This document shows positions 1 through 63,196 of a DNA stretch of 63,196 nt, in pieces; positions within the stretch are counted from its first letter, which is position 1, and each line of letters begins with the position of its first letter. This stretch comes from a bacterium (GTDB lineage Bacteria > Bacteroidota > Bacteroidia > Bacteroidales > UBA932). The notes under the pieces were generated by a model. The model searched no databases. It saw only the letters and a program-made list of their open reading frames with translations, and was not told the DNA's origin. A program made the position numbers and the translations under genes. The stretch covers positions 1 through 63,196 of the forward strand of contig CAVFXO010000032.1 in NCBI GenBank assembly GCA_963626825.1, written 5' to 3'.

Positions 1-51
1 TTAAGCCTGCCGCTAGCGTTCATCCTGAGCCAGGATCAAACTCTTCTTTGT
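1..51 (-). rRNA. rrs: 16S rRNA, 5' end (gene continues off the left edge)
   Basis: The reverse complement of 1-44 is AGAGTTTGATCCTGGCTCAGGATGAACGCTAGCGGCAGGCTTAA, the 27F site plus a Bacteroidetes-type continuation. The mature 5' end is estimated. Confidence 0.97.
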
Positions 52-205
52 ATATTTCTATTTCTCTTAGCTTGCTCCTGACGCTCTAATTCCTTAAAAG
101 AATTAACGCTCTCGATTAAATTTTTCTTGAATTCTCTCGGTACTTGCTTGTACTTATCTTTCCAATATTTTCAAAGAACTGTTTCGCTCAGCGCGAAAGG
201 GACTG

Positions 206-236
206 CAAATATAGAGACTTTATTTTAATTCACAAA
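206..236 (-). promoter_or_regulatory. rRNA operon promoter (Bacteroidetes -33/-7 type)
   Basis: Minus strand TTTG (236-233), 19 nt, TATATTTG (213-206), matching TTTG-N19-21-TAnnTTTG and pointing into the 16S gene. Confidence 0.85.
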
Positions 237-423
237 CTTTTTCAAAAAATATTTTCAAATTTTCCGAAAATTTTTCGCCCTGACATCCACGCCGCCATTA
301 TGCGCCGGCAAAACCTGCCCGTCACCCGGCACGGCGAAACACAGTAAGTGCCTACATACGTCCGTTCCGGCAACTATATTAAAGATTACTGCGCCGTACC
401 GCCGGAAATCGGCGTAAAAATGC

Positions 424-431
424 TAAATTTG
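424..431 (+). promoter_or_regulatory. -7 promoter element for the chrA-chrA-GH20 unit
   Basis: TAAATTTG about 35 nt upstream of the first ORF. Confidence 0.55.
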
Positions 432-466
432 TACCTTTCGCGGGCCAAAATCACCTGCGGGCATTA

Positions 467-1021
467 ATGTATATGGCGTCATTGTGGCAGATTTTCGGGG
501 TATTCGCCAAGATTGGCACCTTCACTATAGGAGGCGGCTATGCGATGATCCCCATAATAGAAGATGAACTAAAAAAACGCGGCTGGGTGGACGAAAGCGA
601 GATCGAAGACGTGGTGGTCCTCGCCCAGAGCGCGCCGGGGCTGTTGGCAGTCAATATGGCCATTTTTTCCGGATACAAGATCCGTGGGCTTAAGGGCAGC
701 ATCGCGGCCACGATTGGCGCAGTGCTCCCGTCCTTTATAATAATACTCGCGATCGCGATGGTATTCACCTCATTCAAAGAGAACACCATTATCCAGCGCA
801 TATTCCAGGGCATACGGCCCGTGGCGGTGGCGCTGATCCTGGTGCCGGCATACAATATGGCCAGAAAAGGGAACAGGACCTGGTGGGCCTGGGCACTGAC
901 CTTCGGCACGGCGTTCCTGGTAGCGTTCCTCAAGATCTCCGTCATCTGGATACTCATCTGCCTTCTGACCGTATCCATAACCGTAGAAGTGGCCAGGGAG
1001 GGGCGTCATAAGAAATGCTAA
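467..1021 (+). CDS. chrA: Short-chain chromate transporter (CHR family), subunit 1
   Basis: FTIGGGYAM and AQSAPG CHR motifs; hydrophobic 184 aa. The start may be 473. Confidence 0.92.
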   Translation: MYMASLWQIFGVFAKIGTFTIGGGYAMIPIIEDELKKRGWVDESEIEDVVVLAQSAPGLLAVNMAIFSGYKIRGLKGSIAATIGAVLPSFIIILAIAMVFTSFKENTIIQRIFQGIRPVAVALILVPAYNMARKGNRTWWAWALTFGTAFLVAFLKISVIWILICLLTVSITVEVAREGRHKKC

Positions 1022-1611
1022 CCCTCATTCTGCAGCTCTTCTCGACCTTTTTCATAATAGGTCTGTTCAATTTCGGCGGGGGCGGCGCGATGATCTCCCT
1101 CATCCAGAACCAGGTGGTGGGCGTGCGCGGCTGGATCACCGAAACGGCGTTCACCGACATCACGGCCATCTCGCAGACCACTCCCGGGCCAATCGGCATA
1201 AACTGCGCGACCTACGTGGGCTACCAGGTGATGCACGACGCGGGCTTCGGGAACCTGGCCGGAGTGCTGGGCAGCGCGACCGCGACATTTGCCATCGTCC
1301 TGCCTTCGTTCCTGATCTTCTACCTTCTGATGAAGCTGTTCACGCATTTCCAGCACGACCCGCGCTTCATCGGGGTGATGAACGTACTGAAACCTGCCGT
1401 TGCGGGTATGATACTTGCGGCGTGCATAATCTTGACATTCCACATCTCCTGGGACGGACTGCTGCCCCAAGTGAGCGTGATCGAGGAGAATTTCCCGGAC
1501 TGGAAGAGCTGGGCGCTGTTCGCCGGGGCCTTCGGAGCCACCTGTTTCCTTAAGGCCAATCCTATCGTGGTGATTCTCGCATCGGGAGTGCTCGGCCTGA
1601 TACTATACTGA
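1015..1611 (+). CDS. chrA: Short-chain chromate transporter (CHR family), subunit 2
   Basis: FNFGGGGAM and SQTTPGPIGIN motifs; overlaps subunit 1 as in typical SCHR pairs. Confidence 0.92.
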   Translation: MLTLILQLFSTFFIIGLFNFGGGGAMISLIQNQVVGVRGWITETAFTDITAISQTTPGPIGINCATYVGYQVMHDAGFGNLAGVLGSATATFAIVLPSFLIFYLLMKLFTHFQHDPRFIGVMNVLKPAVAGMILAACIILTFHISWDGLLPQVSVIEENFPDWKSWALFAGAFGATCFLKANPIVVILASGVLGLILY

Positions 1612-1629
1612 TAATCAAACTTTTGTTAT

Positions 1630-3270
1630 ATGAAACTGTTGCTAATATCCATGCTGCTTGCCAGCACCATCAACATTATCCCGGCGCCGCTCAGCGTAAG
1701 GGAGGACAGCGGAACCTTCAAACTGAAGGGATCATCCATCAACTGCGACTCCAGGATGGGCGAGACAGCCTATCAGGCAATCAAGGAATTCTCCAGCCAG
1801 CTCACCCTGTGCGCAGGGCAGATCTACCCTGTGGGCAGACCGTCAAGGCTCGACCAGAGCGTTCGCGATGGGAACGTGAAGGGCTTCGTGTTCTATGTGG
1901 ATCCTACCCTGGTGGAAGAAGCCTATACCATAAACATCACCAAAAAGAGCGTGATAGTGGGAGCGTCGTCGGACAACGGGTTCCTCTACGCGATCCAGAG
2001 CATCAAGCAGATGCTTCCGGTGGCGATCTACGGAAATGCTGCCGCCGAGGATCAGAAATGGGAGCTGCCGTGCTGCGAGATAAAGGACAAACCGCGCTTC
2101 GGCTACAGAGGAGTGGAGCTGGACTGCTGCCGCCATTTCTTCAGTGTGGACGAGGTGAAGAAGGTGCTCGATATGATGGCTACGCTCAAGCTAAACCGTC
2201 TGCACTGGCATCTGACCGAGGATCAGGGCTGGAGGGCTGAGATCAAGTCCTATCCGCGCCTTACCGAAGTGGGAGCATACAGGAGCGGCACCATGGTGGG
2301 CTATTATGACGGTCCGTCGGACAACATCCGCTACGGCGGCTACTATACTCAGGAGCAGATGAAGGAAGTCGTGGCTTACGCCGGCAAACTTGGCATAGAG
2401 GTCATCCCTGAAGTGGATCTTCCGGGCCATATGGTAGCGGCGCTGGCTTCTTATCCTGAGCTGGGATGCTTCGGCGGCCCTTACGAGGTGTGGTACAGAT
2501 GGGGCGTGTCTCCGGATGTGCTTTGCCCTGGCAAGGAAGTCACTTTCCAGTTCCTGGAGGGCGTGCTGGGCGAACTCTGCGAGATCTTCCCGAGCGAATA
2601 TTTCCACATAGGCGGTGACGAGTGTCCGAAGACCAATTGGGAGAAATGTCCTGACTGTCAGGCCAGAATCAAGGAGCTTGGCCTGAAGGGCGACGAGCAT
2701 GCGAGCGCTGAACAGAGGCTTCAGAACTACGTGACCTCACGCGTGCAGAAGTTCCTCGAGAGCAAGGGCAAGAAGATCATAGGCTGGGACGAGATTCTGG
2801 AGGGCGATCTGGACAAGGGCGCCACCGTGATGTCTTGGAGAGGCACGAGCGGCGGCATCAAGGCTTCGAATCTCGGGTTCGACGTCATAATGACCCCTAC
2901 CGACTATTGTTATTTCGATTACTGCCAAAGCCCTCTCAAACGGGAAAGCGACGAGCCTATCTGCGCATTCTGGGGCGACCTGACCTTCAGGAAAGTATAT
3001 TCGTTCAACCCTACCGACGGTCTGTCACCGGAAGCTGCGAAGCACATCCTCGGGGCCCAGGCCAATGTGTGGACGGAGTACATCCCTTCGAACGAGCAGC
3101 TCGAGTATATGCTTATGCCGCGTCTGTTCGCGCTGTGCGAAGTTCAGTGGTGCGAACCTGCCAACAAGCACTACGAGCCGTTCTGCGAAAGGGTTAAGAG
3201 CTGGGGATTCCAGATGCTTGACCTGCGCGGATTCAATTACCGCGACAAGCCGAATTTCACGGAGGAGTAG
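1630..3270 (+). CDS. Beta-N-acetylhexosaminidase, GH20
   Basis: D-x-PRF-x-YRG, LHWHLTEDQGWR and catalytic HIGGDE motifs; N-terminal signal. Confidence 0.95.
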   Translation: MKLLLISMLLASTINIIPAPLSVREDSGTFKLKGSSINCDSRMGETAYQAIKEFSSQLTLCAGQIYPVGRPSRLDQSVRDGNVKGFVFYVDPTLVEEAYTINITKKSVIVGASSDNGFLYAIQSIKQMLPVAIYGNAAAEDQKWELPCCEIKDKPRFGYRGVELDCCRHFFSVDEVKKVLDMMATLKLNRLHWHLTEDQGWRAEIKSYPRLTEVGAYRSGTMVGYYDGPSDNIRYGGYYTQEQMKEVVAYAGKLGIEVIPEVDLPGHMVAALASYPELGCFGGPYEVWYRWGVSPDVLCPGKEVTFQFLEGVLGELCEIFPSEYFHIGGDECPKTNWEKCPDCQARIKELGLKGDEHASAEQRLQNYVTSRVQKFLESKGKKIIGWDEILEGDLDKGATVMSWRGTSGGIKASNLGFDVIMTPTDYCYFDYCQSPLKRESDEPICAFWGDLTFRKVYSFNPTDGLSPEAAKHILGAQANVWTEYIPSNEQLEYMLMPRLFALCEVQWCEPANKHYEPFCERVKSWGFQMLDLRGFNYRDKPNFTEE

Positions 3271-3274
3271 ATAT

Positions 3275-3352
3275 AATCAGAAAGGGCCGCATCATCTCGA
3301 CGCTGCCCTTTCCTTCTAACCTAAAATTTAACCTATGAAAAAACTATTCGGT
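3275..3352 (-). ncRNA. Candidate sigma54-dependent small RNA (about 78 nt) ending in a hairpin at 3280-3312
   Basis: Lies between a -24/-12 motif (3364-3378, minus) and the hairpin GAAAGGGC...GCCCTTTC, whose inner stem has a G-U pair only on the minus strand. No ORF. Confidence 0.55.
3280..3312. terminator. Hairpin terminator, probably bidirectional (GH20 and the candidate sRNA)
   Basis: GAAAGGGC/GCCCTTTC stem 9 nt after the GH20 stop. Confidence 0.7.
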
Positions 3353-3363
3353 TAAGATTTATT

Positions 3364-3378
3364 ACAATCCCCGTGCCA
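3364..3378 (-). promoter_or_regulatory. Sigma54 (-24/-12) promoter motif
   Basis: Minus strand TGGCACG-GGGA-TTGT against the consensus TGGCACG-N4-TTGC; one mismatch, at -12. Confidence 0.6.
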
Positions 3379-3448
3379 CGATTTTGCGCGGAAGAAAAAT
3401 TTTTACGTTTTTTACATTAAAAATTCGCTTTTGCGAAAACTGAGGATT

Positions 3449-4780
3449 ATGTATAACATCGCCATCATAGGGGCCGGACCCGCCGGTTACGTGGCCGCGC
3501 AGAGGGCCGCTGAAGCTGGGCTTAAAGTTATCCTGTTCGAAGACAGAGAATTGGGAGGAGTGTGCCTGAACGAGGGCTGCATCCCCACCAAGACGCTTCT
3601 TTACAGCGCCAAGCTCTACACACAGAGCCGCGAAAGCGAGAAATTCGGCGTGCAGAATGACAACACCTCCTTCGATTATGGCAAAATCCTGTCACGAAAG
3701 GACAAGGTGACCCGGAAACTGGTCGGTGCCATCCGCGTCTCGATGCGCAATCTGGGCGTGGAAGTAGTGAAAGGTCACGCCGTCATAGAGGGCGGTGTAA
3801 AGGGAAACTTTACAATTTCCTCTGACGGGCAGTCCTTCAGCGCAGAGAATCTGCTTCTCTGCACCGGAAGCCACGCGTTCACCCCGAAGCTCGATTGGCT
3901 CGAGGACGACAGGATAATGACCAGTACCGAGGCTCTGGCACTGCAGGAAGTGCCGGCGAGCCTGGCTATAATAGGGGGCGGCGTGATAGGCATAGAATTC
4001 GCGAGCCTTTTCCACGCTCTCGGCTCCGACGTGACCGTGTTTGAGCTGACGGGCGAAATTCTGGGCCCGTTCGATGCCGACATGGCAGGGAGCCTGCGCG
4101 AAACGCTCACTAGGCAGGGCATAAAGTTCTTCCTGAACGGCGACGAGGCGGGCAAGGAGGAGGTTCTGAAAGCGGAGAAGATACTTCTGTGCATAGGACG
4201 CAAGCCTAACGTCGAGGGCTTCGGAATGGAGTCTGTCGGACTGCAGGCCAATGCGCGCGGGGCGGTCGAGGTCAATGAGAATATGCGCACCGCAGTTCCG
4301 GGAATCTACGCTGCAGGCGACATCACGGGCCAATATATGCTCGCGCATTGTGCCAGCAGGGAGGCCGAAGTGGCGGTAAACGACATTCTCGGGCTGCCGG
4401 ACCGTATGGATTATAGGGCTGTGCCGAGCGCGGTGTACTGCAAGCCGGAAATCGCCTCCACGGGACTTACCGAGAAGCAGGCCATAAGACAGGGCACTGA
4501 ATACGAGGTGCACAAGCTTCCGCTCACCTATTCCGGCCGGTTCGTGGCCGAGACGGAGCGTGAAAACGGAATGTGCAAGATAATATGCGAAAAAGGCGGC
4601 GGGAAAGTGCTCGGGGTGCAGATCCTGGGCGGACCTGCCTCCGAGATGATATCCCAGGGGTGTCTGGCGATAGAAAACGGTATGACGCTGGGGGCGCTCA
4701 GGAAAGTTATCTTCCCTCACCCGAGCGTATCGGAGATAATCAAAGAAACCAGCTGGTCAGCTGAAGTGGAGTCGAAGTAA
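3449..4780 (+). CDS. lpdA: Dihydrolipoyl dehydrogenase
   Basis: GAGPAG FAD motif, redox-active GGVCLNEGCIPTK, C-terminal HPSVSE. Start trimmed to ATG 3449. Confidence 0.95.
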   Translation: MYNIAIIGAGPAGYVAAQRAAEAGLKVILFEDRELGGVCLNEGCIPTKTLLYSAKLYTQSRESEKFGVQNDNTSFDYGKILSRKDKVTRKLVGAIRVSMRNLGVEVVKGHAVIEGGVKGNFTISSDGQSFSAENLLLCTGSHAFTPKLDWLEDDRIMTSTEALALQEVPASLAIIGGGVIGIEFASLFHALGSDVTVFELTGEILGPFDADMAGSLRETLTRQGIKFFLNGDEAGKEEVLKAEKILLCIGRKPNVEGFGMESVGLQANARGAVEVNENMRTAVPGIYAAGDITGQYMLAHCASREAEVAVNDILGLPDRMDYRAVPSAVYCKPEIASTGLTEKQAIRQGTEYEVHKLPLTYSGRFVAETERENGMCKIICEKGGGKVLGVQILGGPASEMISQGCLAIENGMTLGALRKVIFPHPSVSEIIKETSWSAEVESK

Positions 4781-5679
4781 TCTTCGACTCTTTCTTTTTC
4801 CAGGGCTTCGCGGATGGATGTAAAGTCATACTTTACTCCTTCAAGACGTGAAGCAAGAATATTCGCGCTTTCCGCTCCCAGAAAATCACCCGAAAAGACG
4901 ACGGAGCGTATCGTTCCGCTCTGCACATCCAGCCACGCATCCACCTGTCCGCAGGGAAGATGGGCCTGACGATGAAGCGGGGCCTGGGTACGCTTTCCGT
5001 AAAGCCAGCCCACAGAAGAGAATTTGTCGCGGTTCAGCCTGTCTATTTCAGCCCTCTGGGCTTCGCTCAGGCAATATTCGGGCATAGGAGGAAAGGTGGA
5101 GAGAAGGAGCCGTTCAAAGTCCAGCACGGACCGGGTCTGGGGGAGCCAGTCCCGGAGATTAGCCACAGCGCTGCGCACGGACTTCACGCCCTTGCGGGAA
5201 AGCTTGCCCTGAGGAGTGTCCAGCGCGTGCTGGAGGGTGTCCAGGTCCACATCATAGAGCAGCGTGCCGTGAACGAGCCACCTGTCACATTCCATACGGC
5301 GGGCATAGCCGGAGACCTTGCGACCTGCCACGAAGATGTCGTTCCGCCCGGTCTTTTCCGCCGGAACACCGAGCTGCCGGAGCGCCCCGACTATGGGGTC
5401 CACGCTGACGTTTTCTCCTATGAATGAATAGTTAAGATTGTTAAGGTCGTGGTATACGGCCCCGCCCCCGGTGGTGCGGCGGGCGAGGGCGATGCCATTT
5501 TGAGCCAAGTAATCCAGGTTCACCTCGGTGTAGGCGTCCTGATTCTCGCCTATGATTACAGACGGACGGTTACGCCAAAGATAAAACCAGCTTTCGCCCC
5601 CGGGCAGGTTTTTAAGTGCCCAGGATTCGAAAGCCATATTGTAACAGGGGTCAACGGAGCTGACCTGGATGTATCTCAT
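4717..5679 (-). CDS. lplA: Lipoate-protein ligase A
   Basis: RRTTGGGAVYHD, GRNDI..GRKVSG and HGTLL motifs. Confidence 0.93.
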   Translation of the reverse strand: MRYIQVSSVDPCYNMAFESWALKNLPGGESWFYLWRNRPSVIIGENQDAYTEVNLDYLAQNGIALARRTTGGGAVYHDLNNLNYSFIGENVSVDPIVGALRQLGVPAEKTGRNDIFVAGRKVSGYARRMECDRWLVHGTLLYDVDLDTLQHALDTPQGKLSRKGVKSVRSAVANLRDWLPQTRSVLDFERLLLSTFPPMPEYCLSEAQRAEIDRLNRDKFSSVGWLYGKRTQAPLHRQAHLPCGQVDAWLDVQSGTIRSVVFSGDFLGAESANILASRLEGVKYDFTSIREALEKERVEDYFDSTSADQLVSLIISDTLG

Positions 5680-6347
5680 TATTCAGCCACTTTGACAGCC
5701 ACGATCTTGACCGGGGTGACAGGACAGTCCCTGGCGTCGGTCTGAACGGAAGCGATCTTGTCTATCACGTCAAGTCCGGACACTGCCTGGCCGAAGACTG
5801 TGTATTGGCCGTCAAGCTGGGCACAGGTCCTCTCGTCCTGCACGATGTAGAACTGGGAGCCGCTGCTCTCGCGAAGAGGATTGGCACGGTCTCCGCGACG
5901 CGCGGTAGCGAGCGCACCCTTCAGATGCCTGTGGTTAGGCAGTATCTCGGCAGGAACGGTGTATCCCGGGCCGCCGGTGCCCCAAGCGGATTTCTGGTCA
6001 GGGTCCTTCGACAGCGGGTCGCCGGCCTGTATCATAAAGCCATTGATGACTCTGTGGAAGAGGATGCCGTCATAGAAGCCTTCCAGGGCCAGACGCTCGA
6101 AGTTGTCACGGGTCTTCGGGGTGTCAGCGAAAAGTTTCACGCGTATAGTTCCGAGCGTGGTGATGATATCGAATTCGGGCTCGTCAGGAAGGGCTGCGAT
6201 CTTCTCGGCGAGTTTTTTCTCCTTCTCGATGATGGCGGTGGAGTCAACCGGCTCCGCCTCGGCCTGCCTGGCAGCGTTCTTGTGTCCGCCACCGCAGGAT
6301 GTGAAAAACATTGCGCACATAAGGGTAATGGGGATTAACTTTTTCAT
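5679..6347 (-). CDS. Cyclophilin-type peptidyl-prolyl isomerase, lipoprotein
   Basis: FHRVINGFMIQAGDP, SSGSQFYI and LDGQYTVFG motifs. The true start MKKL..FTSC (lipobox) is at 6347, with an ATGA overlap with the upstream gene. Confidence 0.93.
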   Translation of the reverse strand: MKKLIPITLMCAMFFTSCGGGHKNAARQAEAEPVDSTAIIEKEKKLAEKIAALPDEPEFDIITTLGTIRVKLFADTPKTRDNFERLALEGFYDGILFHRVINGFMIQAGDPLSKDPDQKSAWGTGGPGYTVPAEILPNHRHLKGALATARRGDRANPLRESSGSQFYIVQDERTCAQLDGQYTVFGQAVSGLDVIDKIASVQTDARDCPVTPVKIVAVKVAE

Positions 6348-7783
6348 TTCTTTATCTCTTTGTAAATTAAATACATATAGATCACGAGCAGAGCCGTGCC
6401 GCCTATGAGGGACAGCACCGTGCCGCATCTGGACACCGCGAAGACATATATGACATAAAGCACAGCGGCGCTTAATAAGAACCGGCCCATAGCCTTCAGA
6501 TCATAAGGCACGGGGTAATGCTTCTGGCCGAGGATGAAGCTTAGCAGCATAGCCACGCCGTATCCGGCAAATCCGCCCCAGGCGCAGGCCATATAACCGC
6601 AGCGGGGCACGAACACGACATTTATCGTTATCATCACGGCCGCTCCGACGGCACTCATAAGCGCACCCCACCAGGTCTTGTCGGTGAGCTTGTACCAGAA
6701 GGACAGGTTGAAATAGACTCCCATAAAGATCTCGGCCATCATCACGACAGGCACGACACGCAGTCCGGCCCAGTAGTCCGGCTGGATGAAATACTTCAGG
6801 ATTGGCAAGTAAAACATTACCGCCAGCCAGGCGAGCAGGGAGAAGATGATGAAATATTTGGTGCCGGCGGTGAGGTTGTCGGTCTTGTCGGCGTCGCTGC
6901 GGCCGTTGAAAACTATTGGCTCATAGGCATAGCGGAAGGCCTGGGTAAGCAAAGCCATTATCATCGCGAGCTTCACGCAGGCGCCATAGATTCCGAGCTG
7001 CACCTGGCCGTCGTGGCCCGGGAGAAGATAAGGGAAAAGGATCTTGTCCGCCACCTGATTCAGGATCCCGACAAGCGAGAGAAGCAGCAGCGGGAAGGAG
7101 TATCTGAGCATCCTCCGGGCCAATGCGCCGTCCCAGCCGTAGCCGATGGAACGGAACTCAGGAAGGAAAAGGAGGCCTACCACGGCGGTGCAGAACAGAT
7201 TGGCAAAGAAAATGAGACCGACCCCGTCGCTGAAGCGGTGGTAGATGTCCTGGAGGGCGCCGATCTGCGGCATCGCGAGGAAGATGAAGAGATTCAGGGC
7301 AATGTTCAGGATGATGAAGGTCATCTTGAGGGCCATAAAGCGGAACGGGCGTCTGGTCTGGCGGAGCTTGCTGAACATTATGGCTTGAACGGCGTCAAAC
7401 GAGGTGATGAGCGCGAAGCAGGCTATGTACTCCGGATGTGCGCCGTACCCCATCGCGGTGCTGACCGGCTGCAGGAATGCCAATACGGCCGCGAGGAACA
7501 CTGCCGCGACACCACTGACCATCCTGAGCGCAGTGGAATAAACCATACGGGGGTTCTCGTCGCTGCGTCCGCTGAAACGGAAGAAGGTGGTCTCCATACC
7601 GAAGGTGAGGAGGCAGAGAAGCAGTGCTGAATAAGCATAGAGGTTAGTGACTATGCCGTACCCTCCGCTGCCCGCAGCGATCTTGTATGTATATAGCGGG
7701 ACGAGCAGGTAGTTCAGAAATCTGCCTACAATGCTGCTCAGCCCATATATGGCCGTATCCTTGGCCAATGCCTTAAGATTCAT
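6344..7783 (-). CDS. Wzx-like oligosaccharide flippase / polysaccharide biosynthesis protein
   Basis: Multi-TM 479 aa with the MOP-family start LAKDTAIYGLSSIVGRFLNYLLVPLYT. Confidence 0.85.
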   Translation of the reverse strand: MNLKALAKDTAIYGLSSIVGRFLNYLLVPLYTYKIAAGSGGYGIVTNLYAYSALLLCLLTFGMETTFFRFSGRSDENPRMVYSTALRMVSGVAAVFLAAVLAFLQPVSTAMGYGAHPEYIACFALITSFDAVQAIMFSKLRQTRRPFRFMALKMTFIILNIALNLFIFLAMPQIGALQDIYHRFSDGVGLIFFANLFCTAVVGLLFLPEFRSIGYGWDGALARRMLRYSFPLLLLSLVGILNQVADKILFPYLLPGHDGQVQLGIYGACVKLAMIMALLTQAFRYAYEPIVFNGRSDADKTDNLTAGTKYFIIFSLLAWLAVMFYLPILKYFIQPDYWAGLRVVPVVMMAEIFMGVYFNLSFWYKLTDKTWWGALMSAVGAAVMITINVVFVPRCGYMACAWGGFAGYGVAMLLSFILGQKHYPVPYDLKAMGRFLLSAAVLYVIYVFAVSRCGTVLSLIGGTALLVIYMYLIYKEIKK

Positions 7784-7799
7784 AGGATGCGAAGATACG

Positions 7800-7833
7800 A
7801 AAAAAGAGGCTAACCGGTACGGGTCAGCCTCTT
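7800..7833 (-). terminator. Intrinsic terminator after tsf
   Basis: Minus strand AAGAGGCTGACC-loop-GGTTAGCCTCTT followed by a T run. Confidence 0.85.
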
Positions 7834-7855
7834 ATTCTGTGTTAATCTGCAGAGA

Positions 7856-8851
7856 TTAGTCTGAAAGAGAGAAGCGCTTGAATGCGACGATCTTGGCATC
7901 CTTGTCGGCTGCCTGGAGGGCTGCCTTCACTGATACGTGATCATCTCTCATCTGGTACTCCTGCTCTTCGAGAGTCTGCTCCTTGAAGAACTTCTGGAGA
8001 CGTCCGTTGGCGATGTTCTGGATCATCTGCTCGTTAAGGTTCGCAGCCTTCTCCGCTGACACGGTCTTGATGATCTCACGTGCCTGTGCAGCCTGCTCTG
8101 GGGTAAGCCAGCCCTTGGCTGTGTTAGACTCGATGTGATCCTCGCTGTCCACGTGTGCAGGATTGATGCCTGCCTTCTTAAGAGCAGCCTCAACTGCCTT
8201 GAGAACCATCTCCTCGCGCGTCTTCTGAATTGCAACCGTCAGCTCGTTGTCAACCACCTCTTTAGGGCAGTCTGCAGCGCTGATGGCTACAGGATTCATG
8301 GATGCGACCTGCATTACGATACCCTTCGCGAGCTCCGCCTCGACAGGCTTGTTGAAGCCTACGAGAGCACCGAGCTTACCGTTAAGAGTATGTATGTAAG
8401 CGGCTACGAAAGGAGCCTCTACGATGGCATAGTAGCAAAGAACGTGTTTCTCACCGGTCTTGCCTGTCTGAGCCTCAACTGCTTCCTCTACGGTATAGCC
8501 ATCGGCCATCTTGCAGGCCTTGAGGGCCTCGATGTCTGCAGGTGCATTGGCGATAGCCACGTCTGCAATAGCTTCTGCGAGGTTCTGGAAGTCTGCGTTG
8601 CGGGACACGAAGTCGGTCTCACATCCCAGACATACAAGAATAGCCTTTCCGTCGGCGATGCGGGATTTGACCGCACCTTCTGAAGTCTCGCGGTCGGCAC
8701 GCTTGGCCGCTACGAGTTTACCTTTCTCACGGATGATGCCGATAGCCTTGTTGAAGTCGCCTTCAGCTTCCTCGAGGGCTTTCTTGCAGTCCATCATACC
8801 TGCTGAAGTCATCTTGCGCAACTTCATTACGTCTGCTGCTGTAATTGCCAT
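7856..8851 (-). CDS. tsf: Elongation factor Ts
   Basis: LRKMTSAGMMDCKKAL and CETDFV motifs; follows rpsB. Confidence 0.98.
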   Translation of the reverse strand: MAITAADVMKLRKMTSAGMMDCKKALEEAEGDFNKAIGIIREKGKLVAAKRADRETSEGAVKSRIADGKAILVCLGCETDFVSRNADFQNLAEAIADVAIANAPADIEALKACKMADGYTVEEAVEAQTGKTGEKHVLCYYAIVEAPFVAAYIHTLNGKLGALVGFNKPVEAELAKGIVMQVASMNPVAISAADCPKEVVDNELTVAIQKTREEMVLKAVEAALKKAGINPAHVDSEDHIESNTAKGWLTPEQAAQAREIIKTVSAEKAANLNEQMIQNIANGRLQKFFKEQTLEEQEYQMRDDHVSVKAALQAADKDAKIVAFKRFSLSD

Positions 8852-8885
8852 AATGGATTATATTTCTAACAGTTTAACAAATGGA

Positions 8886-9722
8886 TTATTCTGCTGCTGG
8901 AGCTTCTGCCTCTGCAGGTGCCTCTTCTTCAGCACCCTCGGCCTTGGCGCCCTTGCGTGAGCGGAGCTTGCGCTCTGCTACAGGCTTGGTAGCTACTTCC
9001 TTGGATTCTGCCTCAGCTTCCTTCTCCTTTTCGAGCTTACGCTCCTCGAGACCTTCCTGGATGGCGCCGCAAAGTGCGTTGAGTACTACCTCAATGCTCT
9101 TGGCTGCATCGTCATTTGCCGGAATCACATAATCAATAGGGGTAGGATCGCAACACGTATCAACCATTGCGAATACCGGTATGTTCAAGCGGTTAGCCTC
9201 TTTGACTGCGTTGGCTTCCTTCTGTACGTCCACTACGAAGAGGGCTGACGGAAGACGGCTCATATCCCTGATGGATCCGAGGTTCTTCTCGAGCTTTGCT
9301 CTCTGGCGGTCGATCTGAAGGCGCTCACGCTTAGCGAGTTTCTCGTAAGTTCCATCCTCCTTCATCTTGTCGATGGTAGCCATCTTCTTGATGGCCTTGC
9401 GGATGGTAGGGAAGTTGGTAAGCATACCACCGGCCCAACGCTCGGTGATAGATGGCATACCTACTGAAGCGGCCTTCTCTGAGATAATCTCCTTAGCCTG
9501 CTTCTTGGTAGCTACGAAGAGAATCTTGCGGCCTGACTTGGCCAGATCCTTCATTACTTCCGCAGCTTCGTCGATCTTTACGACTGTCTTGTGCAGGTCG
9601 ATGATATGGATACCTTTCTTCTGATCGAAGATGTAAGGTGCCATTTTAGGGTTCCACTTGCGGGCAAGATGTCCGAAGTGTGCGCCTGCATCAAGCAATT
9701 CTTGGAAATTTGTTCTTGACAT
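8886..9722 (-). CDS. rpsB: 30S ribosomal protein S2
   Basis: AGAHFGH..RKWNPKM, RWAGGMLTN and IPANDD motifs. Confidence 0.99.
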   Translation of the reverse strand: MSRTNFQELLDAGAHFGHLARKWNPKMAPYIFDQKKGIHIIDLHKTVVKIDEAAEVMKDLAKSGRKILFVATKKQAKEIISEKAASVGMPSITERWAGGMLTNFPTIRKAIKKMATIDKMKEDGTYEKLAKRERLQIDRQRAKLEKNLGSIRDMSRLPSALFVVDVQKEANAVKEANRLNIPVFAMVDTCCDPTPIDYVIPANDDAAKSIEVVLNALCGAIQEGLEERKLEKEKEAEAESKEVATKPVAERKLRSRKGAKAEGAEEEAPAEAEAPAAE

Positions 9723-9866
9723 AATTGTCTTTACTTTTTAATTTTCTCTTTACTTCAATTTTCGGGTAGTGGACTAAGCCAATCTCGAAAATTTTCCGCA
9801 GTGCGGCAACCTCCGCAATGGGGATGGTTTAAAAACCGCAACCGTGCGATAAAACAGTAATAATAA

Positions 9867-10256
9867 CTAACGTTTACTGAACTGGAAGCGTCTGCGTGCG
9901 CCTGGCTGACCAGGTTTCTTACGCTCAACCTCACGAGAATCGCGGGTGAGAAGGCCTGCGGCCTTAAGTGCAGAACGATATGCTTCCTTGTCAATCTCGC
10001 AGAGTGCGCGAGCGATGCCGAGGCGGACGGCTTCTGCCTGACCCTTGGTACCGCCACCGAAGATGGTTACCTTGGCGTCAAACTTGCCGAGGGTCTCAGT
10101 TACGCTGAAGGCCTGCATTACGATATAACGAAGAGACTCCTCTTTGAAGTAGTCTTCGAGGGGACGGTCGTTAATTGTTACATTGCCTGCGCCGGCTGAG
10201 AGATAAACGCGAGCTACAGCTGTCTTACGTCTTCCAAGGGCGTGTGTCTGTTCCAT
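9867..10256 (-). CDS. rpsI: 30S ribosomal protein S9
   Basis: [10 protein letters not shown] ... [17 protein letters not shown]. Confidence 0.99.
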
Positions 10257-10265
10257 TTGCTCTGT

Positions 10266-10718
10266 TTAAATTTCGTTCAACTTAATTTCTTTAGGGTTCT
10301 GTGCCTGGTGTGGGTGCTCCGGACCTGCGTAAACGTAGAGGTTGTTGATCACCTTGTCACCAAGACGTGTCTTAGGGAGCATACCCTTTACTGCCCTCCT
10401 AACGAGCTCTTCCGGTCTCTTGGCGAGGATGTCGGCAGGTGTGCAGAAGCGCTGTCCTCCCGGATATCCGGTGTAGCGCACATACACACGATTGGTCATC
10501 TTCTTGCCCTTGAGAGCCACCTTCTCGGCGTTGATGACGATGACGTTGTCACCGCAGTCAACGTTAGGGGTGAATCCAGGCTTGTTCTTGCCGCGGAGGA
10601 CAAGAGCAACCCTTGATGCAAGACGACCAAGTGCGAGATCTGTCGCGTCAATGACCAGCCACTTCTTGTCAACGGTAGCCTTGTTCAGGGATACTGTCTT
10701 GTAGCTAAGTGTGTCCAT
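10266..10718 (-). CDS. rplM: 50S ribosomal protein L13
   Basis: LGRLAS, FTPNVDCGD and GMLPK motifs. Confidence 0.99.
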   Translation of the reverse strand: MDTLSYKTVSLNKATVDKKWLVIDATDLALGRLASRVALVLRGKNKPGFTPNVDCGDNVIVINAEKVALKGKKMTNRVYVRYTGYPGGQRFCTPADILAKRPEELVRRAVKGMLPKTRLGDKVINNLYVYAGPEHPHQAQNPKEIKLNEI

Positions 10719-10784
10719 TGTCTTGATACTTTAATGATTGATACTTTAATAAAAAAATTGCGATCCCTCCTTTCAAAGGGGTCG

Positions 10785-10815
10785 CAAAGATAAACATTTA
10801 TTCTGAATTAACAAA
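10785..10815 (-). promoter_or_regulatory. rplM operon promoter
   Basis: Minus strand TTTG (10815-10812), 19 nt, TATCTTTG (10792-10785). Confidence 0.8.
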
Positions 10816-10821
10816 AACTTT

Positions 10822-11391
10822 CTACACGGCCAGGATGTCTTTCTCCTTGGCGGCCACCAGTTCGTCCACTTCCTTCACTTTCTTGTCGGTGAGTTTCTGA
10901 ACCTCCTCCTCGCCCTCTTTCTGGGCGTCTTCGCTGAGGCCTTCGTTCTTCACCGCCTTCTTGAGCGCGTCCACCGCGTCGCGGCGCACGTTGCGGATGA
11001 CGATCTTCGCGTTCTCACCTTCGCTCTTCGCGTTCTTGCAGAGCTCCTTGCGCCTTTCCTCGGTCAGTGCCGGCACGGTGCAGCGGATGGTCTCGCCGTT
11101 GTTTGAAGGGGTCAGGCCAATATTGGCATCGATGATAGCCTTCTCGATAGCCGGAATGAGGGAGCGCTCCCACGGCTGTATGGCCAGGGTCTTGGCGTCC
11201 GGTGCGGTAACAGAACCTACCTGAGGGATAGGAGTGGGCGTGCCGTAATAGTTTACAAGCACCTTGTTGAATACCTGCGGATTGGCCTTTCCTACCCTGT
11301 AGTTCTTAAGACTTTCTTCGAGGAAAGTAACAGCGTCCGTCATCTTGGAGCCGGCGGTATTGATTACCTGTTTTGCGTTTTCTGTCAGCAT
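10822..11391 (-). CDS. frr: Ribosome recycling factor
   Basis: RVGKANP, YYGTPTP, LTEERRKEL and IRNVRRD motifs. Confidence 0.98.
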   Translation of the reverse strand: MLTENAKQVINTAGSKMTDAVTFLEESLKNYRVGKANPQVFNKVLVNYYGTPTPIPQVGSVTAPDAKTLAIQPWERSLIPAIEKAIIDANIGLTPSNNGETIRCTVPALTEERRKELCKNAKSEGENAKIVIRNVRRDAVDALKKAVKNEGLSEDAQKEGEEEVQKLTDKKVKEVDELVAAKEKDILAV

Positions 11392-11406
11392 ATCTTCAAT
11401 TATTGG

Positions 11407-12105
11407 TTAAGCGTGTACTGTTGTTCCTATCTTCTCGCCTTCGAGAAGTCTTCCGAGAGCGCCCGGTTCGTCAATGTTGAACACCACGATAGGGACATCG
11501 CCCTGCTCGCAGAGTGCGAATGCGGTGGCGTCCATAACCTTGAGGTGGTCGGCGAGGGCCTTGTCGAAAGTCAGCTGGTCATACTTGACTGCGGTCGGGT
11601 CCTTCTCCGGATCTGCCGTATAGACTCCGTCCACGCGCGTGCCCTTGAGAAGGGCGTCGGCCTTGAGCTCGAGTGCGCGGAGGGCTGCGCCGCTGTCCGT
11701 GGTGAAGAACGGGTTACCGGTTCCGCCAGCTATGAGGGCCACTCCCCCCTCCTCCATAAGCTTGAGGGCGGCGTCACGCACGTAATAACGGGCGATCGGC
11801 TCCATAGGCGTGGCGGTGAAGACCTCGGCCTTCACTCCGAAGGAGCGGATGAATTGGCACAGGGCCATAGAATTGATGACCGTGGCGAGCATTCCCATCT
11901 TGTCTCCGTCCACACGGTCAAATCCCTTGCCCGTACCCTGGAGCCCGCGGAAGATATTCCCTCCGCCGTTCACGATGGCTATCTGGTGTCCGGCGCGGAC
12001 CGCCTCGGCCACCTGCTGTGCATATCTGGCGATGCAGCCTTCGTCAAGACCCTTCCCGGAAGGTCCGCCGAGGCTCTCGCCGCTCAATTTTAAAAGAACT
12101 CTCAT
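11407..12105 (-). CDS. pyrH: Uridylate kinase
   Basis: RVLLKLSGE, GGGNIFRG and GTGNPFFTTD motifs. Start trimmed to ATG 12105. Confidence 0.97.
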   Translation of the reverse strand: MRVLLKLSGESLGGPSGKGLDEGCIARYAQQVAEAVRAGHQIAIVNGGGNIFRGLQGTGKGFDRVDGDKMGMLATVINSMALCQFIRSFGVKAEVFTATPMEPIARYYVRDAALKLMEEGGVALIAGGTGNPFFTTDSGAALRALELKADALLKGTRVDGVYTADPEKDPTAVKYDQLTFDKALADHLKVMDATAFALCEQGDVPIVVFNIDEPGALGRLLEGEKIGTTVHA

Positions 12106-12274
12106 AATATGCAAAAGTAAGCAAATTCGGCCAATAATTGCACATCTCTTTCGTTTTACGGCCCAACATCCTGAAAAAGTCAAAATTGCAACTTTGATAG
12201 GGCAGGATTGAAACTTCGCGATATTTGAATTATATTTGTACGCTTTATTCGGAAATAATAAAAGAAACAAAGAT

Positions 12275-13009
12275 ATGTTCATGCTCAATTCATCTATCGG
12301 CAAGAAATTCGTGCAGGCCATAAGCGGCGCGTTCCTTATCATCTTCTTGCTCCTTCACGCGACCATAAACTTCTTCTCCGTAATCGATTCATTCACCGGG
12401 AAGTATGGCGTATGCGCCGCAGATGACAAACTTTTCTCTGCCGGAGACGGACTTTTCAAACTGGGCTGCGACTTCATGTCCACCCCGGTCATCGACATTA
12501 TGGTGCCTGTCCTCGCGCTCGGATTCCTCATCCACATCGCCTGGGGATGCTGGCTCAGCGCCAAGAACGTATCCGCTCGCGGAGGATTCAAACGCTATGC
12601 AGTAAAGTCAAAGGCCGCTGCCGATTCCTGGTCAGCGAAGAATATGTTCGTGCTCGGAATCGTAATCCTCGGATTCATCGCATTCCACCTTACACATTTC
12701 TGGGCCAAGATGCAGCTTCCTGAGATGTTCGGCATCGGAGTAGCAGAGGACAATCCTTACATTCTTCTCAGCCTCACATTCAGCAAATGGTGGGTATTGG
12801 CACTCTACATCGTGTGGTTCATAGCTCTCTGGTTCCATCTCTGCCACGGCTTCTGGAGCATGTTCCAGACCATAGGATGGAACAACTCCATCTGGTTCAA
12901 GAGACTTAAAGTCATCGGCTGCATCGTAGCCACCATTATAGTATTGGCACTCATCTCTGTAGCCGTCAATGCAGCCATTCAGGCTCCGGGGATCCTGGCT
13001 TCAATTTAA
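12275..13009 (+). CDS. sdhC: Succinate dehydrogenase/fumarate reductase cytochrome b subunit
   Basis: SSIGKKFVQAISG..LLLH, IHI, FHL.HFW and HL.HGFWS heme-ligand pattern; TATATTTG promoter at 12231-12238. Confidence 0.88.
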   Translation: MFMLNSSIGKKFVQAISGAFLIIFLLLHATINFFSVIDSFTGKYGVCAADDKLFSAGDGLFKLGCDFMSTPVIDIMVPVLALGFLIHIAWGCWLSAKNVSARGGFKRYAVKSKAAADSWSAKNMFVLGIVILGFIAFHLTHFWAKMQLPEMFGIGVAEDNPYILLSLTFSKWWVLALYIVWFIALWFHLCHGFWSMFQTIGWNNSIWFKRLKVIGCIVATIIVLALISVAVNAAIQAPGILASI

Positions 13010-13021
13010 TCCCTGCTTCCG

Positions 13022-14020
13022 ATGAAGATCGGAGACATCGATCTGGGTAGCCGCCCTCTGTTATTGGCACCTATGGAAGATGTGACAGACGCATCGTTCC
13101 GTATTCTGTGCAGAGAACAGGGGGCGGCAGCCGTATATACCGAGTTCGTGCCAAGTGACGGGCTCATCCGTGATGCGGACAAGGCGATAGCCAAGATGCG
13201 CACGCTGGACGAAGAATCCCCTGTCGGGATACAGATCTACGGGCACATCCCCGAATCTATGGTGGAGGCTGCCAAGATGGCCGATCACGCCGCCGAGATA
13301 GCCGGAGGGCACGGCGCAGACATTATTGACATTAATTTCGGTTGCCCGGTCACCAAGATCGCAGGCCGCGGAGCCGGTTCAGGGATGATGCGCGATCCAG
13401 ACAAGCTGGTGGCGATCACGAAAGCCGTGGTAGAAGCGGTGAACAAGCCTGTCACCGTCAAGACCCGTTTGGGCTGGGATGACAATTCGAAGATTATAGT
13501 AGAATTGGCAGAAAGACTGCAGGACGTGGGCATCAAGGCTCTGACGATTCACGGGCGCACGCGATGCCAATTGTACAAGGGCGATGCGGACTGGACGCTG
13601 ATCGGAGCGGTGAAGAACAATCCGCGAATGCACATCCCGATTATCGGAAACGGCGATATCACCGACGCGCACAAGGCCAAGGAAGCATTTGACCGATACG
13701 GGGTGGACGGCATAATGATAGGCCGTGCGACATTCGGACATCCGTGGATATTTAAAGAGATCCGACATTATCTGGACACCGGTGAGGAACTGCCGGAACT
13801 CGGAGTGGCTGAAAGGGTGGATCTGGCGAAAAGGCACCTGGGGCTGTCATTGGCCCTGAAGGGAGAGCCGCGCGGCATCTTCGAGATGAGACGGCACCTG
13901 TCGTGCTACTTCAAGGGACTGCCGGACTTCAAGGATACCCGCATCAGGATGGTTACCACGCTGGATGCCAATGAATTATATTCTATTCTGGACGAGATAA
14001 AGGAAAAATATGCTGTATAG
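13022..14020 (+). CDS. dusB: tRNA-dihydrouridine synthase B
   Basis: LAPMEDVT, IDINFGCP, IHGRT and GNGDI motifs. Confidence 0.95.
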   Translation: MKIGDIDLGSRPLLLAPMEDVTDASFRILCREQGAAAVYTEFVPSDGLIRDADKAIAKMRTLDEESPVGIQIYGHIPESMVEAAKMADHAAEIAGGHGADIIDINFGCPVTKIAGRGAGSGMMRDPDKLVAITKAVVEAVNKPVTVKTRLGWDDNSKIIVELAERLQDVGIKALTIHGRTRCQLYKGDADWTLIGAVKNNPRMHIPIIGNGDITDAHKAKEAFDRYGVDGIMIGRATFGHPWIFKEIRHYLDTGEELPELGVAERVDLAKRHLGLSLALKGEPRGIFEMRRHLSCYFKGLPDFKDTRIRMVTTLDANELYSILDEIKEKYAV

Positions 14021-15047
14021 ACTCGCTCTCAAGCTGCGCCATCGCGCCTTCAACAAGGGCCGCAAGAAAAGTTTTCCTTCGGCCATACCTTCCGTATGCA
14101 TAGGAAACGTGACCGTGGGAGGGACGGGCAAAACCCCTCATACCGAGATGCTTCTGCGTATGCTCGAGGGGCAGGATGGCGTGTGCGTGCTTTCGCGCGG
14201 ATACGGCAGACACACCAAGGGCTTCCTAAAAGTGGACCCGGCCGGTTCGTCAGCCTCGTTCGGGGATGAACCGCTTCAGATAGCGCGCAAATTCCCGTCG
14301 CGGATTGTGGCGGTGGATGCTAACAGGGTGGAAGGATGCGAAAAACTTAAGGAACTGGGGCAGAGGCTGGTCATCCTGGACGATGCCTTCCAGCACCGCA
14401 GGCTCAAGGCGGATCTTAACATCGTGCTGGTCAACTACAGCAGACCCGTTTTCGACGACAAACTTCTTCCGTTCGGGCGGCTTCGCGACCTGCCGGAAAG
14501 AATTTTCAAGGCAGACATAATCATAGTCACCAAGTGCCCGGAGGACATCACGCCGGAGGAAAAGGCGGCATTTGCGCTCAAGTTGCGCCTTAAAGACTAT
14601 TCTTCCGAGGAATGTTGCGCCGTGAACCCATCGGGGCAGCGTCAGACGGTACTATTCTCAAGCATAGGATATCTTCCTCCGCAGATGGTGTTCCCGGAGG
14701 GGGATCATAGATATACTTATTCTCAGAAAGTTATGTATATGAGTGGCATCGCGCACGACCGCAGACTTCAGGATCATCTGCGCGGGCAGTATCATATACT
14801 CAAGGATTTCGAGTTCGCGGACCATCACGATTTCTCGCGTAGGGAATTGGCCCGCATAGAGAAGGAACTGCGTAAGGCCAAGGCCTGCCCGCTGGTCACG
14901 ACGGAAAAGGATGCACAGAGGCTCCTGTCGCTCGGATATGTGTCCGACTATCTGAAAGAGCGCACCTTTATGGTTCCGATTCAGGCGCGCCTCACCACCG
15001 CCGAAGAAGAAGCCCTACTCCTGCGTAGGCTCGAAGAACTGGGTTAA
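14010..15047 (+). CDS. lpxK: Tetraacyldisaccharide 4'-kinase
   Basis: GNVTVGGTGKTP, SRGYG, GDEP, LDDAFQH and TTEKD motifs. Confidence 0.96.
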   Translation: MLYRLALKLRHRAFNKGRKKSFPSAIPSVCIGNVTVGGTGKTPHTEMLLRMLEGQDGVCVLSRGYGRHTKGFLKVDPAGSSASFGDEPLQIARKFPSRIVAVDANRVEGCEKLKELGQRLVILDDAFQHRRLKADLNIVLVNYSRPVFDDKLLPFGRLRDLPERIFKADIIIVTKCPEDITPEEKAAFALKLRLKDYSSEECCAVNPSGQRQTVLFSSIGYLPPQMVFPEGDHRYTYSQKVMYMSGIAHDRRLQDHLRGQYHILKDFEFADHHDFSRRELARIEKELRKAKACPLVTTEKDAQRLLSLGYVSDYLKERTFMVPIQARLTTAEEEALLLRRLEELG

Positions 15048-15482
15048 GCCGGTGTCGAGGCGGACGATGTCCTTCGTGCGGCCCTCGATGGCGTAGCCGT
15101 TGAATGTTTTTTTGAAAGTAATGGCGTCTTCCCACATCCTGGAGATGCGGTCCAACGTGGAGGCCCTTCTGTACACCAGGTCCTCACCGTTCTTTTTCAC
15201 CAGAACATAGCGGCGGGTATGCATAAACTCGTCGAGCTTTGGCTCTATCTCTTCGCTGCTGCCAAGTATGCGGACATCCGCGGTGTTGAATCCGATACGC
15301 GGATAAACAGCCGCGAACACTGCCACGATACCGAGCATCTGTGGGATAGAAGCCGCTCCGTGAACGAACATCTGATTGATATCCTTAGGAATAAATCCCG
15401 CTACAGCCAGAATCACCACAAAAATCGTAAGCAGGATGGTCAAATACACGAAGTATTTAAGAGCGCGAATGATATATTTCAT
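15015..15482 (-). CDS. Hypothetical membrane protein
   Basis: Two N-terminal TM segments and a soluble domain; divergent from 15584. Confidence 0.75.
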   Translation of the reverse strand: MKYIIRALKYFVYLTILLTIFVVILAVAGFIPKDINQMFVHGAASIPQMLGIVAVFAAVYPRIGFNTADVRILGSSEEIEPKLDEFMHTRRYVLVKKNGEDLVYRRASTLDRISRMWEDAITFKKTFNGYAIEGRTKDIVRLDTGLTQFFEPTQE

Positions 15483-15583
15483 AATATTCAGTTTTTATCT
15501 GTTAGACAAGACAAATTTATGCCTTTTTCGCACAATATTTGTACCTTTGCCACCGATTATTAACTTTTTAAACACATTTAATT

Positions 15584-16489
15584 ATGCCAAACGAAGATCC
15601 TATTGCAAGAATTGAGCGTGAGAGGGCCGAGAAGAAAGGGTCCAAAACGACAGTAACCATTTTAGGCGTTTTAACAGGCGTGCTTGCTTGCGTATTGGCA
15701 GTAGTTGCCATTAAAGACTATAAGATGGTCAAGGAACTGGAAGCTGATAAAGCCGATCTGGAGCAGCGCATCACAGTTCTGAAAACAGATTTCGATAATC
15801 TCCAATCCGATTACGACTACATCAACACCCAGCTGGATTCATCCCGCGAGGAAGTCAATATCCTGGTGGATCGCATCAAGAAAACCGAGGCGACCAACCG
15901 TAAGAAGATGAGACAATACGAGAAAGAACTCGGAACTCTCCGCAGCATTATGAAGAGCTATGTAGTTCAGATCGACTCACTTAACACCGCTAACAAGAGA
16001 CTCGCCGAGGAACTCTCGACTTCACGTCAGGAACTGGCCAAGGCCACAGGCGAGAACAAAGCCCTCAATGCAAGAGTCGAGAACCTCTCTTCAAAGGTCG
16101 CTACCGGAGCTATTGTGAAGGCCAGAGGTCTGTCTGCCAAGGCTTTCAACTCTTCTGGCAAAGTCACCGACCGCAGCAGCAGAGTGAAAAGACTCGCCGT
16201 ATCACTCTCACTCGTAGAGAACGAATTGGCCAAGAAAGGCCCTATGGACGTATATGTAAGAGTCAAGGATCCTGAAGGAAACCTGCTTCTCGACGGCGAA
16301 GGCGCTTCGTTCAAGCTTAACGGCGAGGCTGTGGCAGCCAGCGCATCACGTCAGGTAGACTACCAGGGTGCAGAGGTGGATATGATCATCTACGTGAACA
16401 ACGTAGCGGAATACACGAAGGGTATCTATACCATAGACGTTTACACTGACAAGGCTCAGCTTGGTTCTCTGGAACTTCTGCTCAGGTAA
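15584..16489 (+). CDS. Membrane-anchored coiled-coil protein, function unknown
   Basis: One TM segment, a long heptad region and a beta-rich C-terminal domain; TACCTTTG promoter at 15542-15549. Confidence 0.8.
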   Translation: MPNEDPIARIERERAEKKGSKTTVTILGVLTGVLACVLAVVAIKDYKMVKELEADKADLEQRITVLKTDFDNLQSDYDYINTQLDSSREEVNILVDRIKKTEATNRKKMRQYEKELGTLRSIMKSYVVQIDSLNTANKRLAEELSTSRQELAKATGENKALNARVENLSSKVATGAIVKARGLSAKAFNSSGKVTDRSSRVKRLAVSLSLVENELAKKGPMDVYVRVKDPEGNLLLDGEGASFKLNGEAVAASASRQVDYQGAEVDMIIYVNNVAEYTKGIYTIDVYTDKAQLGSLELLLR

Positions 16490-17508
16490 TGATCTACATC
16501 CACGTTCCTTTCTGTAAAAGTTTCTGCATCTACTGTGATTTTTATTCCGAGATTTCGTGTCGGGATGAATCCAGAAAGAAAAGCTATACGGAAGACCTGC
16601 TGAAAGAAATTTCATTCAGAAAAGAACAGATTCTTTCCACAAAGAAAGTCAATACTTTATATATAGGGGGAGGCACACCGTCGGTTATGCCTCTTCCTTT
16701 TTTTGATTCAGTCCTGAAAGCCCTGCCGCTAAGCGGATTCGAAGAATTCACCGTGGAGGTCAATCCCGATGACATAGTCCGCGAAGGACTCCCCTATGCC
16801 CGCGGACTGCGGAACCTGGGCGTGAACCGCATCAGTATGGGCGTGCAGTCCCTGGATAACGAGCTGCTCAAATGGATGGGGCGAAGACACGATGCCGCCA
16901 CTGCCCGGAAGGCCTTCGAAATTCTTCGTGAGGCAGGATTCGAGAACATCAGCCTCGATGTCATCTTCGGAATCAACGGCCTTACCGACAACACCTTACG
17001 CGAGACTTTGAGCAAAATCATCGCACTGGGCCCGGAACACATCTCCGCCTACCAGCTGTCCATAGAAGACGGCACCAGGCTTTCCGACCTGGAGAAAACA
17101 GGCCAATACACCGCTCTATCCGATGATGCCTGCGCAGGCCAATACGCTCTCATCTGCTCCGCTCTTCGCGAGGCCGGATACGAGCATTACGAGATCTCGA
17201 ACTGGGCCAGACCGGGCTACCGCGCCAGACACAACAGTGCATACTGGGACAGAAGCCCCTACGTGGGACTGGGCCCTGGAGCACATTCATTTCTTATATC
17301 CGAAAACAGGCAGATCCGTTCGTGGAACAGCCAGCAACAGTCAGGCTGGACATCGGAAAGCGAAACACTCTCCGCTCAGGAGATCTGCGAAGAGACCATT
17401 ATGCTGGGACTTCGCCGCAGGGAAGGAGTGGACATTGACGGACGACACCTGTCCATCCCGGAGGACAAATGGTTCATCTCCGACAGTATTATAGAGGATC
17501 TTATCTAA
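16489..17508 (+). CDS. hemW: Radical SAM heme chaperone (HemW/HemN-like)
   Basis: YIHVPFCKSFCIYCDF, GGGTPS, YEISNW, HNSAYW and GLGPGAHS motifs. Confidence 0.9.
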   Translation: MIYIHVPFCKSFCIYCDFYSEISCRDESRKKSYTEDLLKEISFRKEQILSTKKVNTLYIGGGTPSVMPLPFFDSVLKALPLSGFEEFTVEVNPDDIVREGLPYARGLRNLGVNRISMGVQSLDNELLKWMGRRHDAATARKAFEILREAGFENISLDVIFGINGLTDNTLRETLSKIIALGPEHISAYQLSIEDGTRLSDLEKTGQYTALSDDACAGQYALICSALREAGYEHYEISNWARPGYRARHNSAYWDRSPYVGLGPGAHSFLISENRQIRSWNSQQQSGWTSESETLSAQEICEETIMLGLRRREGVDIDGRHLSIPEDKWFISDSIIEDLI

Positions 17509-19238
17509 AGGATCTGCTCCAGAACCGCCATCTCGCAATTCCGACAATCGAAAACCAGAGGGAATTTCCTGCCGTTATTTACCAGAAACAGTCTTCCGGA
17601 CTTGCCGCCGGACTTCAGGCACTCTCCTATCTGCCTTCTGATACAGTATTTTGACCGCATCACTTCGCCTTCGCGCCGACCTACCTGATAATCAATCTGT
17701 TCCCTTGACTGAGGATTAAGCATTGGCAGAGTACCACACGGATTGCCGTCCAGAGCCTCGGCGAGATCCCTTCGCACGGAATTGAGCGCTGCGGCGCTTA
17801 AATGAGCAAGGTCACCATCCTGTTCCACAAAAGTAAACGCATACACGGAGCTGTGCTTTTCTATCTGGTTCCTGTACAGGGCCAATTCCCGCTCGGGGTT
17901 TCTGGAAGCCTCCAGGCCCGTCAGGCGCACCTCGGCCGTTCTGCCGTCTTCGCTTCGCGCGGAGAACGCTATATCCAGAAGGCCATCTTCACGGCACGCA
18001 GAACTAAAGCTGACCTCCACGCCAATGAACCTGCGGCAAGGATTCTCGTCCAGATACGACTCAAACGCCCTGTCCAGATTACGATACAGTACCGTGCCGG
18101 CCTTCAAGCCCTGCGGAAGTCTACAGGTAATGTACCCCGGCCGGCAGACATCCCCACGGAATCCTATAATCTCGCTTCCGGATACAAAAGCAAAACCGTC
18201 ACCGTTACTGAGAGCAGTGCGCGAATCCGACAAAATCACCTCTGCCTGACCACGTCCGAGTGGTCTTACATCACGGACCGTCCCCAACTTCTGCCCCATC
18301 GACTTCGGCGCTTCGAAATTGGCCCAGTCATCACTACGGGCATCCAGAAGAAGACGCGTATAAGAGCGGTTGAAGGTCTTGTCCAGCGAAGGGGTGAATC
18401 CTGACTCCACGCGTCCGTAAGAAGCACGGCGGTATCTGTCCGGATATTGTGCTACGACACGGTCAAGAGCGAGCGAATAGGCTCTGGTGACGTTGCGAAC
18501 ATAAGAGATATTCTTTAGGCGGCCTTCGATCTTTAGAGAAGTGACCCCGGCGTCCAGCAGATCCGTCAGGTCGCCGAGCAGGTTCAGGTCTTTTAGAGAA
18601 AGCAGGGCCTTGTTTTTCTGCCAGACACGGCCCGTCTCATCCATCAGGTCATAAAGGTTACGACAGGCCTGGATGCACTCGCCTCGGTCGGCACTGCGGC
18701 CCGTAAGACGCTCTGAGAGAATGCATTGGCCCGAATATCCCACACAGAGGGCACCGTGTACGAAGGCCTCTACCTCGCACTGCACGGACGAGCAGATCTC
18801 CCGAATACGGGGAAGGTCCAATTGGCGCTCAAGCACCACCCTACCACATCCGGCACGAACAAAATCCTGAGCACGTTCAGGAGTACGAATAGAGCACTGC
18901 GTGGATGCGTGAAGCGGGACGGTTATGTCTTCGAAAAGACAAAGTCGCGGATCGCGGATTATGAAAGCCGAAGCTCCCGCCTGCTGACATTCAAGCATCT
19001 GGGAATGAACCTCGGGGAGCTCGTCGTCGCGAAGAAGAATGTTAAAGGTTACGAACACTCTCGCACCATAGCGGGAAGCGTAGGAACAGAGACGGGCGAT
19101 CTCGCTGACGGGATTCCCGGCGTCCTTACGCGCACCGAACTGCGGCCCTGCGATATATACGGCATCGGCACCGCAGTCTATAGCCGCGATGCCGATATCA
19201 GCGTTTCTCGCAGGAGCGAGAAGTTCAATGGATCTCAT
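17505..19238 (-). CDS. Peptidase U32 family protein (RlhA-like, long form)
   Basis: ELLAPA, HASTQ, HGALCVGYSGQC, RGECIQACR and KIEGR motifs. Confidence 0.88.
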   Translation of the reverse strand: MRSIELLAPARNADIGIAAIDCGADAVYIAGPQFGARKDAGNPVSEIARLCSYASRYGARVFVTFNILLRDDELPEVHSQMLECQQAGASAFIIRDPRLCLFEDITVPLHASTQCSIRTPERAQDFVRAGCGRVVLERQLDLPRIREICSSVQCEVEAFVHGALCVGYSGQCILSERLTGRSADRGECIQACRNLYDLMDETGRVWQKNKALLSLKDLNLLGDLTDLLDAGVTSLKIEGRLKNISYVRNVTRAYSLALDRVVAQYPDRYRRASYGRVESGFTPSLDKTFNRSYTRLLLDARSDDWANFEAPKSMGQKLGTVRDVRPLGRGQAEVILSDSRTALSNGDGFAFVSGSEIIGFRGDVCRPGYITCRLPQGLKAGTVLYRNLDRAFESYLDENPCRRFIGVEVSFSSACREDGLLDIAFSARSEDGRTAEVRLTGLEASRNPERELALYRNQIEKHSSVYAFTFVEQDGDLAHLSAAALNSVRRDLAEALDGNPCGTLPMLNPQSREQIDYQVGRREGEVMRSKYCIRRQIGECLKSGGKSGRLFLVNNGRKFPLVFDCRNCEMAVLEQIL

Positions 19239-20090
19239 TTATTCTGCTTTGGGACCCTTTTTCAGAGCTTCCACCACCTGGCGCACAGCCTGTGAATTGG
19301 AAGCTGCAGGTTTAAGTTCCAGATATTTTTCAAACAGAGTAATAGCCTCTGCATTCTTATTAAGGTTCTGAGCTGCGATACCTCCGATGTAATAAGCGTT
19401 AGCTTCATTTGCATCATAAGAGATGGCTGTCTTAGCACATTCGAGAGCCTCGGTGTAGTTCTTAGCACCGCTGGCAGCCTTGGCCTTCTTAAGATAGGTC
19501 TTGGTCAGCTGACGCTTTGCAGCTTTCTCCTGTCCGTTAGCGGCTGCGAGCTCATAAGCGGCTTTGGCACCGTCGATATCTCCCTTGATGTCAAGCACCT
19601 GGCCCTTGAGGAGAGCGGCCTTGCCGTTATCGGGGTCAACGGCGAGCACATTGTCGAAAGCGACGATGGCCTCGTCGTAGTTCTTCGCCTTGATGGCCTG
19701 ACTGCCCTGCTGCATATAGAACTGAGGGATCTTCTTGGTAAGTTTGGCTGCTTCCTCGTCAAGACCAAGTGAGGTGCAGAGCTCTGCGACTTCCTTGAGC
19801 TTGGCTACGCCTTCCGCATATTTTCCTTCCTCTGCAAGGTCACCGGCGATCTGGCCGCCGAGAAGCGGAATGTAATTCTCACAGTCGGCTACGATCTCCA
19901 CGCCGTCCTCGCCACACTGCTTGGCGACTTCGAGAGCCTTTGTGAAACTTTCAACAGCTGAACTGAGGTTGCCGGCTGAATAGTAATTCACGGCATTGTT
20001 ATAAAAATCTGTAGCCTGATTGATGTCCTGCGCGTTTGCCAATGTCACTGCGGCCAACAGTGAGCAAAAAGAAAACAAAATCTTCTTCAT
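19239..20090 (-). CDS. Secreted tetratricopeptide repeat protein
   Basis: Signal peptide and TPR-like helical repeats; TAATTTTG promoter at 20159-20152. Confidence 0.85.
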   Translation of the reverse strand: MKKILFSFCSLLAAVTLANAQDINQATDFYNNAVNYYSAGNLSSAVESFTKALEVAKQCGEDGVEIVADCENYIPLLGGQIAGDLAEEGKYAEGVAKLKEVAELCTSLGLDEEAAKLTKKIPQFYMQQGSQAIKAKNYDEAIVAFDNVLAVDPDNGKAALLKGQVLDIKGDIDGAKAAYELAAANGQEKAAKRQLTKTYLKKAKAASGAKNYTEALECAKTAISYDANEANAYYIGGIAAQNLNKNAEAITLFEKYLELKPAASNSQAVRQVVEALKKGPKAE

Positions 20091-20173
20091 ATTATTACTC
20101 TGTATGTATATTCTTAAGTGGAGCCCCGCACTACTACGGGACGACGAACCGCAAAATTAAGAAAAATAAAATA

Positions 20174-21946
20174 TTACTCCAAATGGAGCGGTTTCGTTTT
20201 GAATTCAAGCCACTTGCGTTCTTCTTCAGCAAGAAACGGGCCGACATTTTCCAGCACCATACGATTATAGCCGTCCAGCCAGTCTATCTCCCAGCCGTCA
20301 AGCAGGGAAAGATCGAGTATGGAAGTATCGAAATGACACATCGTGAGCGGCTCGAACCTGAGGAATTTCCCGAATCCGTTCTCCTGCGCCTCCACGACCA
20401 GAAGCAGATTCTCGTGACGGACCCCGAATTCTCCCTCGCGGTAGATGCCCGGCTCATCGGAAGTCACCATTCCGGCCTTCAGCGGCGAAGGATCCATATT
20501 CTGCCTTATCTGGCAGGGGCCCTCGTGAACTCCGAGGAAATACCCTACCCCGTGGCCCGTGCCGTGACCGAAGTCCCTGTAATGGCGCCAGAGCGGAAGA
20601 CGGGCCGCCGCATCCAGACGACATCCCGGCGTACCCTCCGGGAATACGGCCGTGGCCAGATCGATATGCGACTTGAGCACGAGCGTATAGTCCTTTCTTT
20701 CGAGGTCCGTGCACTCTCCGAGCGGAACGGTGCGGGTTATGTCGGTGGTACCGCTCAGATATTGGCCTCCGGAATCGTTCAGATACAGTCCGCAAGGCTT
20801 CAGCACCGGGGCGTTCTGCGAAGGCGTGTGGTAATGCGGGAGCGCGGCGCCCGGACCGTAAGCCGAGATGGTCTCGAAGCTGTCGCCCATATAGTCCTCT
20901 ATCTGCGCGCGGAACTCCCTTTGTTTCAGGGCGGCCTCCCATTCGTTTATCTGCCGGCCCTGCGCGAGGGCTGTTTCGAGCCAATACAGGAATTTCTCCA
21001 TAGCCACGCCGTCGCGGATATGGGCTTCTCTGATGTTTTCTATCTCCAGTGCGTTCTTCACGGCCTTGCGTGCCTGAACCGGACTTGGCGCACAGTACCT
21101 GTCGCAGCGGATAGACGAATAAAGCTCGGCGTTCACCGCATCTTCGTCCAGCCATATTGTGCCTTCGGTAAGAGTCTGAAGGTCAATGAACACCTCATCG
21201 TATCCGCAGACATCCAAGCCTTCGTGACGGAGCGTCTCCACAGTGTTCTGCGTGGTTTCGTCCTCGATATCGTCCTTCAGGACAAACCATTTCAGTTCGT
21301 CTTGACCTACAAGAAGATAGGAGATAACCACAGGGTTATATTCCACATCACTTGCCCTGACGTTCAGCAGCCAGGCGATCTCGTCCAGCGCACAGATGAC
21401 CATATAGTCGCACCCCCTGGCGGCCATCTCTCCCCTGAGCCAATCTATCTTCTCCTCCCTGCTTTCGCCGGGGTTGACTGTGAAAATCGGGGTCTGCACG
21501 ATGCACGGGCGGTCCTCCCACAGCATATTCAGAAGGTCCGGAATGCAGACCACTTCGAAGCGCGCCTGCAGGGACTTCAGCGCACCGACGGACGTGCAGA
21601 GCGAATCCACGGCCACTATCGCGTCTTCTGCCAATGCGCCCTCGAGCCAGTCGGCTATGCCCACGGCACCGGGGATGCGGGTCTTGTGGAGCACGGCGCC
21701 CGTGCCGGAGAGTTGATCATTGGCCTGTATGAAATAACGGCTGTCGGTCCAGAGACCGGCGTGATCGAGAGTGATCACCACGTCTCCGGCTTCTCCGGTG
21801 AAGCCTGTGAGCCATTCGACCTGTTTCCAGCGCAGGGCCGGATATTCGCTGATATGGGGGTCACTGCCGTATATGACCACGGCGTCGATATTGCGGCTGC
21901 GCATAAAGCTGCGCAGAGATTCGATTCTCTCCTGATAAGTGTTCAT
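20174..21946 (-). CDS. Xaa-Pro aminopeptidase (M24B)
   Basis: DSGGQY..GTTDITRT, HGTGHGVG..LGVHEGP and EPG motifs. Confidence 0.95.
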   Translation of the reverse strand: MNTYQERIESLRSFMRSRNIDAVVIYGSDPHISEYPALRWKQVEWLTGFTGEAGDVVITLDHAGLWTDSRYFIQANDQLSGTGAVLHKTRIPGAVGIADWLEGALAEDAIVAVDSLCTSVGALKSLQARFEVVCIPDLLNMLWEDRPCIVQTPIFTVNPGESREEKIDWLRGEMAARGCDYMVICALDEIAWLLNVRASDVEYNPVVISYLLVGQDELKWFVLKDDIEDETTQNTVETLRHEGLDVCGYDEVFIDLQTLTEGTIWLDEDAVNAELYSSIRCDRYCAPSPVQARKAVKNALEIENIREAHIRDGVAMEKFLYWLETALAQGRQINEWEAALKQREFRAQIEDYMGDSFETISAYGPGAALPHYHTPSQNAPVLKPCGLYLNDSGGQYLSGTTDITRTVPLGECTDLERKDYTLVLKSHIDLATAVFPEGTPGCRLDAAARLPLWRHYRDFGHGTGHGVGYFLGVHEGPCQIRQNMDPSPLKAGMVTSDEPGIYREGEFGVRHENLLLVVEAQENGFGKFLRFEPLTMCHFDTSILDLSLLDGWEIDWLDGYNRMVLENVGPFLAEEERKWLEFKTKPLHLE

Positions 21947-22527
21947 CGTGAAAGCAGGTGTTTGGCGGCGGCGTCCAGAGCCTCATAGAATTCAGCTCCG
22001 TAGGCGCGCACGAGCGGTTGTTTTAAAAACTGATATACACGGATGCCCTCTTCGCGGCCCTTGCGATAGGCATCCTTGCAGATATGCCATCTGTGAAGGT
22101 TGAGAGCCACACGACCTCCTCCGAGATCGGTCACCCTTATGGGGTAGAGGCTGCAGGAGATGGGCTTGTGAAGATGGCAGCACTCGATGGCGCAGAGGCA
22201 CGAGCCGTCTTCCAGAAAACGCGAATAGGCACATTCGCAAGAGCCTTCCACCAGCGGAGTGACGATGTCTCCGTCCCGGTCTATGGTAAAAAATCCGTTC
22301 CTGTCGATGGACTCGCGGCCCTTTTCGCTCATAAGGGGCGAATATGTCGGATATCCTTCCTCCAGGCCGTCAAGTTCCTCTTCCAGGACAGGCGCGCCGG
22401 AGTCGCCCTCCACGCAGCACACACCCTTGCATTTCTGGTAGTCGCAGGCGAAATATTCGCTTATGACATCTTCGGAGACGAGCACGTCCCCTATCTCTAT
22501 GATAGTTCCAAATCGATTATCCAACAT
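21943..22527 (-). CDS. DUF3109 family Cys-rich protein
   Basis: CD...CKGVCCVEGDSGAP and KPISCSLYPIR motifs. Confidence 0.88.
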   Translation of the reverse strand: MLDNRFGTIIEIGDVLVSEDVISEYFACDYQKCKGVCCVEGDSGAPVLEEELDGLEEGYPTYSPLMSEKGRESIDRNGFFTIDRDGDIVTPLVEGSCECAYSRFLEDGSCLCAIECCHLHKPISCSLYPIRVTDLGGGRVALNLHRWHICKDAYRKGREEGIRVYQFLKQPLVRAYGAEFYEALDAAAKHLLSR

Positions 22528-24941
22528 TATTTTACGATATACTCCACTATTCCTGACGAGATGACTTCCTCGAGAAGCCAGCGCAGATCATCCACCACCA
22601 GGGCGTCGAGCCGCTTCTGATAATACGTGGTGAGATCCCTTCCGTAAGAATAACGGCAGAGTGCATAGTCCATCATCCCCTTAGGCGTAGTCAACTGTGC
22701 CTCTATTCTCTTCTTTACTATGGATTTATAACTTTCGAATTCCTCGTCGCTTATGATTATGTACTGCATACGGGAGAATTCCTCGCGCACCACGTTGATG
22801 GCGTCCATCGGGTCGGCTGAGATGACTCCTTCCGGCAGGCCGTCCTGGGCGCATGGCTTGAGCGTTATGTAGAAGGACACCTTCTCCACAGGAGATACGT
22901 CCATCTTTCCGTCCACCTGAGCGTACATTCCCACCGGCGAGAGGCTCTTGGCCATCTGCCTGCTTATGGCCTCCCTGGCCAGCAGATAGGTGAGGTAATT
23001 GTCTATGTTCAAAGGGATAAGACCAGTGGCGGCCAGGTTCACGCTCGGCTCGTCGCCAGTCTCTATGAAGGTCTTGCGGCCGCTGTACAGGTTGTACGTC
23101 ACCTTTTCCTTTACGGCATAAGGTCCGGACACGTCGAACGAGCCCAGATAACGGGACAGCTGGGAGAGCAGGTCGGCCTCTTCGATGTTACCGATGAAGA
23201 TGAACACGCCGTCGCTGACATTGGCATAGCGCTCGTCCAGATAGGCGTCGGCTCGCTCCAGAAGATTGTCCCTGATATTATATGCCGAGCTGTTCGTCTG
23301 ATAGGCGTAATCCCTGCACATCAGACTGTCCATCACGGGGTTGATGTCGGGAAGTTCCGTGGATGAACGCAGCTGCCGGCAGGAACGGTAGAAGTCGAAG
23401 GCCTGATGGTCAGGCTCCCTTCCATAGGAGAATTTCAGCAGAGCCTTGAGGACGGTGGAAATCTCCTCGCTCGGCGCGCTGCCGCCTATCACCGTATCTT
23501 CCAGTGAGACATTGAAATAGAACTCCACGCCGCGTGATCTGAGCGCACGGTCAAATTCGTCGCCCTGTATGCCGGAATAGCGGTTCAGCAGGAACATATC
23601 GGAAAGGAACCGGCTTTCGCCCGGGAAGAGGTTGTTCATCGAGGACGCCCCGCCCCTCTGGGCCACGCAGAAAGTGAATCCGTCCGTGGAGGGCAGGTAT
23701 TTATAGACGACCTTGATGCCGTTGCTGAATGTCCAGTGCTTGCCTCCCGTAAGCGGGTCCGTGGTGGAATTGGCCAGCTTCACTCCTCTGGCCGGGGTCT
23801 TGATGGCCGCCTGAAGGTCCGGATAGGATTGGCGTTTGTATCTGAATTCCACAGGCTCGCCATAAGTGTCCGCGAGCAGGGCGGCCGCGTAGTTGTTGAA
23901 CAGCTCGAGTTCGCGTTTGGGTGAGATCCGGCGGCGCGAGAAGAAGTTGCGAAGAGTCTCCTCCGAGGCGAGGTTGCTGCCGCCGATTATAGCGGAGATG
24001 CATCGGTCCACGTAGAATGCGTTCGGCTTTCCGAGCTTGAGGCCGGTGGAGATTACGTTCGGCAGCGCGAGATACTTGGCATAGGTGAGCTCCTCCACCG
24101 TAGCACCGCCATTGGCCAGATCGGAGAGAGCGCCGTTGATGATGTCCAGCGCCTGCTGCTCGCGTTCCGGGTCAAAAGTGATGTCCATCTGAGTGCGGGA
24201 GACATCTATGTAGAACGGTATGTGCTCTGTCTTGAATGCCAATTCGACCCTGTCCTTCAAGATGTTCTGCACCTGGAGGAAGAGATATTCTGACATAAGC
24301 GGAACGGCCGTGCCGGCGAGCTCCCTGCTTACCGAACCTTCCTGGAAGGAGAACGAGACGCGGCCCTTCTTCGAGTCGTTCCTGAAGATGGAGCCTTCCT
24401 TCGGGATGGTGCTTTCGTATTCGCGGTGCTGAACTTTCGGCATCACGAGGCTGAGCGTGCTGTATCTGTCACGGAATTTCTCCCTGTCGATGTCGCCGCA
24501 GACTATGATGGACTGCGGACCGGATGAGGTCTGCATAAAGTCCAAAATCATAAGAAGGGTACTGTCGGTGGTCGCCCTGTCCTTCACGTTCACGTCGGAA
24601 AAGCGGAATACCCTGGCGCCGTCGTAATACGACACGAAACCGTCCTCGTTATACGGAATGCCGTGACGGGACAGGTAGTCCTTCGCGTTGATGTGTTCAG
24701 AATCCACAAATGCGAGCCGGGTCTGCTCGACATCGAAATCCCCCACCTGCACCAGGGCGAAATCGGCTCTTCCGGCGACAGGATTGTTGGCGATGAAATA
24801 GTAATCTATGCCGTTCGGAAAAGTGCCGCTGACGACCTCGTCCGCACGCTTGAGCTTGGGAATGTTCTGTCCCGAAGACGGAATCATCCCCATAAGCAGG
24901 GCCGATGCCAGCAGAAATGTCCTGAACCTTTTTACAGTCAT
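22527..24941 (-). CDS. M16 (insulinase)-like protein, probably non-catalytic
   Basis: Signal peptide; the G.FPNGI.YY and W.FSNGIKV half-starts typical of PqqL-like M16 proteins; no HxxEH. Confidence 0.7.
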   Translation of the reverse strand: MTVKRFRTFLLASALLMGMIPSSGQNIPKLKRADEVVSGTFPNGIDYYFIANNPVAGRADFALVQVGDFDVEQTRLAFVDSEHINAKDYLSRHGIPYNEDGFVSYYDGARVFRFSDVNVKDRATTDSTLLMILDFMQTSSGPQSIIVCGDIDREKFRDRYSTLSLVMPKVQHREYESTIPKEGSIFRNDSKKGRVSFSFQEGSVSRELAGTAVPLMSEYLFLQVQNILKDRVELAFKTEHIPFYIDVSRTQMDITFDPEREQQALDIINGALSDLANGGATVEELTYAKYLALPNVISTGLKLGKPNAFYVDRCISAIIGGSNLASEETLRNFFSRRRISPKRELELFNNYAAALLADTYGEPVEFRYKRQSYPDLQAAIKTPARGVKLANSTTDPLTGGKHWTFSNGIKVVYKYLPSTDGFTFCVAQRGGASSMNNLFPGESRFLSDMFLLNRYSGIQGDEFDRALRSRGVEFYFNVSLEDTVIGGSAPSEEISTVLKALLKFSYGREPDHQAFDFYRSCRQLRSSTELPDINPVMDSLMCRDYAYQTNSSAYNIRDNLLERADAYLDERYANVSDGVFIFIGNIEEADLLSQLSRYLGSFDVSGPYAVKEKVTYNLYSGRKTFIETGDEPSVNLAATGLIPLNIDNYLTYLLAREAISRQMAKSLSPVGMYAQVDGKMDVSPVEKVSFYITLKPCAQDGLPEGVISADPMDAINVVREEFSRMQYIIISDEEFESYKSIVKKRIEAQLTTPKGMMDYALCRYSYGRDLTTYYQKRLDALVVDDLRWLLEEVISSGIVEYIVK

Positions 24942-25714
24942 CTTACGATTATGGGATTTGTCGAGATCCGGGTCTTATCGATCCTGAGCTCGGGATATGC
25001 CCTCGCGATGATCTCCTGAAGCAGGTCTATCGTGAATTTCTCGCTTTCATAATGGCCCAGGGTCGCCACGAGCATACCTTCGTTCTCGAAATAGTCGTGG
25101 TAGTGCGCCTCGCCGGTAATGAAGCAGTCCGCACCTTTCCTACGGGCCGTGCCCATAAGAAACGATCCTGCCCCGCCGCATAGTGCGACTTTCGAGATTT
25201 TATCGTGCGCGGTGGCGGAGTGCCTGAGGGCCTCTACCCCGAACGTGGCCTTGAGCATTCCGAGGAATTCTTCGGTCGGTGTGGAGTTTGGGAGGATGCC
25301 AATGAGCCCGCTTCCGGCGTTCTGCCCGGGTTTGGCCTCCAGCCATTCAAGATTCTCTAGGCCAATCTTTTCCGCTATGCAGAAGTTGACTCCGCCGGGG
25401 GCGTTATCCAGATTAGTGTGCGCGGAATAGATGCTGATGCCTTTCCGGATGGCGCTGCATACGCATCTTTGCTGGTAGGAGAGGTCGCTGACTCTTTTCA
25501 GGGGATGGAAAAGAAGGGGGTGGTGCGAGACGATCAGACTGCAGCCTTTCGTGAAGGCTTCGTCGATGACGTCTTCAGTTACATCCAGACAGGTGAGAAC
25601 GGCAGTGACCTCGTCCGACTCCAGACCTACCTGAAGACCGGCATTGTCAAAATCGTCCTGCAGACAGAGTGGAGCCACCCGCTCCAGAGCATTTTCTATA
25701 TCGCGCACTTTCAT
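24938..25714 (-). CDS. Nif3-like dinuclear metal centre protein
   Basis: DNAGLQVG, SHHPLLF, HTNLD and GHYESE motifs. Start trimmed to ATG 25714. Confidence 0.93.
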   Translation of the reverse strand: MKVRDIENALERVAPLCLQDDFDNAGLQVGLESDEVTAVLTCLDVTEDVIDEAFTKGCSLIVSHHPLLFHPLKRVSDLSYQQRCVCSAIRKGISIYSAHTNLDNAPGGVNFCIAEKIGLENLEWLEAKPGQNAGSGLIGILPNSTPTEEFLGMLKATFGVEALRHSATAHDKISKVALCGGAGSFLMGTARRKGADCFITGEAHYHDYFENEGMLVATLGHYESEKFTIDLLQEIIARAYPELRIDKTRISTNPIIVR

Positions 25715-26025
25715 ACGTGCGAATATACGAAATAAAATCGGGAGTTGACGAAGAATGGGGCCAACCAGCACGTGTACCGCCCGGTGGTCTCGGGCATAAA
25801 AGGACTGCAACTTTTCAACCGTTTCGGCGGCGGTGCAGACAATCGTCTATTAGAGTAGTTAAGTATCAGCTGGACTGCCGGTCAAGGCAAAGTCGGCTAT
25901 CTATGCCTTGCCAAAAACACACAGTATAGTAAATTCAAATAGGAAGGCATTACATTTCCAGCATGCATTCACTGTTAATTGCAAAACAAAAACACAATCT
26001 CGATTAATTGCAAAATTTGAAATTA

Positions 26026-26151
26026 GCGGGAACACCTATCAGCCTCTCATCGCGTTCTATACCACTTTCGCGCTCCCTAACCCCATTTTAAAAGCGGGTG
26101 CGGGAACACCAGATGCCACCACAGCGTATTCTGTGGCACATCGGCGCTCCC
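26026..26151. repeat. Two 52-bp units with identical ends at a 74-bp period
   Basis: GCGGGAACACC at 26026 and 26100 and GCGCTCCC at 26070 and 26144, enclosing unrelated 33-nt cores. Confidence 0.6.
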
Positions 26152-26447
26152 GTTGATTTTACACTTTTCATTAAGCTTTCTTTATGGACATCAACGTCAA
26201 CGCGAAGGCGCTTACAAGCCTTCACTAGACGATACGCAATAAAATCGGCAAAAGTCAGACGCGAGGAGGGCCGTCCCATCGAGCCCACCGCTGTGTCTGA
26301 TCTTTAGCCACCGGAGACCGCCCATTCCGGCGGCGGTGCCGATATTCACCTATTATGGCAGGTAAGTATCTGTCGGATCATCTGTCCGGGCAGAGGCTTT
26401 TCTGCGCTGTCGCTATGTGACCCTGTACGGGCAAACGCTGACACTGC

Positions 26448-26565
26448 GAACGGGGGACTGTGCCTTCAGGACGGCTTGCCGCCGTTGGCTCCTGAACGGG
26501 AGGGGCCCACGAAGTGGGAGGGATAGCGCGAAGCGCGTATCGTCCTGAAGGCACAGTCCCCGTTC
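26448..26565. repeat. 118-bp palindromic element (REP/MITE-like)
   Basis: Arms GAACGGGGGACTGTGCCTTCAGGACG (26448-26473) and CGTCCTGAAGGCACAGTCCCCGTTC (26541-26565) pair with one bulge; inner hairpins are GAA-capped. Confidence 0.8.
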
Positions 26566-26603
26566 ATCAGCCATACCATCACTGAGCTCTATCCGAAAAA
26601 TCT

Positions 26604-26639
26604 GAAAGGGTGCGGATTTTGGCATTTCCGCACCCTTTC
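26604..26639. terminator. 13-bp terminator-like hairpin
   Basis: Perfect stem GAAAGGGTGCGGA / TCCGCACCCTTTC. Confidence 0.6.
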
Positions 26640-26659
26640 GCTTCGCCCCGCCAAACGTT

Positions 26660-26843
26660 TGAACTGCACCCCGAAAGTTGGACACCAACATTGAGTTTAT
26701 GAAGAGAGAACGATATCCAAGTGTTATCGCCGCTATCCGAAAGTATGAAAGTGGCGTTTCGAAATGTTGTATATGCAAAGAATACCACATTCACGACAGA
26801 GCGTTTCAGCTGTACTATAACAGGTACAAGGCCGGCGGTATAA
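26660..26843 (+). mobile_element. IS3-family left-end remnant (IRL plus truncated orfA from ATG 26699)
   Basis: TGAACTGCACCCCGAAAGTTGGACA resembles IS150/IS861-type terminal repeats. It is followed by an HTH-like peptide (MKRERYP...ICKEYHI...YKAGG) cut by the next IS. Confidence 0.7.
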
Positions 26844-27603
26844 TAGTCACGGATTTTAATACAGGTGCCTAAGTTAAAAATACATAACTTAGCATCATGA
26901 AAAAAGCAAGGCGTAAGTACGACGCAAGATTCAAGGCTCAGGTGGCGATTGAGGCCATCAAGGAGCGCGAGACATTGAGCGAGCTCGCAGCGAAATTCGA
27001 GTTATCACCGGTGATGATCAGCCGGTGGAAAAAAGAGTTCATTGACAATTCGGCGTCGGTATTCGGAAATCCGGTTGCGGACGATGCGGCATTGGAGAAG
27101 CAAAAGGAAAGATACCCGATGAAGAAGGGCTTCATGTATCTGACAGCCATCATAGACGTGTATAGCCGCTTTATTGTCGGCTGGAGCCTGCACAACACGC
27201 TCGATGCGTCAAACTGCATTGAGGTGCTCAAAAGTGCCGTTGCGCGGCACGGAGCGCCTGAAATCATAAACTCAGATCAGGGTTGCCAGTTCACGAGTAA
27301 AGAATGGGCTGACGCCTGCGCTCAATATCCTGAAATGAAGGTCAGCACGGACGGCCGCGGCCGGACCAAGGATAACATTTGGATAGAAAGATTTTGGAAA
27401 ACGATAAAATACGAGTACATTTACATCCGGCCGGAGGAGACCGGCACGGACTTGTTCTTTGGAATCAAGGCATTCATAGACGACTATAACTATCACCGTC
27501 GTCACCAAGGAATCAACCGCACAGTACCAAGCAAGCTCTACCTCCGGTCGGCTGCTTGTGCTTAACTAAGAAAAGGAAGGTACCTGTTTAAATACCGGTA
27601 GTA
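26844..27603 (+). mobile_element. Internally deleted IS3-family element
   Basis: Imperfect terminal inverted repeats TAGTCACGGATTTTAATACAGGTGCCT and (reverse complement) TACTACCGGTATTTAAACAGGTACCT flank a transposase ORF. Confidence 0.8.
26897..27565 (+). pseudogene. IS3 transposase OrfA::OrfB deletion fusion
   Basis: The HTH_Tnp_1-like N-terminus is joined at KER|YPM to the rve core (IIDVYSR, NSDQGCQF, DNIWIERFWKTIKYE). The first DDE Asp motif is missing. Confidence 0.85.
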
Positions 27604-28037
27604 TTGCATTCTTACACTGGTGATTTTATTACTTCTGACAATATTGACGATGGTAAAATTTATCTAGTTGAGGATAAGTACGCGAATATTAGTGCCCATT
27701 CGGCGATGTTAGTGCGAAACGCCTTTCCTGAAGGATTTAAAGAAGTTGGAGGATTGATAATCCAATATCGCTTTGAAGAAGGGTCAGATTATACAGTCAG
27801 CACATTTGAAACTGTAGGAGGAGATGAATCAGTGACTGGATACATTCTCAAACCCGAAGGTCCCGATACTACTACTCCGAATATGGACAAACGAATCCCG
27901 GAGGGGGTCTACTGTTTAATGAATCCGTCCCTAAATCAAGGAAAATTTTATATCATTTAGGTACCAAAAGAAGACATACAAAAGGATGTCAATTAGTGGG
28001 AGCAGAGAACGTTAGGACAATTATAAAAAATAAGTAA
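27604..28037 (+). pseudogene. Truncated, frameshifted polymorphic-toxin C-terminus with a DUF5675-like (L,D-transpeptidase-like) domain
   Basis: Frame 1 gives GYILKPEGP..KRIPEGVY. The -1 frame (27912-28037) continues LFNESVPKSRKILYHLGTKRRHTKGCQLVGAENVRTIIKNK*. The 5' part is removed at the IS end. Confidence 0.65.
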
Positions 28038-28054
28038 TTAAAATATAGTTGATT

Positions 28055-28645
28055 ATGACTAAAATTAGATTTGCTGCCTACTTAATGGGAGTGGTATTGT
28101 TGTTTTCATCTTTTAATGTGCAGAAATGCGCTGATGCGTTACAAAAGGCATATGAAGAGAAAGACTATGATGCCTTTGTAGATGCATTTCCGAATAAATA
28201 TGAAGATTTTGTGAATGTATATGGTTATGATCATGAAAATAGAAAACCAATGGTATTATGTATTTATGGCTATGAACACATAAAATTTTTGTTTTCCGAT
28301 AAAAGAGTAGAGGAAACTAATGTGCTTGATAAAATTTTAAGCCTGTCCTATAATTATATATGGGATGGTATTGATGCTATTTGTTGTTTTATTGATGGAG
28401 TATATCAACTGCTTTTAGATAATCCCCATAGAATGATTGAGTATTTTTCAAAAAAAACAGATGAAGAGGTGATATCTTTTCTTCAGTTGTCAATCACTAA
28501 TATAGATTCTGATAATACATACTATATAAAGGATTATAACAAACTTATAGATACTTACACCCCATATTCAAGTAAAATAGTGAGGCTACTGAAAATAGCA
28601 TTTGAAAGAGCGAAACGAGCATCTGAAATATTGGTCGTATATTAA
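28055..28645 (+). CDS. Exported AT-rich hypothetical protein, candidate immunity protein
   Basis: Intact ORF with an N-terminal signal, markedly AT-rich, 17 nt after the toxin-like pseudogene. Confidence 0.6.
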   Translation: MTKIRFAAYLMGVVLLFSSFNVQKCADALQKAYEEKDYDAFVDAFPNKYEDFVNVYGYDHENRKPMVLCIYGYEHIKFLFSDKRVEETNVLDKILSLSYNYIWDGIDAICCFIDGVYQLLLDNPHRMIEYFSKKTDEEVISFLQLSITNIDSDNTYYIKDYNKLIDTYTPYSSKIVRLLKIAFERAKRASEILVVY

Positions 28646-28715
28646 TAATCTTTATAGGCACTGCCATAACAAATATCCTGGCAATGCCGGTATTATACCC
28701 ATGAAACAGTAACAC

Positions 28716-28745
28716 AAAAAAAGAGCTGCTCTTCAGCAGCTCTTT
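28716..28745 (-). terminator. Terminator after the tRNA 3' fragment
   Basis: Minus strand AAAGAGCTGCT-GAAG-AGCAGCTCTTT followed by a T run. Confidence 0.75.
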
Positions 28746-28774
28746 GAGCGAAAAACGGGGCTCGGACCCGCGAC
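28743..28774 (-). repeat. Duplicated 3' end of tRNA-Gly (att-like)
   Basis: 31/32 identical to 28999-29030 (T-arm plus acceptor 3' strand). Confidence 0.9.
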
Positions 28775-28955
28775 GTCGTGCGACGTCATAGCCTACAACG
28801 TTACCCCCGTCTGCCTTCGGCAGTCACCCCTCGGGGGAGGCTTGAGGTCGCGGAGTACCGTGAACAATTCCACCGAAGGAGCGAAAGCGACAAAAGGGCT
28901 TCTGCCCGCCGGCCCAAGGCCGAAAAAATCCCCCTTCAGGGGGTGCAGGGGGTTA
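28775..28955. repeat. Hairpin-rich non-coding element fused to the tRNA fragment
   Basis: GCGACGTCATAGCCT pairs with AGGCTTGAGGTCGC. Other stems are CTGCC-TTC-GGCAG, GGGC-TTCT-GCCC, GGCC-CAA-GGCC and CCCCC-TTCA-GGGGG. Confidence 0.65.
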
Positions 28956-28964
28956 GATTAAACT

Positions 28965-29002
28965 CAAAAGAGAGTGCTCAAGATTTTGAACACTCTCTTT
29001 TG
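28965..29002 (-). terminator. Terminator after tRNA-Gly
   Basis: CAAAAGAGAGTG / CACTCTCTTTTG stem immediately 3' of the tRNA. Confidence 0.8.
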
Positions 29003-29075
29003 AGCGGAAAACGGGGCTCGGACCCGCGACCTCAACCTTGGCAAGGTTGCGCTCTACCAACTGAGCTATTTCCGC
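29003..29075 (-). tRNA. tRNA-Gly(GCC)
   Basis: GCGGAAATAGCTCAGTTGGTAGAGCGCAACCTTGCCAAGGTTGAGGTCGCGGGTCCGAGCCCCGTTTTCCGCT folds as a cloverleaf with anticodon GCC and U73; CCA is not encoded. Confidence 0.97.
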
Positions 29076-29085
29076 AATGGGAATG

Positions 29086-29116
29086 CAAATATAGAGACTT
29101 TTTTTGTTTTCACAAA
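29086..29116 (-). promoter_or_regulatory. tRNA-Gly promoter
   Basis: Minus strand TTTG, 19 nt, TATATTTG; nearly identical to the rRNA promoter at 206-236. Confidence 0.85.
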
Positions 29117-29146
29117 CTTTTCGGCCAAAATTTGCATTCCTCCATA

Positions 29147-30241
29147 TCACTTTGTATAAGTGAATACCTGATAGCTTATCGCGGAGGATATTCCCTTGTC
29201 CTTGTCGGTGTTGCGGTAGCCCACGGCATAGACCACATATTCTCCCGAGCCTTCGAGAAGGTACGTGAAATCCACCGTGCCCTTTCCCTTCAGTACTATG
29301 GAGTCAAGCATACTGTACTGCTTGGCTATGGCTATGTAGTCCCTGGCGACGTCACACTTGTCCTCGTACTCGTCCCAATTGGCCTTGGAAACCAGACCGC
29401 ACACATAGGTGTAGTCGGCGGAAGGGGTCACGTTCACGCGCACTCCGCTGATTTCGAAGGTGAAATCGAGGTCCACCTGAGTGGCCTTGGCAGTATGGAA
29501 CTTGTGGAACACGCCCTTGCCGCTGGAAGTCAGGTTTCCATCCTCGTCGAAGTCGACATCCACTACGACCACGTAATAGTCCGTGTCGTCCCTGAGGTCC
29601 AGGGAAACGTTCTCGTCCGTGGAGGAATTGTAGTAGCCCTGGTAGAGAAGCACACGCGGGTCGTCCACTCCGGCATAGGAGGCCATATTGGCCACATAAT
29701 TGAGGATGGAGTTGATGATGTAGGCCTCTCCGTAGGCGTCATACTGCGATGCGGTGAACAGATCGGTGTAATAATACGCCGAAGGGTTCAGCGGCGACAC
29801 CTCGACATCCACTCCGGAAGAGGTGATGTTGCTGGTTGTGACGGAGAAATTGCTGTACGCCGCAGCGGAATCCGACACCTTGCTCTGAAGAAGGTGGACG
29901 GAGACACCCTCCACTCCCTCAGCGGAAAGCTGAACAGTGGCACTGCGGTCGACGCCGTCGGCATTGGCCTCAATCTCCAGAGAGATTTGAGCGGAGTTCA
30001 CCATCTCCACAGACACCCACGAAGCGTCCGTAGTGACCGTAGCCGTCTTCCCGGAAGCCTTTCCCAGAGAAGTGTACGGAATCACGAGGGAGCCGCCCTC
30101 AGCGGGAACGGAGTACAGGGATTTTTCTACCTTGAAAAGGGATATTTCATCAGCAGACCCTCCGTTCTTATCCTCACAGGAGAGGGTAAGAACGCAGAGA
30201 GCCGCTGTCCAAAAAGCATTTAGTATTCTTCTGAATTTCAT
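29147..30241 (-). CDS. BACON-domain lipoprotein
   Basis: Lipobox TLSC; BACON pattern VPAEGG...SWVSV...ANADGVDRSATV. Confidence 0.75.
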   Translation of the reverse strand: MKFRRILNAFWTAALCVLTLSCEDKNGGSADEISLFKVEKSLYSVPAEGGSLVIPYTSLGKASGKTATVTTDASWVSVEMVNSAQISLEIEANADGVDRSATVQLSAEGVEGVSVHLLQSKVSDSAAAYSNFSVTTSNITSSGVDVEVSPLNPSAYYYTDLFTASQYDAYGEAYIINSILNYVANMASYAGVDDPRVLLYQGYYNSSTDENVSLDLRDDTDYYVVVVDVDFDEDGNLTSSGKGVFHKFHTAKATQVDLDFTFEISGVRVNVTPSADYTYVCGLVSKANWDEYEDKCDVARDYIAIAKQYSMLDSIVLKGKGTVDFTYLLEGSGEYVVYAVGYRNTDKDKGISSAISYQVFTYTK

Positions 30242-30243
30242 AA

Positions 30244-32496
30244 TCAGTCACCGACGACAAAGTAAACGTCGATCTGGTAAATCTTATAGGAATCTTGATC
30301 GCTCATAACACGGAAGTACTTATAGGTAAGATCCTCCGGGATATGTGTTCCGGTATAGATATCTCCATCCTTCTCATTGCTGAACGAATCCCCGGACATC
30401 TTCCAGCTTGAGCCGTCCTTGGAAAGTCTTACAGTAAGGTAATACATTGAATATGAAAGAGATCGGCTGGCTTTCACGACCACCTTCTGGATATAACCGG
30501 TCTCGGCGGTGGCATCCAGGTTGCCTTTATAGCAGAAATACTCGTCAGTAAGTTCGGTCAGCTTAAGATTATTCACCGTGATCGGAACATTAACCGTAAG
30601 CTCCGGATGCTCTGTTCCGCAAGCGGCGAATTCACCGCTTACAGTTCCGGTAGTAGCATCAGGATTCTCCACGAGGTATGCGTCTGCGAGAGCCTTTACC
30701 TGTGCCGGAGTGATGGTGAGCTTGTACTCCCTGGCCACTGCCGATTTCTGTATGACATTGATGGTCTTGACGCAGGTAACATCCCCGTCGACAAGGGTAA
30801 CGGTAATCGTGGCGGTTCTCTTCACGTCGGTATTTTCGGTAGCGCTGTATGAAATCGCTCCGTCAGCATAGGAAACCGTCAGCCATTCTGCAGAAGATAC
30901 TACCGTAGGAGTGTTTGAAGATGCATATACAGGGCAGGCGATGGTGCCGCTCGCAGCTTCGATACCCACATTCACCTCACTTACCTCAGGAGCAACCTCA
31001 GGAGCGAAGTTAATGACGAGTGAACCGATAAGAGGGTATGCTGAACCGTCTGAAACATTGTCTACGATAAGAACGAGGTCACCGTCCTTGACGTCTGTGC
31101 TGTTCTCCAGATAATAGTTTTTAACATCTGTTGACAGATTCTTTTCAGGCGCAGGGACTGATACGGTCTTGATCACGGTGGTGTCTCCGAAATTTACCAG
31201 AGCGAAAGAGAAGTCGTAAGTGGTCTTCTCTGTAAAGTTACCAAGTGAAACCTTGACAGACTCCACGTTCTTGAATGATGCCAATGAAGAAAGATTGATC
31301 TTCTTCGCTCCGGTGAGGTAATTGTAATTCAGCCTCTGAACATAACCGTCCTTGCCGGACTGAGAACTGCCGTAGTTGGAACCTGCAGAGCCAGGGTATG
31401 AAAGTGTGAAGTTCATCTTGTATCCGTCAGGTCCGCAAGAAAGAACTGTCCTGGTTGATGAGAAGCAGGTGTAATATGAGGAGAATTTATGCTCCCAGTT
31501 CTGATGACTTGTAAGTGTCACTTCCTGAGAAGTGAGTTCATCAGTTTCCTTAAGATGAACGGTAGGAGCGGCTATCTTGCCTCTTTCGATTACCAGACCC
31601 TTCCTTTCAAATACGAAAATGGCCCTGTTCGTATTGACGGTGATCTTGACATCATAAGTTCCCGGAGCGGCCACGAACCATGTGGTGAGATCCCCGAGAT
31701 CCGTCGATTCCTTAGGAGTCACGGTAATCTTCGAAGATGTGCTTGAAGGAGTCAGGGTCACGTCTCCTATGGTCTTGGAAATATCCACGGAGAATTTTCC
31801 AGCGAGATCCTTGTTCGCGCCCACAGCCTCGATTACCACGTTGTTCACGAGGTTGTTCTTCAGATACTGGGAAGTAATTCCAGAATATGTAAGTTTGCAG
31901 AATCCGAAAAGATGGGCAAGATTGGTGCTCACCCCGCTGGTGACGGAGTATTCCTTATACGTTGAATCATATGATGCTGTGGCGGTGTATATATCGCCCG
32001 GGGCACCGATCATAGCATCTGCCACACCATCCCAGGTATCGGAATAACCGGACTGAGAGTCCTTAAGGTTTACCTTCCAGGCTGAAGCAGTGGATGCGTA
32101 GGTAAAAGCACTTGAAGGGAAGGCGTAATAAGCCTTGTAATGATCTACATAGTCATCCTCCACGATGCTGTAAAGATAACCCGAGAACACCGGTGTAGCG
32201 GCTGCAGGGTCCACGATCTTGAATTTTGACTGGTATGTATTTGCCGCATAACCCTTCCTGTCAGCAACCTTGATCAGGGCGTCAGGAGTAGCTTCATTTG
32301 CTATGGCGACGGTAAGATAATCCCCGCTGGCGAAAGCGATGGCATCCTTTCCGTCATAGGAAGCCTTAGTCTGAGGCACCGTTACGTCAAGGGCCACATT
32401 GAAGACGTCTCCCGAATTCTCCGGGGCCACATTTTCTTTTGAACAAGCAGCCAGGGCGAGAAGAGCGGAAGCTGCGACGTATAATGATTTTTTCAT
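30244..32496 (-). CDS. Fimbrillin-like lipoprotein with a BACON domain
   Basis: LAACSKE lipobox, TKASY processing-type motif, YYAFP, and a later WLTVS..ENTDVKRTATITV segment. Confidence 0.65.
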   Translation of the reverse strand: MKKSLYVAASALLALAACSKENVAPENSGDVFNVALDVTVPQTKASYDGKDAIAFASGDYLTVAIANEATPDALIKVADRKGYAANTYQSKFKIVDPAAATPVFSGYLYSIVEDDYVDHYKAYYAFPSSAFTYASTASAWKVNLKDSQSGYSDTWDGVADAMIGAPGDIYTATASYDSTYKEYSVTSGVSTNLAHLFGFCKLTYSGITSQYLKNNLVNNVVIEAVGANKDLAGKFSVDISKTIGDVTLTPSSTSSKITVTPKESTDLGDLTTWFVAAPGTYDVKITVNTNRAIFVFERKGLVIERGKIAAPTVHLKETDELTSQEVTLTSHQNWEHKFSSYYTCFSSTRTVLSCGPDGYKMNFTLSYPGSAGSNYGSSQSGKDGYVQRLNYNYLTGAKKINLSSLASFKNVESVKVSLGNFTEKTTYDFSFALVNFGDTTVIKTVSVPAPEKNLSTDVKNYYLENSTDVKDGDLVLIVDNVSDGSAYPLIGSLVINFAPEVAPEVSEVNVGIEAASGTIACPVYASSNTPTVVSSAEWLTVSYADGAISYSATENTDVKRTATITVTLVDGDVTCVKTINVIQKSAVAREYKLTITPAQVKALADAYLVENPDATTGTVSGEFAACGTEHPELTVNVPITVNNLKLTELTDEYFCYKGNLDATAETGYIQKVVVKASRSLSYSMYYLTVRLSKDGSSWKMSGDSFSNEKDGDIYTGTHIPEDLTYKYFRVMSDQDSYKIYQIDVYFVVGD

Positions 32497-32517
32497 ATTC
32501 TTCTGAGTTTTAAATCC

Positions 32518-33414
32518 TTACCAAGCGGTATAATCTGTGTCACTTATGGTAATCTTTCCGCCGTGCGTGCCGTATGCACTGTTCACTACGGTTACATACT
32601 GAGCCGAATACCTGGCATCGCTATTGCGAACAGCCTTGACAAGCACGTGGCCAGTGATTACTGAAGAATCGAGATAAACATAGACTGAAGTGTTGTATTC
32701 GTCCACGACGACTTTCAGATCGTCTGACTCAGCGGTTACGTGAACCGTTCCGTCATTGCCGGTCAGAGCGTATTTGAGGATAATCACTGAAGTGCCGGTC
32801 TCGAAAGATTCGGTGTCACTGGTCACCTTGAGACTGAAGACGTTCTCCTTGGCAATCGTGATCACAGTCTCACCGAGAGTGAATATGTAGGCCTCGTCAG
32901 TCTCTTCCATAACGAGCTTAGGCTCAACGGTTCCGCTGACAGGAACTTCCGTCCAGACCTCACCGTCGAAAGACACGTACCATACGCTGTTCTCTATCTT
33001 GAACTGCGGTGTCTTTCCATCCACACCGTCCTCGCCGGTGACAGGGACCTTCTCGCCGTCATTCAGAATAAACTCTCCGTCGATGGTCCAATAGTAAACT
33101 CCATCCTCTTCCTTAATGCCAACTACCGGAGCGACAGCATCCTTGCCGGGCTCTCCATCAACACCATTCGTAAGCGTGGACACGGTACCGTCACTGAAGT
33201 GAATCTTGTAACCGTCTTCCAGGGTCTCGACACTGGTAATCGTCACGGCCTTTGCGGCTGCCTCCACCAGTTTGCTGATGGACGAAGCGTTCTCATTAAC
33301 CTTCGATTCGAGTTCGTCAACCCTTTTCTCAAGAGCGTCAACCCTGCTCTCAAGCCCTTTTGTGCAGGCACACAGCGATACTGCGGCAAGCACCGTCAAC
33401 AATAATCTTTTCAT
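32518..33414 (-). CDS. DUF4988/PL29-N-terminal-like lipoprotein
   Basis: Lipobox, coiled coil, NGVDGEPGKDAVAPVVGI..DGVYYWTIDGE and TPQFKIEN motifs. Confidence 0.7.
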   Translation of the reverse strand: MKRLLLTVLAAVSLCACTKGLESRVDALEKRVDELESKVNENASSISKLVEAAAKAVTITSVETLEDGYKIHFSDGTVSTLTNGVDGEPGKDAVAPVVGIKEEDGVYYWTIDGEFILNDGEKVPVTGEDGVDGKTPQFKIENSVWYVSFDGEVWTEVPVSGTVEPKLVMEETDEAYIFTLGETVITIAKENVFSLKVTSDTESFETGTSVIILKYALTGNDGTVHVTAESDDLKVVVDEYNTSVYVYLDSSVITGHVLVKAVRNSDARYSAQYVTVVNSAYGTHGGKITISDTDYTAW

Positions 33415-33435
33415 ATACACTTGAATTTAATGATT

Positions 33436-35166
33436 TTAGAATGATAGTATCGGTCTGAAGATAGCTGGCTGATCGGTCCAGTCTATCTGAGGTTCAAACT
33501 TCCCGTTCGTATATATCCAGAAACAACATACGTTACCTTCTTCATTATCATAGAGCGAAGATGACATCAATTCACAATAATCACCATCTCCCGCACGGGA
33601 GTTGTTCGCCTTGAATTCCTCCTTCTGCGCAGACGGAATCTGACTCATAAAGGTATTGATATGTGCCAACGGATCATAAGAAAGTTTGATAGACGCGCCA
33701 TCTCTATAATAGTAAGAGATATCTGATCCATATGTCTGAAGCGTCTCCAGCGCCTGGGCCAATTCGGAGCCTCCCAGATTGGCCAGAAGATCCCAAACCT
33801 GGCCGATGCTAGGCACGTACCATCCGGATGAGCTGACAGGAGCCGAAGGAGAGAAATCCGTTACGGTCCAGTCAAATGCAGGACACTGCTGAATCTTATC
33901 TCCCGGATAATCGGAAATTATCGCCTGTGTCCAATCATATCCGTTCACGTCTGCATACCAAGAAGATCCCAGACGAACATTCGAGATATGGTCGAAAGAA
34001 TACTCGAAAGAATATTTCGTCTCTGAGGAATCCTTTCCGTGAGCACCCTTGAGTGCCATCACAAGTCCGTGTTTATAGCCAAGTGCCATCTCCGTAGCAG
34101 AAATGCGTGTAGTGTCGGTCTGGAACACGATGCCTATCACAGTCTTCCCGGCCTCGGGAGCAGGTTTGACATCCGCCCATATCATAGTGCTGTCCACAGG
34201 GTCATAACCGAGCAGTCCACCGTCACTCCAGGTACCGTCGCTGTAATAATAGTCTCCGACCTTCACTTCCCCCGCCGGGATGATGGACTGACTCACAGCA
34301 ACCTTGCAGCTGGCCTTGAGACCCGCAGCTTCCACGACCAGAACGGCCTCGCCAGCGGCCACGCCGACGACCTTGGCGGAAGTCTGATTGTCATCCTCCT
34401 TAGGATCGATGGCGGTGAAGGTAATCACGCCTTCTTCTCCTTCTACGCTCCACTTCATACCCTTCACGGTGACGTTTTCAGGAAGGATGGTGGCGGTGAC
34501 GATGAATGTCTCGCCTTCCTTGATCTCCTTTTCAGTCACGTCCAGGGTAAGCGATTCACCCTTAACCTCGTGCACGTTCACAGTACACTGGGCTGCCACA
34601 TCACCGACCGTCGCCGTGATGATCGCCTGTCCTTCGGCACGGCCAAGCACGACTCCGTGATTAACCATAGCCACAGTCTCATCGCTCGAAGTCCATTCCA
34701 CCACCGGAGCGGTGGTGTCCTCGGGGGTTATCGTTACCGTAAAGGTATATTGTTCATAAACATTAAGATCCAGGCTTTGAACATCCAGAGAAATGCCTTC
34801 GGCACTTACCGGAACGACCTCCACGGCACATTCCGCATATTTGTCTTCCAGAGATGCGGCTATGGTGCAGGTTCCCAGATTCTGCGAACTGAGAGTCAGC
34901 GTAATCACCCCGCCCTCACAGGTCTTGTCTGCAATCTCGACCACGCTGTCGTCTGAATTGACTATCTCCACGTCCGCGGCCTTGTCTTCCGGAGACACGG
35001 TCAGGACCACTTCCGCACCCGAACCGATGAAGGCAGTCACCTTCTTGTCCAGGAACTGCAGTTCCGTTTCTGTTTCCGGTTCAGGATTATCAGCGGGTTC
35101 AGGACTTTCACAGCCCACCAAAAGAAATCCGGCGATCACGCCGGCAGTTACACTTCTTAAGCGCAT
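33436..35166 (-). CDS. Lipoprotein with Big_2 Ig-like repeats and a C-terminal lectin-like domain
   Basis: LVGC lipobox, WTSSDETVA repeats, KVGDYYYSDGTWS, GWYVPSIGQ and a terminal RPILSF. Confidence 0.75.
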   Translation of the reverse strand: MRLRSVTAGVIAGFLLVGCESPEPADNPEPETETELQFLDKKVTAFIGSGAEVVLTVSPEDKAADVEIVNSDDSVVEIADKTCEGGVITLTLSSQNLGTCTIAASLEDKYAECAVEVVPVSAEGISLDVQSLDLNVYEQYTFTVTITPEDTTAPVVEWTSSDETVAMVNHGVVLGRAEGQAIITATVGDVAAQCTVNVHEVKGESLTLDVTEKEIKEGETFIVTATILPENVTVKGMKWSVEGEEGVITFTAIDPKEDDNQTSAKVVGVAAGEAVLVVEAAGLKASCKVAVSQSIIPAGEVKVGDYYYSDGTWSDGGLLGYDPVDSTMIWADVKPAPEAGKTVIGIVFQTDTTRISATEMALGYKHGLVMALKGAHGKDSSETKYSFEYSFDHISNVRLGSSWYADVNGYDWTQAIISDYPGDKIQQCPAFDWTVTDFSPSAPVSSSGWYVPSIGQVWDLLANLGGSELAQALETLQTYGSDISYYYRDGASIKLSYDPLAHINTFMSQIPSAQKEEFKANNSRAGDGDYCELMSSSLYDNEEGNVCCFWIYTNGKFEPQIDWTDQPAIFRPILSF

Positions 35167-35205
35167 TATTTTTATACTACTAACTAATTATCAACTACTT
35201 AATAC

Positions 35206-35235
35206 AAAAAGAAAAATCGCAACCCGCGATTTTTC
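35206..35235 (-). terminator. Terminator downstream of queF
   Basis: Minus strand GAAAAATCGC-GGGTT-GCGATTTTTC followed by TTTTT. Confidence 0.8.
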
Positions 35236-35288
35236 ATCTGCAAGTTACGATTTATTATTAAAAATCAAAAGGAATTTTTTAAAAATTT

Positions 35289-35744
35289 TTACTCGTGCGT
35301 GGCGAATCTCTGCTCGGCCAAGGCTTCATACTTTGTGCCCGGACGGCCGTAATTGGCATAAGGATAGATGGATATGCCTCCACGCGGGGTGAATAGTCCG
35401 GTCACTTCTATGTACTTCGGATCCATAAGCGCGATGAGATCCTTCATTATGATGTTCACGCAGTCTTCGTGGAAATCGCCGTGGTTTCTAAAGCTGAAAA
35501 GATAAAGTTTAAGGCTTTTGCTTTCCACCATCTTCACGTCCGGAATGTAGCTGATCCTGATCTCTGCAAAGTCCGGCTGCCCCGTGATAGGACAGAGCGA
35601 CGTGAATTCCGGGCAGTTGAATCTTACCCAATAGTCGTTCCCGGGGTGCTTGTTCACGAATGTCTCCAGCACTTCCGGAGCATAGTCATCTCTGTATTTC
35701 GTCTTCTGGCCCAATGACTTCAGACCCTCGTCTTTACGTTCCAT
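35289..35744 (-). CDS. queF: preQ0 reductase QueF (short type I)
   Basis: [28 protein letters not shown] and PRGGI motifs. Confidence 0.97.
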
Positions 35745-36433
35745 TATATATCACTTAATTTGAATGGGTTATACGATATATGTTCGTCGAAGGTGTCTCC
35801 TTCCTTCTGTTTCAGTTCCTTCACCACTTTAGCAGTCACAGGGAGAATGATTATCTCATAAACCACCTTGACTGTCACCTGCGTAAAGATAATGCTGACA
35901 ATCGCCTTCGGGCTCATAAGTCCCCAGAATGCCAATGGATAAAAAACGCAGGAATCGAGCAGCTCGCCTCCGAGAGAAGACAGTATCGCGCGCCAACCGA
36001 AGCCGCGGCCCTTCGTAGACACTTTCATCCTGCTGACTATAAGGGCATTGACATTCGAGCCAATGAGAAAGGCCAGAAGCGAAGCTACTGTGGTTCGTGG
36101 AACAAGAGCGAAGAGCGAATTGAAAGAATCCGCCACTGCCCTGCTGCCATCCTCGATCGGCGCAGGAAGAGCGCACACAAGCGCGGAGGTCAGAGCCACG
36201 AACACGCTCATCATAAACGCGAGCCAGATCACGAAACGAGCCTTACGGTAACCGTAAACCTCTGTGATACAGTCGTTAAGGATATAGGAAATAGGGAACA
36301 GGATTACAGCTCCTGAAAGCTGAAGTGAAGTATGGCCGACCTGCCATACCCTGGGAACAAAAATGTTCGACGTGATGAGACAGACGATAAAAAGTACTGT
36401 CATCACCAGAAATCTGGTACTGAATTTTGACAT
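35744..36433 (-). CDS. yhhQ: Queuosine precursor transporter (YhhQ/Vut_1)
   Basis: [17 protein letters not shown] and R..ASLLAF motifs; adjacent to queF. Confidence 0.9.
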
Positions 36434-36436
36434 TTT

Positions 36437-36467
36437 CTTGTTTTTTAACGTGGTTTCAAGAACACAG
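36437..36467 (-). promoter_or_regulatory. preQ1 class I riboswitch
   Basis: Minus strand CTGTG-TTCTTG-AAAC-CACG-TTAAAAAA-CAAG: P1 is UGUG/CACG, loop CUUG pairs with CAAG after an A tract. It lies directly upstream of yhhQ-queF. Confidence 0.8.
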
Positions 36468-36495
36468 GGCCTGCCCCGTCAACGGGCAGGACCCT
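36466..36495 (-). terminator. GC-rich hairpin after pheS with a weak U tract
   Basis: AGGG.CCTGCCC / GGGCAGG.CCCT stem followed by GTGTTCTT. Confidence 0.5.
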
Positions 36496-36506
36496 TTGTT
36501 TATATT

Positions 36507-37544
36507 TTAAACCTCAAGCGAAGTATTGAATTCTCTTAAGAATCGTAAGTCGTTTTCGAAATAGTGACGAAGATCGTTAACCTGCCACTTTAGCATAGCT
36601 ATACGCTCAAGTCCCATACCGAAAGCGAATCCGCTGTACTTCTTGCTGTCTATCCCGGATGCCTCGAGCACGTTAGGATCCACCATACCGCAACCCAGGA
36701 TCTCGAGCCAACCGGTTCCCTTGCAGATGTTACATCCCTTACCGTGACAGATATTGCAGCTTACATCCACCTCAGCCGAAGGCTCAGTGAATGGGAAGTA
36801 GCTCGGACGCATACGGATCTGAGTCTGTGGGCCGAACATCTCACGGGCGAAAAGCAGAATGGCCTGCTTAAGGTCGGCGAATGTCACGTTCTCATCTATA
36901 TAGAGACCTTCCAATTGATGGAAGATGCAGTGTGCACGTGCGCTGATGGCCTCATTACGGAACACTCTTCCCGGGCAGACCACGCGGATAGGAAGCGGCA
37001 TAGTCTCCATAGCCCTTACCTGTACGCTGGAAGTGTGTGTGCGAAGAAGAAGCGGGTTGAGGTGTCCTGCCGATATGAAGAAGGTGTCCTGCATATCACG
37101 GGCAGGGTGATTGGCAGGGAAGTTGAGAGCCTCGAACACGTGATGATCGTCCTCTATCTCAGGGCCTTCGGCTACATCGTAACCGAATTTGCGGAAGATA
37201 CTTACGATCTCCTCGCGGACCATACTTACAGGGTGACGGGAACCGAGTTCAAGTTCATCTCCAGGAAGAGAAAGGTCTTCCATAACGCCCAGATCGGAAC
37301 TTGCACTCTCAAGAGTAGCCTTAAGTTCTTCGATCTTGGCTATGGCAGCCTGCTTCAGTTCATTCAGAGGCTTGCCGAACTCCCTCTTGGAATCCTTGTC
37401 CACGGTGCGGAACTCCTCGAAAAGCGCCGTAATCTCGCCTTTCTTACCCAGATAACGGATCCTGGCGTCCTCCACCATCTTCACAGAAGTGCACTTGAGT
37501 TCGTTAAGTTCACCGATAATTCTCTCTATGTCTTCCTTTTTCAT
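36507..37544 (-). CDS. pheS: Phenylalanine-tRNA ligase alpha subunit
   Basis: HPARDMQDTF, LRTHTS, YFPFTEPS and GFAFGMG motifs. Confidence 0.98.
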   Translation of the reverse strand: MKKEDIERIIGELNELKCTSVKMVEDARIRYLGKKGEITALFEEFRTVDKDSKREFGKPLNELKQAAIAKIEELKATLESASSDLGVMEDLSLPGDELELGSRHPVSMVREEIVSIFRKFGYDVAEGPEIEDDHHVFEALNFPANHPARDMQDTFFISAGHLNPLLLRTHTSSVQVRAMETMPLPIRVVCPGRVFRNEAISARAHCIFHQLEGLYIDENVTFADLKQAILLFAREMFGPQTQIRMRPSYFPFTEPSAEVDVSCNICHGKGCNICKGTGWLEILGCGMVDPNVLEASGIDSKKYSGFAFGMGLERIAMLKWQVNDLRHYFENDLRFLREFNTSLEV

Positions 37545-37639
37545 ATCTACTCAAGTTTCGCAAGTGATAATAATTATTATTAATATATAGCATTGTGCGG
37601 CACTTACGAAACTTTCTTCCCGCGCACACGCTACGCTTT

Positions 37640-37737
37640 TAGACTACTACGTTACCCTATCCCTAAATCCCTTTCCTCGGGAAAGGGACTTGCTATCGGC
37701 CTTTCAGGCCTCCACATCTGTTTTTCGCAATGCGAAA
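37640..37737. repeat. REP-like multi-hairpin element
   Basis: Stems TCCCTTTCC/GGAAAGGGA, GGCCT/AGGCC and TTTCGCA/TGCGAAA; an 18-mer is shared (16/18) with 28789-28806. Confidence 0.55.
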
Positions 37738-37747
37738 CATATAATAT

Positions 37748-38146
37748 CTATTTGCTCCTTTTGCTTGCTCTTTTATCTCTGGCTTTCTTCTCGCGCGCCG
37801 CTCCCTGCTTAAGGTACTTGGCCCACTGATCTTCATTCAAAACCTTGGCGATAGAATTGTACATCTGCTCATTCCATCTGTCCTGAACTTGGATGTAAAT
37901 GTCTGATCCTTCGACCTTTGCCTTGTTCTTTTGCTCAAGTTCGGCGATCATCGCGCCGTAATCGTGAGTAAGAATGGAATCCAAGTAGAATACCTGCCAA
38001 TACTCAAGGTCGAGGGTCTTTTCGTACTTCTCTATGGTCTTGTCTATGCTCTCGCGCAGCTGCTTCTCCTTATCCGCAGGGGAAGATTCCTGAGCGAAGA
38101 CAGACGCTGAAACCAGCAGAGAAAGGACTATCCAGAAATATTTCAT
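37748..38146 (-). CDS. Small secreted helical hypothetical protein
   Basis: Signal peptide MKYFWIVLSLLVSASVFA and a VLNEDQWAKY motif. Start trimmed to ATG 38146. Confidence 0.75.
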   Translation of the reverse strand: MKYFWIVLSLLVSASVFAQESSPADKEKQLRESIDKTIEKYEKTLDLEYWQVFYLDSILTHDYGAMIAELEQKNKAKVEGSDIYIQVQDRWNEQMYNSIAKVLNEDQWAKYLKQGAAREKKARDKRASKRSK

Positions 38147-38192
38147 TAGATTTGTATTCAAAATCGTACAAAAATACACAATTATAAACAAA

Positions 38193-39884
38193 ATGAAAAA
38201 GGTTCTCACCATTCTGGCGTCATTGGCGCTGTTTTTCCAGATCGACGCGCTCGCTTGCACTAACGTCATCATCACAAAAGGGGCTTCCGCCGACGCCTCA
38301 TCCATCATCTCATACGCCGCCGACTCGCACTGGCTATACGGAGAACTCTATTTTCACAAGGCCGCACGCCATCCGCTTGGCAGTCTAAGACAGATTATCG
38401 AGTGGGACACAAACAAGCCGCTCGGCTATATCCCCGAGGTCGAATACACCTACCAGACGATGGGCAATATGAATGAGTATCAGCTCATTATCGCCGAGAC
38501 CACCTGGGGAGGCCGCGAGAGTCAGATCAACCCGGACGGCATTATGGACTACGGCTCGCTCATCTACGTCACCCTGCAGAGGGCGAAGACCGCGCGCGAA
38601 GCGATAACGTGCATAGCCGAATTGGCCAATACCTACGGCTACCCGTCCGAAGGCGAGACCTTCTCCATCGCGGACACTCAGGAAGCGTGGATTATGGAGC
38701 TCGTGGGCAAGGGCGAAGAGAAGGGAATTGTGTGGGTGGCGCGCCGCATCCCCGACGGGTACATCTGTGCACATGCCAATCAGGCCAGAATCGGCACTTT
38801 CCCTCAGGACGACCCCGAGAACTGCCTCTTCGCGCCGGACGTAATCTCTTATGCGCGTCGAATGGGCTGGTACGAAGGTGAGGACAAGGATTTCAACTTC
38901 CGCCACGCCTACAACCCTATGGATTGGGGCGGTGCGAGAGGGTGCGAGGCCAGAGCCTGGTCAGCGTTCAACATCCTCTGTGACGGAGAGTTCACCTACG
39001 AGAAGGACGGAAAGACGGTGTGCGAGAGCGCCGACAGCTACCTGCAGCACGCGATGGGATACGAGCTCGACCACGAGATGCCGCTGTTCGTCAAGCCGGC
39101 CCGCAAACTGACCGTGAAGGACGTGGCCGACGTGATGCGCGACCATTACGAGAACACCCCTATGGATATGAGAACCGATGTGGGAGCGGGCGGGAACGCC
39201 TGTCCATACCGCTGGAGGCCAATGTATTACGAAATGGACGGTAAGACCTATGCCAATGAGCGCGCCATCGCCACTCAGCAGACCGGATTCTGGTTCGTGG
39301 CACAGTCCAGAGGCTATCTTCCTCGCGAAGCCGGAGCCCTGGTGTGGTTCGGATGCGACGATGCGGCGACCTCATACCTGACGCCTTGCTACGTTAATTC
39401 TACCGCAGTGCCGGAATGCTTCCGCGAAGGTAACGGCAACCTTCTCTCATATTCAGAGACCTCTGCCTTCTGGGCTTGCAACCGCATAGCCCAGTCCTGC
39501 TACAAGATGTATAACTTTATGGAGCCTGTGGTGCGCGCCCAGGCAGACGCGTGGGAGAACGAGAACATCACCTCTGCCGTGCCGCAGATGGACGAGAAAC
39601 TCTGCGCCCTGATCGAAAAAGGCAAAACAAAAAAGGCCATAAAGGAGATGACCAGGTTCACAGCCACTCAGGCTCAGACCATCTTCGACAAATGGACTGA
39701 TCTGGACAAACTCCTGCTGGTCAAATTCATAGACGGCAACGTGAAAGCCCAGAACCCTGACGGCAGCTTCGTTCACAGCCAATGGAGCGAAGGCATTCCC
39801 GACGGCCTCACCCAGCCGGGCTACACCGAGCACTTCCTGAAGTGCATCGTGCAGGACCACGGCGAGGCGCTGGAGGTGAAATAA
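38193..39884 (+). CDS. C69 family dipeptidase
   Basis: Signal peptide followed by the Ntn nucleophile ACTN; GNMNEYQL and HANQARI motifs. Confidence 0.92.
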   Translation: MKKVLTILASLALFFQIDALACTNVIITKGASADASSIISYAADSHWLYGELYFHKAARHPLGSLRQIIEWDTNKPLGYIPEVEYTYQTMGNMNEYQLIIAETTWGGRESQINPDGIMDYGSLIYVTLQRAKTAREAITCIAELANTYGYPSEGETFSIADTQEAWIMELVGKGEEKGIVWVARRIPDGYICAHANQARIGTFPQDDPENCLFAPDVISYARRMGWYEGEDKDFNFRHAYNPMDWGGARGCEARAWSAFNILCDGEFTYEKDGKTVCESADSYLQHAMGYELDHEMPLFVKPARKLTVKDVADVMRDHYENTPMDMRTDVGAGGNACPYRWRPMYYEMDGKTYANERAIATQQTGFWFVAQSRGYLPREAGALVWFGCDDAATSYLTPCYVNSTAVPECFREGNGNLLSYSETSAFWACNRIAQSCYKMYNFMEPVVRAQADAWENENITSAVPQMDEKLCALIEKGKTKKAIKEMTRFTATQAQTIFDKWTDLDKLLLVKFIDGNVKAQNPDGSFVHSQWSEGIPDGLTQPGYTEHFLKCIVQDHGEALEVK

Positions 39885-39891
39885 GATTTAA

Positions 39892-42474
39892 TTAATTATC
39901 AATCTGCACCTTATGATGTCCCGCCTTAAGATTTCGAGACGGACATCCGGAGAGATTAAGCGTAGCTGTGCAGCCCACAGGGACATCGATTTCAAGCACC
40001 ACGGTATCTCCCTTGCGCTCCCAGGCCGAGGAAACAGTTCCGCGGATGCTGTCGTATGAAGCGGCGGCGGAGTCGAGTCCGCCAGGGAAATGAGGTGCGA
40101 TTACGATATTGGCAAAGCCCGGAGCAGACTTGTCAGGATTGATTCCGGCAAGATCAGAAACATACCAGGCGGCGATGTCTCCGAGGAAGGCGTGGTCCAG
40201 AGACGAATCCTTCCAGTCCGGACGCAGCACCCAAGTCTCGCAGAGGGTAGTCATCCCCTTCTTTATCCAACCACCCCAGTTCGGGCTTTCTTCCTTTGCG
40301 GCAAGTCTATAGGCGATATCAACGTGCCCGTATCTGGTCAACATTCTCGGAACGGTCTTGCTTCCCATTGAGCCAAATTCCACGAAGTAATCGTTTTCCA
40401 CTATGCTTCGTGCCAGATTGTCGGCCACGGCCTGCTCCCTGCCTTCGGGCACAAGACCGAAATAGAGAGCTATGCCCTGAGCAGCCTGGGAACCGTTGGC
40501 ATAGAGATTGGCCTTTTCATCAAACCATTTGGCATTGACGGCATTGCGGATCGCCTGCGCCTTGGCGAGATACGGGGCCGGATCCTCACCGACCAGACCG
40601 GCGAAACGCGCCATCACGCAGTAATCCTTATAGTAGAAGCACGGAGTCGTGAATTCGGTCGGAGTCGCGACATTAAGATATACCCAGTCTCCGATTCCGT
40701 AGGTCGGAAGCCCGTCGGCACCCTCACGGGTAGAAAGATATTCCAGATAACGCTTATAGACAGGCCAAAGCGCCCGTATGTGGTCATCGACTCCGGTGTA
40801 GTCATAGACCAGCTCGGCTATCGTAAAAATCGAAGAATCCCATACAGGGCCGATCCAGTCGTCATATCCCCATCCCCAGTCCGGCATTATGCCGGAAATC
40901 CGGCCGTCAGGCCGTATGTTGTCAATTACGTCGCCAGGCCACTTGTTGAGAAAGTACGGCGCCATATCGAAGTTCAGCAGAGCAAGTTCGGTCGTAAGGA
41001 AATTGTCCGCAGTCCAGCCGTTCTTCTCACGGTGCGGGCAATCGGTAAAGATGGAGTGGAGATTGTTAAGATATGTCCGGCGGGCCATCTCCCATACGGT
41101 GTTGAGAGTCTGGTTGGAGCAGTGGAACTCCCCTGCGGACGCCACGTCCGTATGCACCGCGATCGCGGTTATGTTGTCGGCGTTCAGCTTCATCGGACGG
41201 TCAGTCCTCACTTCGGCATAACGGAATCCGTGATAAACGAATGACGGACTCCAGACTTCCCTTTCGCCGCCCCTGAGGATATAGACATCCCGCTGGAAAT
41301 CATATCCCGGGACCGGAGTGAAGTAGCAGTTGATGTTTTTATATTCCAGCGTACCGTCCTCAAGCTGTATCTCAGCGTGATCGAGAGTGAGGCGCGTCCC
41401 GGCTTCCCCCTCGACTGAAATCTCGCAGACTCCGGCCATATTCTCGCCGAAGTCAAATACATAGCAGGTGTCGCCCCAGGACTTGACGCTCACTGGAGTG
41501 AACCTGCGCGTCCCGGCTATAGACTGCATCATCTGGGACTTCAGCAGCGGAGACGGAGCCCCATACGCTGTAGCCTGTGCCCAACGGCAGTCATCGAAGC
41601 CCGGACAGTCCCAACCCGGAAATTCCTTTCTGGCGTCATAGACATCGCCGGCATAGATGTTTGTGGTGATGTACGGACCGTCGGAGCAAGTCTTCCAGGA
41701 AGAGTCGGTAGGCACAATCTGACGGGAGCCGTCGGCATAGACGATGTGCAGTTCAGCAATCATCTTCGCCCTTCCTCTCCAGGCGGCCTTTTCAAAGTAC
41801 CATACGGACACCGGCTGGATCTCATTGTAAAATCCGTTGCCAAGCACGGCACCGATGCAGTTGCTCCCTTCCTTCACAAGAGAGGTGACATCATAGGTAC
41901 AGAACAGGTTGCGCTTGTCGTAGGCGGTATATCCCGGCTCAAGACGGGATGCGCCGGCGACTTTCTCGCCGTTGAGAGTAACAACGGCATACGCGGCCGC
42001 GCTGACATAAAGCCTTGCGTATGCTATGTTCCCATTGGCATTGAACTCTTTACGAAGCATCGGAACAGACGGATCGTCCTTACCGGCCGCATCGCTGATC
42101 CATACTCCCGTCCAGTCGGCGGAGCTGAGAGGCCCTGTAGAGAACCTGGCGACCGGAGACAACAGCTCGCGGCTGTGGTCCGCATTCCACGCTCTCACCC
42201 TCCAGCAGTAATCGGTAAAAGGCTGAAGGACCGCCGGGCGCACACCCTCCGAAAGGGAATCCGGGCAGGTGGCTATCTCTATCTCGTAGCCAGCCTCGAT
42301 GAAATCCTGTCCTGCCGAACCGGTGTAAGTCCAGCTGAACCGGGGAGACTGAGAATCCACGGCAATAGGCTCGGTGAGGGATTCACATTTCATATTTGTG
42401 ATGCTCTCCCGCGGCGAACTGCAGCCGAAGAGTAAAATGCCCGATAAAAGGAAGAAATGCGTGAACTGTTTCAT
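39892..42474 (-). CDS. Alpha-L-rhamnosidase, GH78
   Basis: VFDFGENMAG, YHGFRY, TDCPHREKNGWTAD, TTLCETW and SLDHA motifs; lipobox. Start at ATG 42474. Confidence 0.92.
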   Translation of the reverse strand: MKQFTHFFLLSGILLFGCSSPRESITNMKCESLTEPIAVDSQSPRFSWTYTGSAGQDFIEAGYEIEIATCPDSLSEGVRPAVLQPFTDYCWRVRAWNADHSRELLSPVARFSTGPLSSADWTGVWISDAAGKDDPSVPMLRKEFNANGNIAYARLYVSAAAYAVVTLNGEKVAGASRLEPGYTAYDKRNLFCTYDVTSLVKEGSNCIGAVLGNGFYNEIQPVSVWYFEKAAWRGRAKMIAELHIVYADGSRQIVPTDSSWKTCSDGPYITTNIYAGDVYDARKEFPGWDCPGFDDCRWAQATAYGAPSPLLKSQMMQSIAGTRRFTPVSVKSWGDTCYVFDFGENMAGVCEISVEGEAGTRLTLDHAEIQLEDGTLEYKNINCYFTPVPGYDFQRDVYILRGGEREVWSPSFVYHGFRYAEVRTDRPMKLNADNITAIAVHTDVASAGEFHCSNQTLNTVWEMARRTYLNNLHSIFTDCPHREKNGWTADNFLTTELALLNFDMAPYFLNKWPGDVIDNIRPDGRISGIMPDWGWGYDDWIGPVWDSSIFTIAELVYDYTGVDDHIRALWPVYKRYLEYLSTREGADGLPTYGIGDWVYLNVATPTEFTTPCFYYKDYCVMARFAGLVGEDPAPYLAKAQAIRNAVNAKWFDEKANLYANGSQAAQGIALYFGLVPEGREQAVADNLARSIVENDYFVEFGSMGSKTVPRMLTRYGHVDIAYRLAAKEESPNWGGWIKKGMTTLCETWVLRPDWKDSSLDHAFLGDIAAWYVSDLAGINPDKSAPGFANIVIAPHFPGGLDSAAASYDSIRGTVSSAWERKGDTVVLEIDVPVGCTATLNLSGCPSRNLKAGHHKVQIDN

Positions 42475-42497
42475 ATCCTGATGCTTAAAAATACAAA

Positions 42498-42528
42498 CTT
42501 CTGCCGACACGAAAGATGCCGGCAGAAG
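42498..42528 (-). terminator. Terminator-like hairpin between GH5 and GH78
   Basis: CTTCTGCCG / CGGCAGAAG stem followed by TTTGTATTTTT on the minus strand. Confidence 0.6.
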
Positions 42529-42535
42529 GAAAAAG

Positions 42536-43792
42536 TTAATTTACACTGTTGATCTGTTCATTGGCGGACTTGACGATAGACAGAGTCGTCGTATCGCAGT
42601 CATATACCGAGAACATGCCCTGCGGCTCGAACGGAGGGTCGCCGATAAGGTCATCTCCATCTTCCCACAGCACGTCACGCTGACGGCCGGCGCCTGCAAA
42701 GGCCCAGAAATTCGCCCCGGCCAGGACATCGCCCTCGCGGGCAGACTTGACCACCATATCAAAAAGCCAGGTATAATACTGGTCGCGGCGGTTGGTAGAT
42801 GTCGCTATGTCATATGACCTTTCACCGTTCACGAGATCGCGCAGGAGACCGAATTCCTCCACGACAAGCGGCTTGTTCAGTCTGCGCGCCACATCTATGT
42901 GTTTCTGAAGATGTGCCATGCTGTCGCCATAGAGGTCCTTGAAGCCCCAGTTATCAGGCCAGCAGTGGAATGTGCAATATGAGAAAAGCGGGTCGGAGTG
43001 GATGACTTCGTAATCCCCCGGAATGTTTTCGCATCCCTGCTGTCCTTCGCAACCGGTGGAAATCATATGATTCGGATCGATGCTGCGGATGATTTCGGCG
43101 GAGTGATGCATATATTCGATGAACTGCGGGTGAAGTTCATCCTTGAATGCGCGAGGCTCATTGGCAATCTGCCAGGAGAAGATGGTCGGATCATCCTTGT
43201 ATGCAACTCCGGTGATGGAGTTGGTACGGCTGACCATAGTGCGGAGATACTTGTAGAACATCTCCTTCGTATCGTCACGGCTGATGAAGCGGCTCGCAAA
43301 TTCCGGGTAGTCAGGTCCCCAATAAGACGGCGGTTCCTCACCCGTGGCTTTCTTGACATAATACGTATATCCTCCGCTCCACGGGCAGTGGTTGTTGAAA
43401 TACAGTATGGCAGTCATTCCCCTCTTGCCAAGTTCTGCCATAAAGTAATCCAGACCCACGAGAAGATCTTCGTCGAGTACGCCCGGCTCACTCTGGAGAT
43501 AAGGGATGATGGAACGGTTGTTCACTCCGTTCTCGTCGGCCCCGGCAAGCACGCGGAGGTTGGTCACACCTGCAGCCTGAAGGACGTCGAGATCGTGGGA
43601 AAGCCGCTCTCTGTCACCTCCTTTACCAGGCGAAGCCAACACTGGGCCTACCCAGTAGTTGACTCCGACATAATAATACGGCTTGCCGTCACGTATGAAC
43701 TGCGTTCCGTCGGTCGTAACGAATCGTGACGATTCTCCGGCGCACGAAGACAGGACGGCAGCCGCCATAAGAATGGAAAGAATCCTCTTCAT
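42536..43792 (-). CDS. GH5 beta-mannanase/mannosidase-like lipoprotein (GH5_7-like)
   Basis: YKDDPTIFSWQIANEPR acid/base, KPLVVEEFG nucleophile and GANFWAF motifs. Confidence 0.85.
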   Translation of the reverse strand: MKRILSILMAAAVLSSCAGESSRFVTTDGTQFIRDGKPYYYVGVNYWVGPVLASPGKGGDRERLSHDLDVLQAAGVTNLRVLAGADENGVNNRSIIPYLQSEPGVLDEDLLVGLDYFMAELGKRGMTAILYFNNHCPWSGGYTYYVKKATGEEPPSYWGPDYPEFASRFISRDDTKEMFYKYLRTMVSRTNSITGVAYKDDPTIFSWQIANEPRAFKDELHPQFIEYMHHSAEIIRSIDPNHMISTGCEGQQGCENIPGDYEVIHSDPLFSYCTFHCWPDNWGFKDLYGDSMAHLQKHIDVARRLNKPLVVEEFGLLRDLVNGERSYDIATSTNRRDQYYTWLFDMVVKSAREGDVLAGANFWAFAGAGRQRDVLWEDGDDLIGDPPFEPQGMFSVYDCDTTTLSIVKSANEQINSVN

Positions 43793-44934
43793 TAATCCTC
43801 TGCAGCTGTCATTGCGTTAGGATCCTCCTTGTAAGACTTCACGGTGAAGGTGTCGTCGTAGTTGTTCAGGTCGTGAACGATAACGGTTGCACCCTTCTCC
43901 CAGGCAGCCTTGATGACATTGCGAAGTCCGCCGCCTGTCCAGTTGTGGTTGAAGACCTCGGAGTCGATGTGAATCTCGGCGTCGTCAGCAATCACGATAT
44001 CCTTGACATTGCCTGATCCTCTCCAGTGGTTGAAATCCTTGTTGTATTCACCGCCTTTGATGTATGTGCGGGCGAAGTTGGCATATTTAAGTCCGGTGTA
44101 ACCCTCTACATTGACATTGGTACCGATGCACATAACCCAGTCAGCTCCTGATGCGAGATGCATATCGAAATGAGTGATAGGAGAGCCGTCGAAGTTGCCA
44201 CCCTTCATGTTAGGTCCGAGAACGACTTTCTCAAGACTTGCGCAGGAAGCGGCGCGAACCTGAATATATGCAGTCCAGTTGGAGAAATCCATCTCTTTGA
44301 TGTTGCCGCAGCCCCAGCAGATGAAATTCTTGTATTCCTCGTCGGTCATCTGCTTGAGACCCTTGCCAAGGTTCTCGAATACCTCGATGCCCTCGAAAGA
44401 AGTAGCTCCGTTGCCGTCAACTGCGAGCACACCCCACTCGTTGTCACACTTGGAGTCCTGAATGAGAGCCTTTGCGGCAGTAACGTCAAGAAGGTTGCAT
44501 TCACCGATCATGGCAGCAACGTCGCCGTTGTGCTGCTTGAGGGAAGCGAGAAGCTCCTTGTCCTTGATTACGAAGCCGTCAGCTTCAGTAGGAGCGTTGA
44601 CCTTGATGTCTCCGGAAATAGCCTCGGTTGCGCCGTCGCGCCAGAGATATGCGGTCACTGTCTGTCCCTTTGATTCAGAGTATGCGTCGATACCGAAAGT
44701 TACTCCCGTCTCGGTGATGACGTAGTGTGTAAGAGCCTCAGATGCATCACCCCAGGCGATGTAAAGTGAGTCTGTCTCCTGGAAACGTGAGCCCTCGATT
44801 TTAACTGAGGCAGGAATACCTGCGGTCACGGTTCCTGAGTAAGGAGTAGGTATGTCAACGAGTGACTGCTCCTCTTTCTGACATGCGCAAATGGCCAGAG
44901 CCGCGCAGAAGATTGCTGAAAATGTCTTTTTCAT
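43792..44934 (-). CDS. PUL surface lipoprotein (LRR-like), paralog of 44986-46281
   Basis: Lipobox ICAC; shares sequence blocks with its neighbour. Confidence 0.7.
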   Translation of the reverse strand: MKKTFSAIFCAALAICACQKEEQSLVDIPTPYSGTVTAGIPASVKIEGSRFQETDSLYIAWGDASEALTHYVITETGVTFGIDAYSESKGQTVTAYLWRDGATEAISGDIKVNAPTEADGFVIKDKELLASLKQHNGDVAAMIGECNLLDVTAAKALIQDSKCDNEWGVLAVDGNGATSFEGIEVFENLGKGLKQMTDEEYKNFICWGCGNIKEMDFSNWTAYIQVRAASCASLEKVVLGPNMKGGNFDGSPITHFDMHLASGADWVMCIGTNVNVEGYTGLKYANFARTYIKGGEYNKDFNHWRGSGNVKDIVIADDAEIHIDSEVFNHNWTGGGLRNVIKAAWEKGATVIVHDLNNYDDTFTVKSYKEDPNAMTAAED

Positions 44935-44985
44935 TTTTTTGATTGTTTAAAAAGTTATTAGTTATACTATGGTAATGTATCGTTA

Positions 44986-46281
44986 TTATGCTACTGGACG
45001 GGTTGCGGACTCGTCGCGGTCCGGAGTGTAAGGGTCGTCGATCTTCCATCCGTTGGTAGTGTAGCCTTCTTCTTCTCCCTCAAGGCAGTCCCAGTTGGTA
45101 GCGGAGAGAGCGTTCGGGTCTTCCGCATAGGCAGGAACGGTGCCGAGCTTCTCGTCTATATTGATGCAGGAGTACACCTCGATGGTGGCGCCAGCCTTCC
45201 AGGCATCATAAATTTTCTCCCAGGATTTTTCGACTTTATGGCGGATGAGATAGTAGGAATCTATCTTGATAAGGGCATCAGGCTGTATTCCGTTACCGAA
45301 GTTCAAGCTTCCGGACTCACAGTTAGGCAGGTAATCCACACCGGCTTCTCCCTTCTGGCAATGACGGATGTCAAGGTACTTGATCTTGCATCCTGAAGTA
45401 CAAAGCCAGAGAGCCTTGTTGCTAAGGTGCATATCCACATATTCCAGATTCTCGCAGTCGTCGAGAACGGCACCGAACATATTCGGTCCGCAGATGAACT
45501 TGGTGAGGGCCTTGCAGGTATTGAGACGGATTTTGACCGGAGCCTTCCATGCAGAGAAATCGAGCTCCTTAACCCCCTGGCTGAACCAGGCGCACACATT
45601 CATACCTTCAGTAGTCTCGTCTGTCTGACCGTCAGAGCCATCGTGAGACATATAGTCCGAGCCCAGAGACTCGAAGAGTTCAAGACCGCGCCAATCTGAA
45701 GAAACAGCCCAGGAAATATCGAACGGCCAGCCCTCGACAGGGTTAGGCTCACGCGTTAGCGCCTTGGCCTGAGCCACATCGATAAGTCCGCAGGAACCGG
45801 TCATAGCCACCACGGAAGGATTCTTGATGGTAAGATCGGCATAGAACTGCTGATCCGGAATGAAACCTTCTTCGATGGTAGGAGTGGTAACGGTGATGTC
45901 ACCGGAAATCTTCATCCTCTGATATCCGTCACGGTGAAGATATACATTCACCGTCCTCTCCCTGGCTGCGGAATAGCAATGGATTCCGAAAGATATGCGG
46001 GTACGGCGGATTTCGAGAGAAGCGTTGGTCACTTCTTCAAACGCAAGGGAATCGGCATCATTCCAACCGAGCCAGATGTGGTCTGTCATTTCGTCGAAGT
46101 CTCCACCCTTTATGGTGATTGATGAAGGATCGCCGGCCTTGACGGTCGTGGAGATCATCTCATCGATCACGACATCCGTAAGCTCAGGATCGACCTTGGG
46201 AGCGTCGGGATCAGAATTGGTCTTCTGGCAGGCGCTGATAACAGCGGCCGCAGACAACAACAATATTAAAGTCTTTTTCAT
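44986..46281 (-). CDS. PUL surface lipoprotein (LRR-like)
   Basis: Lipobox ISAC; LxxLD-type repeats (VKELDF, LEYVDM, IKYLDI). Confidence 0.7.
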   Translation of the reverse strand: MKKTLILLLSAAAVISACQKTNSDPDAPKVDPELTDVVIDEMISTTVKAGDPSSITIKGGDFDEMTDHIWLGWNDADSLAFEEVTNASLEIRRTRISFGIHCYSAARERTVNVYLHRDGYQRMKISGDITVTTPTIEEGFIPDQQFYADLTIKNPSVVAMTGSCGLIDVAQAKALTREPNPVEGWPFDISWAVSSDWRGLELFESLGSDYMSHDGSDGQTDETTEGMNVCAWFSQGVKELDFSAWKAPVKIRLNTCKALTKFICGPNMFGAVLDDCENLEYVDMHLSNKALWLCTSGCKIKYLDIRHCQKGEAGVDYLPNCESGSLNFGNGIQPDALIKIDSYYLIRHKVEKSWEKIYDAWKAGATIEVYSCINIDEKLGTVPAYAEDPNALSATNWDCLEGEEEGYTTNGWKIDDPYTPDRDESATRPVA

Positions 46282-46322
46282 ATTGAATAAATGGATTGGT
46301 TATATCTCTTTAATCTATCAGT

Positions 46323-48173
46323 TTACCATCCCTGATTCTGCCAGTCTTTCCCGGTGAGAGCCTGGGCTTTGCGTACCTCGTCCAGCGGGAGAGGGAGCTT
46401 GAGGAAACGGGTGTCGCTGCAGTTTCTCTCTATGCGGAACCTCTCGTACTTACCGTCCGCAGAGATACGCATTCCGCTTACAGAAGCGTCCGTGAGAGAA
46501 AGATTCCCGTCAGGTTCGCACCAGCGTCTCACGTCCCAGAAACGGTGCTCCTCGAAAGCGAGCTCGACACGGCGCTCGTTCTTCAGTCTGAGCAGAAATT
46601 CCTCTCCGTTTTCGCTGATGCCCGGGAGTCCGACACGCGCACGGACGGCATTGACGGCTTCACGGGCAGTCATTCCATCGACAGGGGTGTCAGGGCCATA
46701 AGCCATATATGCGGCCTCGGCAAAATTTAGATAAAGTTCAGCAAGACGGAACTGTCTCAGATAGCCGTCCTTGTTACCGTTGTCGGCTCCGGAATCGGCA
46801 TTGATGAATTTTCTGAGATAGTATCCGGTCACCGTACGCCTCGTGTTGGACGGATCGCCGCTGATGGCGCAGTTGCCGCCCTCGCGGGTCCGGATCTCAA
46901 CCTCAGCACCGTTACGCTCGGCCACCGAGCCGTCAAAGTAAATGGTGCCGTAAAATCTAGGGTCACGGTTACGATACATAGATGCCGTACAGTCGCGGTA
47001 TCCGAGAGCGACGGCCTCAGGGTTGATATTCGGAGTTCCGTCTTCGTTGTATGGCTTCGAGAGCACCAGAAGAGGCACTGCAGTCAGTCCGTCTTCGGAT
47101 ACTACGTCATAGGCATCGACCATTTCCTGAGTCGGGCAGGCGCCTGAAGAAGCCTGACCGGCATCGAGTGGAAGTCCGTTGGTCTGCCAGAGGGAGCTCT
47201 GGAGATTACCATAGCAGTACGGTTGCATCAAAGTTTCCGTATCCCAAGAGAAAGTCCACGGGTAGGAAGACAGGAAATACTTGTCATACGGTCCGTATCC
47301 GGTCTCGGATTCCTGAGGGAAATTCGTATCTGTCCCCACCAGACGGCCTTTATGCGAGAGTACATTGGCAAGGCTCCTGCGGGTAATCTCCGCGGCCTTG
47401 GCCCAAGTATATTTTTCTGTCCCCGCACAGTCGTCGGCCCAGAGCGGGCTCGCCGCATAGAGAGCAGCCTGAGAGCGGATAGCCTCTATCGCACTGCGGC
47501 TTATCGTCGGGCAATATGTCGGAGCGGCATTGAACCACGCCAAAGCCGGATCTGCGGACAAAGCCTCCTCACAGTCTTTAAGAATAAAATCGACGCACTG
47601 CGCGAAACTGGCCCTGCTGTCGGCGCTGTAATCCCTATCGGAGGCTACAGGCTCATCGACGACAGGAACACCGCCCCATCTCTTGATCAGGAAAAGATAG
47701 TCCAGTGCCCTGAGAGCGTGGAACTGAGAGACAAACATTGCACGTACGCTTGCGTCGTACTGCGGGTTGAGATCTTCCTTGCCTAGATAATACAAAGCAG
47801 TGTTCGATATTCTTATGCCGTTGTACAGCGATTCCCAGAGATTGCTCCCCGTGCCAGTGGTGAAAAGAGGCATGGAAGAGGATGATACCGATCCCTTGTA
47901 CCAAAGAGCGGCATTGCCGTCGCTGTCAGAGGACTGGGCCTCATCACAATAGGCCGCGAGCATTTCCCCACCTTCGCAGTCGCCGGTGGCAACTCCGCTA
48001 TATACCGGGATAGAGAAAGCGCGGTTTATATTATAATAGGCGCGCGCCATATATTCATAGACGCTCTGCTCGCTTTCCACCCTGTCGTCGGACTGGCTGT
48101 CCATAGCCGACGTGCAGGCGGGAAGGATAGAGATGGCTACTGCAGCCAGGATGAGAATATGTTTCCTTTTCAT
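46323..48173 (-). CDS. susD: SusD/RagB family lipoprotein
   Basis: RDPRF, TGYYLRKF, RLAELYLNFAEA and ERRVELAFEEHRFWDVRRW motifs. Confidence 0.95.
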   Translation of the reverse strand: MKRKHILILAAVAISILPACTSAMDSQSDDRVESEQSVYEYMARAYYNINRAFSIPVYSGVATGDCEGGEMLAAYCDEAQSSDSDGNAALWYKGSVSSSSMPLFTTGTGSNLWESLYNGIRISNTALYYLGKEDLNPQYDASVRAMFVSQFHALRALDYLFLIKRWGGVPVVDEPVASDRDYSADSRASFAQCVDFILKDCEEALSADPALAWFNAAPTYCPTISRSAIEAIRSQAALYAASPLWADDCAGTEKYTWAKAAEITRRSLANVLSHKGRLVGTDTNFPQESETGYGPYDKYFLSSYPWTFSWDTETLMQPYCYGNLQSSLWQTNGLPLDAGQASSGACPTQEMVDAYDVVSEDGLTAVPLLVLSKPYNEDGTPNINPEAVALGYRDCTASMYRNRDPRFYGTIYFDGSVAERNGAEVEIRTREGGNCAISGDPSNTRRTVTGYYLRKFINADSGADNGNKDGYLRQFRLAELYLNFAEAAYMAYGPDTPVDGMTAREAVNAVRARVGLPGISENGEEFLLRLKNERRVELAFEEHRFWDVRRWCEPDGNLSLTDASVSGMRISADGKYERFRIERNCSDTRFLKLPLPLDEVRKAQALTGKDWQNQGW

Positions 48174-48175
48174 GA

Positions 48176-50788
48176 TCAGAAATCGATTTTAACGCCGAGA
48201 TTAAACACTCTGAATACAGGAAGCGAAGTCATCGTGCCGGTCTCCGGGTCCATAACCTTGGATTTCATAGCACTGACAGTGAATAAGTTCTGAGCACTGA
48301 GTATCCACTTAACGCTGCCGGTCCTGTAAGAAACCGAAGCATTTTTGAGTCTCAGGAAAGACCTGTTCTCGGTATTCCAGTCATTGACTTCGCTGCTCGG
48401 AGTCCTGACTCCGTAGCGCAGAGACGGAGAAGTGATCTTCTCTCCTGCCGCATAGCGCTCGGCAGTCCAGGCATTCCGGTGGAGGTCACAATAAACTCCT
48501 TCATAATTCAGGTCGGTGCCGTAATCGCTCGTAGCGTAGTAACCGGCCACTCCACTGAAGAGGAGCGACACTTCCAGGTCACGCCAGCCGCCTTCGAGCC
48601 TGAGTGAAGCAAAATCGGTCGGACAGCTGCCTTTGCCTATAGGGGCAAGGTCCTTCTGGTTGACAATTCCGTCACCGTTGAGGTCCTTGTACTTGAAATC
48701 GCCGAGCTGCGGCACGCCAAGTTCCGAGTACTTCTCGGTATATTCTGCAAGTTCCGCATCAGTATTAATGTATCCGTCTGTCAGATAACCGAATATCTGT
48801 CCTGAAGGATAGCCTTCGATTCTGTGGGCGTATGCAAATGTGGACGGATAGGCAGCTTCCTGAGCGCTGATGACCCTGTTGCAGGTATGCGCCCACTGAA
48901 GCACGGCCCCGATATGCCAATCGGTGAAGTTCTTCTTCCACGAAAGTGAAAGTTCAAAGCCCCAGTTGGACATCACTCCGGAGTTGACATAACTCTTCGC
49001 TCCGGAAGGGATTCCCTGGTAGGAAGGCAGAGAATTGCCCATACTGACAAGCATATTGTCGAGGTGGCGGTAAAAGCCGTCCGCAGTGAGACCGAATCCG
49101 TAAGGAAGGACCATATCCGCGCCGAGATTGACTTCCTTACGAAGTTCCGGCTTGAGGGAAGGATTGCCTTCGACGACGATGGTGCCGTCACGCTTGATAT
49201 AGTCTTTGTACAGATAGCGCAGATAACCTGTAGAGAAGCGGTCCGATGAGGCCAGTCCGCCACTGAGGCGCAGTTTCAGCCAGTCTGTCGTCTTCCATGA
49301 TACGTATGCGGAAGGCGTCGGAGTGTAGCGGTTTTCTCTTGAAAACGCATCGGAGCCGTTGATTCCGAGGGTAATGCCGGCATCGATCTTCGAATTCCAG
49401 CCATAGAGCAGCTGAAGGCCCATCGAGTGGGTATAGAAAGGCATTCCGGCCCCCGGATATTCAGCCTCCGCGGTATCTGCAAGTTCTTCGGTAAAATAAG
49501 AATAGAATCTGGCTCCGACAGAATGATCGTCAAAAGTTCTGTTCCAGTCCACGGACGCAATGTAGTCCACTGCGTACTGGTATGTACCGGCAACGGAATT
49601 GGTAAGGTTCGTATTGACAGTGCTTCCAAGCTGTTTCCAGTCAGAGACGGAGAAGTCATAATAATAACGGCTGAAATCCTGGAGCGAACGGTTGTAACGG
49701 TCGTTGCTGGACTGGAAAGCAAGTCTTCCTGATACGCTCAGGCCCTTGAGCAGGGCGGAGAGGTCAAACTTGAGTCCTGCAGAAGTCGAAAGATATGCGG
49801 AAGCAAGCTTCGTGTAGCCGGAGCGGTTAAGAAGTCCATAAGCGGGACTGTCCACACTCTGAACCGTAGCCACATTTCCGTCCGGGGTGAGGGCATCGGA
49901 AAGCGTAGGAGGCAGATTGAATATGGTCTGGTAAATATCAGAGTCATAACTATCCTCTCCGGCGAGAAGATTGTTCTGGATATTTCCGGCAATCTGTACG
50001 TCGGCGGTAATCCAGTCGGTCATATCTACATCGACCTTCGCCCTGAAATCCACCCAGGTCTTGCGTGGTTCCGTTCTGTACTGGGATGTCTCCTGACGCA
50101 GAATGGATGTCTGATTCATAAAGTTGATATTACTCCAGACCCTGATTTTCTCGGAGCCGCCGCTAACGGAAACCCCGGCCCGCTGCATAGTTGCGAACGG
50201 ACGCACATAACGGTCATACCAGTCATTGTCGCCGGTGCCAAGGTTAAGAGTCCCGGCATTTCCGGAATTCCTGAAAGCTTCAGTGCGAAGATCGGAATAT
50301 TGTCCGGCGGAGAGCCGCAGAGGTTTGGCGGAGATCTGCTGAATGGCGAAATCAGCCGTGGTCCTCACGGTAACCTTGCCAGGACGGCCGTGCTTGGTCT
50401 TGATGTAAATTACACCATTGGCCCCCCTGAGTCCATAGATCGCTGTAGATGCGGCATCCTTCAGAAGAGAGATACTCTCAATCTCCTCGGCGGTTATGAA
50501 GTCTATGTTATAATCCTGCATCTGTACGCCGTCGACCACGAAGAGAGGCGTAGAGCCGCTCTGGGTTGAAAGACCGCGGACGTATGCGGTTATGTCGGCA
50601 TATCCGAGTTCGCTTCCGGTCTCCAGCGTTCCAAGTCCCAGCATCTGGCCCTCGAGAGCCTGTAGCAGATGGGCGGAAGGCACATTCTCTATGTCTTCCC
50701 CGGATATGGTCTGCACAGACTGGGCCTGAGCCACAAAGCAGAATTGAACCAGCAACGCAGCGGAAGCTGCTATAATTCGTTTCATCAT
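48176..50788 (-). CDS. susC: SusC/RagA TonB-dependent transporter (short form)
   Basis: PLFVVDG, LKDAASTAIYGLRGANGVI, KYKDLNGDG and a terminal F. Start placed at the TAATG overlap with the upstream susD. Confidence 0.93.
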   Translation of the reverse strand: MMKRIIAASAALLVQFCFVAQAQSVQTISGEDIENVPSAHLLQALEGQMLGLGTLETGSELGYADITAYVRGLSTQSGSTPLFVVDGVQMQDYNIDFITAEEIESISLLKDAASTAIYGLRGANGVIYIKTKHGRPGKVTVRTTADFAIQQISAKPLRLSAGQYSDLRTEAFRNSGNAGTLNLGTGDNDWYDRYVRPFATMQRAGVSVSGGSEKIRVWSNINFMNQTSILRQETSQYRTEPRKTWVDFRAKVDVDMTDWITADVQIAGNIQNNLLAGEDSYDSDIYQTIFNLPPTLSDALTPDGNVATVQSVDSPAYGLLNRSGYTKLASAYLSTSAGLKFDLSALLKGLSVSGRLAFQSSNDRYNRSLQDFSRYYYDFSVSDWKQLGSTVNTNLTNSVAGTYQYAVDYIASVDWNRTFDDHSVGARFYSYFTEELADTAEAEYPGAGMPFYTHSMGLQLLYGWNSKIDAGITLGINGSDAFSRENRYTPTPSAYVSWKTTDWLKLRLSGGLASSDRFSTGYLRYLYKDYIKRDGTIVVEGNPSLKPELRKEVNLGADMVLPYGFGLTADGFYRHLDNMLVSMGNSLPSYQGIPSGAKSYVNSGVMSNWGFELSLSWKKNFTDWHIGAVLQWAHTCNRVISAQEAAYPSTFAYAHRIEGYPSGQIFGYLTDGYINTDAELAEYTEKYSELGVPQLGDFKYKDLNGDGIVNQKDLAPIGKGSCPTDFASLRLEGGWRDLEVSLLFSGVAGYYATSDYGTDLNYEGVYCDLHRNAWTAERYAAGEKITSPSLRYGVRTPSSEVNDWNTENRSFLRLKNASVSYRTGSVKWILSAQNLFTVSAMKSKVMDPETGTMTSLPVFRVFNLGVKIDF

Positions 50789-52632
50789 TACCATCCAGTA
50801 TTTTGCCATCTTTTGTTTGTCAGGGTGTATAAAGTCTGCGCCTCATCTTCAGGGATAGGAAGAAGCAGGTCGCGAGGCTTGGTGCCGTTGTTGGTAAGGT
50901 CACCGCCCACCCTTCTTTCATATTTCAGAGCCCCGGTGACAGGGTCCCTGGTTATGTACATCGCTGTCAGAGTATTGCAGCGAAGCTTGAAATCCTTATA
51001 TAGACTGCTGCTCTCGTATGCCTCCGCCCAGCGGCGCACATCGAAATAGCGGCACTCCTCATAGCAGAGCTCGACCATTCTTTCCTTGTGGACGAGCGCC
51101 CTGAGGGTCTCCTGTGAAAGTCCGTCAGGAAGCGCAGGCATCGAAACCCTGGCGCGGATCTCGTCAACCTGTGCCTTGGCCACGGAAAGATTCCCTGATT
51201 CCACTGCCGCTTCGGCAAGATTGAGCTTGATCTCGGCCAAACGGAAATACTTCCAGGGAGCTGCATCCTTAGTATTCACTGCATCGGCGTCCGGAGCCAC
51301 ATACTTTCTGAAATAGTAGCCCGTACGGGTAAACCTGTCCTCCTTGATGTCCTCGCTGAGGCCGTTGTCTCCGCCCACAAAGGTTTCTACATTCACCGGA
51401 GTCCCGTCCCAGAGGAGGGCGTCACCGTTCTTGATGACGGTCACATCCATTCGCGGGTCACGCTTCGCTGAATAAGGGTCTGCGGGATCGTATCCCAGCG
51501 AGAGAGCTGCAGCATTATAATTAGGAGTCTTGTCGGAATTGTACGGATTCAGCGGGTCGAGCAGAGGCTCGGAAGTGAGGCCGTCTGAAGAGAGCACGTC
51601 ATAAGCGTCCACGAGTTCCTGAGACGGGCAGGCACCGGCGCGGGTCGCGTTCTTCAGATTCGACGCGGAGCCGATGAAATTGTGTGAAATGGCGCTGAAC
51701 CCTTCGCTCCTCTGCCATATAGTCTCCCGGTCGGTGGAAGTGTTAAGGTAAGGAGAAGAGAAAAGTTCGTGGTAGGCTCCGGCAGGACCGCTATACACGG
51801 ATTTGTCCGCAATCTCGGTCTTAAGCGCGTAGCCATTGGCCTCCAGTTCCTGGACAGCCTTAAGATTCTGCTCGTAAGCCACCTTCCAGTGTTCGGCCTT
51901 CTCTGCATCCGTGAAATCCTCACCGTAAAGCGGACTTGCCGCGAACAGATAAGCCTTGCTCTTTATGCACCAGGCCAGAGCCTTGGTGACGCGAAGCTGC
52001 TCGGCAGAATTGTCTATCCTCCACGGAAGATATTCGGACTCGAGAGCCTCGTCACATTCGTCGGCCACGAATTCCGCCAGATCCCATACGTCATAGCGGC
52101 GCATCTTGGAATAGTCGTAATTGTCTGAAAAACCTTTCGGCTCATATCCGAAGGCACCGAACCACTTGATCATCTCAAGCATATAATAGGCCTTCAGCAC
52201 GTGCGCCTCTGCCGTCCAGCGGGAACGGTCGTTTTCAGAAGTGACGGTGGCGGTTTTTATATGGTCAAGGAAGATGGTGCAGACGCGTATCTGATAAAGA
52301 TATGTCGCATAGTAGTCTCCGTCATCGCGGAGAGGGTGCGTGCTGGCCGAGCCTGTACCCGAATAAATCTGGTCCGCCACACCCTTGAGCTCAGGCTTGT
52401 AGGTAAGCCAGGCCTCATCGCTCAGGCAGGTCGGAGCATTCTGAACAAATTCATAGGAGAACGCCTTCTCCGGAAGCCCGCTGTAGCAGGAGTTCAGATA
52501 GGCCGCGGTCTTGTCGTTGTCCGCGAAAATCTCATCCAGAGACTCACGTCCGTCCGGCGTTATGTCCAGCAGTCCGCAGGAAGTGAACAGCGGAAATAAA
52601 ACTGTCAATATTGCGAGAAACGTCTTTTTCAT
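50788..52632 (-). CDS. susD: SusD/RagB family lipoprotein
   Basis: RDPRM, TGYYFRKY, RLAEIKLNLAEA and ERMVELCYEECRYFDVRRW motifs. Confidence 0.95.
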   Translation of the reverse strand: MKKTFLAILTVLFPLFTSCGLLDITPDGRESLDEIFADNDKTAAYLNSCYSGLPEKAFSYEFVQNAPTCLSDEAWLTYKPELKGVADQIYSGTGSASTHPLRDDGDYYATYLYQIRVCTIFLDHIKTATVTSENDRSRWTAEAHVLKAYYMLEMIKWFGAFGYEPKGFSDNYDYSKMRRYDVWDLAEFVADECDEALESEYLPWRIDNSAEQLRVTKALAWCIKSKAYLFAASPLYGEDFTDAEKAEHWKVAYEQNLKAVQELEANGYALKTEIADKSVYSGPAGAYHELFSSPYLNTSTDRETIWQRSEGFSAISHNFIGSASNLKNATRAGACPSQELVDAYDVLSSDGLTSEPLLDPLNPYNSDKTPNYNAAALSLGYDPADPYSAKRDPRMDVTVIKNGDALLWDGTPVNVETFVGGDNGLSEDIKEDRFTRTGYYFRKYVAPDADAVNTKDAAPWKYFRLAEIKLNLAEAAVESGNLSVAKAQVDEIRARVSMPALPDGLSQETLRALVHKERMVELCYEECRYFDVRRWAEAYESSSLYKDFKLRCNTLTAMYITRDPVTGALKYERRVGGDLTNNGTKPRDLLLPIPEDEAQTLYTLTNKRWQNTGW

Positions 52633-52646
52633 ATCGTATGGAACTG

Positions 52647-55600
52647 CTAAAACTGCAACTGCACGCAGAAATTAATATTTCTGGTCAGCGGATAATTGTT
52701 TTCATTGTCTGTCTCCGGATCCACGTGACGGGTCTTCATATGATAGGTATTCCAGAGATTCTGTCCGACGATGGCGATACGCACATTCCCCAGACCGGCC
52801 TTCTTGACAACGCTCTTAGGAAGAGAATATCCGATTTCGGCATTTTTAAGACGGATGAAACTCATGTCACTGACCACGTAGTCATTTCGCTCGTTGGATG
52901 CGGAAGTGGCGAGAGTAGCATCGTTAAGAGCTTGATAGGTAATCGTTTCCCCATTCTCGTAACGCTCCTTTGTCCAGGCGTGGGTCTCCCACTCGCCGGT
53001 AAGATGTCCGTCGCCGAACATTCCCACGCAGACAAGAGAGTTCTTGTGAGCCACACCCTGCCAGAGCATACTTACGTCGAAGCCCTTCCACGACCAGCCC
53101 AAGTTGATGCCGTAGGTGATTTCAGGACACACGCTCGAATATCCGTAAGGTATCTGGTCCTTGATGTCGATCTTGTTGTCACCGTTCTGATCCACGAACT
53201 TCCACTGTCCGAGGAAAGAGCGGACATATCCGCCGGCGTCATACATCTTGCCGTATTTAGCAAGATCCTCATCGGTGTTGATATAACCGTTCCCGGCACC
53301 GTCTTCATAGTCAACCTGAAGCACCCATATCTGACCGATAGGATAACCTATCTGACGGTACTCGGAGTAATAGCCGCCCGTACCTGTCTTGAGCTTGACC
53401 TCATCAGCTGCGACCACCCTGTTTCGGGCAAAGTTGAAGTTGCCGGACACGTTCAGCGCCATATCGTTGTCGAAATACTTGTTGTATGTGAGAACGAGCT
53501 CGAATCCGTGATTCTTCACCCTTCCCATATTGACGCGCGGGAGCGAACTTGAAGACAGTCCCTGCACGAGAGGAATGGTGCTTCTGCTGACTAGAATGTC
53601 CTTCCTGTCCTCCCAGAAGAAGTCGGCGCTGAAAGTGAAGTCTTGACAGAATCCGATATCGATTCCGTAATTCTGCTTGTAAGACTTTTCCCAGGTCAGA
53701 TCCTTGTTGCCTATGATATTGGTCTGCACATAGTTGCCTTTACCGAGCGTGGAGATAGTGCCTCCGCTTACCACCTTGACGTCATCCAGGTAGAGGAATC
53801 TTGCGGCATCGGACATCTTGTCATTTCCCACCACTCCGTAAGAGGCGCGAAGCTTCAGCAGGTCGAGCATCTTGCGGTCCACATTGTCCCTGATGAACGC
53901 CTCTTCGCCGATGTTCCAGCCCACGGAGACAGCCGGGAAAACACCCCAGCGGTTTCCTTTCGCGAACTGCTCCGAACCGTTGACGCCGACATTGAGTTCC
54001 GCCATATAGCGGTTATCATAATCGTAATTGGCCCTCGTGGAGAAGTAAAGCATATTGTACGGGAGATACAGCGACTGGGCGTCATTGCTCACGTAATTGT
54101 CGTATTGTCCGAGAAGGATGGCGGAAACCGTATGCTTGTCGGCAAAAGTCTTGTTATAGGTGAACTGCATCTGCGTGTTGAACTTATAGTACGATGACGA
54201 TTCCCTTCCGGCCGTACCGTACTGATAGTTGAACTGGAGTGCAGGATCGGCATAGTAGCCGTTGTATGCGTTGTCTGACTGCTTGCGAATGAAATAAGAA
54301 GTGTCGTCCGGACCGGTCGCCTGGTGTACGCCGTACCAGTTGTACTCCCTGTACGCCTTGATGAAGCCGGTCGCATAAAGGTCATAGGAGAACATCGCCC
54401 TGAACTTCAGTCCGTCCACAAGTTTTCTCATGTTCCAGTCGAGAACCGCGCTCGAGTTGATGGTGGATTTGTTAAGGCGCATATAACCCGCATAATTCAG
54501 CCTGGCATAGAGCTGATAGGCTGTATTCATAATGAAACCACCCTCTTCCACCGCTTTGCCGTCACCATCCACGGAGCCTGCCGGAATGACAGGACCCGGA
54601 TAGATCGGAGCCTCGCGGTTGAGTCCGCCCGTAATGAAAGCGGAGGAACTGCCGTCAATGTCCATCGCTCCGCCGTTGCGTTCGTCGCTGTGATATGAGT
54701 TGTCCGATACCAGCGGACGGTTATTCGTGTTAAGGTATGAGCTGAGGTTGAGCGAGAACTTCAGGTCGTCGTTGATGTTGTAGTCAATGTTTGCACGGAC
54801 ATTGAGCCTGTTCAGATAGAAGCTCGGATCATATCCCAGCTTGTCGGCAGACTGGGTCGCGAAGATGCTGCCCTGATGGAGATACGATGCGTTGATAAAG
54901 TATGTCACGCCGTCGGAGCCTCCGGACACATTGGCATTAACCTTATACTGCTCACCAAGTTGCGTATATTCGTCCCAGGCGTCGCGGTTAGGGAAGAACC
55001 AGTCGTCGCCGTCCTTGAATTTCTGGATCTGCCAATCGGTATATGCCGGAGCCTTGCCAAGATTGGCATTCTTCTCGTTGAGGAGTTCGGCATATTCCCA
55101 GGAATTGACCTTGTATGCGCCGCGGTTGATGAGCTGCTGCACACCGTATTCCGCACCGATCTTGACATTGGCCTTGCCGGTCTGGCCCCTCTGGGTAGTG
55201 ACCAGGATTACTCCGTTCGCTCCCCTCACACCGAAAACGGCGGTGGCGGCCGCATCCTTGAGGATGGTCACGCTCTCCACCTCATTGGCATCAAGAGAGG
55301 ATATGTCGTCGCGCGGAACGCCGTCAATCAGGATCAGAGGAGAAGAATCACCATAGGTGCTGACTCCTCGCATCTGCATATTGACCTGTTCATTTCCAGG
55401 CATTCCGGAAGTCTGGGTGACCGTGAGGCCCGGGAGCCTTCCTGCCAGCGAACTCTGGAAATTGGAAACGGGCGACTTTCTGAGGTCATCGTTCTTCACA
55501 TAAGACAGCGATCCCGTCAGGGCGAGCTTCTTCTGGGAGCCGAAAGCTACGACCACCACTTCCTCCAGCTCGCTCATATCTTCAGAGATTACAATATCAT

Positions 55601-55877
55601 AAACGGTCGCGGACGTTAGAGGAACAGTCCTCTGGACATAGCCCAGAGCTGAAACCACCAGAGTCTTGTGGCCTGCCGGATCGAACCTCAGCGAGAATCG
55701 TCCGTCTATATCGGTGACTGCGCCAAGTTCGGTCGAGCCGTCCACGAGGACACCGGCTCCGATGACAGGAAGCCCGGTGTTGTCAATGACGGTACCCTCA
55801 ATCGTGATTTTCTGAGCGTTAAGCGACAGGCCCAACATCAGAAACAGCGACGCAAGTATCAGCTTCTTCAAATTCAT
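52647..55877 (-). CDS. susC: SusC/RagA TonB-dependent transporter
   Basis: N-terminal carboxypeptidase-regulatory-like domain, LEEVVVVAFG TonB-box region, LKDAAATAVFGVRGANGVI, LTWEK and a terminal F. Confidence 0.97.
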   Translation of the reverse strand: MNLKKLILASLFLMLGLSLNAQKITIEGTVIDNTGLPVIGAGVLVDGSTELGAVTDIDGRFSLRFDPAGHKTLVVSALGYVQRTVPLTSATVYDIVISEDMSELEEVVVVAFGSQKKLALTGSLSYVKNDDLRKSPVSNFQSSLAGRLPGLTVTQTSGMPGNEQVNMQMRGVSTYGDSSPLILIDGVPRDDISSLDANEVESVTILKDAAATAVFGVRGANGVILVTTQRGQTGKANVKIGAEYGVQQLINRGAYKVNSWEYAELLNEKNANLGKAPAYTDWQIQKFKDGDDWFFPNRDAWDEYTQLGEQYKVNANVSGGSDGVTYFINASYLHQGSIFATQSADKLGYDPSFYLNRLNVRANIDYNINDDLKFSLNLSSYLNTNNRPLVSDNSYHSDERNGGAMDIDGSSSAFITGGLNREAPIYPGPVIPAGSVDGDGKAVEEGGFIMNTAYQLYARLNYAGYMRLNKSTINSSAVLDWNMRKLVDGLKFRAMFSYDLYATGFIKAYREYNWYGVHQATGPDDTSYFIRKQSDNAYNGYYADPALQFNYQYGTAGRESSSYYKFNTQMQFTYNKTFADKHTVSAILLGQYDNYVSNDAQSLYLPYNMLYFSTRANYDYDNRYMAELNVGVNGSEQFAKGNRWGVFPAVSVGWNIGEEAFIRDNVDRKMLDLLKLRASYGVVGNDKMSDAARFLYLDDVKVVSGGTISTLGKGNYVQTNIIGNKDLTWEKSYKQNYGIDIGFCQDFTFSADFFWEDRKDILVSRSTIPLVQGLSSSSLPRVNMGRVKNHGFELVLTYNKYFDNDMALNVSGNFNFARNRVVAADEVKLKTGTGGYYSEYRQIGYPIGQIWVLQVDYEDGAGNGYINTDEDLAKYGKMYDAGGYVRSFLGQWKFVDQNGDNKIDIKDQIPYGYSSVCPEITYGINLGWSWKGFDVSMLWQGVAHKNSLVCVGMFGDGHLTGEWETHAWTKERYENGETITYQALNDATLATSASNERNDYVVSDMSFIRLKNAEIGYSLPKSVVKKAGLGNVRIAIVGQNLWNTYHMKTRHVDPETDNENNYPLTRNINFCVQLQF

Positions 55878-55878
55878 A

Positions 55879-57453
55879 TCAATATTTAATTTGAGTCAGG
55901 ACAAGTACTGAATTTTCAGGAATGAAGAGATGGAAGGCCTCCCCGTCCGAAGAAAGCTCCTGAACGGAAGAGAGCAGCCTGTCATCCGAAGGAAGCTCGT
56001 CTTCAGCATAACGATAGACGTCGCAGTTGTTCAGACCGCCCTCCATAGAATTGGAGAGACTGCAGCTGACATCCTTGGAACTGCCGTTCGCGAAAATATA
56101 TGTCCATTTGCCGTCAGAAGAGCAGACAGCCGTCGCGGCGACGAAATCGTCTTTGCATTGAATCGGATAAACTGTCGAACCTTTACGCACGAAACGGGTA
56201 AGAAGCCCATAGGAATAGTACTGCGGACGGCAGGTGTAGTCTCCTTTTATGCCGCCGAGATCCGCCGACTGATATGCAGAGTTCTTGTATATCCAGAGTC
56301 CAAGCTGCTGCATCTGTGCATAGGCCTCGTTCCTGAGGTAATACTGGTCTATAAGACTCCAGTAGCTTACTCCGCTTGCGCCGGCATTGAGGAAATTGAC
56401 GGCGAGACGAGGCATCAGGACGCCGCGCTTGTATGTGTTGATGTCTTTCTGGCGGGTTGCGCCCACTGTCTGGTCGGAGCCGAACTCACCTACGAAATGC
56501 GCCTTTCCGGCCTTGGCAGCAGCCTTGACGTTTTCCTCCTCCCAAGAGATGACCTTGGCATTGGACGTTTTATAGCCGAAAATATAGCAGTGGCTGTTGA
56601 ACAAATCCGCCTGCGACGACAGACTTAAAGCCGATGCCTGAAGCCAGTTCAGTGCGTTGTCGGTATTGTCGGAAAGATTGAGCTTAACCCCATCCCTGAG
56701 GCCTTCGGCCTTGAGCTTGGCATCCAGAGCCTTGCAGTCGGAAACATAATTCGTGAAAGATGTGGTGTTCCCGTTAGGTTCGTTGTATGGGGTCAGCTCC
56801 TTGATGCAGGTATAGTTTTTCGTCTCCTTGAGATACTTGTAGAGAGCCACGAAATTCTCCGCAAACTCCTCGCTGTCATTCGTTCCGGTGACCCAGTTGG
56901 TGCCGTTATCCGCAAGGAAATGCCTGCCAATGTTGCCGTTTGCGACAGTATTGGCACTTATCGGGCAGCCCCAGAGAACGAGAGTCACGTCAGCACCGGT
57001 CTCTTCCGCGAGATCCAGCACAGCATAGAGAGACTCCATCTCCTTGTTGTCAAAGGTAAATGCCGACCAGTCGAAGACGTTCGGATCGGAATTGTCGTTT
57101 GACGGCTCCCACCAGTGAGGAAGCAACATCACACGATAGCGCTGAACCTCCATTGCACGGCAGCGCTTTACCACAGTCCTCTTCCAGTCAAGTTCCGTCG
57201 CGCCATCGCGGCGTGTCACGTTCTGGCTAAGAAAATGAGGATCAAGTTCCACGCCCACTCCCATAAGGGTCGCGCCGGTGGAAGTGCCGCTGACGGTCAG
57301 ATTCCAGGCGGATCCGGAGTTATAGCCATCCATTGCGGAAGGCGGAGTGCCGGGGTTTTTACCGCAGGAAACCGCACAGAATGCAAGCAGACATACGGTC
57401 ACAAAGGACTGTAACACACCACCACTCAGCTTGTTACAAATATTGAACAACAT
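55879..57453 (-). CDS. Clan GH-A glycoside hydrolase lipoprotein (GH30/GH39/GH5-like, family uncertain)
   Basis: PYNEPN acid/base and FVGEFG nucleophile motifs, C-terminal beta-sandwich, lipobox AVSC. Confidence 0.7.
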   Translation of the reverse strand: MLFNICNKLSGGVLQSFVTVCLLAFCAVSCGKNPGTPPSAMDGYNSGSAWNLTVSGTSTGATLMGVGVELDPHFLSQNVTRRDGATELDWKRTVVKRCRAMEVQRYRVMLLPHWWEPSNDNSDPNVFDWSAFTFDNKEMESLYAVLDLAEETGADVTLVLWGCPISANTVANGNIGRHFLADNGTNWVTGTNDSEEFAENFVALYKYLKETKNYTCIKELTPYNEPNGNTTSFTNYVSDCKALDAKLKAEGLRDGVKLNLSDNTDNALNWLQASALSLSSQADLFNSHCYIFGYKTSNAKVISWEEENVKAAAKAGKAHFVGEFGSDQTVGATRQKDINTYKRGVLMPRLAVNFLNAGASGVSYWSLIDQYYLRNEAYAQMQQLGLWIYKNSAYQSADLGGIKGDYTCRPQYYSYGLLTRFVRKGSTVYPIQCKDDFVAATAVCSSDGKWTYIFANGSSKDVSCSLSNSMEGGLNNCDVYRYAEDELPSDDRLLSSVQELSSDGEAFHLFIPENSVLVLTQIKY

Positions 57454-57619
57454 AAATGATCTAGCTAATATTAATTATGTTCTCTTCTGTCCGTTTCGGT
57501 TTTCTTCCCTCAAAATTAAGAAATTTGTCAGTTAGACTACCGAATTACAAGTTGCAAAGTAACAACTAAAAACACTAACAATCGGATAAAATCTGATTGA
57601 AAATTATAGATTTTTGACA

Positions 57620-58423
57620 CTACAGCCCGAAGGCCTCCTTAAGTTCGTCCATCTGGGCGTCGCTCATCCCCTCGGGAGTGAAGCCCATATTGCAGGCCGC
57701 CTCATATATAAGTGCGGATTTGTTAAGCACATCCACCTGATCGAAGGCTTCCATCACGTTCGGCCCGACAGCGCAAACCCCGTGCTTCTCCCACATCACG
57801 ACATCGTATTCGTCGAGCTGCGCTACGGTAGCATCGGCGAGTTCCGCAGACGAAGGCATCTTGTAAGGGATGATTCCCAATCCTTTCGGGCAAAATGCGC
57901 GCGTCTCCGGAATCATGGACCAGAGAATCCTGGTAAGCACGTCCTTCTCGAGGAACGGGCGGTGATGGGTCATCGCCACAAGTTCTATAGGGTGCGTGTG
58001 AAGCGAAGCCTTGTAGCCATTGCCGCGTTCGAGCATCAGAGCGTGCATCGCGAGGTGCGACGCCAGCTCGGAAGTCGGCTTGACAGGGTTGTCGGCGACA
58101 ATTTCATAGCTTGCGCAGTCGTCGCAGATGCGGATGATCGAGCCGTTCTCCATAGGGCGGCGGGCGAGATCACGCATTCGGCGGTTGGTTCCCTTACAGA
58201 AGAACCAGCAACCCTTTAGCCGCGGAAGAGTCTGAACCATAGGCACTTTCTCCGCTATGGCAGGCATCGCGGCCAATTCGGCATCCACCCATTCAGTAAT
58301 GTTCACAACTATGTTACCGCCGTTTCTCTCGGCCCACCCCTTTTCCCAGAGATAGCCTGCGACCTCGGCGACTTCATCAATACAGCGTCTGAGCTGCGGA
58401 CGATTTTCCAATACAGAACTCAT
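57620..58423 (-). CDS. rhaD: Rhamnulose-1-phosphate aldolase
   Basis: GWAERNGGN, PTSEL, HTHP and WEKHG motifs. Confidence 0.95.
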   Translation of the reverse strand: MSSVLENRPQLRRCIDEVAEVAGYLWEKGWAERNGGNIVVNITEWVDAELAAMPAIAEKVPMVQTLPRLKGCWFFCKGTNRRMRDLARRPMENGSIIRICDDCASYEIVADNPVKPTSELASHLAMHALMLERGNGYKASLHTHPIELVAMTHHRPFLEKDVLTRILWSMIPETRAFCPKGLGIIPYKMPSSAELADATVAQLDEYDVVMWEKHGVCAVGPNVMEAFDQVDVLNKSALIYEAACNMGFTPEGMSDAQMDELKEAFGL

Positions 58424-58435
58424 TGTGTGTTCGAT

Positions 58436-59449
58436 TTAAAACAGATTCGGGAATACCAGCGAGAATACCAGCAGCGCAAGTCCGCAGACCAGCACAACGG
58501 CAGTCCTGCGCCCTGACCCCTTCCACTCCTTGAGGATGATACCCCATACGTTGGAGAAGATGACATTCAGCGCCATAAGGATGCACCAGGAGAATTTCAT
58601 CACCACGGAGCCTTCCTCGAAGAACGATTTGCCGACGCCGAGACCGAAGAACTGGCTGTACCAGAGCAGTCCGGCCAGAGCGCAGAAGAGCAGATTGCCT
58701 CCAAGCACCCCTGTGTCAGCGTAATCCGAGAATGTATGATTGCGGAAATTCTTGTACAGGCAGTAAGCGGCATTCGTCACGAAACCTCCGAGAGTGACCA
58801 TCAGAGTGGCCGGGAGCGTGGCGAAGAGCGGCTTCATGCCTGCGACCTGAAGAGATTTTCCGGCATCGAGGCCAAGGTTGAAGCAGGCGGACATCACACC
58901 GGCAAGCACCGCGATAAGAAGCCCTTTGGTGAGAGCGAAGTCCGCGATGGCCTTCTTGCGGTCCTCCTCGCTCATCTGGCGCGAGCGCAAGGCTCCGGCA
59001 TAACCGATGACGGCAATACCCGCGATGGTGAGACAGACGCCGGCGAGAAGAATCAGGCCGCTGCCGTGAAAAAGGTCTTCACGGGCCATAATGGCCGGAA
59101 GAAGAGTTCCGACTGCAGCGCAGAGACCGAGCGAAAGCGATTGGCCCAGGGCGACCCCAAGATAGCGCATACTCAAACCGAAGGTCAGACCTCCGACTCC
59201 CCATAGCGCGCCGAACCCCACAGCCTTGAGAGCTGCGGAAGGATCAGCGGAGAGGATTTCGCCGAGACTGCTGCCGGCCGGAACCGCGAGGAGCGCACCG
59301 AGCAGCGGGAAGATTATCCACGCGAAAATGCCCTGCGTGAGCCAGAAACTTTCCCAGCTCCACTTCCGCATCTTCTTGATCGGAACATAGGAACTCGACT
59401 GGCAGAAACTGCCTATCGCGATTATGAGAAGGCCAATCAGAATATCCAT
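58436..59449 (-). CDS. rhaT: L-rhamnose/H+ symporter
   Basis: WSWESFW, WGVGGLTFGLSMRYLG and WGIILKEW motifs. Confidence 0.95.
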   Translation of the reverse strand: MDILIGLLIIAIGSFCQSSSYVPIKKMRKWSWESFWLTQGIFAWIIFPLLGALLAVPAGSSLGEILSADPSAALKAVGFGALWGVGGLTFGLSMRYLGVALGQSLSLGLCAAVGTLLPAIMAREDLFHGSGLILLAGVCLTIAGIAVIGYAGALRSRQMSEEDRKKAIADFALTKGLLIAVLAGVMSACFNLGLDAGKSLQVAGMKPLFATLPATLMVTLGGFVTNAAYCLYKNFRNHTFSDYADTGVLGGNLLFCALAGLLWYSQFFGLGVGKSFFEEGSVVMKFSWCILMALNVIFSNVWGIILKEWKGSGRRTAVVLVCGLALLVFSLVFPNLF

Positions 59450-59455
59450 AATTAC

Positions 59456-60709
59456 CTACCTTTTAGAAGTTACTGCAGCCTCGTATGCCTGCACCTCGGC
59501 GATGAAATCGCTGCCTGCAGGGACATTGTTGCGGACACAGAACTCGTCATAGACAGCGTTCCACGGCAGGGCCTTGCACTCCTCGAGAAGAGCGAGCACC
59601 TCAAAGTGCCTGTCCTCAAGTTCATACTTGGATATCAACTCTTTAGGTTCAAGCAAAGCTCTAAGCATACACTTCTGGGCGGCACGTGATCCGGTCACAT
59701 ATGCTCCGACCCTGTTCATCGCACCGTCAAAATAGTCAAGTCCATAGTGAACCCTGTCGAGAGCATTGGCACGCACGATCTCGGAAAAGAGTTCGGATGT
59801 ATTGTCGTCCATAATGGTCACGTGATCGGAATCCCAGCGTACAGGACGGCTGACATGGAGCATCAGTTCAGGCACGAAGCACAGAAGGGCTGAAACCTTG
59901 TCGGCAGGGCTCTCCGTCGGATGATAGTGACCAGTATCGATGGTCGGAATCTTGCCGTTCTGAGCGGCATACGCCGTGTAGAAATCGTGTGAGCCCACAG
60001 TGAAGCTCTCCAGTCCGATACCGAAGACCTTTCCTTCGATGCAGTCCTTCATATTTTCATACTTCTGCGCGAAGACTCTGTCGAGGGATTCCTTGAGCAG
60101 GCTGCGGAAAAGAAAATGATTCACTGACACATCCTTGCATCCGTCGTGAACCCAGAGGTTCATGATGCACGGGTCTCCCTGCGCCTTGCCGATGGCCTCG
60201 GCTATCTCGCGGCAACGGATAGTGTGCTCCACCCAGAAGTCGCGGATACCCTTATCCGGATTGGCCAGCGAGAGATTGCCGCTCTTGGGATGAGAGAATG
60301 AAGTGGAGTTGAAGTCGAGTTTCGTATTGTTCTCGCGTCCCCACTCGATCCAGCTCTGGAAGTATTCAGGCGTGACCTCGTCGCGGTCCACCGTCTTGCC
60401 CTTAAAATCTCCGTAGATCTCGTGCAGGTTCAGCCTGTGAGTGCCCGGGATAAGGCTCTTGGCCTTGAGTATGTCAGAGCGAAGTTCGTCTATGTTGCGG
60501 GCCGCTCCAGGATAGTTACCCGTGGTCTGAATGCCTCCTGAGAGCGCACCTGCCTGAATCTCAAAGCCTTTCACATCATCAGCCTGCCAGCAGTGCATAC
60601 TGAGGTGGAAGTCCTGAAGCTGAGAGAGGACCTTTTCCGTGTCAATTCCGAATTCGGCATAACGCTCCTTTGCAATTTCGTATGCCTTAGATATAAGTTC
60701 TTGTTTCAT
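59456..60709 (-). CDS. rhaA: L-rhamnose isomerase
   Basis: SMHCWQADD, TGNYPG, DTGHYHPTE, HVSRPVRWDSDH and GLDYFD motifs. Confidence 0.97.
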   Translation of the reverse strand: MKQELISKAYEIAKERYAEFGIDTEKVLSQLQDFHLSMHCWQADDVKGFEIQAGALSGGIQTTGNYPGAARNIDELRSDILKAKSLIPGTHRLNLHEIYGDFKGKTVDRDEVTPEYFQSWIEWGRENNTKLDFNSTSFSHPKSGNLSLANPDKGIRDFWVEHTIRCREIAEAIGKAQGDPCIMNLWVHDGCKDVSVNHFLFRSLLKESLDRVFAQKYENMKDCIEGKVFGIGLESFTVGSHDFYTAYAAQNGKIPTIDTGHYHPTESPADKVSALLCFVPELMLHVSRPVRWDSDHVTIMDDNTSELFSEIVRANALDRVHYGLDYFDGAMNRVGAYVTGSRAAQKCMLRALLEPKELISKYELEDRHFEVLALLEECKALPWNAVYDEFCVRNNVPAGSDFIAEVQAYEAAVTSKR

Positions 60710-60721
60710 AATATATTACAA

Positions 60722-62182
60722 TTATATGAGTTTACTGTAACGTTCGCGGGCTTCTATCCACTGTTCTCCGCCGCGGGGAGAGAATTTTTTGAGAGACGGG
60801 TCAGATGCGAGAGCGCTGCGCATACCCGACATATTGGCTGCAAGGCCAAGACCGACGAACTGCGCCATAAGGTTCCCGGCAGTAGTAGCTTCGGCCGGTC
60901 CTGCGATGACAGGAATTTCCAGAGAATCGGCAATTATCTGATTAAGAGCATCGTTCATCGAGCCGCCGCCGATAATGTGAAGGCGCTCGATCTTCTGCCC
61001 GGTGAGTTTCTGCAAGCGGCCGAGGACTACGCGGTATTTCAGCGCGAGGGAGGCGAAGATGCAGCGGACAAACTGCGCATCGTTCTCGGGCACAGGCTCT
61101 CCGTGACGGCGGCAGTATTCTTCGATGGCCTTCGGCATATCTTCAGGATTGGCAAAAGCGGCATCGTCCGGGTCAATCAGACTGCGGAAGACATCGCCTT
61201 CGTCCAGCATCCCGGCAATCTGCAGATAACTATACCTGCGCCCCTGCGTTTCCCAGGCGGCACGGCACCTCTCCATCAGCCACATTCCGGTAATATTCTT
61301 AAGGAAGCGGATATTGCCTTCAGCTCCGCCCTCATTGGTGTAATTCATCTCGAAAGACTCGTCGGTCACGATAGGTTTCGCCACTTCCACGCCCATCAGC
61401 GACCAGGTGCCAGAACTGAGATATGCGAAATTCTCATCCGTCGCGGGCACTGCTGCCACCGCAGAACCGGTGTCGTGCCCCGCCACAGCGAATACGGGAA
61501 TCTGTTCCAGACCAGTCTGTGCGGCCACTTCGGCGGACAGTATTCCTATCCTGTCACCGGGCATCACCCTTCTTCCGAAGAGCTTCCGGTCCACTCCCGC
61601 AGCAGCGAGAATCTCATCATCGAAATCGTGTGTCCGGGGATTCATAAGCGCGGTCGTGGAAAGCATAGTATATTCGCAGACTTTCTCTCCGGTAAGCATA
61701 TACGAGACCGCATCCGGCATAAGCAGCAGGCTGTCGGCGGCATCCAGTGCGGAATTGGCCTCGCAGCGCATAGCATAGAGCTGGAAGACGGTGTTGAAAT
61801 TCATTATCTGTATGCCTGTCTTGCGGTAAAGCGTCTCCCGGGAGATTTTCCCAAAGAATTTCTCCGGCATTCCCACGGTGTAATCGTCCCTGTAGGAACG
61901 CGGCTGTGCGAGAATATGTCCGTCTTTCCCGAGCAGCACGAAATCCACCCCCCAGGTGTCCACTCCTATGGACTCTATCTTTTCGCCGCTTCTGGCGGCC
62001 TTGCCCAGGCCAATCAGAATCTCGTGCCAGAGGGCCCAAAGGTCCCAATAGCTGCGCCCTCCTACCTTTATTATATGGTTGGGAAAACGGTGGAGCTCAG
62101 TCATTTCTATACCGTCTCCGGTATATTTGCCCAAGACTACGCGGCCGCTGGTCGCTCCGAGATCTATTGCGAGTGAAGACAT
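60722..62182 (-). CDS. rhaB: Rhamnulokinase
   Basis: AIDLGATSGR, DTWGVDF, HDTGSA, SSGTWSL and TNEGG motifs. Start trimmed to ATG 62182. Confidence 0.95.
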   Translation of the reverse strand: MSSLAIDLGATSGRVVLGKYTGDGIEMTELHRFPNHIIKVGGRSYWDLWALWHEILIGLGKAARSGEKIESIGVDTWGVDFVLLGKDGHILAQPRSYRDDYTVGMPEKFFGKISRETLYRKTGIQIMNFNTVFQLYAMRCEANSALDAADSLLLMPDAVSYMLTGEKVCEYTMLSTTALMNPRTHDFDDEILAAAGVDRKLFGRRVMPGDRIGILSAEVAAQTGLEQIPVFAVAGHDTGSAVAAVPATDENFAYLSSGTWSLMGVEVAKPIVTDESFEMNYTNEGGAEGNIRFLKNITGMWLMERCRAAWETQGRRYSYLQIAGMLDEGDVFRSLIDPDDAAFANPEDMPKAIEEYCRRHGEPVPENDAQFVRCIFASLALKYRVVLGRLQKLTGQKIERLHIIGGGSMNDALNQIIADSLEIPVIAGPAEATTAGNLMAQFVGLGLAANMSGMRSALASDPSLKKFSPRGGEQWIEARERYSKLI

Positions 62183-62290
62183 TTCAGTGCTTTTATGGTC
62201 GATGCAAAATTCGTGGTTTCCGTTCATTAAGACATAAAGTATTATGGTAAAAAGATGTTGTTTTTTGATTTTATCATTATCTTCGCGCTT

Positions 62291-63184
62291 ATGGACGAGA
62301 ACAAGAACATAAAATACTTGCTCTGTGCGAAAAGGGATGAAAACTGGGGCATCACCGTCAATACTGTCGGCAAACAGACTATAGAAAAAGGGTACTCCAC
62401 CTATCCGCCACAGGAAAAGCACCCCGAAGGGTTCTATTTCGACGTGCACAAGGGCCGAATCCTGGACAGCTGGCAGCTGCTGTACATCTATAGCGGCAAG
62501 GGCTGCTTCTATATGGAGGACGGACAGATACTGGAGATAAACTGCGGGGATATGATCCTGCTGAAACCGGGTTTCTGGCACAGCTATCTGCCATCGCGCG
62601 AGACCGGATGGGAAGAATACTGGATAGGTTTCCGCGGGCCGATCTTAACCGACCGTGCGGCATCCGGGTTTCTGGACAAAAGCATTTTCCGCGTGGGCGT
62701 ACGGGAGGACATCGTCTCCCTGTACAACGACGCCATACAGATCGCCGTCCAGGAAAAGCCATCCTACCAGCAGTATCTGGCCGGCACAGTGAATATGCTC
62801 CTGGGGCTGACCATCTATTACGATTCTAATCAGTCAACCGCGGAAAGCTATGCCGCAGACAAAATAAACTGGGCCAAGGCTCTGATGAAGGAGAAGTTCC
62901 GCGAAAATCTCGATTTGGCAAACATAGCGCAGGAAGCCGGGATGAGCTATTCCTGGTTCCGCAAGAAATTCCGCGAATACACAAACATCTCCCCTGCCCG
63001 CTACATCCTCGGGCTGCGCATACAAGAGGCCTGCCGGTTGCTTGCCGAATCTTCCCTTACCATCAAGGAAGTGGCCTATAGCGTCCAGTTTGACGACTGC
63101 TCCTATTTCTCCGCAATGTTCCTGCGCGAGGTCGGGATGACCCCGTCCGAATACCGCCGCCGCTTCCAGGTTAATTTCTTGTAA
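62291..63184 (+). CDS. AraC-family regulator, probable rhamnose activator
   Basis: Cupin domain plus AraC HTH (FRKKF..YT..SP..Y, YFS..F....GMTP..YR); divergent from rhaB. Confidence 0.9.
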   Translation: MDENKNIKYLLCAKRDENWGITVNTVGKQTIEKGYSTYPPQEKHPEGFYFDVHKGRILDSWQLLYIYSGKGCFYMEDGQILEINCGDMILLKPGFWHSYLPSRETGWEEYWIGFRGPILTDRAASGFLDKSIFRVGVREDIVSLYNDAIQIAVQEKPSYQQYLAGTVNMLLGLTIYYDSNQSTAESYAADKINWAKALMKEKFRENLDLANIAQEAGMSYSWFRKKFREYTNISPARYILGLRIQEACRLLAESSLTIKEVAYSVQFDDCSYFSAMFLREVGMTPSEYRRRFQVNFL

Positions 63185-63196
63185 AACGGCGAGACG

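Follow-up and report, generated by a model that had tools for sequence, protein, structure and literature searches.

A conserved FopS-related small RNA gene with a sigma54-type promoter in Bacteroidales, and its predicted pairing with the start regions of exported proteins

Background

In the 63,196-nucleotide stretch of Bacteroidales DNA analyzed here (henceforth the window), a GH20 gene (1630-3270, plus strand) and a gene for an lpdA-type pyridine nucleotide-disulphide oxidoreductase (3449-4780, plus strand) flank a short intergenic region, whose minus strand carries a -24/-12 motif of the sigma54 type with no open reading frame downstream of it. What does this promoter transcribe, and on what might the product act? 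The initial annotation proposed a small RNA pairing in trans with the start-codon regions of envelope mRNAs and akin to the FopS RNAs of Bacteroides thetaiotaomicron, a bacterium that has rpoN. The explanation that we favor, with a probability of roughly two in three, is that the region encodes a trans-acting RNA of about 75 nt of the FopS/GibS kind, which is likely to be transcribed by sigma54 within a stress regulon and to repress the start regions of exported-protein genes. No account of a sigma54-promoted R1 RNA, or of such RNAs in this genus, was found in the literature outside of subscription papers.

Results and discussion

Organization of the predicted RNA gene

The boxes, core, repeats and hairpin listed in the initial annotation all lie where it had placed them when the sequence is read directly. 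On the minus strand the -24 box TGGCAC (3378-3373) is followed, after a spacer of 5 bases, by the -12 box TTGTA (3367-3363) and a short A/T-rich spacer. Transcription is predicted to start within 3349-3352, likely at the G at 3349, as judged from the spacing in homologues, and the conserved sequence from 3349 onwards reads GAATAGTTTTTTCATAGGTTAAATTTTAGGTTAG. The predicted RNA body of about 71-78 nt (3275-3349, minus strand) is delimited by a match to the full Rfam FopS model (3274-3344) and by our own covariance model. Its 5' end is formed by the R1-type seed GAAUAGUUUUUUCAUA (3334-3349), which is complementary to U-AUG-AAA-AAA-CUA-UUC, encoding M-K-K-L-F. The first of two UAGGUUA repeats (3335-3329) overlaps the seed, while the second (3323-3317) takes the place that an AGGUUA box has in the FopS consensus. 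These are followed by a predicted intrinsic-terminator hairpin (3313-3279), possibly common here to the RNA gene and the convergent GH20 gene, with a folding energy of -22.3 kcal/mol on the minus strand (z -5.0) as against -17.2 on the plus strand. The U-tail is poor in the window copy, for which a simple terminator scan called no terminator and a sigma70-type scan no promoter.

The usual upstream neighbor in the genus is a gene for a cyclophilin-like lipoprotein (a name given by reading of the sequence), homologues of which lie directly upstream of 24 of the 40 type I copies (defined below) with long flanks. In the window, two genes stand between this one (5679-6347, minus strand) and the RNA gene: a lipoate-ligase-like gene (4717-5679, minus strand) and the divergent lpdA. 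As lpdA adjoins the RNA gene also in three close relatives and at locus L299, the presence of these two genes beside it suggests a lineage-specific insertion or rearrangement.

Conservation, covariation and strand of the RNA gene

The core is matched by BLASTN in 34/36 genomes of the same genus, in many of them up to the -24 box, and an exact core pattern is found at 105 places in 56 of the 60 genus genomes that are at least 90% complete, with no match to a reversed-pattern control; the core is further present in 90/120 genomes across the family, and the covariance model, which had been suggested in the initial annotation, gives hits in 41/151 genomes of the order, though counts across these genomes are not independent because the genomes are kin. 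Records with the core are titled mostly Ca. Cryptobacteroides or Bacteroidales, and also Coprenecus, Egerieisoma, Alistipes/Rikenellaceae and one Flavobacteriales. Apparently outside the family, the sigma54 box, R1 core and terminator occur together at L088 (with the Flavobacteriales record title) and at L093. Several records titled Eggerthellaceae, Acutalibacteraceae or Firmicutes (L074, L084, L104, L112, L119) carry the Bacteroidales RNA gene, and these are likely to represent mislabelling or binning contamination. In a scan of viral sequences four stretches fit a loose promoter-plus-seed pattern, with the second box present in none of the four.

In an alignment made up of the window copy and 49 further type I copies, hand-picked from 103 references, columns 1-40, which include the near-invariant seed and both invariant repeats, hardly change and are unpaired (there are no consensus pairs in columns 1-46), whereas the sequence of the hairpin varies freely. 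Twelve of its 13 pairs nevertheless show double-sided changes, 97.5% of the hairpin cells are paired against 36-50% in slid controls, and the covariation score was reached by 0/500 shuffles. The 103 homologues also display a clear strand asymmetry: the proposed strand folds better in 83 and the other in 19; G-U pairs make up 212/1841 of the pairs on the former and 59/1614 on the latter; and the U-richer tail belongs to the proposed strand in 81 homologues and to the opposite one in 8, with 14 ties. The unit of -24/-12 motif, core and hairpin is conserved as an arrangement among the homologues. Conservation, covariation and strand asymmetry together support a predicted minus-strand RNA of the trans-acting type, and on this comparative evidence the RNA gene is almost certainly real.

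These data also bear on whether the plus strand might instead be the one that matters, coding for a short peptide, M-K-K-L-F, or preserving the start of a decayed gene, in place of an RNA gene, with the hairpin merely terminating GH20. Such a reading might draw on the plus-strand sequence ATG AAA AAA CTA TTC GGT TAA, which stands behind an A/T-rich leader, and on the beginning of the hairpin 9 nt past the GH20 stop. Yet across 61 copies this frame ranges from 6 to at least 40 codons, with neither length nor sequence conserved beyond the core, and the mini-ORF was rejected on these grounds. GH20 is the downstream neighbor in only 2/40 long loci, and the promoter, G-U pairs and U-tracts all indicate the minus strand, making this alternative extremely unlikely.

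The sigma54-type promoter and its alternatives

To characterize the promoter we scanned a collection of species genomes with TGGCAY plus the core, a query from which the -12 box was absent. This yielded at least 124 stretches from 11 of the 64 parts of the collection (about 770 are estimated overall); from 125 matches, 120 of them distinct, the 104 with a second GGTT box were kept and 16 set aside. All 104 kept homologues have T at -15, G at -13 and C, T or A at -12, whereas the -12 box is found in 3/16 of the set-aside matches and at 83/1855 (4.5%) TGGCAY sites of the window's own genome. The window reads TTGT here in place of the canonical TTGC, a T that recurs at this position in 25/104 homologues. 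In 96/104 homologues the distance from the T of TGGCAC to the base that opens the conserved block is 28-29 nt, a spacing that holds across three core types of different length. In sigmaA-type copies (see below) the element TAnnTTTG precedes the very same base by 4-5 nt. Since the sigma54 spacing and the sigmaA element both point to it, this base is the likely transcription start.

The string TGGCACG-N4-TTG occurs once in the 1.48-Mb assembly, at the 3378 site. A matrix built from the homologue promoters, with three close kin left out of the training, ranks the window site second in the genome and first outside of our own ORF calls. The initial annotation had made its proposal depend on rpoN, which is present in the genome, as are two PF00158 activators (enhancer-binding proteins). 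One of these (L160:1264-2412, minus strand; G000:C11) combines receiver and AAA+ domains with no HTH hit and lies beside a gene that reads as lptB-like; it is a candidate enhancer-independent activator. The second (L161) has AAA+ and HTH domains and precedes lptE. A k-mer count in 102 upstream regions, mostly consisting of the coding DNA of neighbors, found no conserved upstream activator motif. Taken together, the RNA gene is very probably sigma54-driven.

To follow this promoter independently of its sequence, we inspected 103 of the 105 exact-pattern places in the genus genomes in a promoter-blind census. They fall into type I (CAUAGG or CAUAGA, as in the window RNA) and type II (CAUAGU). 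Among the 61 type I copies, 43 have only the sigma54 box, 3 have both promoter types, 11 only the sigmaA type and 4 neither. The sigma54 box, at a fixed distance to the core, is hence present in 46/61 type I and 0/42 type II copies, while 31 type II copies have a strict sigmaA element.

These counts allow an alternative to be weighed, in which the RNA derives mainly from the transcript of the upstream gene, in the manner of 3'-UTR-derived RNAs, or from a sigmaA promoter, and the sigma54 box is a minor element or a roadblock that represses as a closed complex. The upstream gene is indeed co-directional in 35/40 long loci, often ending within about 100 nt of the box, a strict TAnnTTTG is found at 14/61 type I copies, and no enhancer was detected. 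In the window and in three close relatives, however, the upstream gene is divergent, and therefore no read-through can make the RNA there; no TAnnTTTG (sigmaABfr-type) element was found before the window copy; and the spacing from box to RNA 5' end is exact across the three core types. We consider this alternative quite unlikely, and hold to transcription from the sigma54-type promoter.

Paralogues and promoter switching

Most genomes of the genus have both paralogue types, type II being nearly as common as type I, with 1-4 copies per genome by exact pattern and 2 in the 85% complete assembly of the window. Tandem R1-type RNA genes 150-300 bp apart are seen in several genomes (L022, L114, L185, L194, G168:C143). 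The initial annotation had suggested a search for paralogous TGGCACG-N4-TTG units; the assembly holds no second one. Its sole paralogue (C40:36250-36322, plus strand), of type II, has the sigmaA-type promoter TATATTTG and lies directly upstream of an apparent tRNA gene. Through a sigmaA-type paralogue of this kind, the same targets are predicted to receive a second input.

In the family's other genera the box is present in 27/30 tool-picked loci, including 13/13 of type II, and in the three remaining loci the second box, too, is missing by eye. From this, sigma54 wiring would seem to be the family's ancestral state, from which there were switches to sigmaA. Outside the family, the scan of the order found the box in a single genome (G112, with three copies), the rest being of the sigmaA type or unassigned; about 18 loci did not parse with the pattern used. 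Three type I genes (L034, L306, L339) have a sigma54 box and an overlapping TAnnTTTG aimed at the same start, and these are possible intermediates of promoter switching. If sigmaA-type copies had followed a loss of the sigma factor, rpoN would be expected to be absent alongside them; it is kept in 34/36 genomes, and this co-loss test thus lends no support. The sigma54 box is missing from 15/61 type I copies despite the retention of rpoN, and sigma54 input is thus dispensable in some lineages.

Relationship to known RNAs

The proposed kinship with FopS (RF04319) is borne out in both directions: the window RNA matches the full length of the FopS model, at 25.5 bits (E 0.19), which is below the gathering threshold of 56, and a model built from type I copies alone retrieves genes whose own RF04319 scores, 69.8 and 78.2 bits, are above threshold. 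Fifteen promoter-typed relatives score at most 36.9 bits on the FopS model, with no listed match for several. The FopS RNAs of B. thetaiotaomicron share with the window RNA the length of about 70 nt, an unpaired 5' part with a UUUUUCAU seed, the second AGGUUA box, a single 3' terminator hairpin, the lack of R2 and the existence of paralogues. They differ in promoter, which is sigmaABfr (TAnnTTTG) in FopS and sigma54-type in the window RNA (the C40:36250 paralogue sides with FopS here), and in copy number, with 12-15 per genome as against 1-4. The -24/-12 box was likewise found in 0/3 Segatella FopS loci.

GibS (RF04182; PMC7366714) resembles the window RNA in its R1 seed, in start-codon pairing, which is predicted for the window RNA, and, according to the main text of that paper, in a promoter that is not of the sigmaA type. 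It is distinguished by its 145 nt, an R2 seed and extra hairpins, and the GibS model gave no match to the window RNA at E up to 10. The supplement of the same paper assigns the GibS promoter to PM1 and the main text to PM2. The idea that PM2 is a sigma54 box was rejected, since the box is absent from 14/14 of the best Bacteroidaceae GibS-model loci. Most of these loci (L344-L357) are preceded by a GTGAACA-N16-GTT-like motif, which is probably the published PM2 and looks ECF-like rather than sigma54-like.

Rfp36 of Flavobacterium psychrophilum is another Bacteroidota small RNA with a putative sigma54 promoter, but it measures 202 nt, its sequence as supplied in PMC9723704 contains no R1 seed, and it is unrelated to the window RNA. 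A search for the R1 seed among the independent RNAs of F. psychrophilum gave one internal TTTTCATAG in a 519-nt RNA and no R1 unit.

The UAGGUUA repeats

The initial annotation had interpreted the UAGG repeats as a possible binding site for an RRM protein. In B. thetaiotaomicron such a protein, RbpB, binds the 5' part of FopS and antagonizes these RNAs (PMC11697453). The window's genus differs in this respect: of its 60 near-complete genomes a single one gave an RRM_1 hit, the control B. thetaiotaomicron being positive, and the 85% complete genome of the window itself gave none. RRM-protein binding is therefore not supported as a general feature, and the invariance of the repeats needs another explanation.

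An alternative reading would be that the RNA is chiefly a decoy, with the two repeats titrating an RNA-binding protein (RRM or other) and the start-codon complementarity being secondary. In its favor, neither repeat varies, both stay unpaired in the consensus fold with no demonstrated pairing partner, and the RbpB precedent for FopS points the same way. This is countered by the near-absence of RRM_1 from the genus and by the anti-AUG seed, which is equally invariant and is ordered so as to fit the starts of exported genes. We regard a decoy as very unlikely, and return to the seed as the likely active element of the predicted repressor RNA.

Predicted targets of the seed

Using our own heuristics for gene starts and signal peptides, ATGAAAAA opens 74/299 predicted exported genes and 15/854 others, in keeping with the earlier claim that the seed is antisense to AUG-AAA-AAA starts. 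With 44 inner-membrane calls excluded, ATG followed by six purines opens 119/299 predicted exported genes versus 54/810 others, and the U-run of the seed can pair with these six purines by A-U and G-U. When CAU is anchored on AUG, the pairing on the coding side with exported genes is equalled by 1/300 seed shuffles, whereas that of the upstream AACCU with the UTR side is equalled by 34/300 and is not significant. A ranking of unanchored duplexes, with 21 exported genes in the top 50 compared to 6-24 for 40 shuffles (3/40 at least as high as the real seed), is only modestly specific. Lys/Arg-rich starts are normal in signal peptides, and therefore complementarity alone is no proof of targeting. 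The proposed mechanism would accordingly lean by analogy on the experiments with FopS and GibS, notably the finding that FopS-10 blocks susC translation via pairing with the start region (PMC11697453).

That precedent raises the question of whether the window RNA has a narrow, FopS-like job, in which a few SusC/PUL mRNAs are repressed upon a nutrient or two-component signal rather than upon general folding or envelope stress. The FopS targets described in PMC11697453 are SusC/PUL leaders. Five of the eight SusC-like genes in the present genome start with ATG plus six purines, their median duplex energy is -13.4 versus -10.5 for the rest (p 0.007, n=8), and one of the two activators has a receiver domain. 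Against this, the fit of the seed extends to about 40% of the whole predicted exported set, well beyond SusC, no clear complement of the second repeat was found in the SusC leaders (the lowest p among six motifs being 0.049, n=8), and the same promoter box stands before chaperone and protease genes, as described below. The narrow job is rather doubtful, and a broader repression of exported proteins is favored.

The sigma54 regulon and a model for RNA function

By the same rule as in the promoter-blind census, a sigma54 box lies upstream of 37 of the 1153 called genes. These include lon, dnaK, grpE, htpG and clpB (5/5 of those found), degP, a surA-like gene and hsp20; the box rule was set after some chaperone promoters had been seen, so that neither this chaperone count nor its p-value is blind. 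A possible skp gene has no sigma54 box, and a motif search of the 85% complete assembly did not reveal groEL/groES. The boxed set matches the promoters with sigma54 motifs mapped by 5'-end sequencing in F. psychrophilum (PMC9723704) and those of a motif-based sigma54 survey (PMC12316311).

Under the favored model, protein-folding or envelope stress would activate sigma54 via one of the two enhancer-binding proteins encoded in the genome. The RNA would start at about 3349 and end at the hairpin, as the conservation of both suggests. Its CAU would then pair with AUG, and the run of six U with the Lys/Arg codons, made of purines only, at the beginning of Bacteroidota signal peptides. Since this run reads Lys/Arg codons by both A-U and G-U pairs, one seed would read the mRNAs of many exported proteins. 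The pairing itself is inferred from the FopS and GibS experiments. By blocking initiation, the RNA would lighten the burden of export and folding at the same time as sigma54 raises DegP, SurA, DnaK, Lon and ClpB, and the window RNA would act independently of an RbpB-type RRM protein.

Such a role has counterparts elsewhere. MicA, RybB and MicL of enterobacteria are sigmaE-dependent small RNAs that form the repressor arm of a stress regulon inducing DegP and SurA. The FoxI and FoxJ RNAs of Fusobacterium also depend on sigmaE, according to PMC13750123. If the model is right, all of these would play the same part as the window RNA, which differs in being under sigma54 and in having a seed generic for signal-peptide codons, and no sequence relation to them is expected.

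Conclusion

Descriptions of FopS have so far been confined to Bacteroidaceae, where it is under the control of the housekeeping sigma factor and goes together with RbpB. The same seed architecture is near-universal in a large family of uncultured gut and rumen bacteria, where it is probably wired to sigma54, in genomes almost all of them devoid of an RRM protein. Its paralogues are cleanly split between two sigma factors, a division by sigma type for which the 14 FopS copies were examined in the FopS paper (PMC11697453), with a negative outcome. We would tentatively entertain a wider view, which as a whole is possible but far from assured: that sigma54 of Bacteroidales is a heat-shock/envelope sigma factor with this RNA as its repressor arm, a chaperone-free "signal-peptide reader" with a U-run that decodes Lys/Arg codons in any signal peptide and so throttles export traffic as a whole class, and that the sigma54 form is ancestral in this family, its paralogues having been repeatedly re-wired to sigmaA, with FopS as a sigmaA-wired, amplified offshoot. 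The sigma54 factor of Bacteroidota, tied so far to chaperones by motif mapping, gains with this RNA a candidate small-RNA arm comparable to the sigmaE RNAs of enterobacteria.
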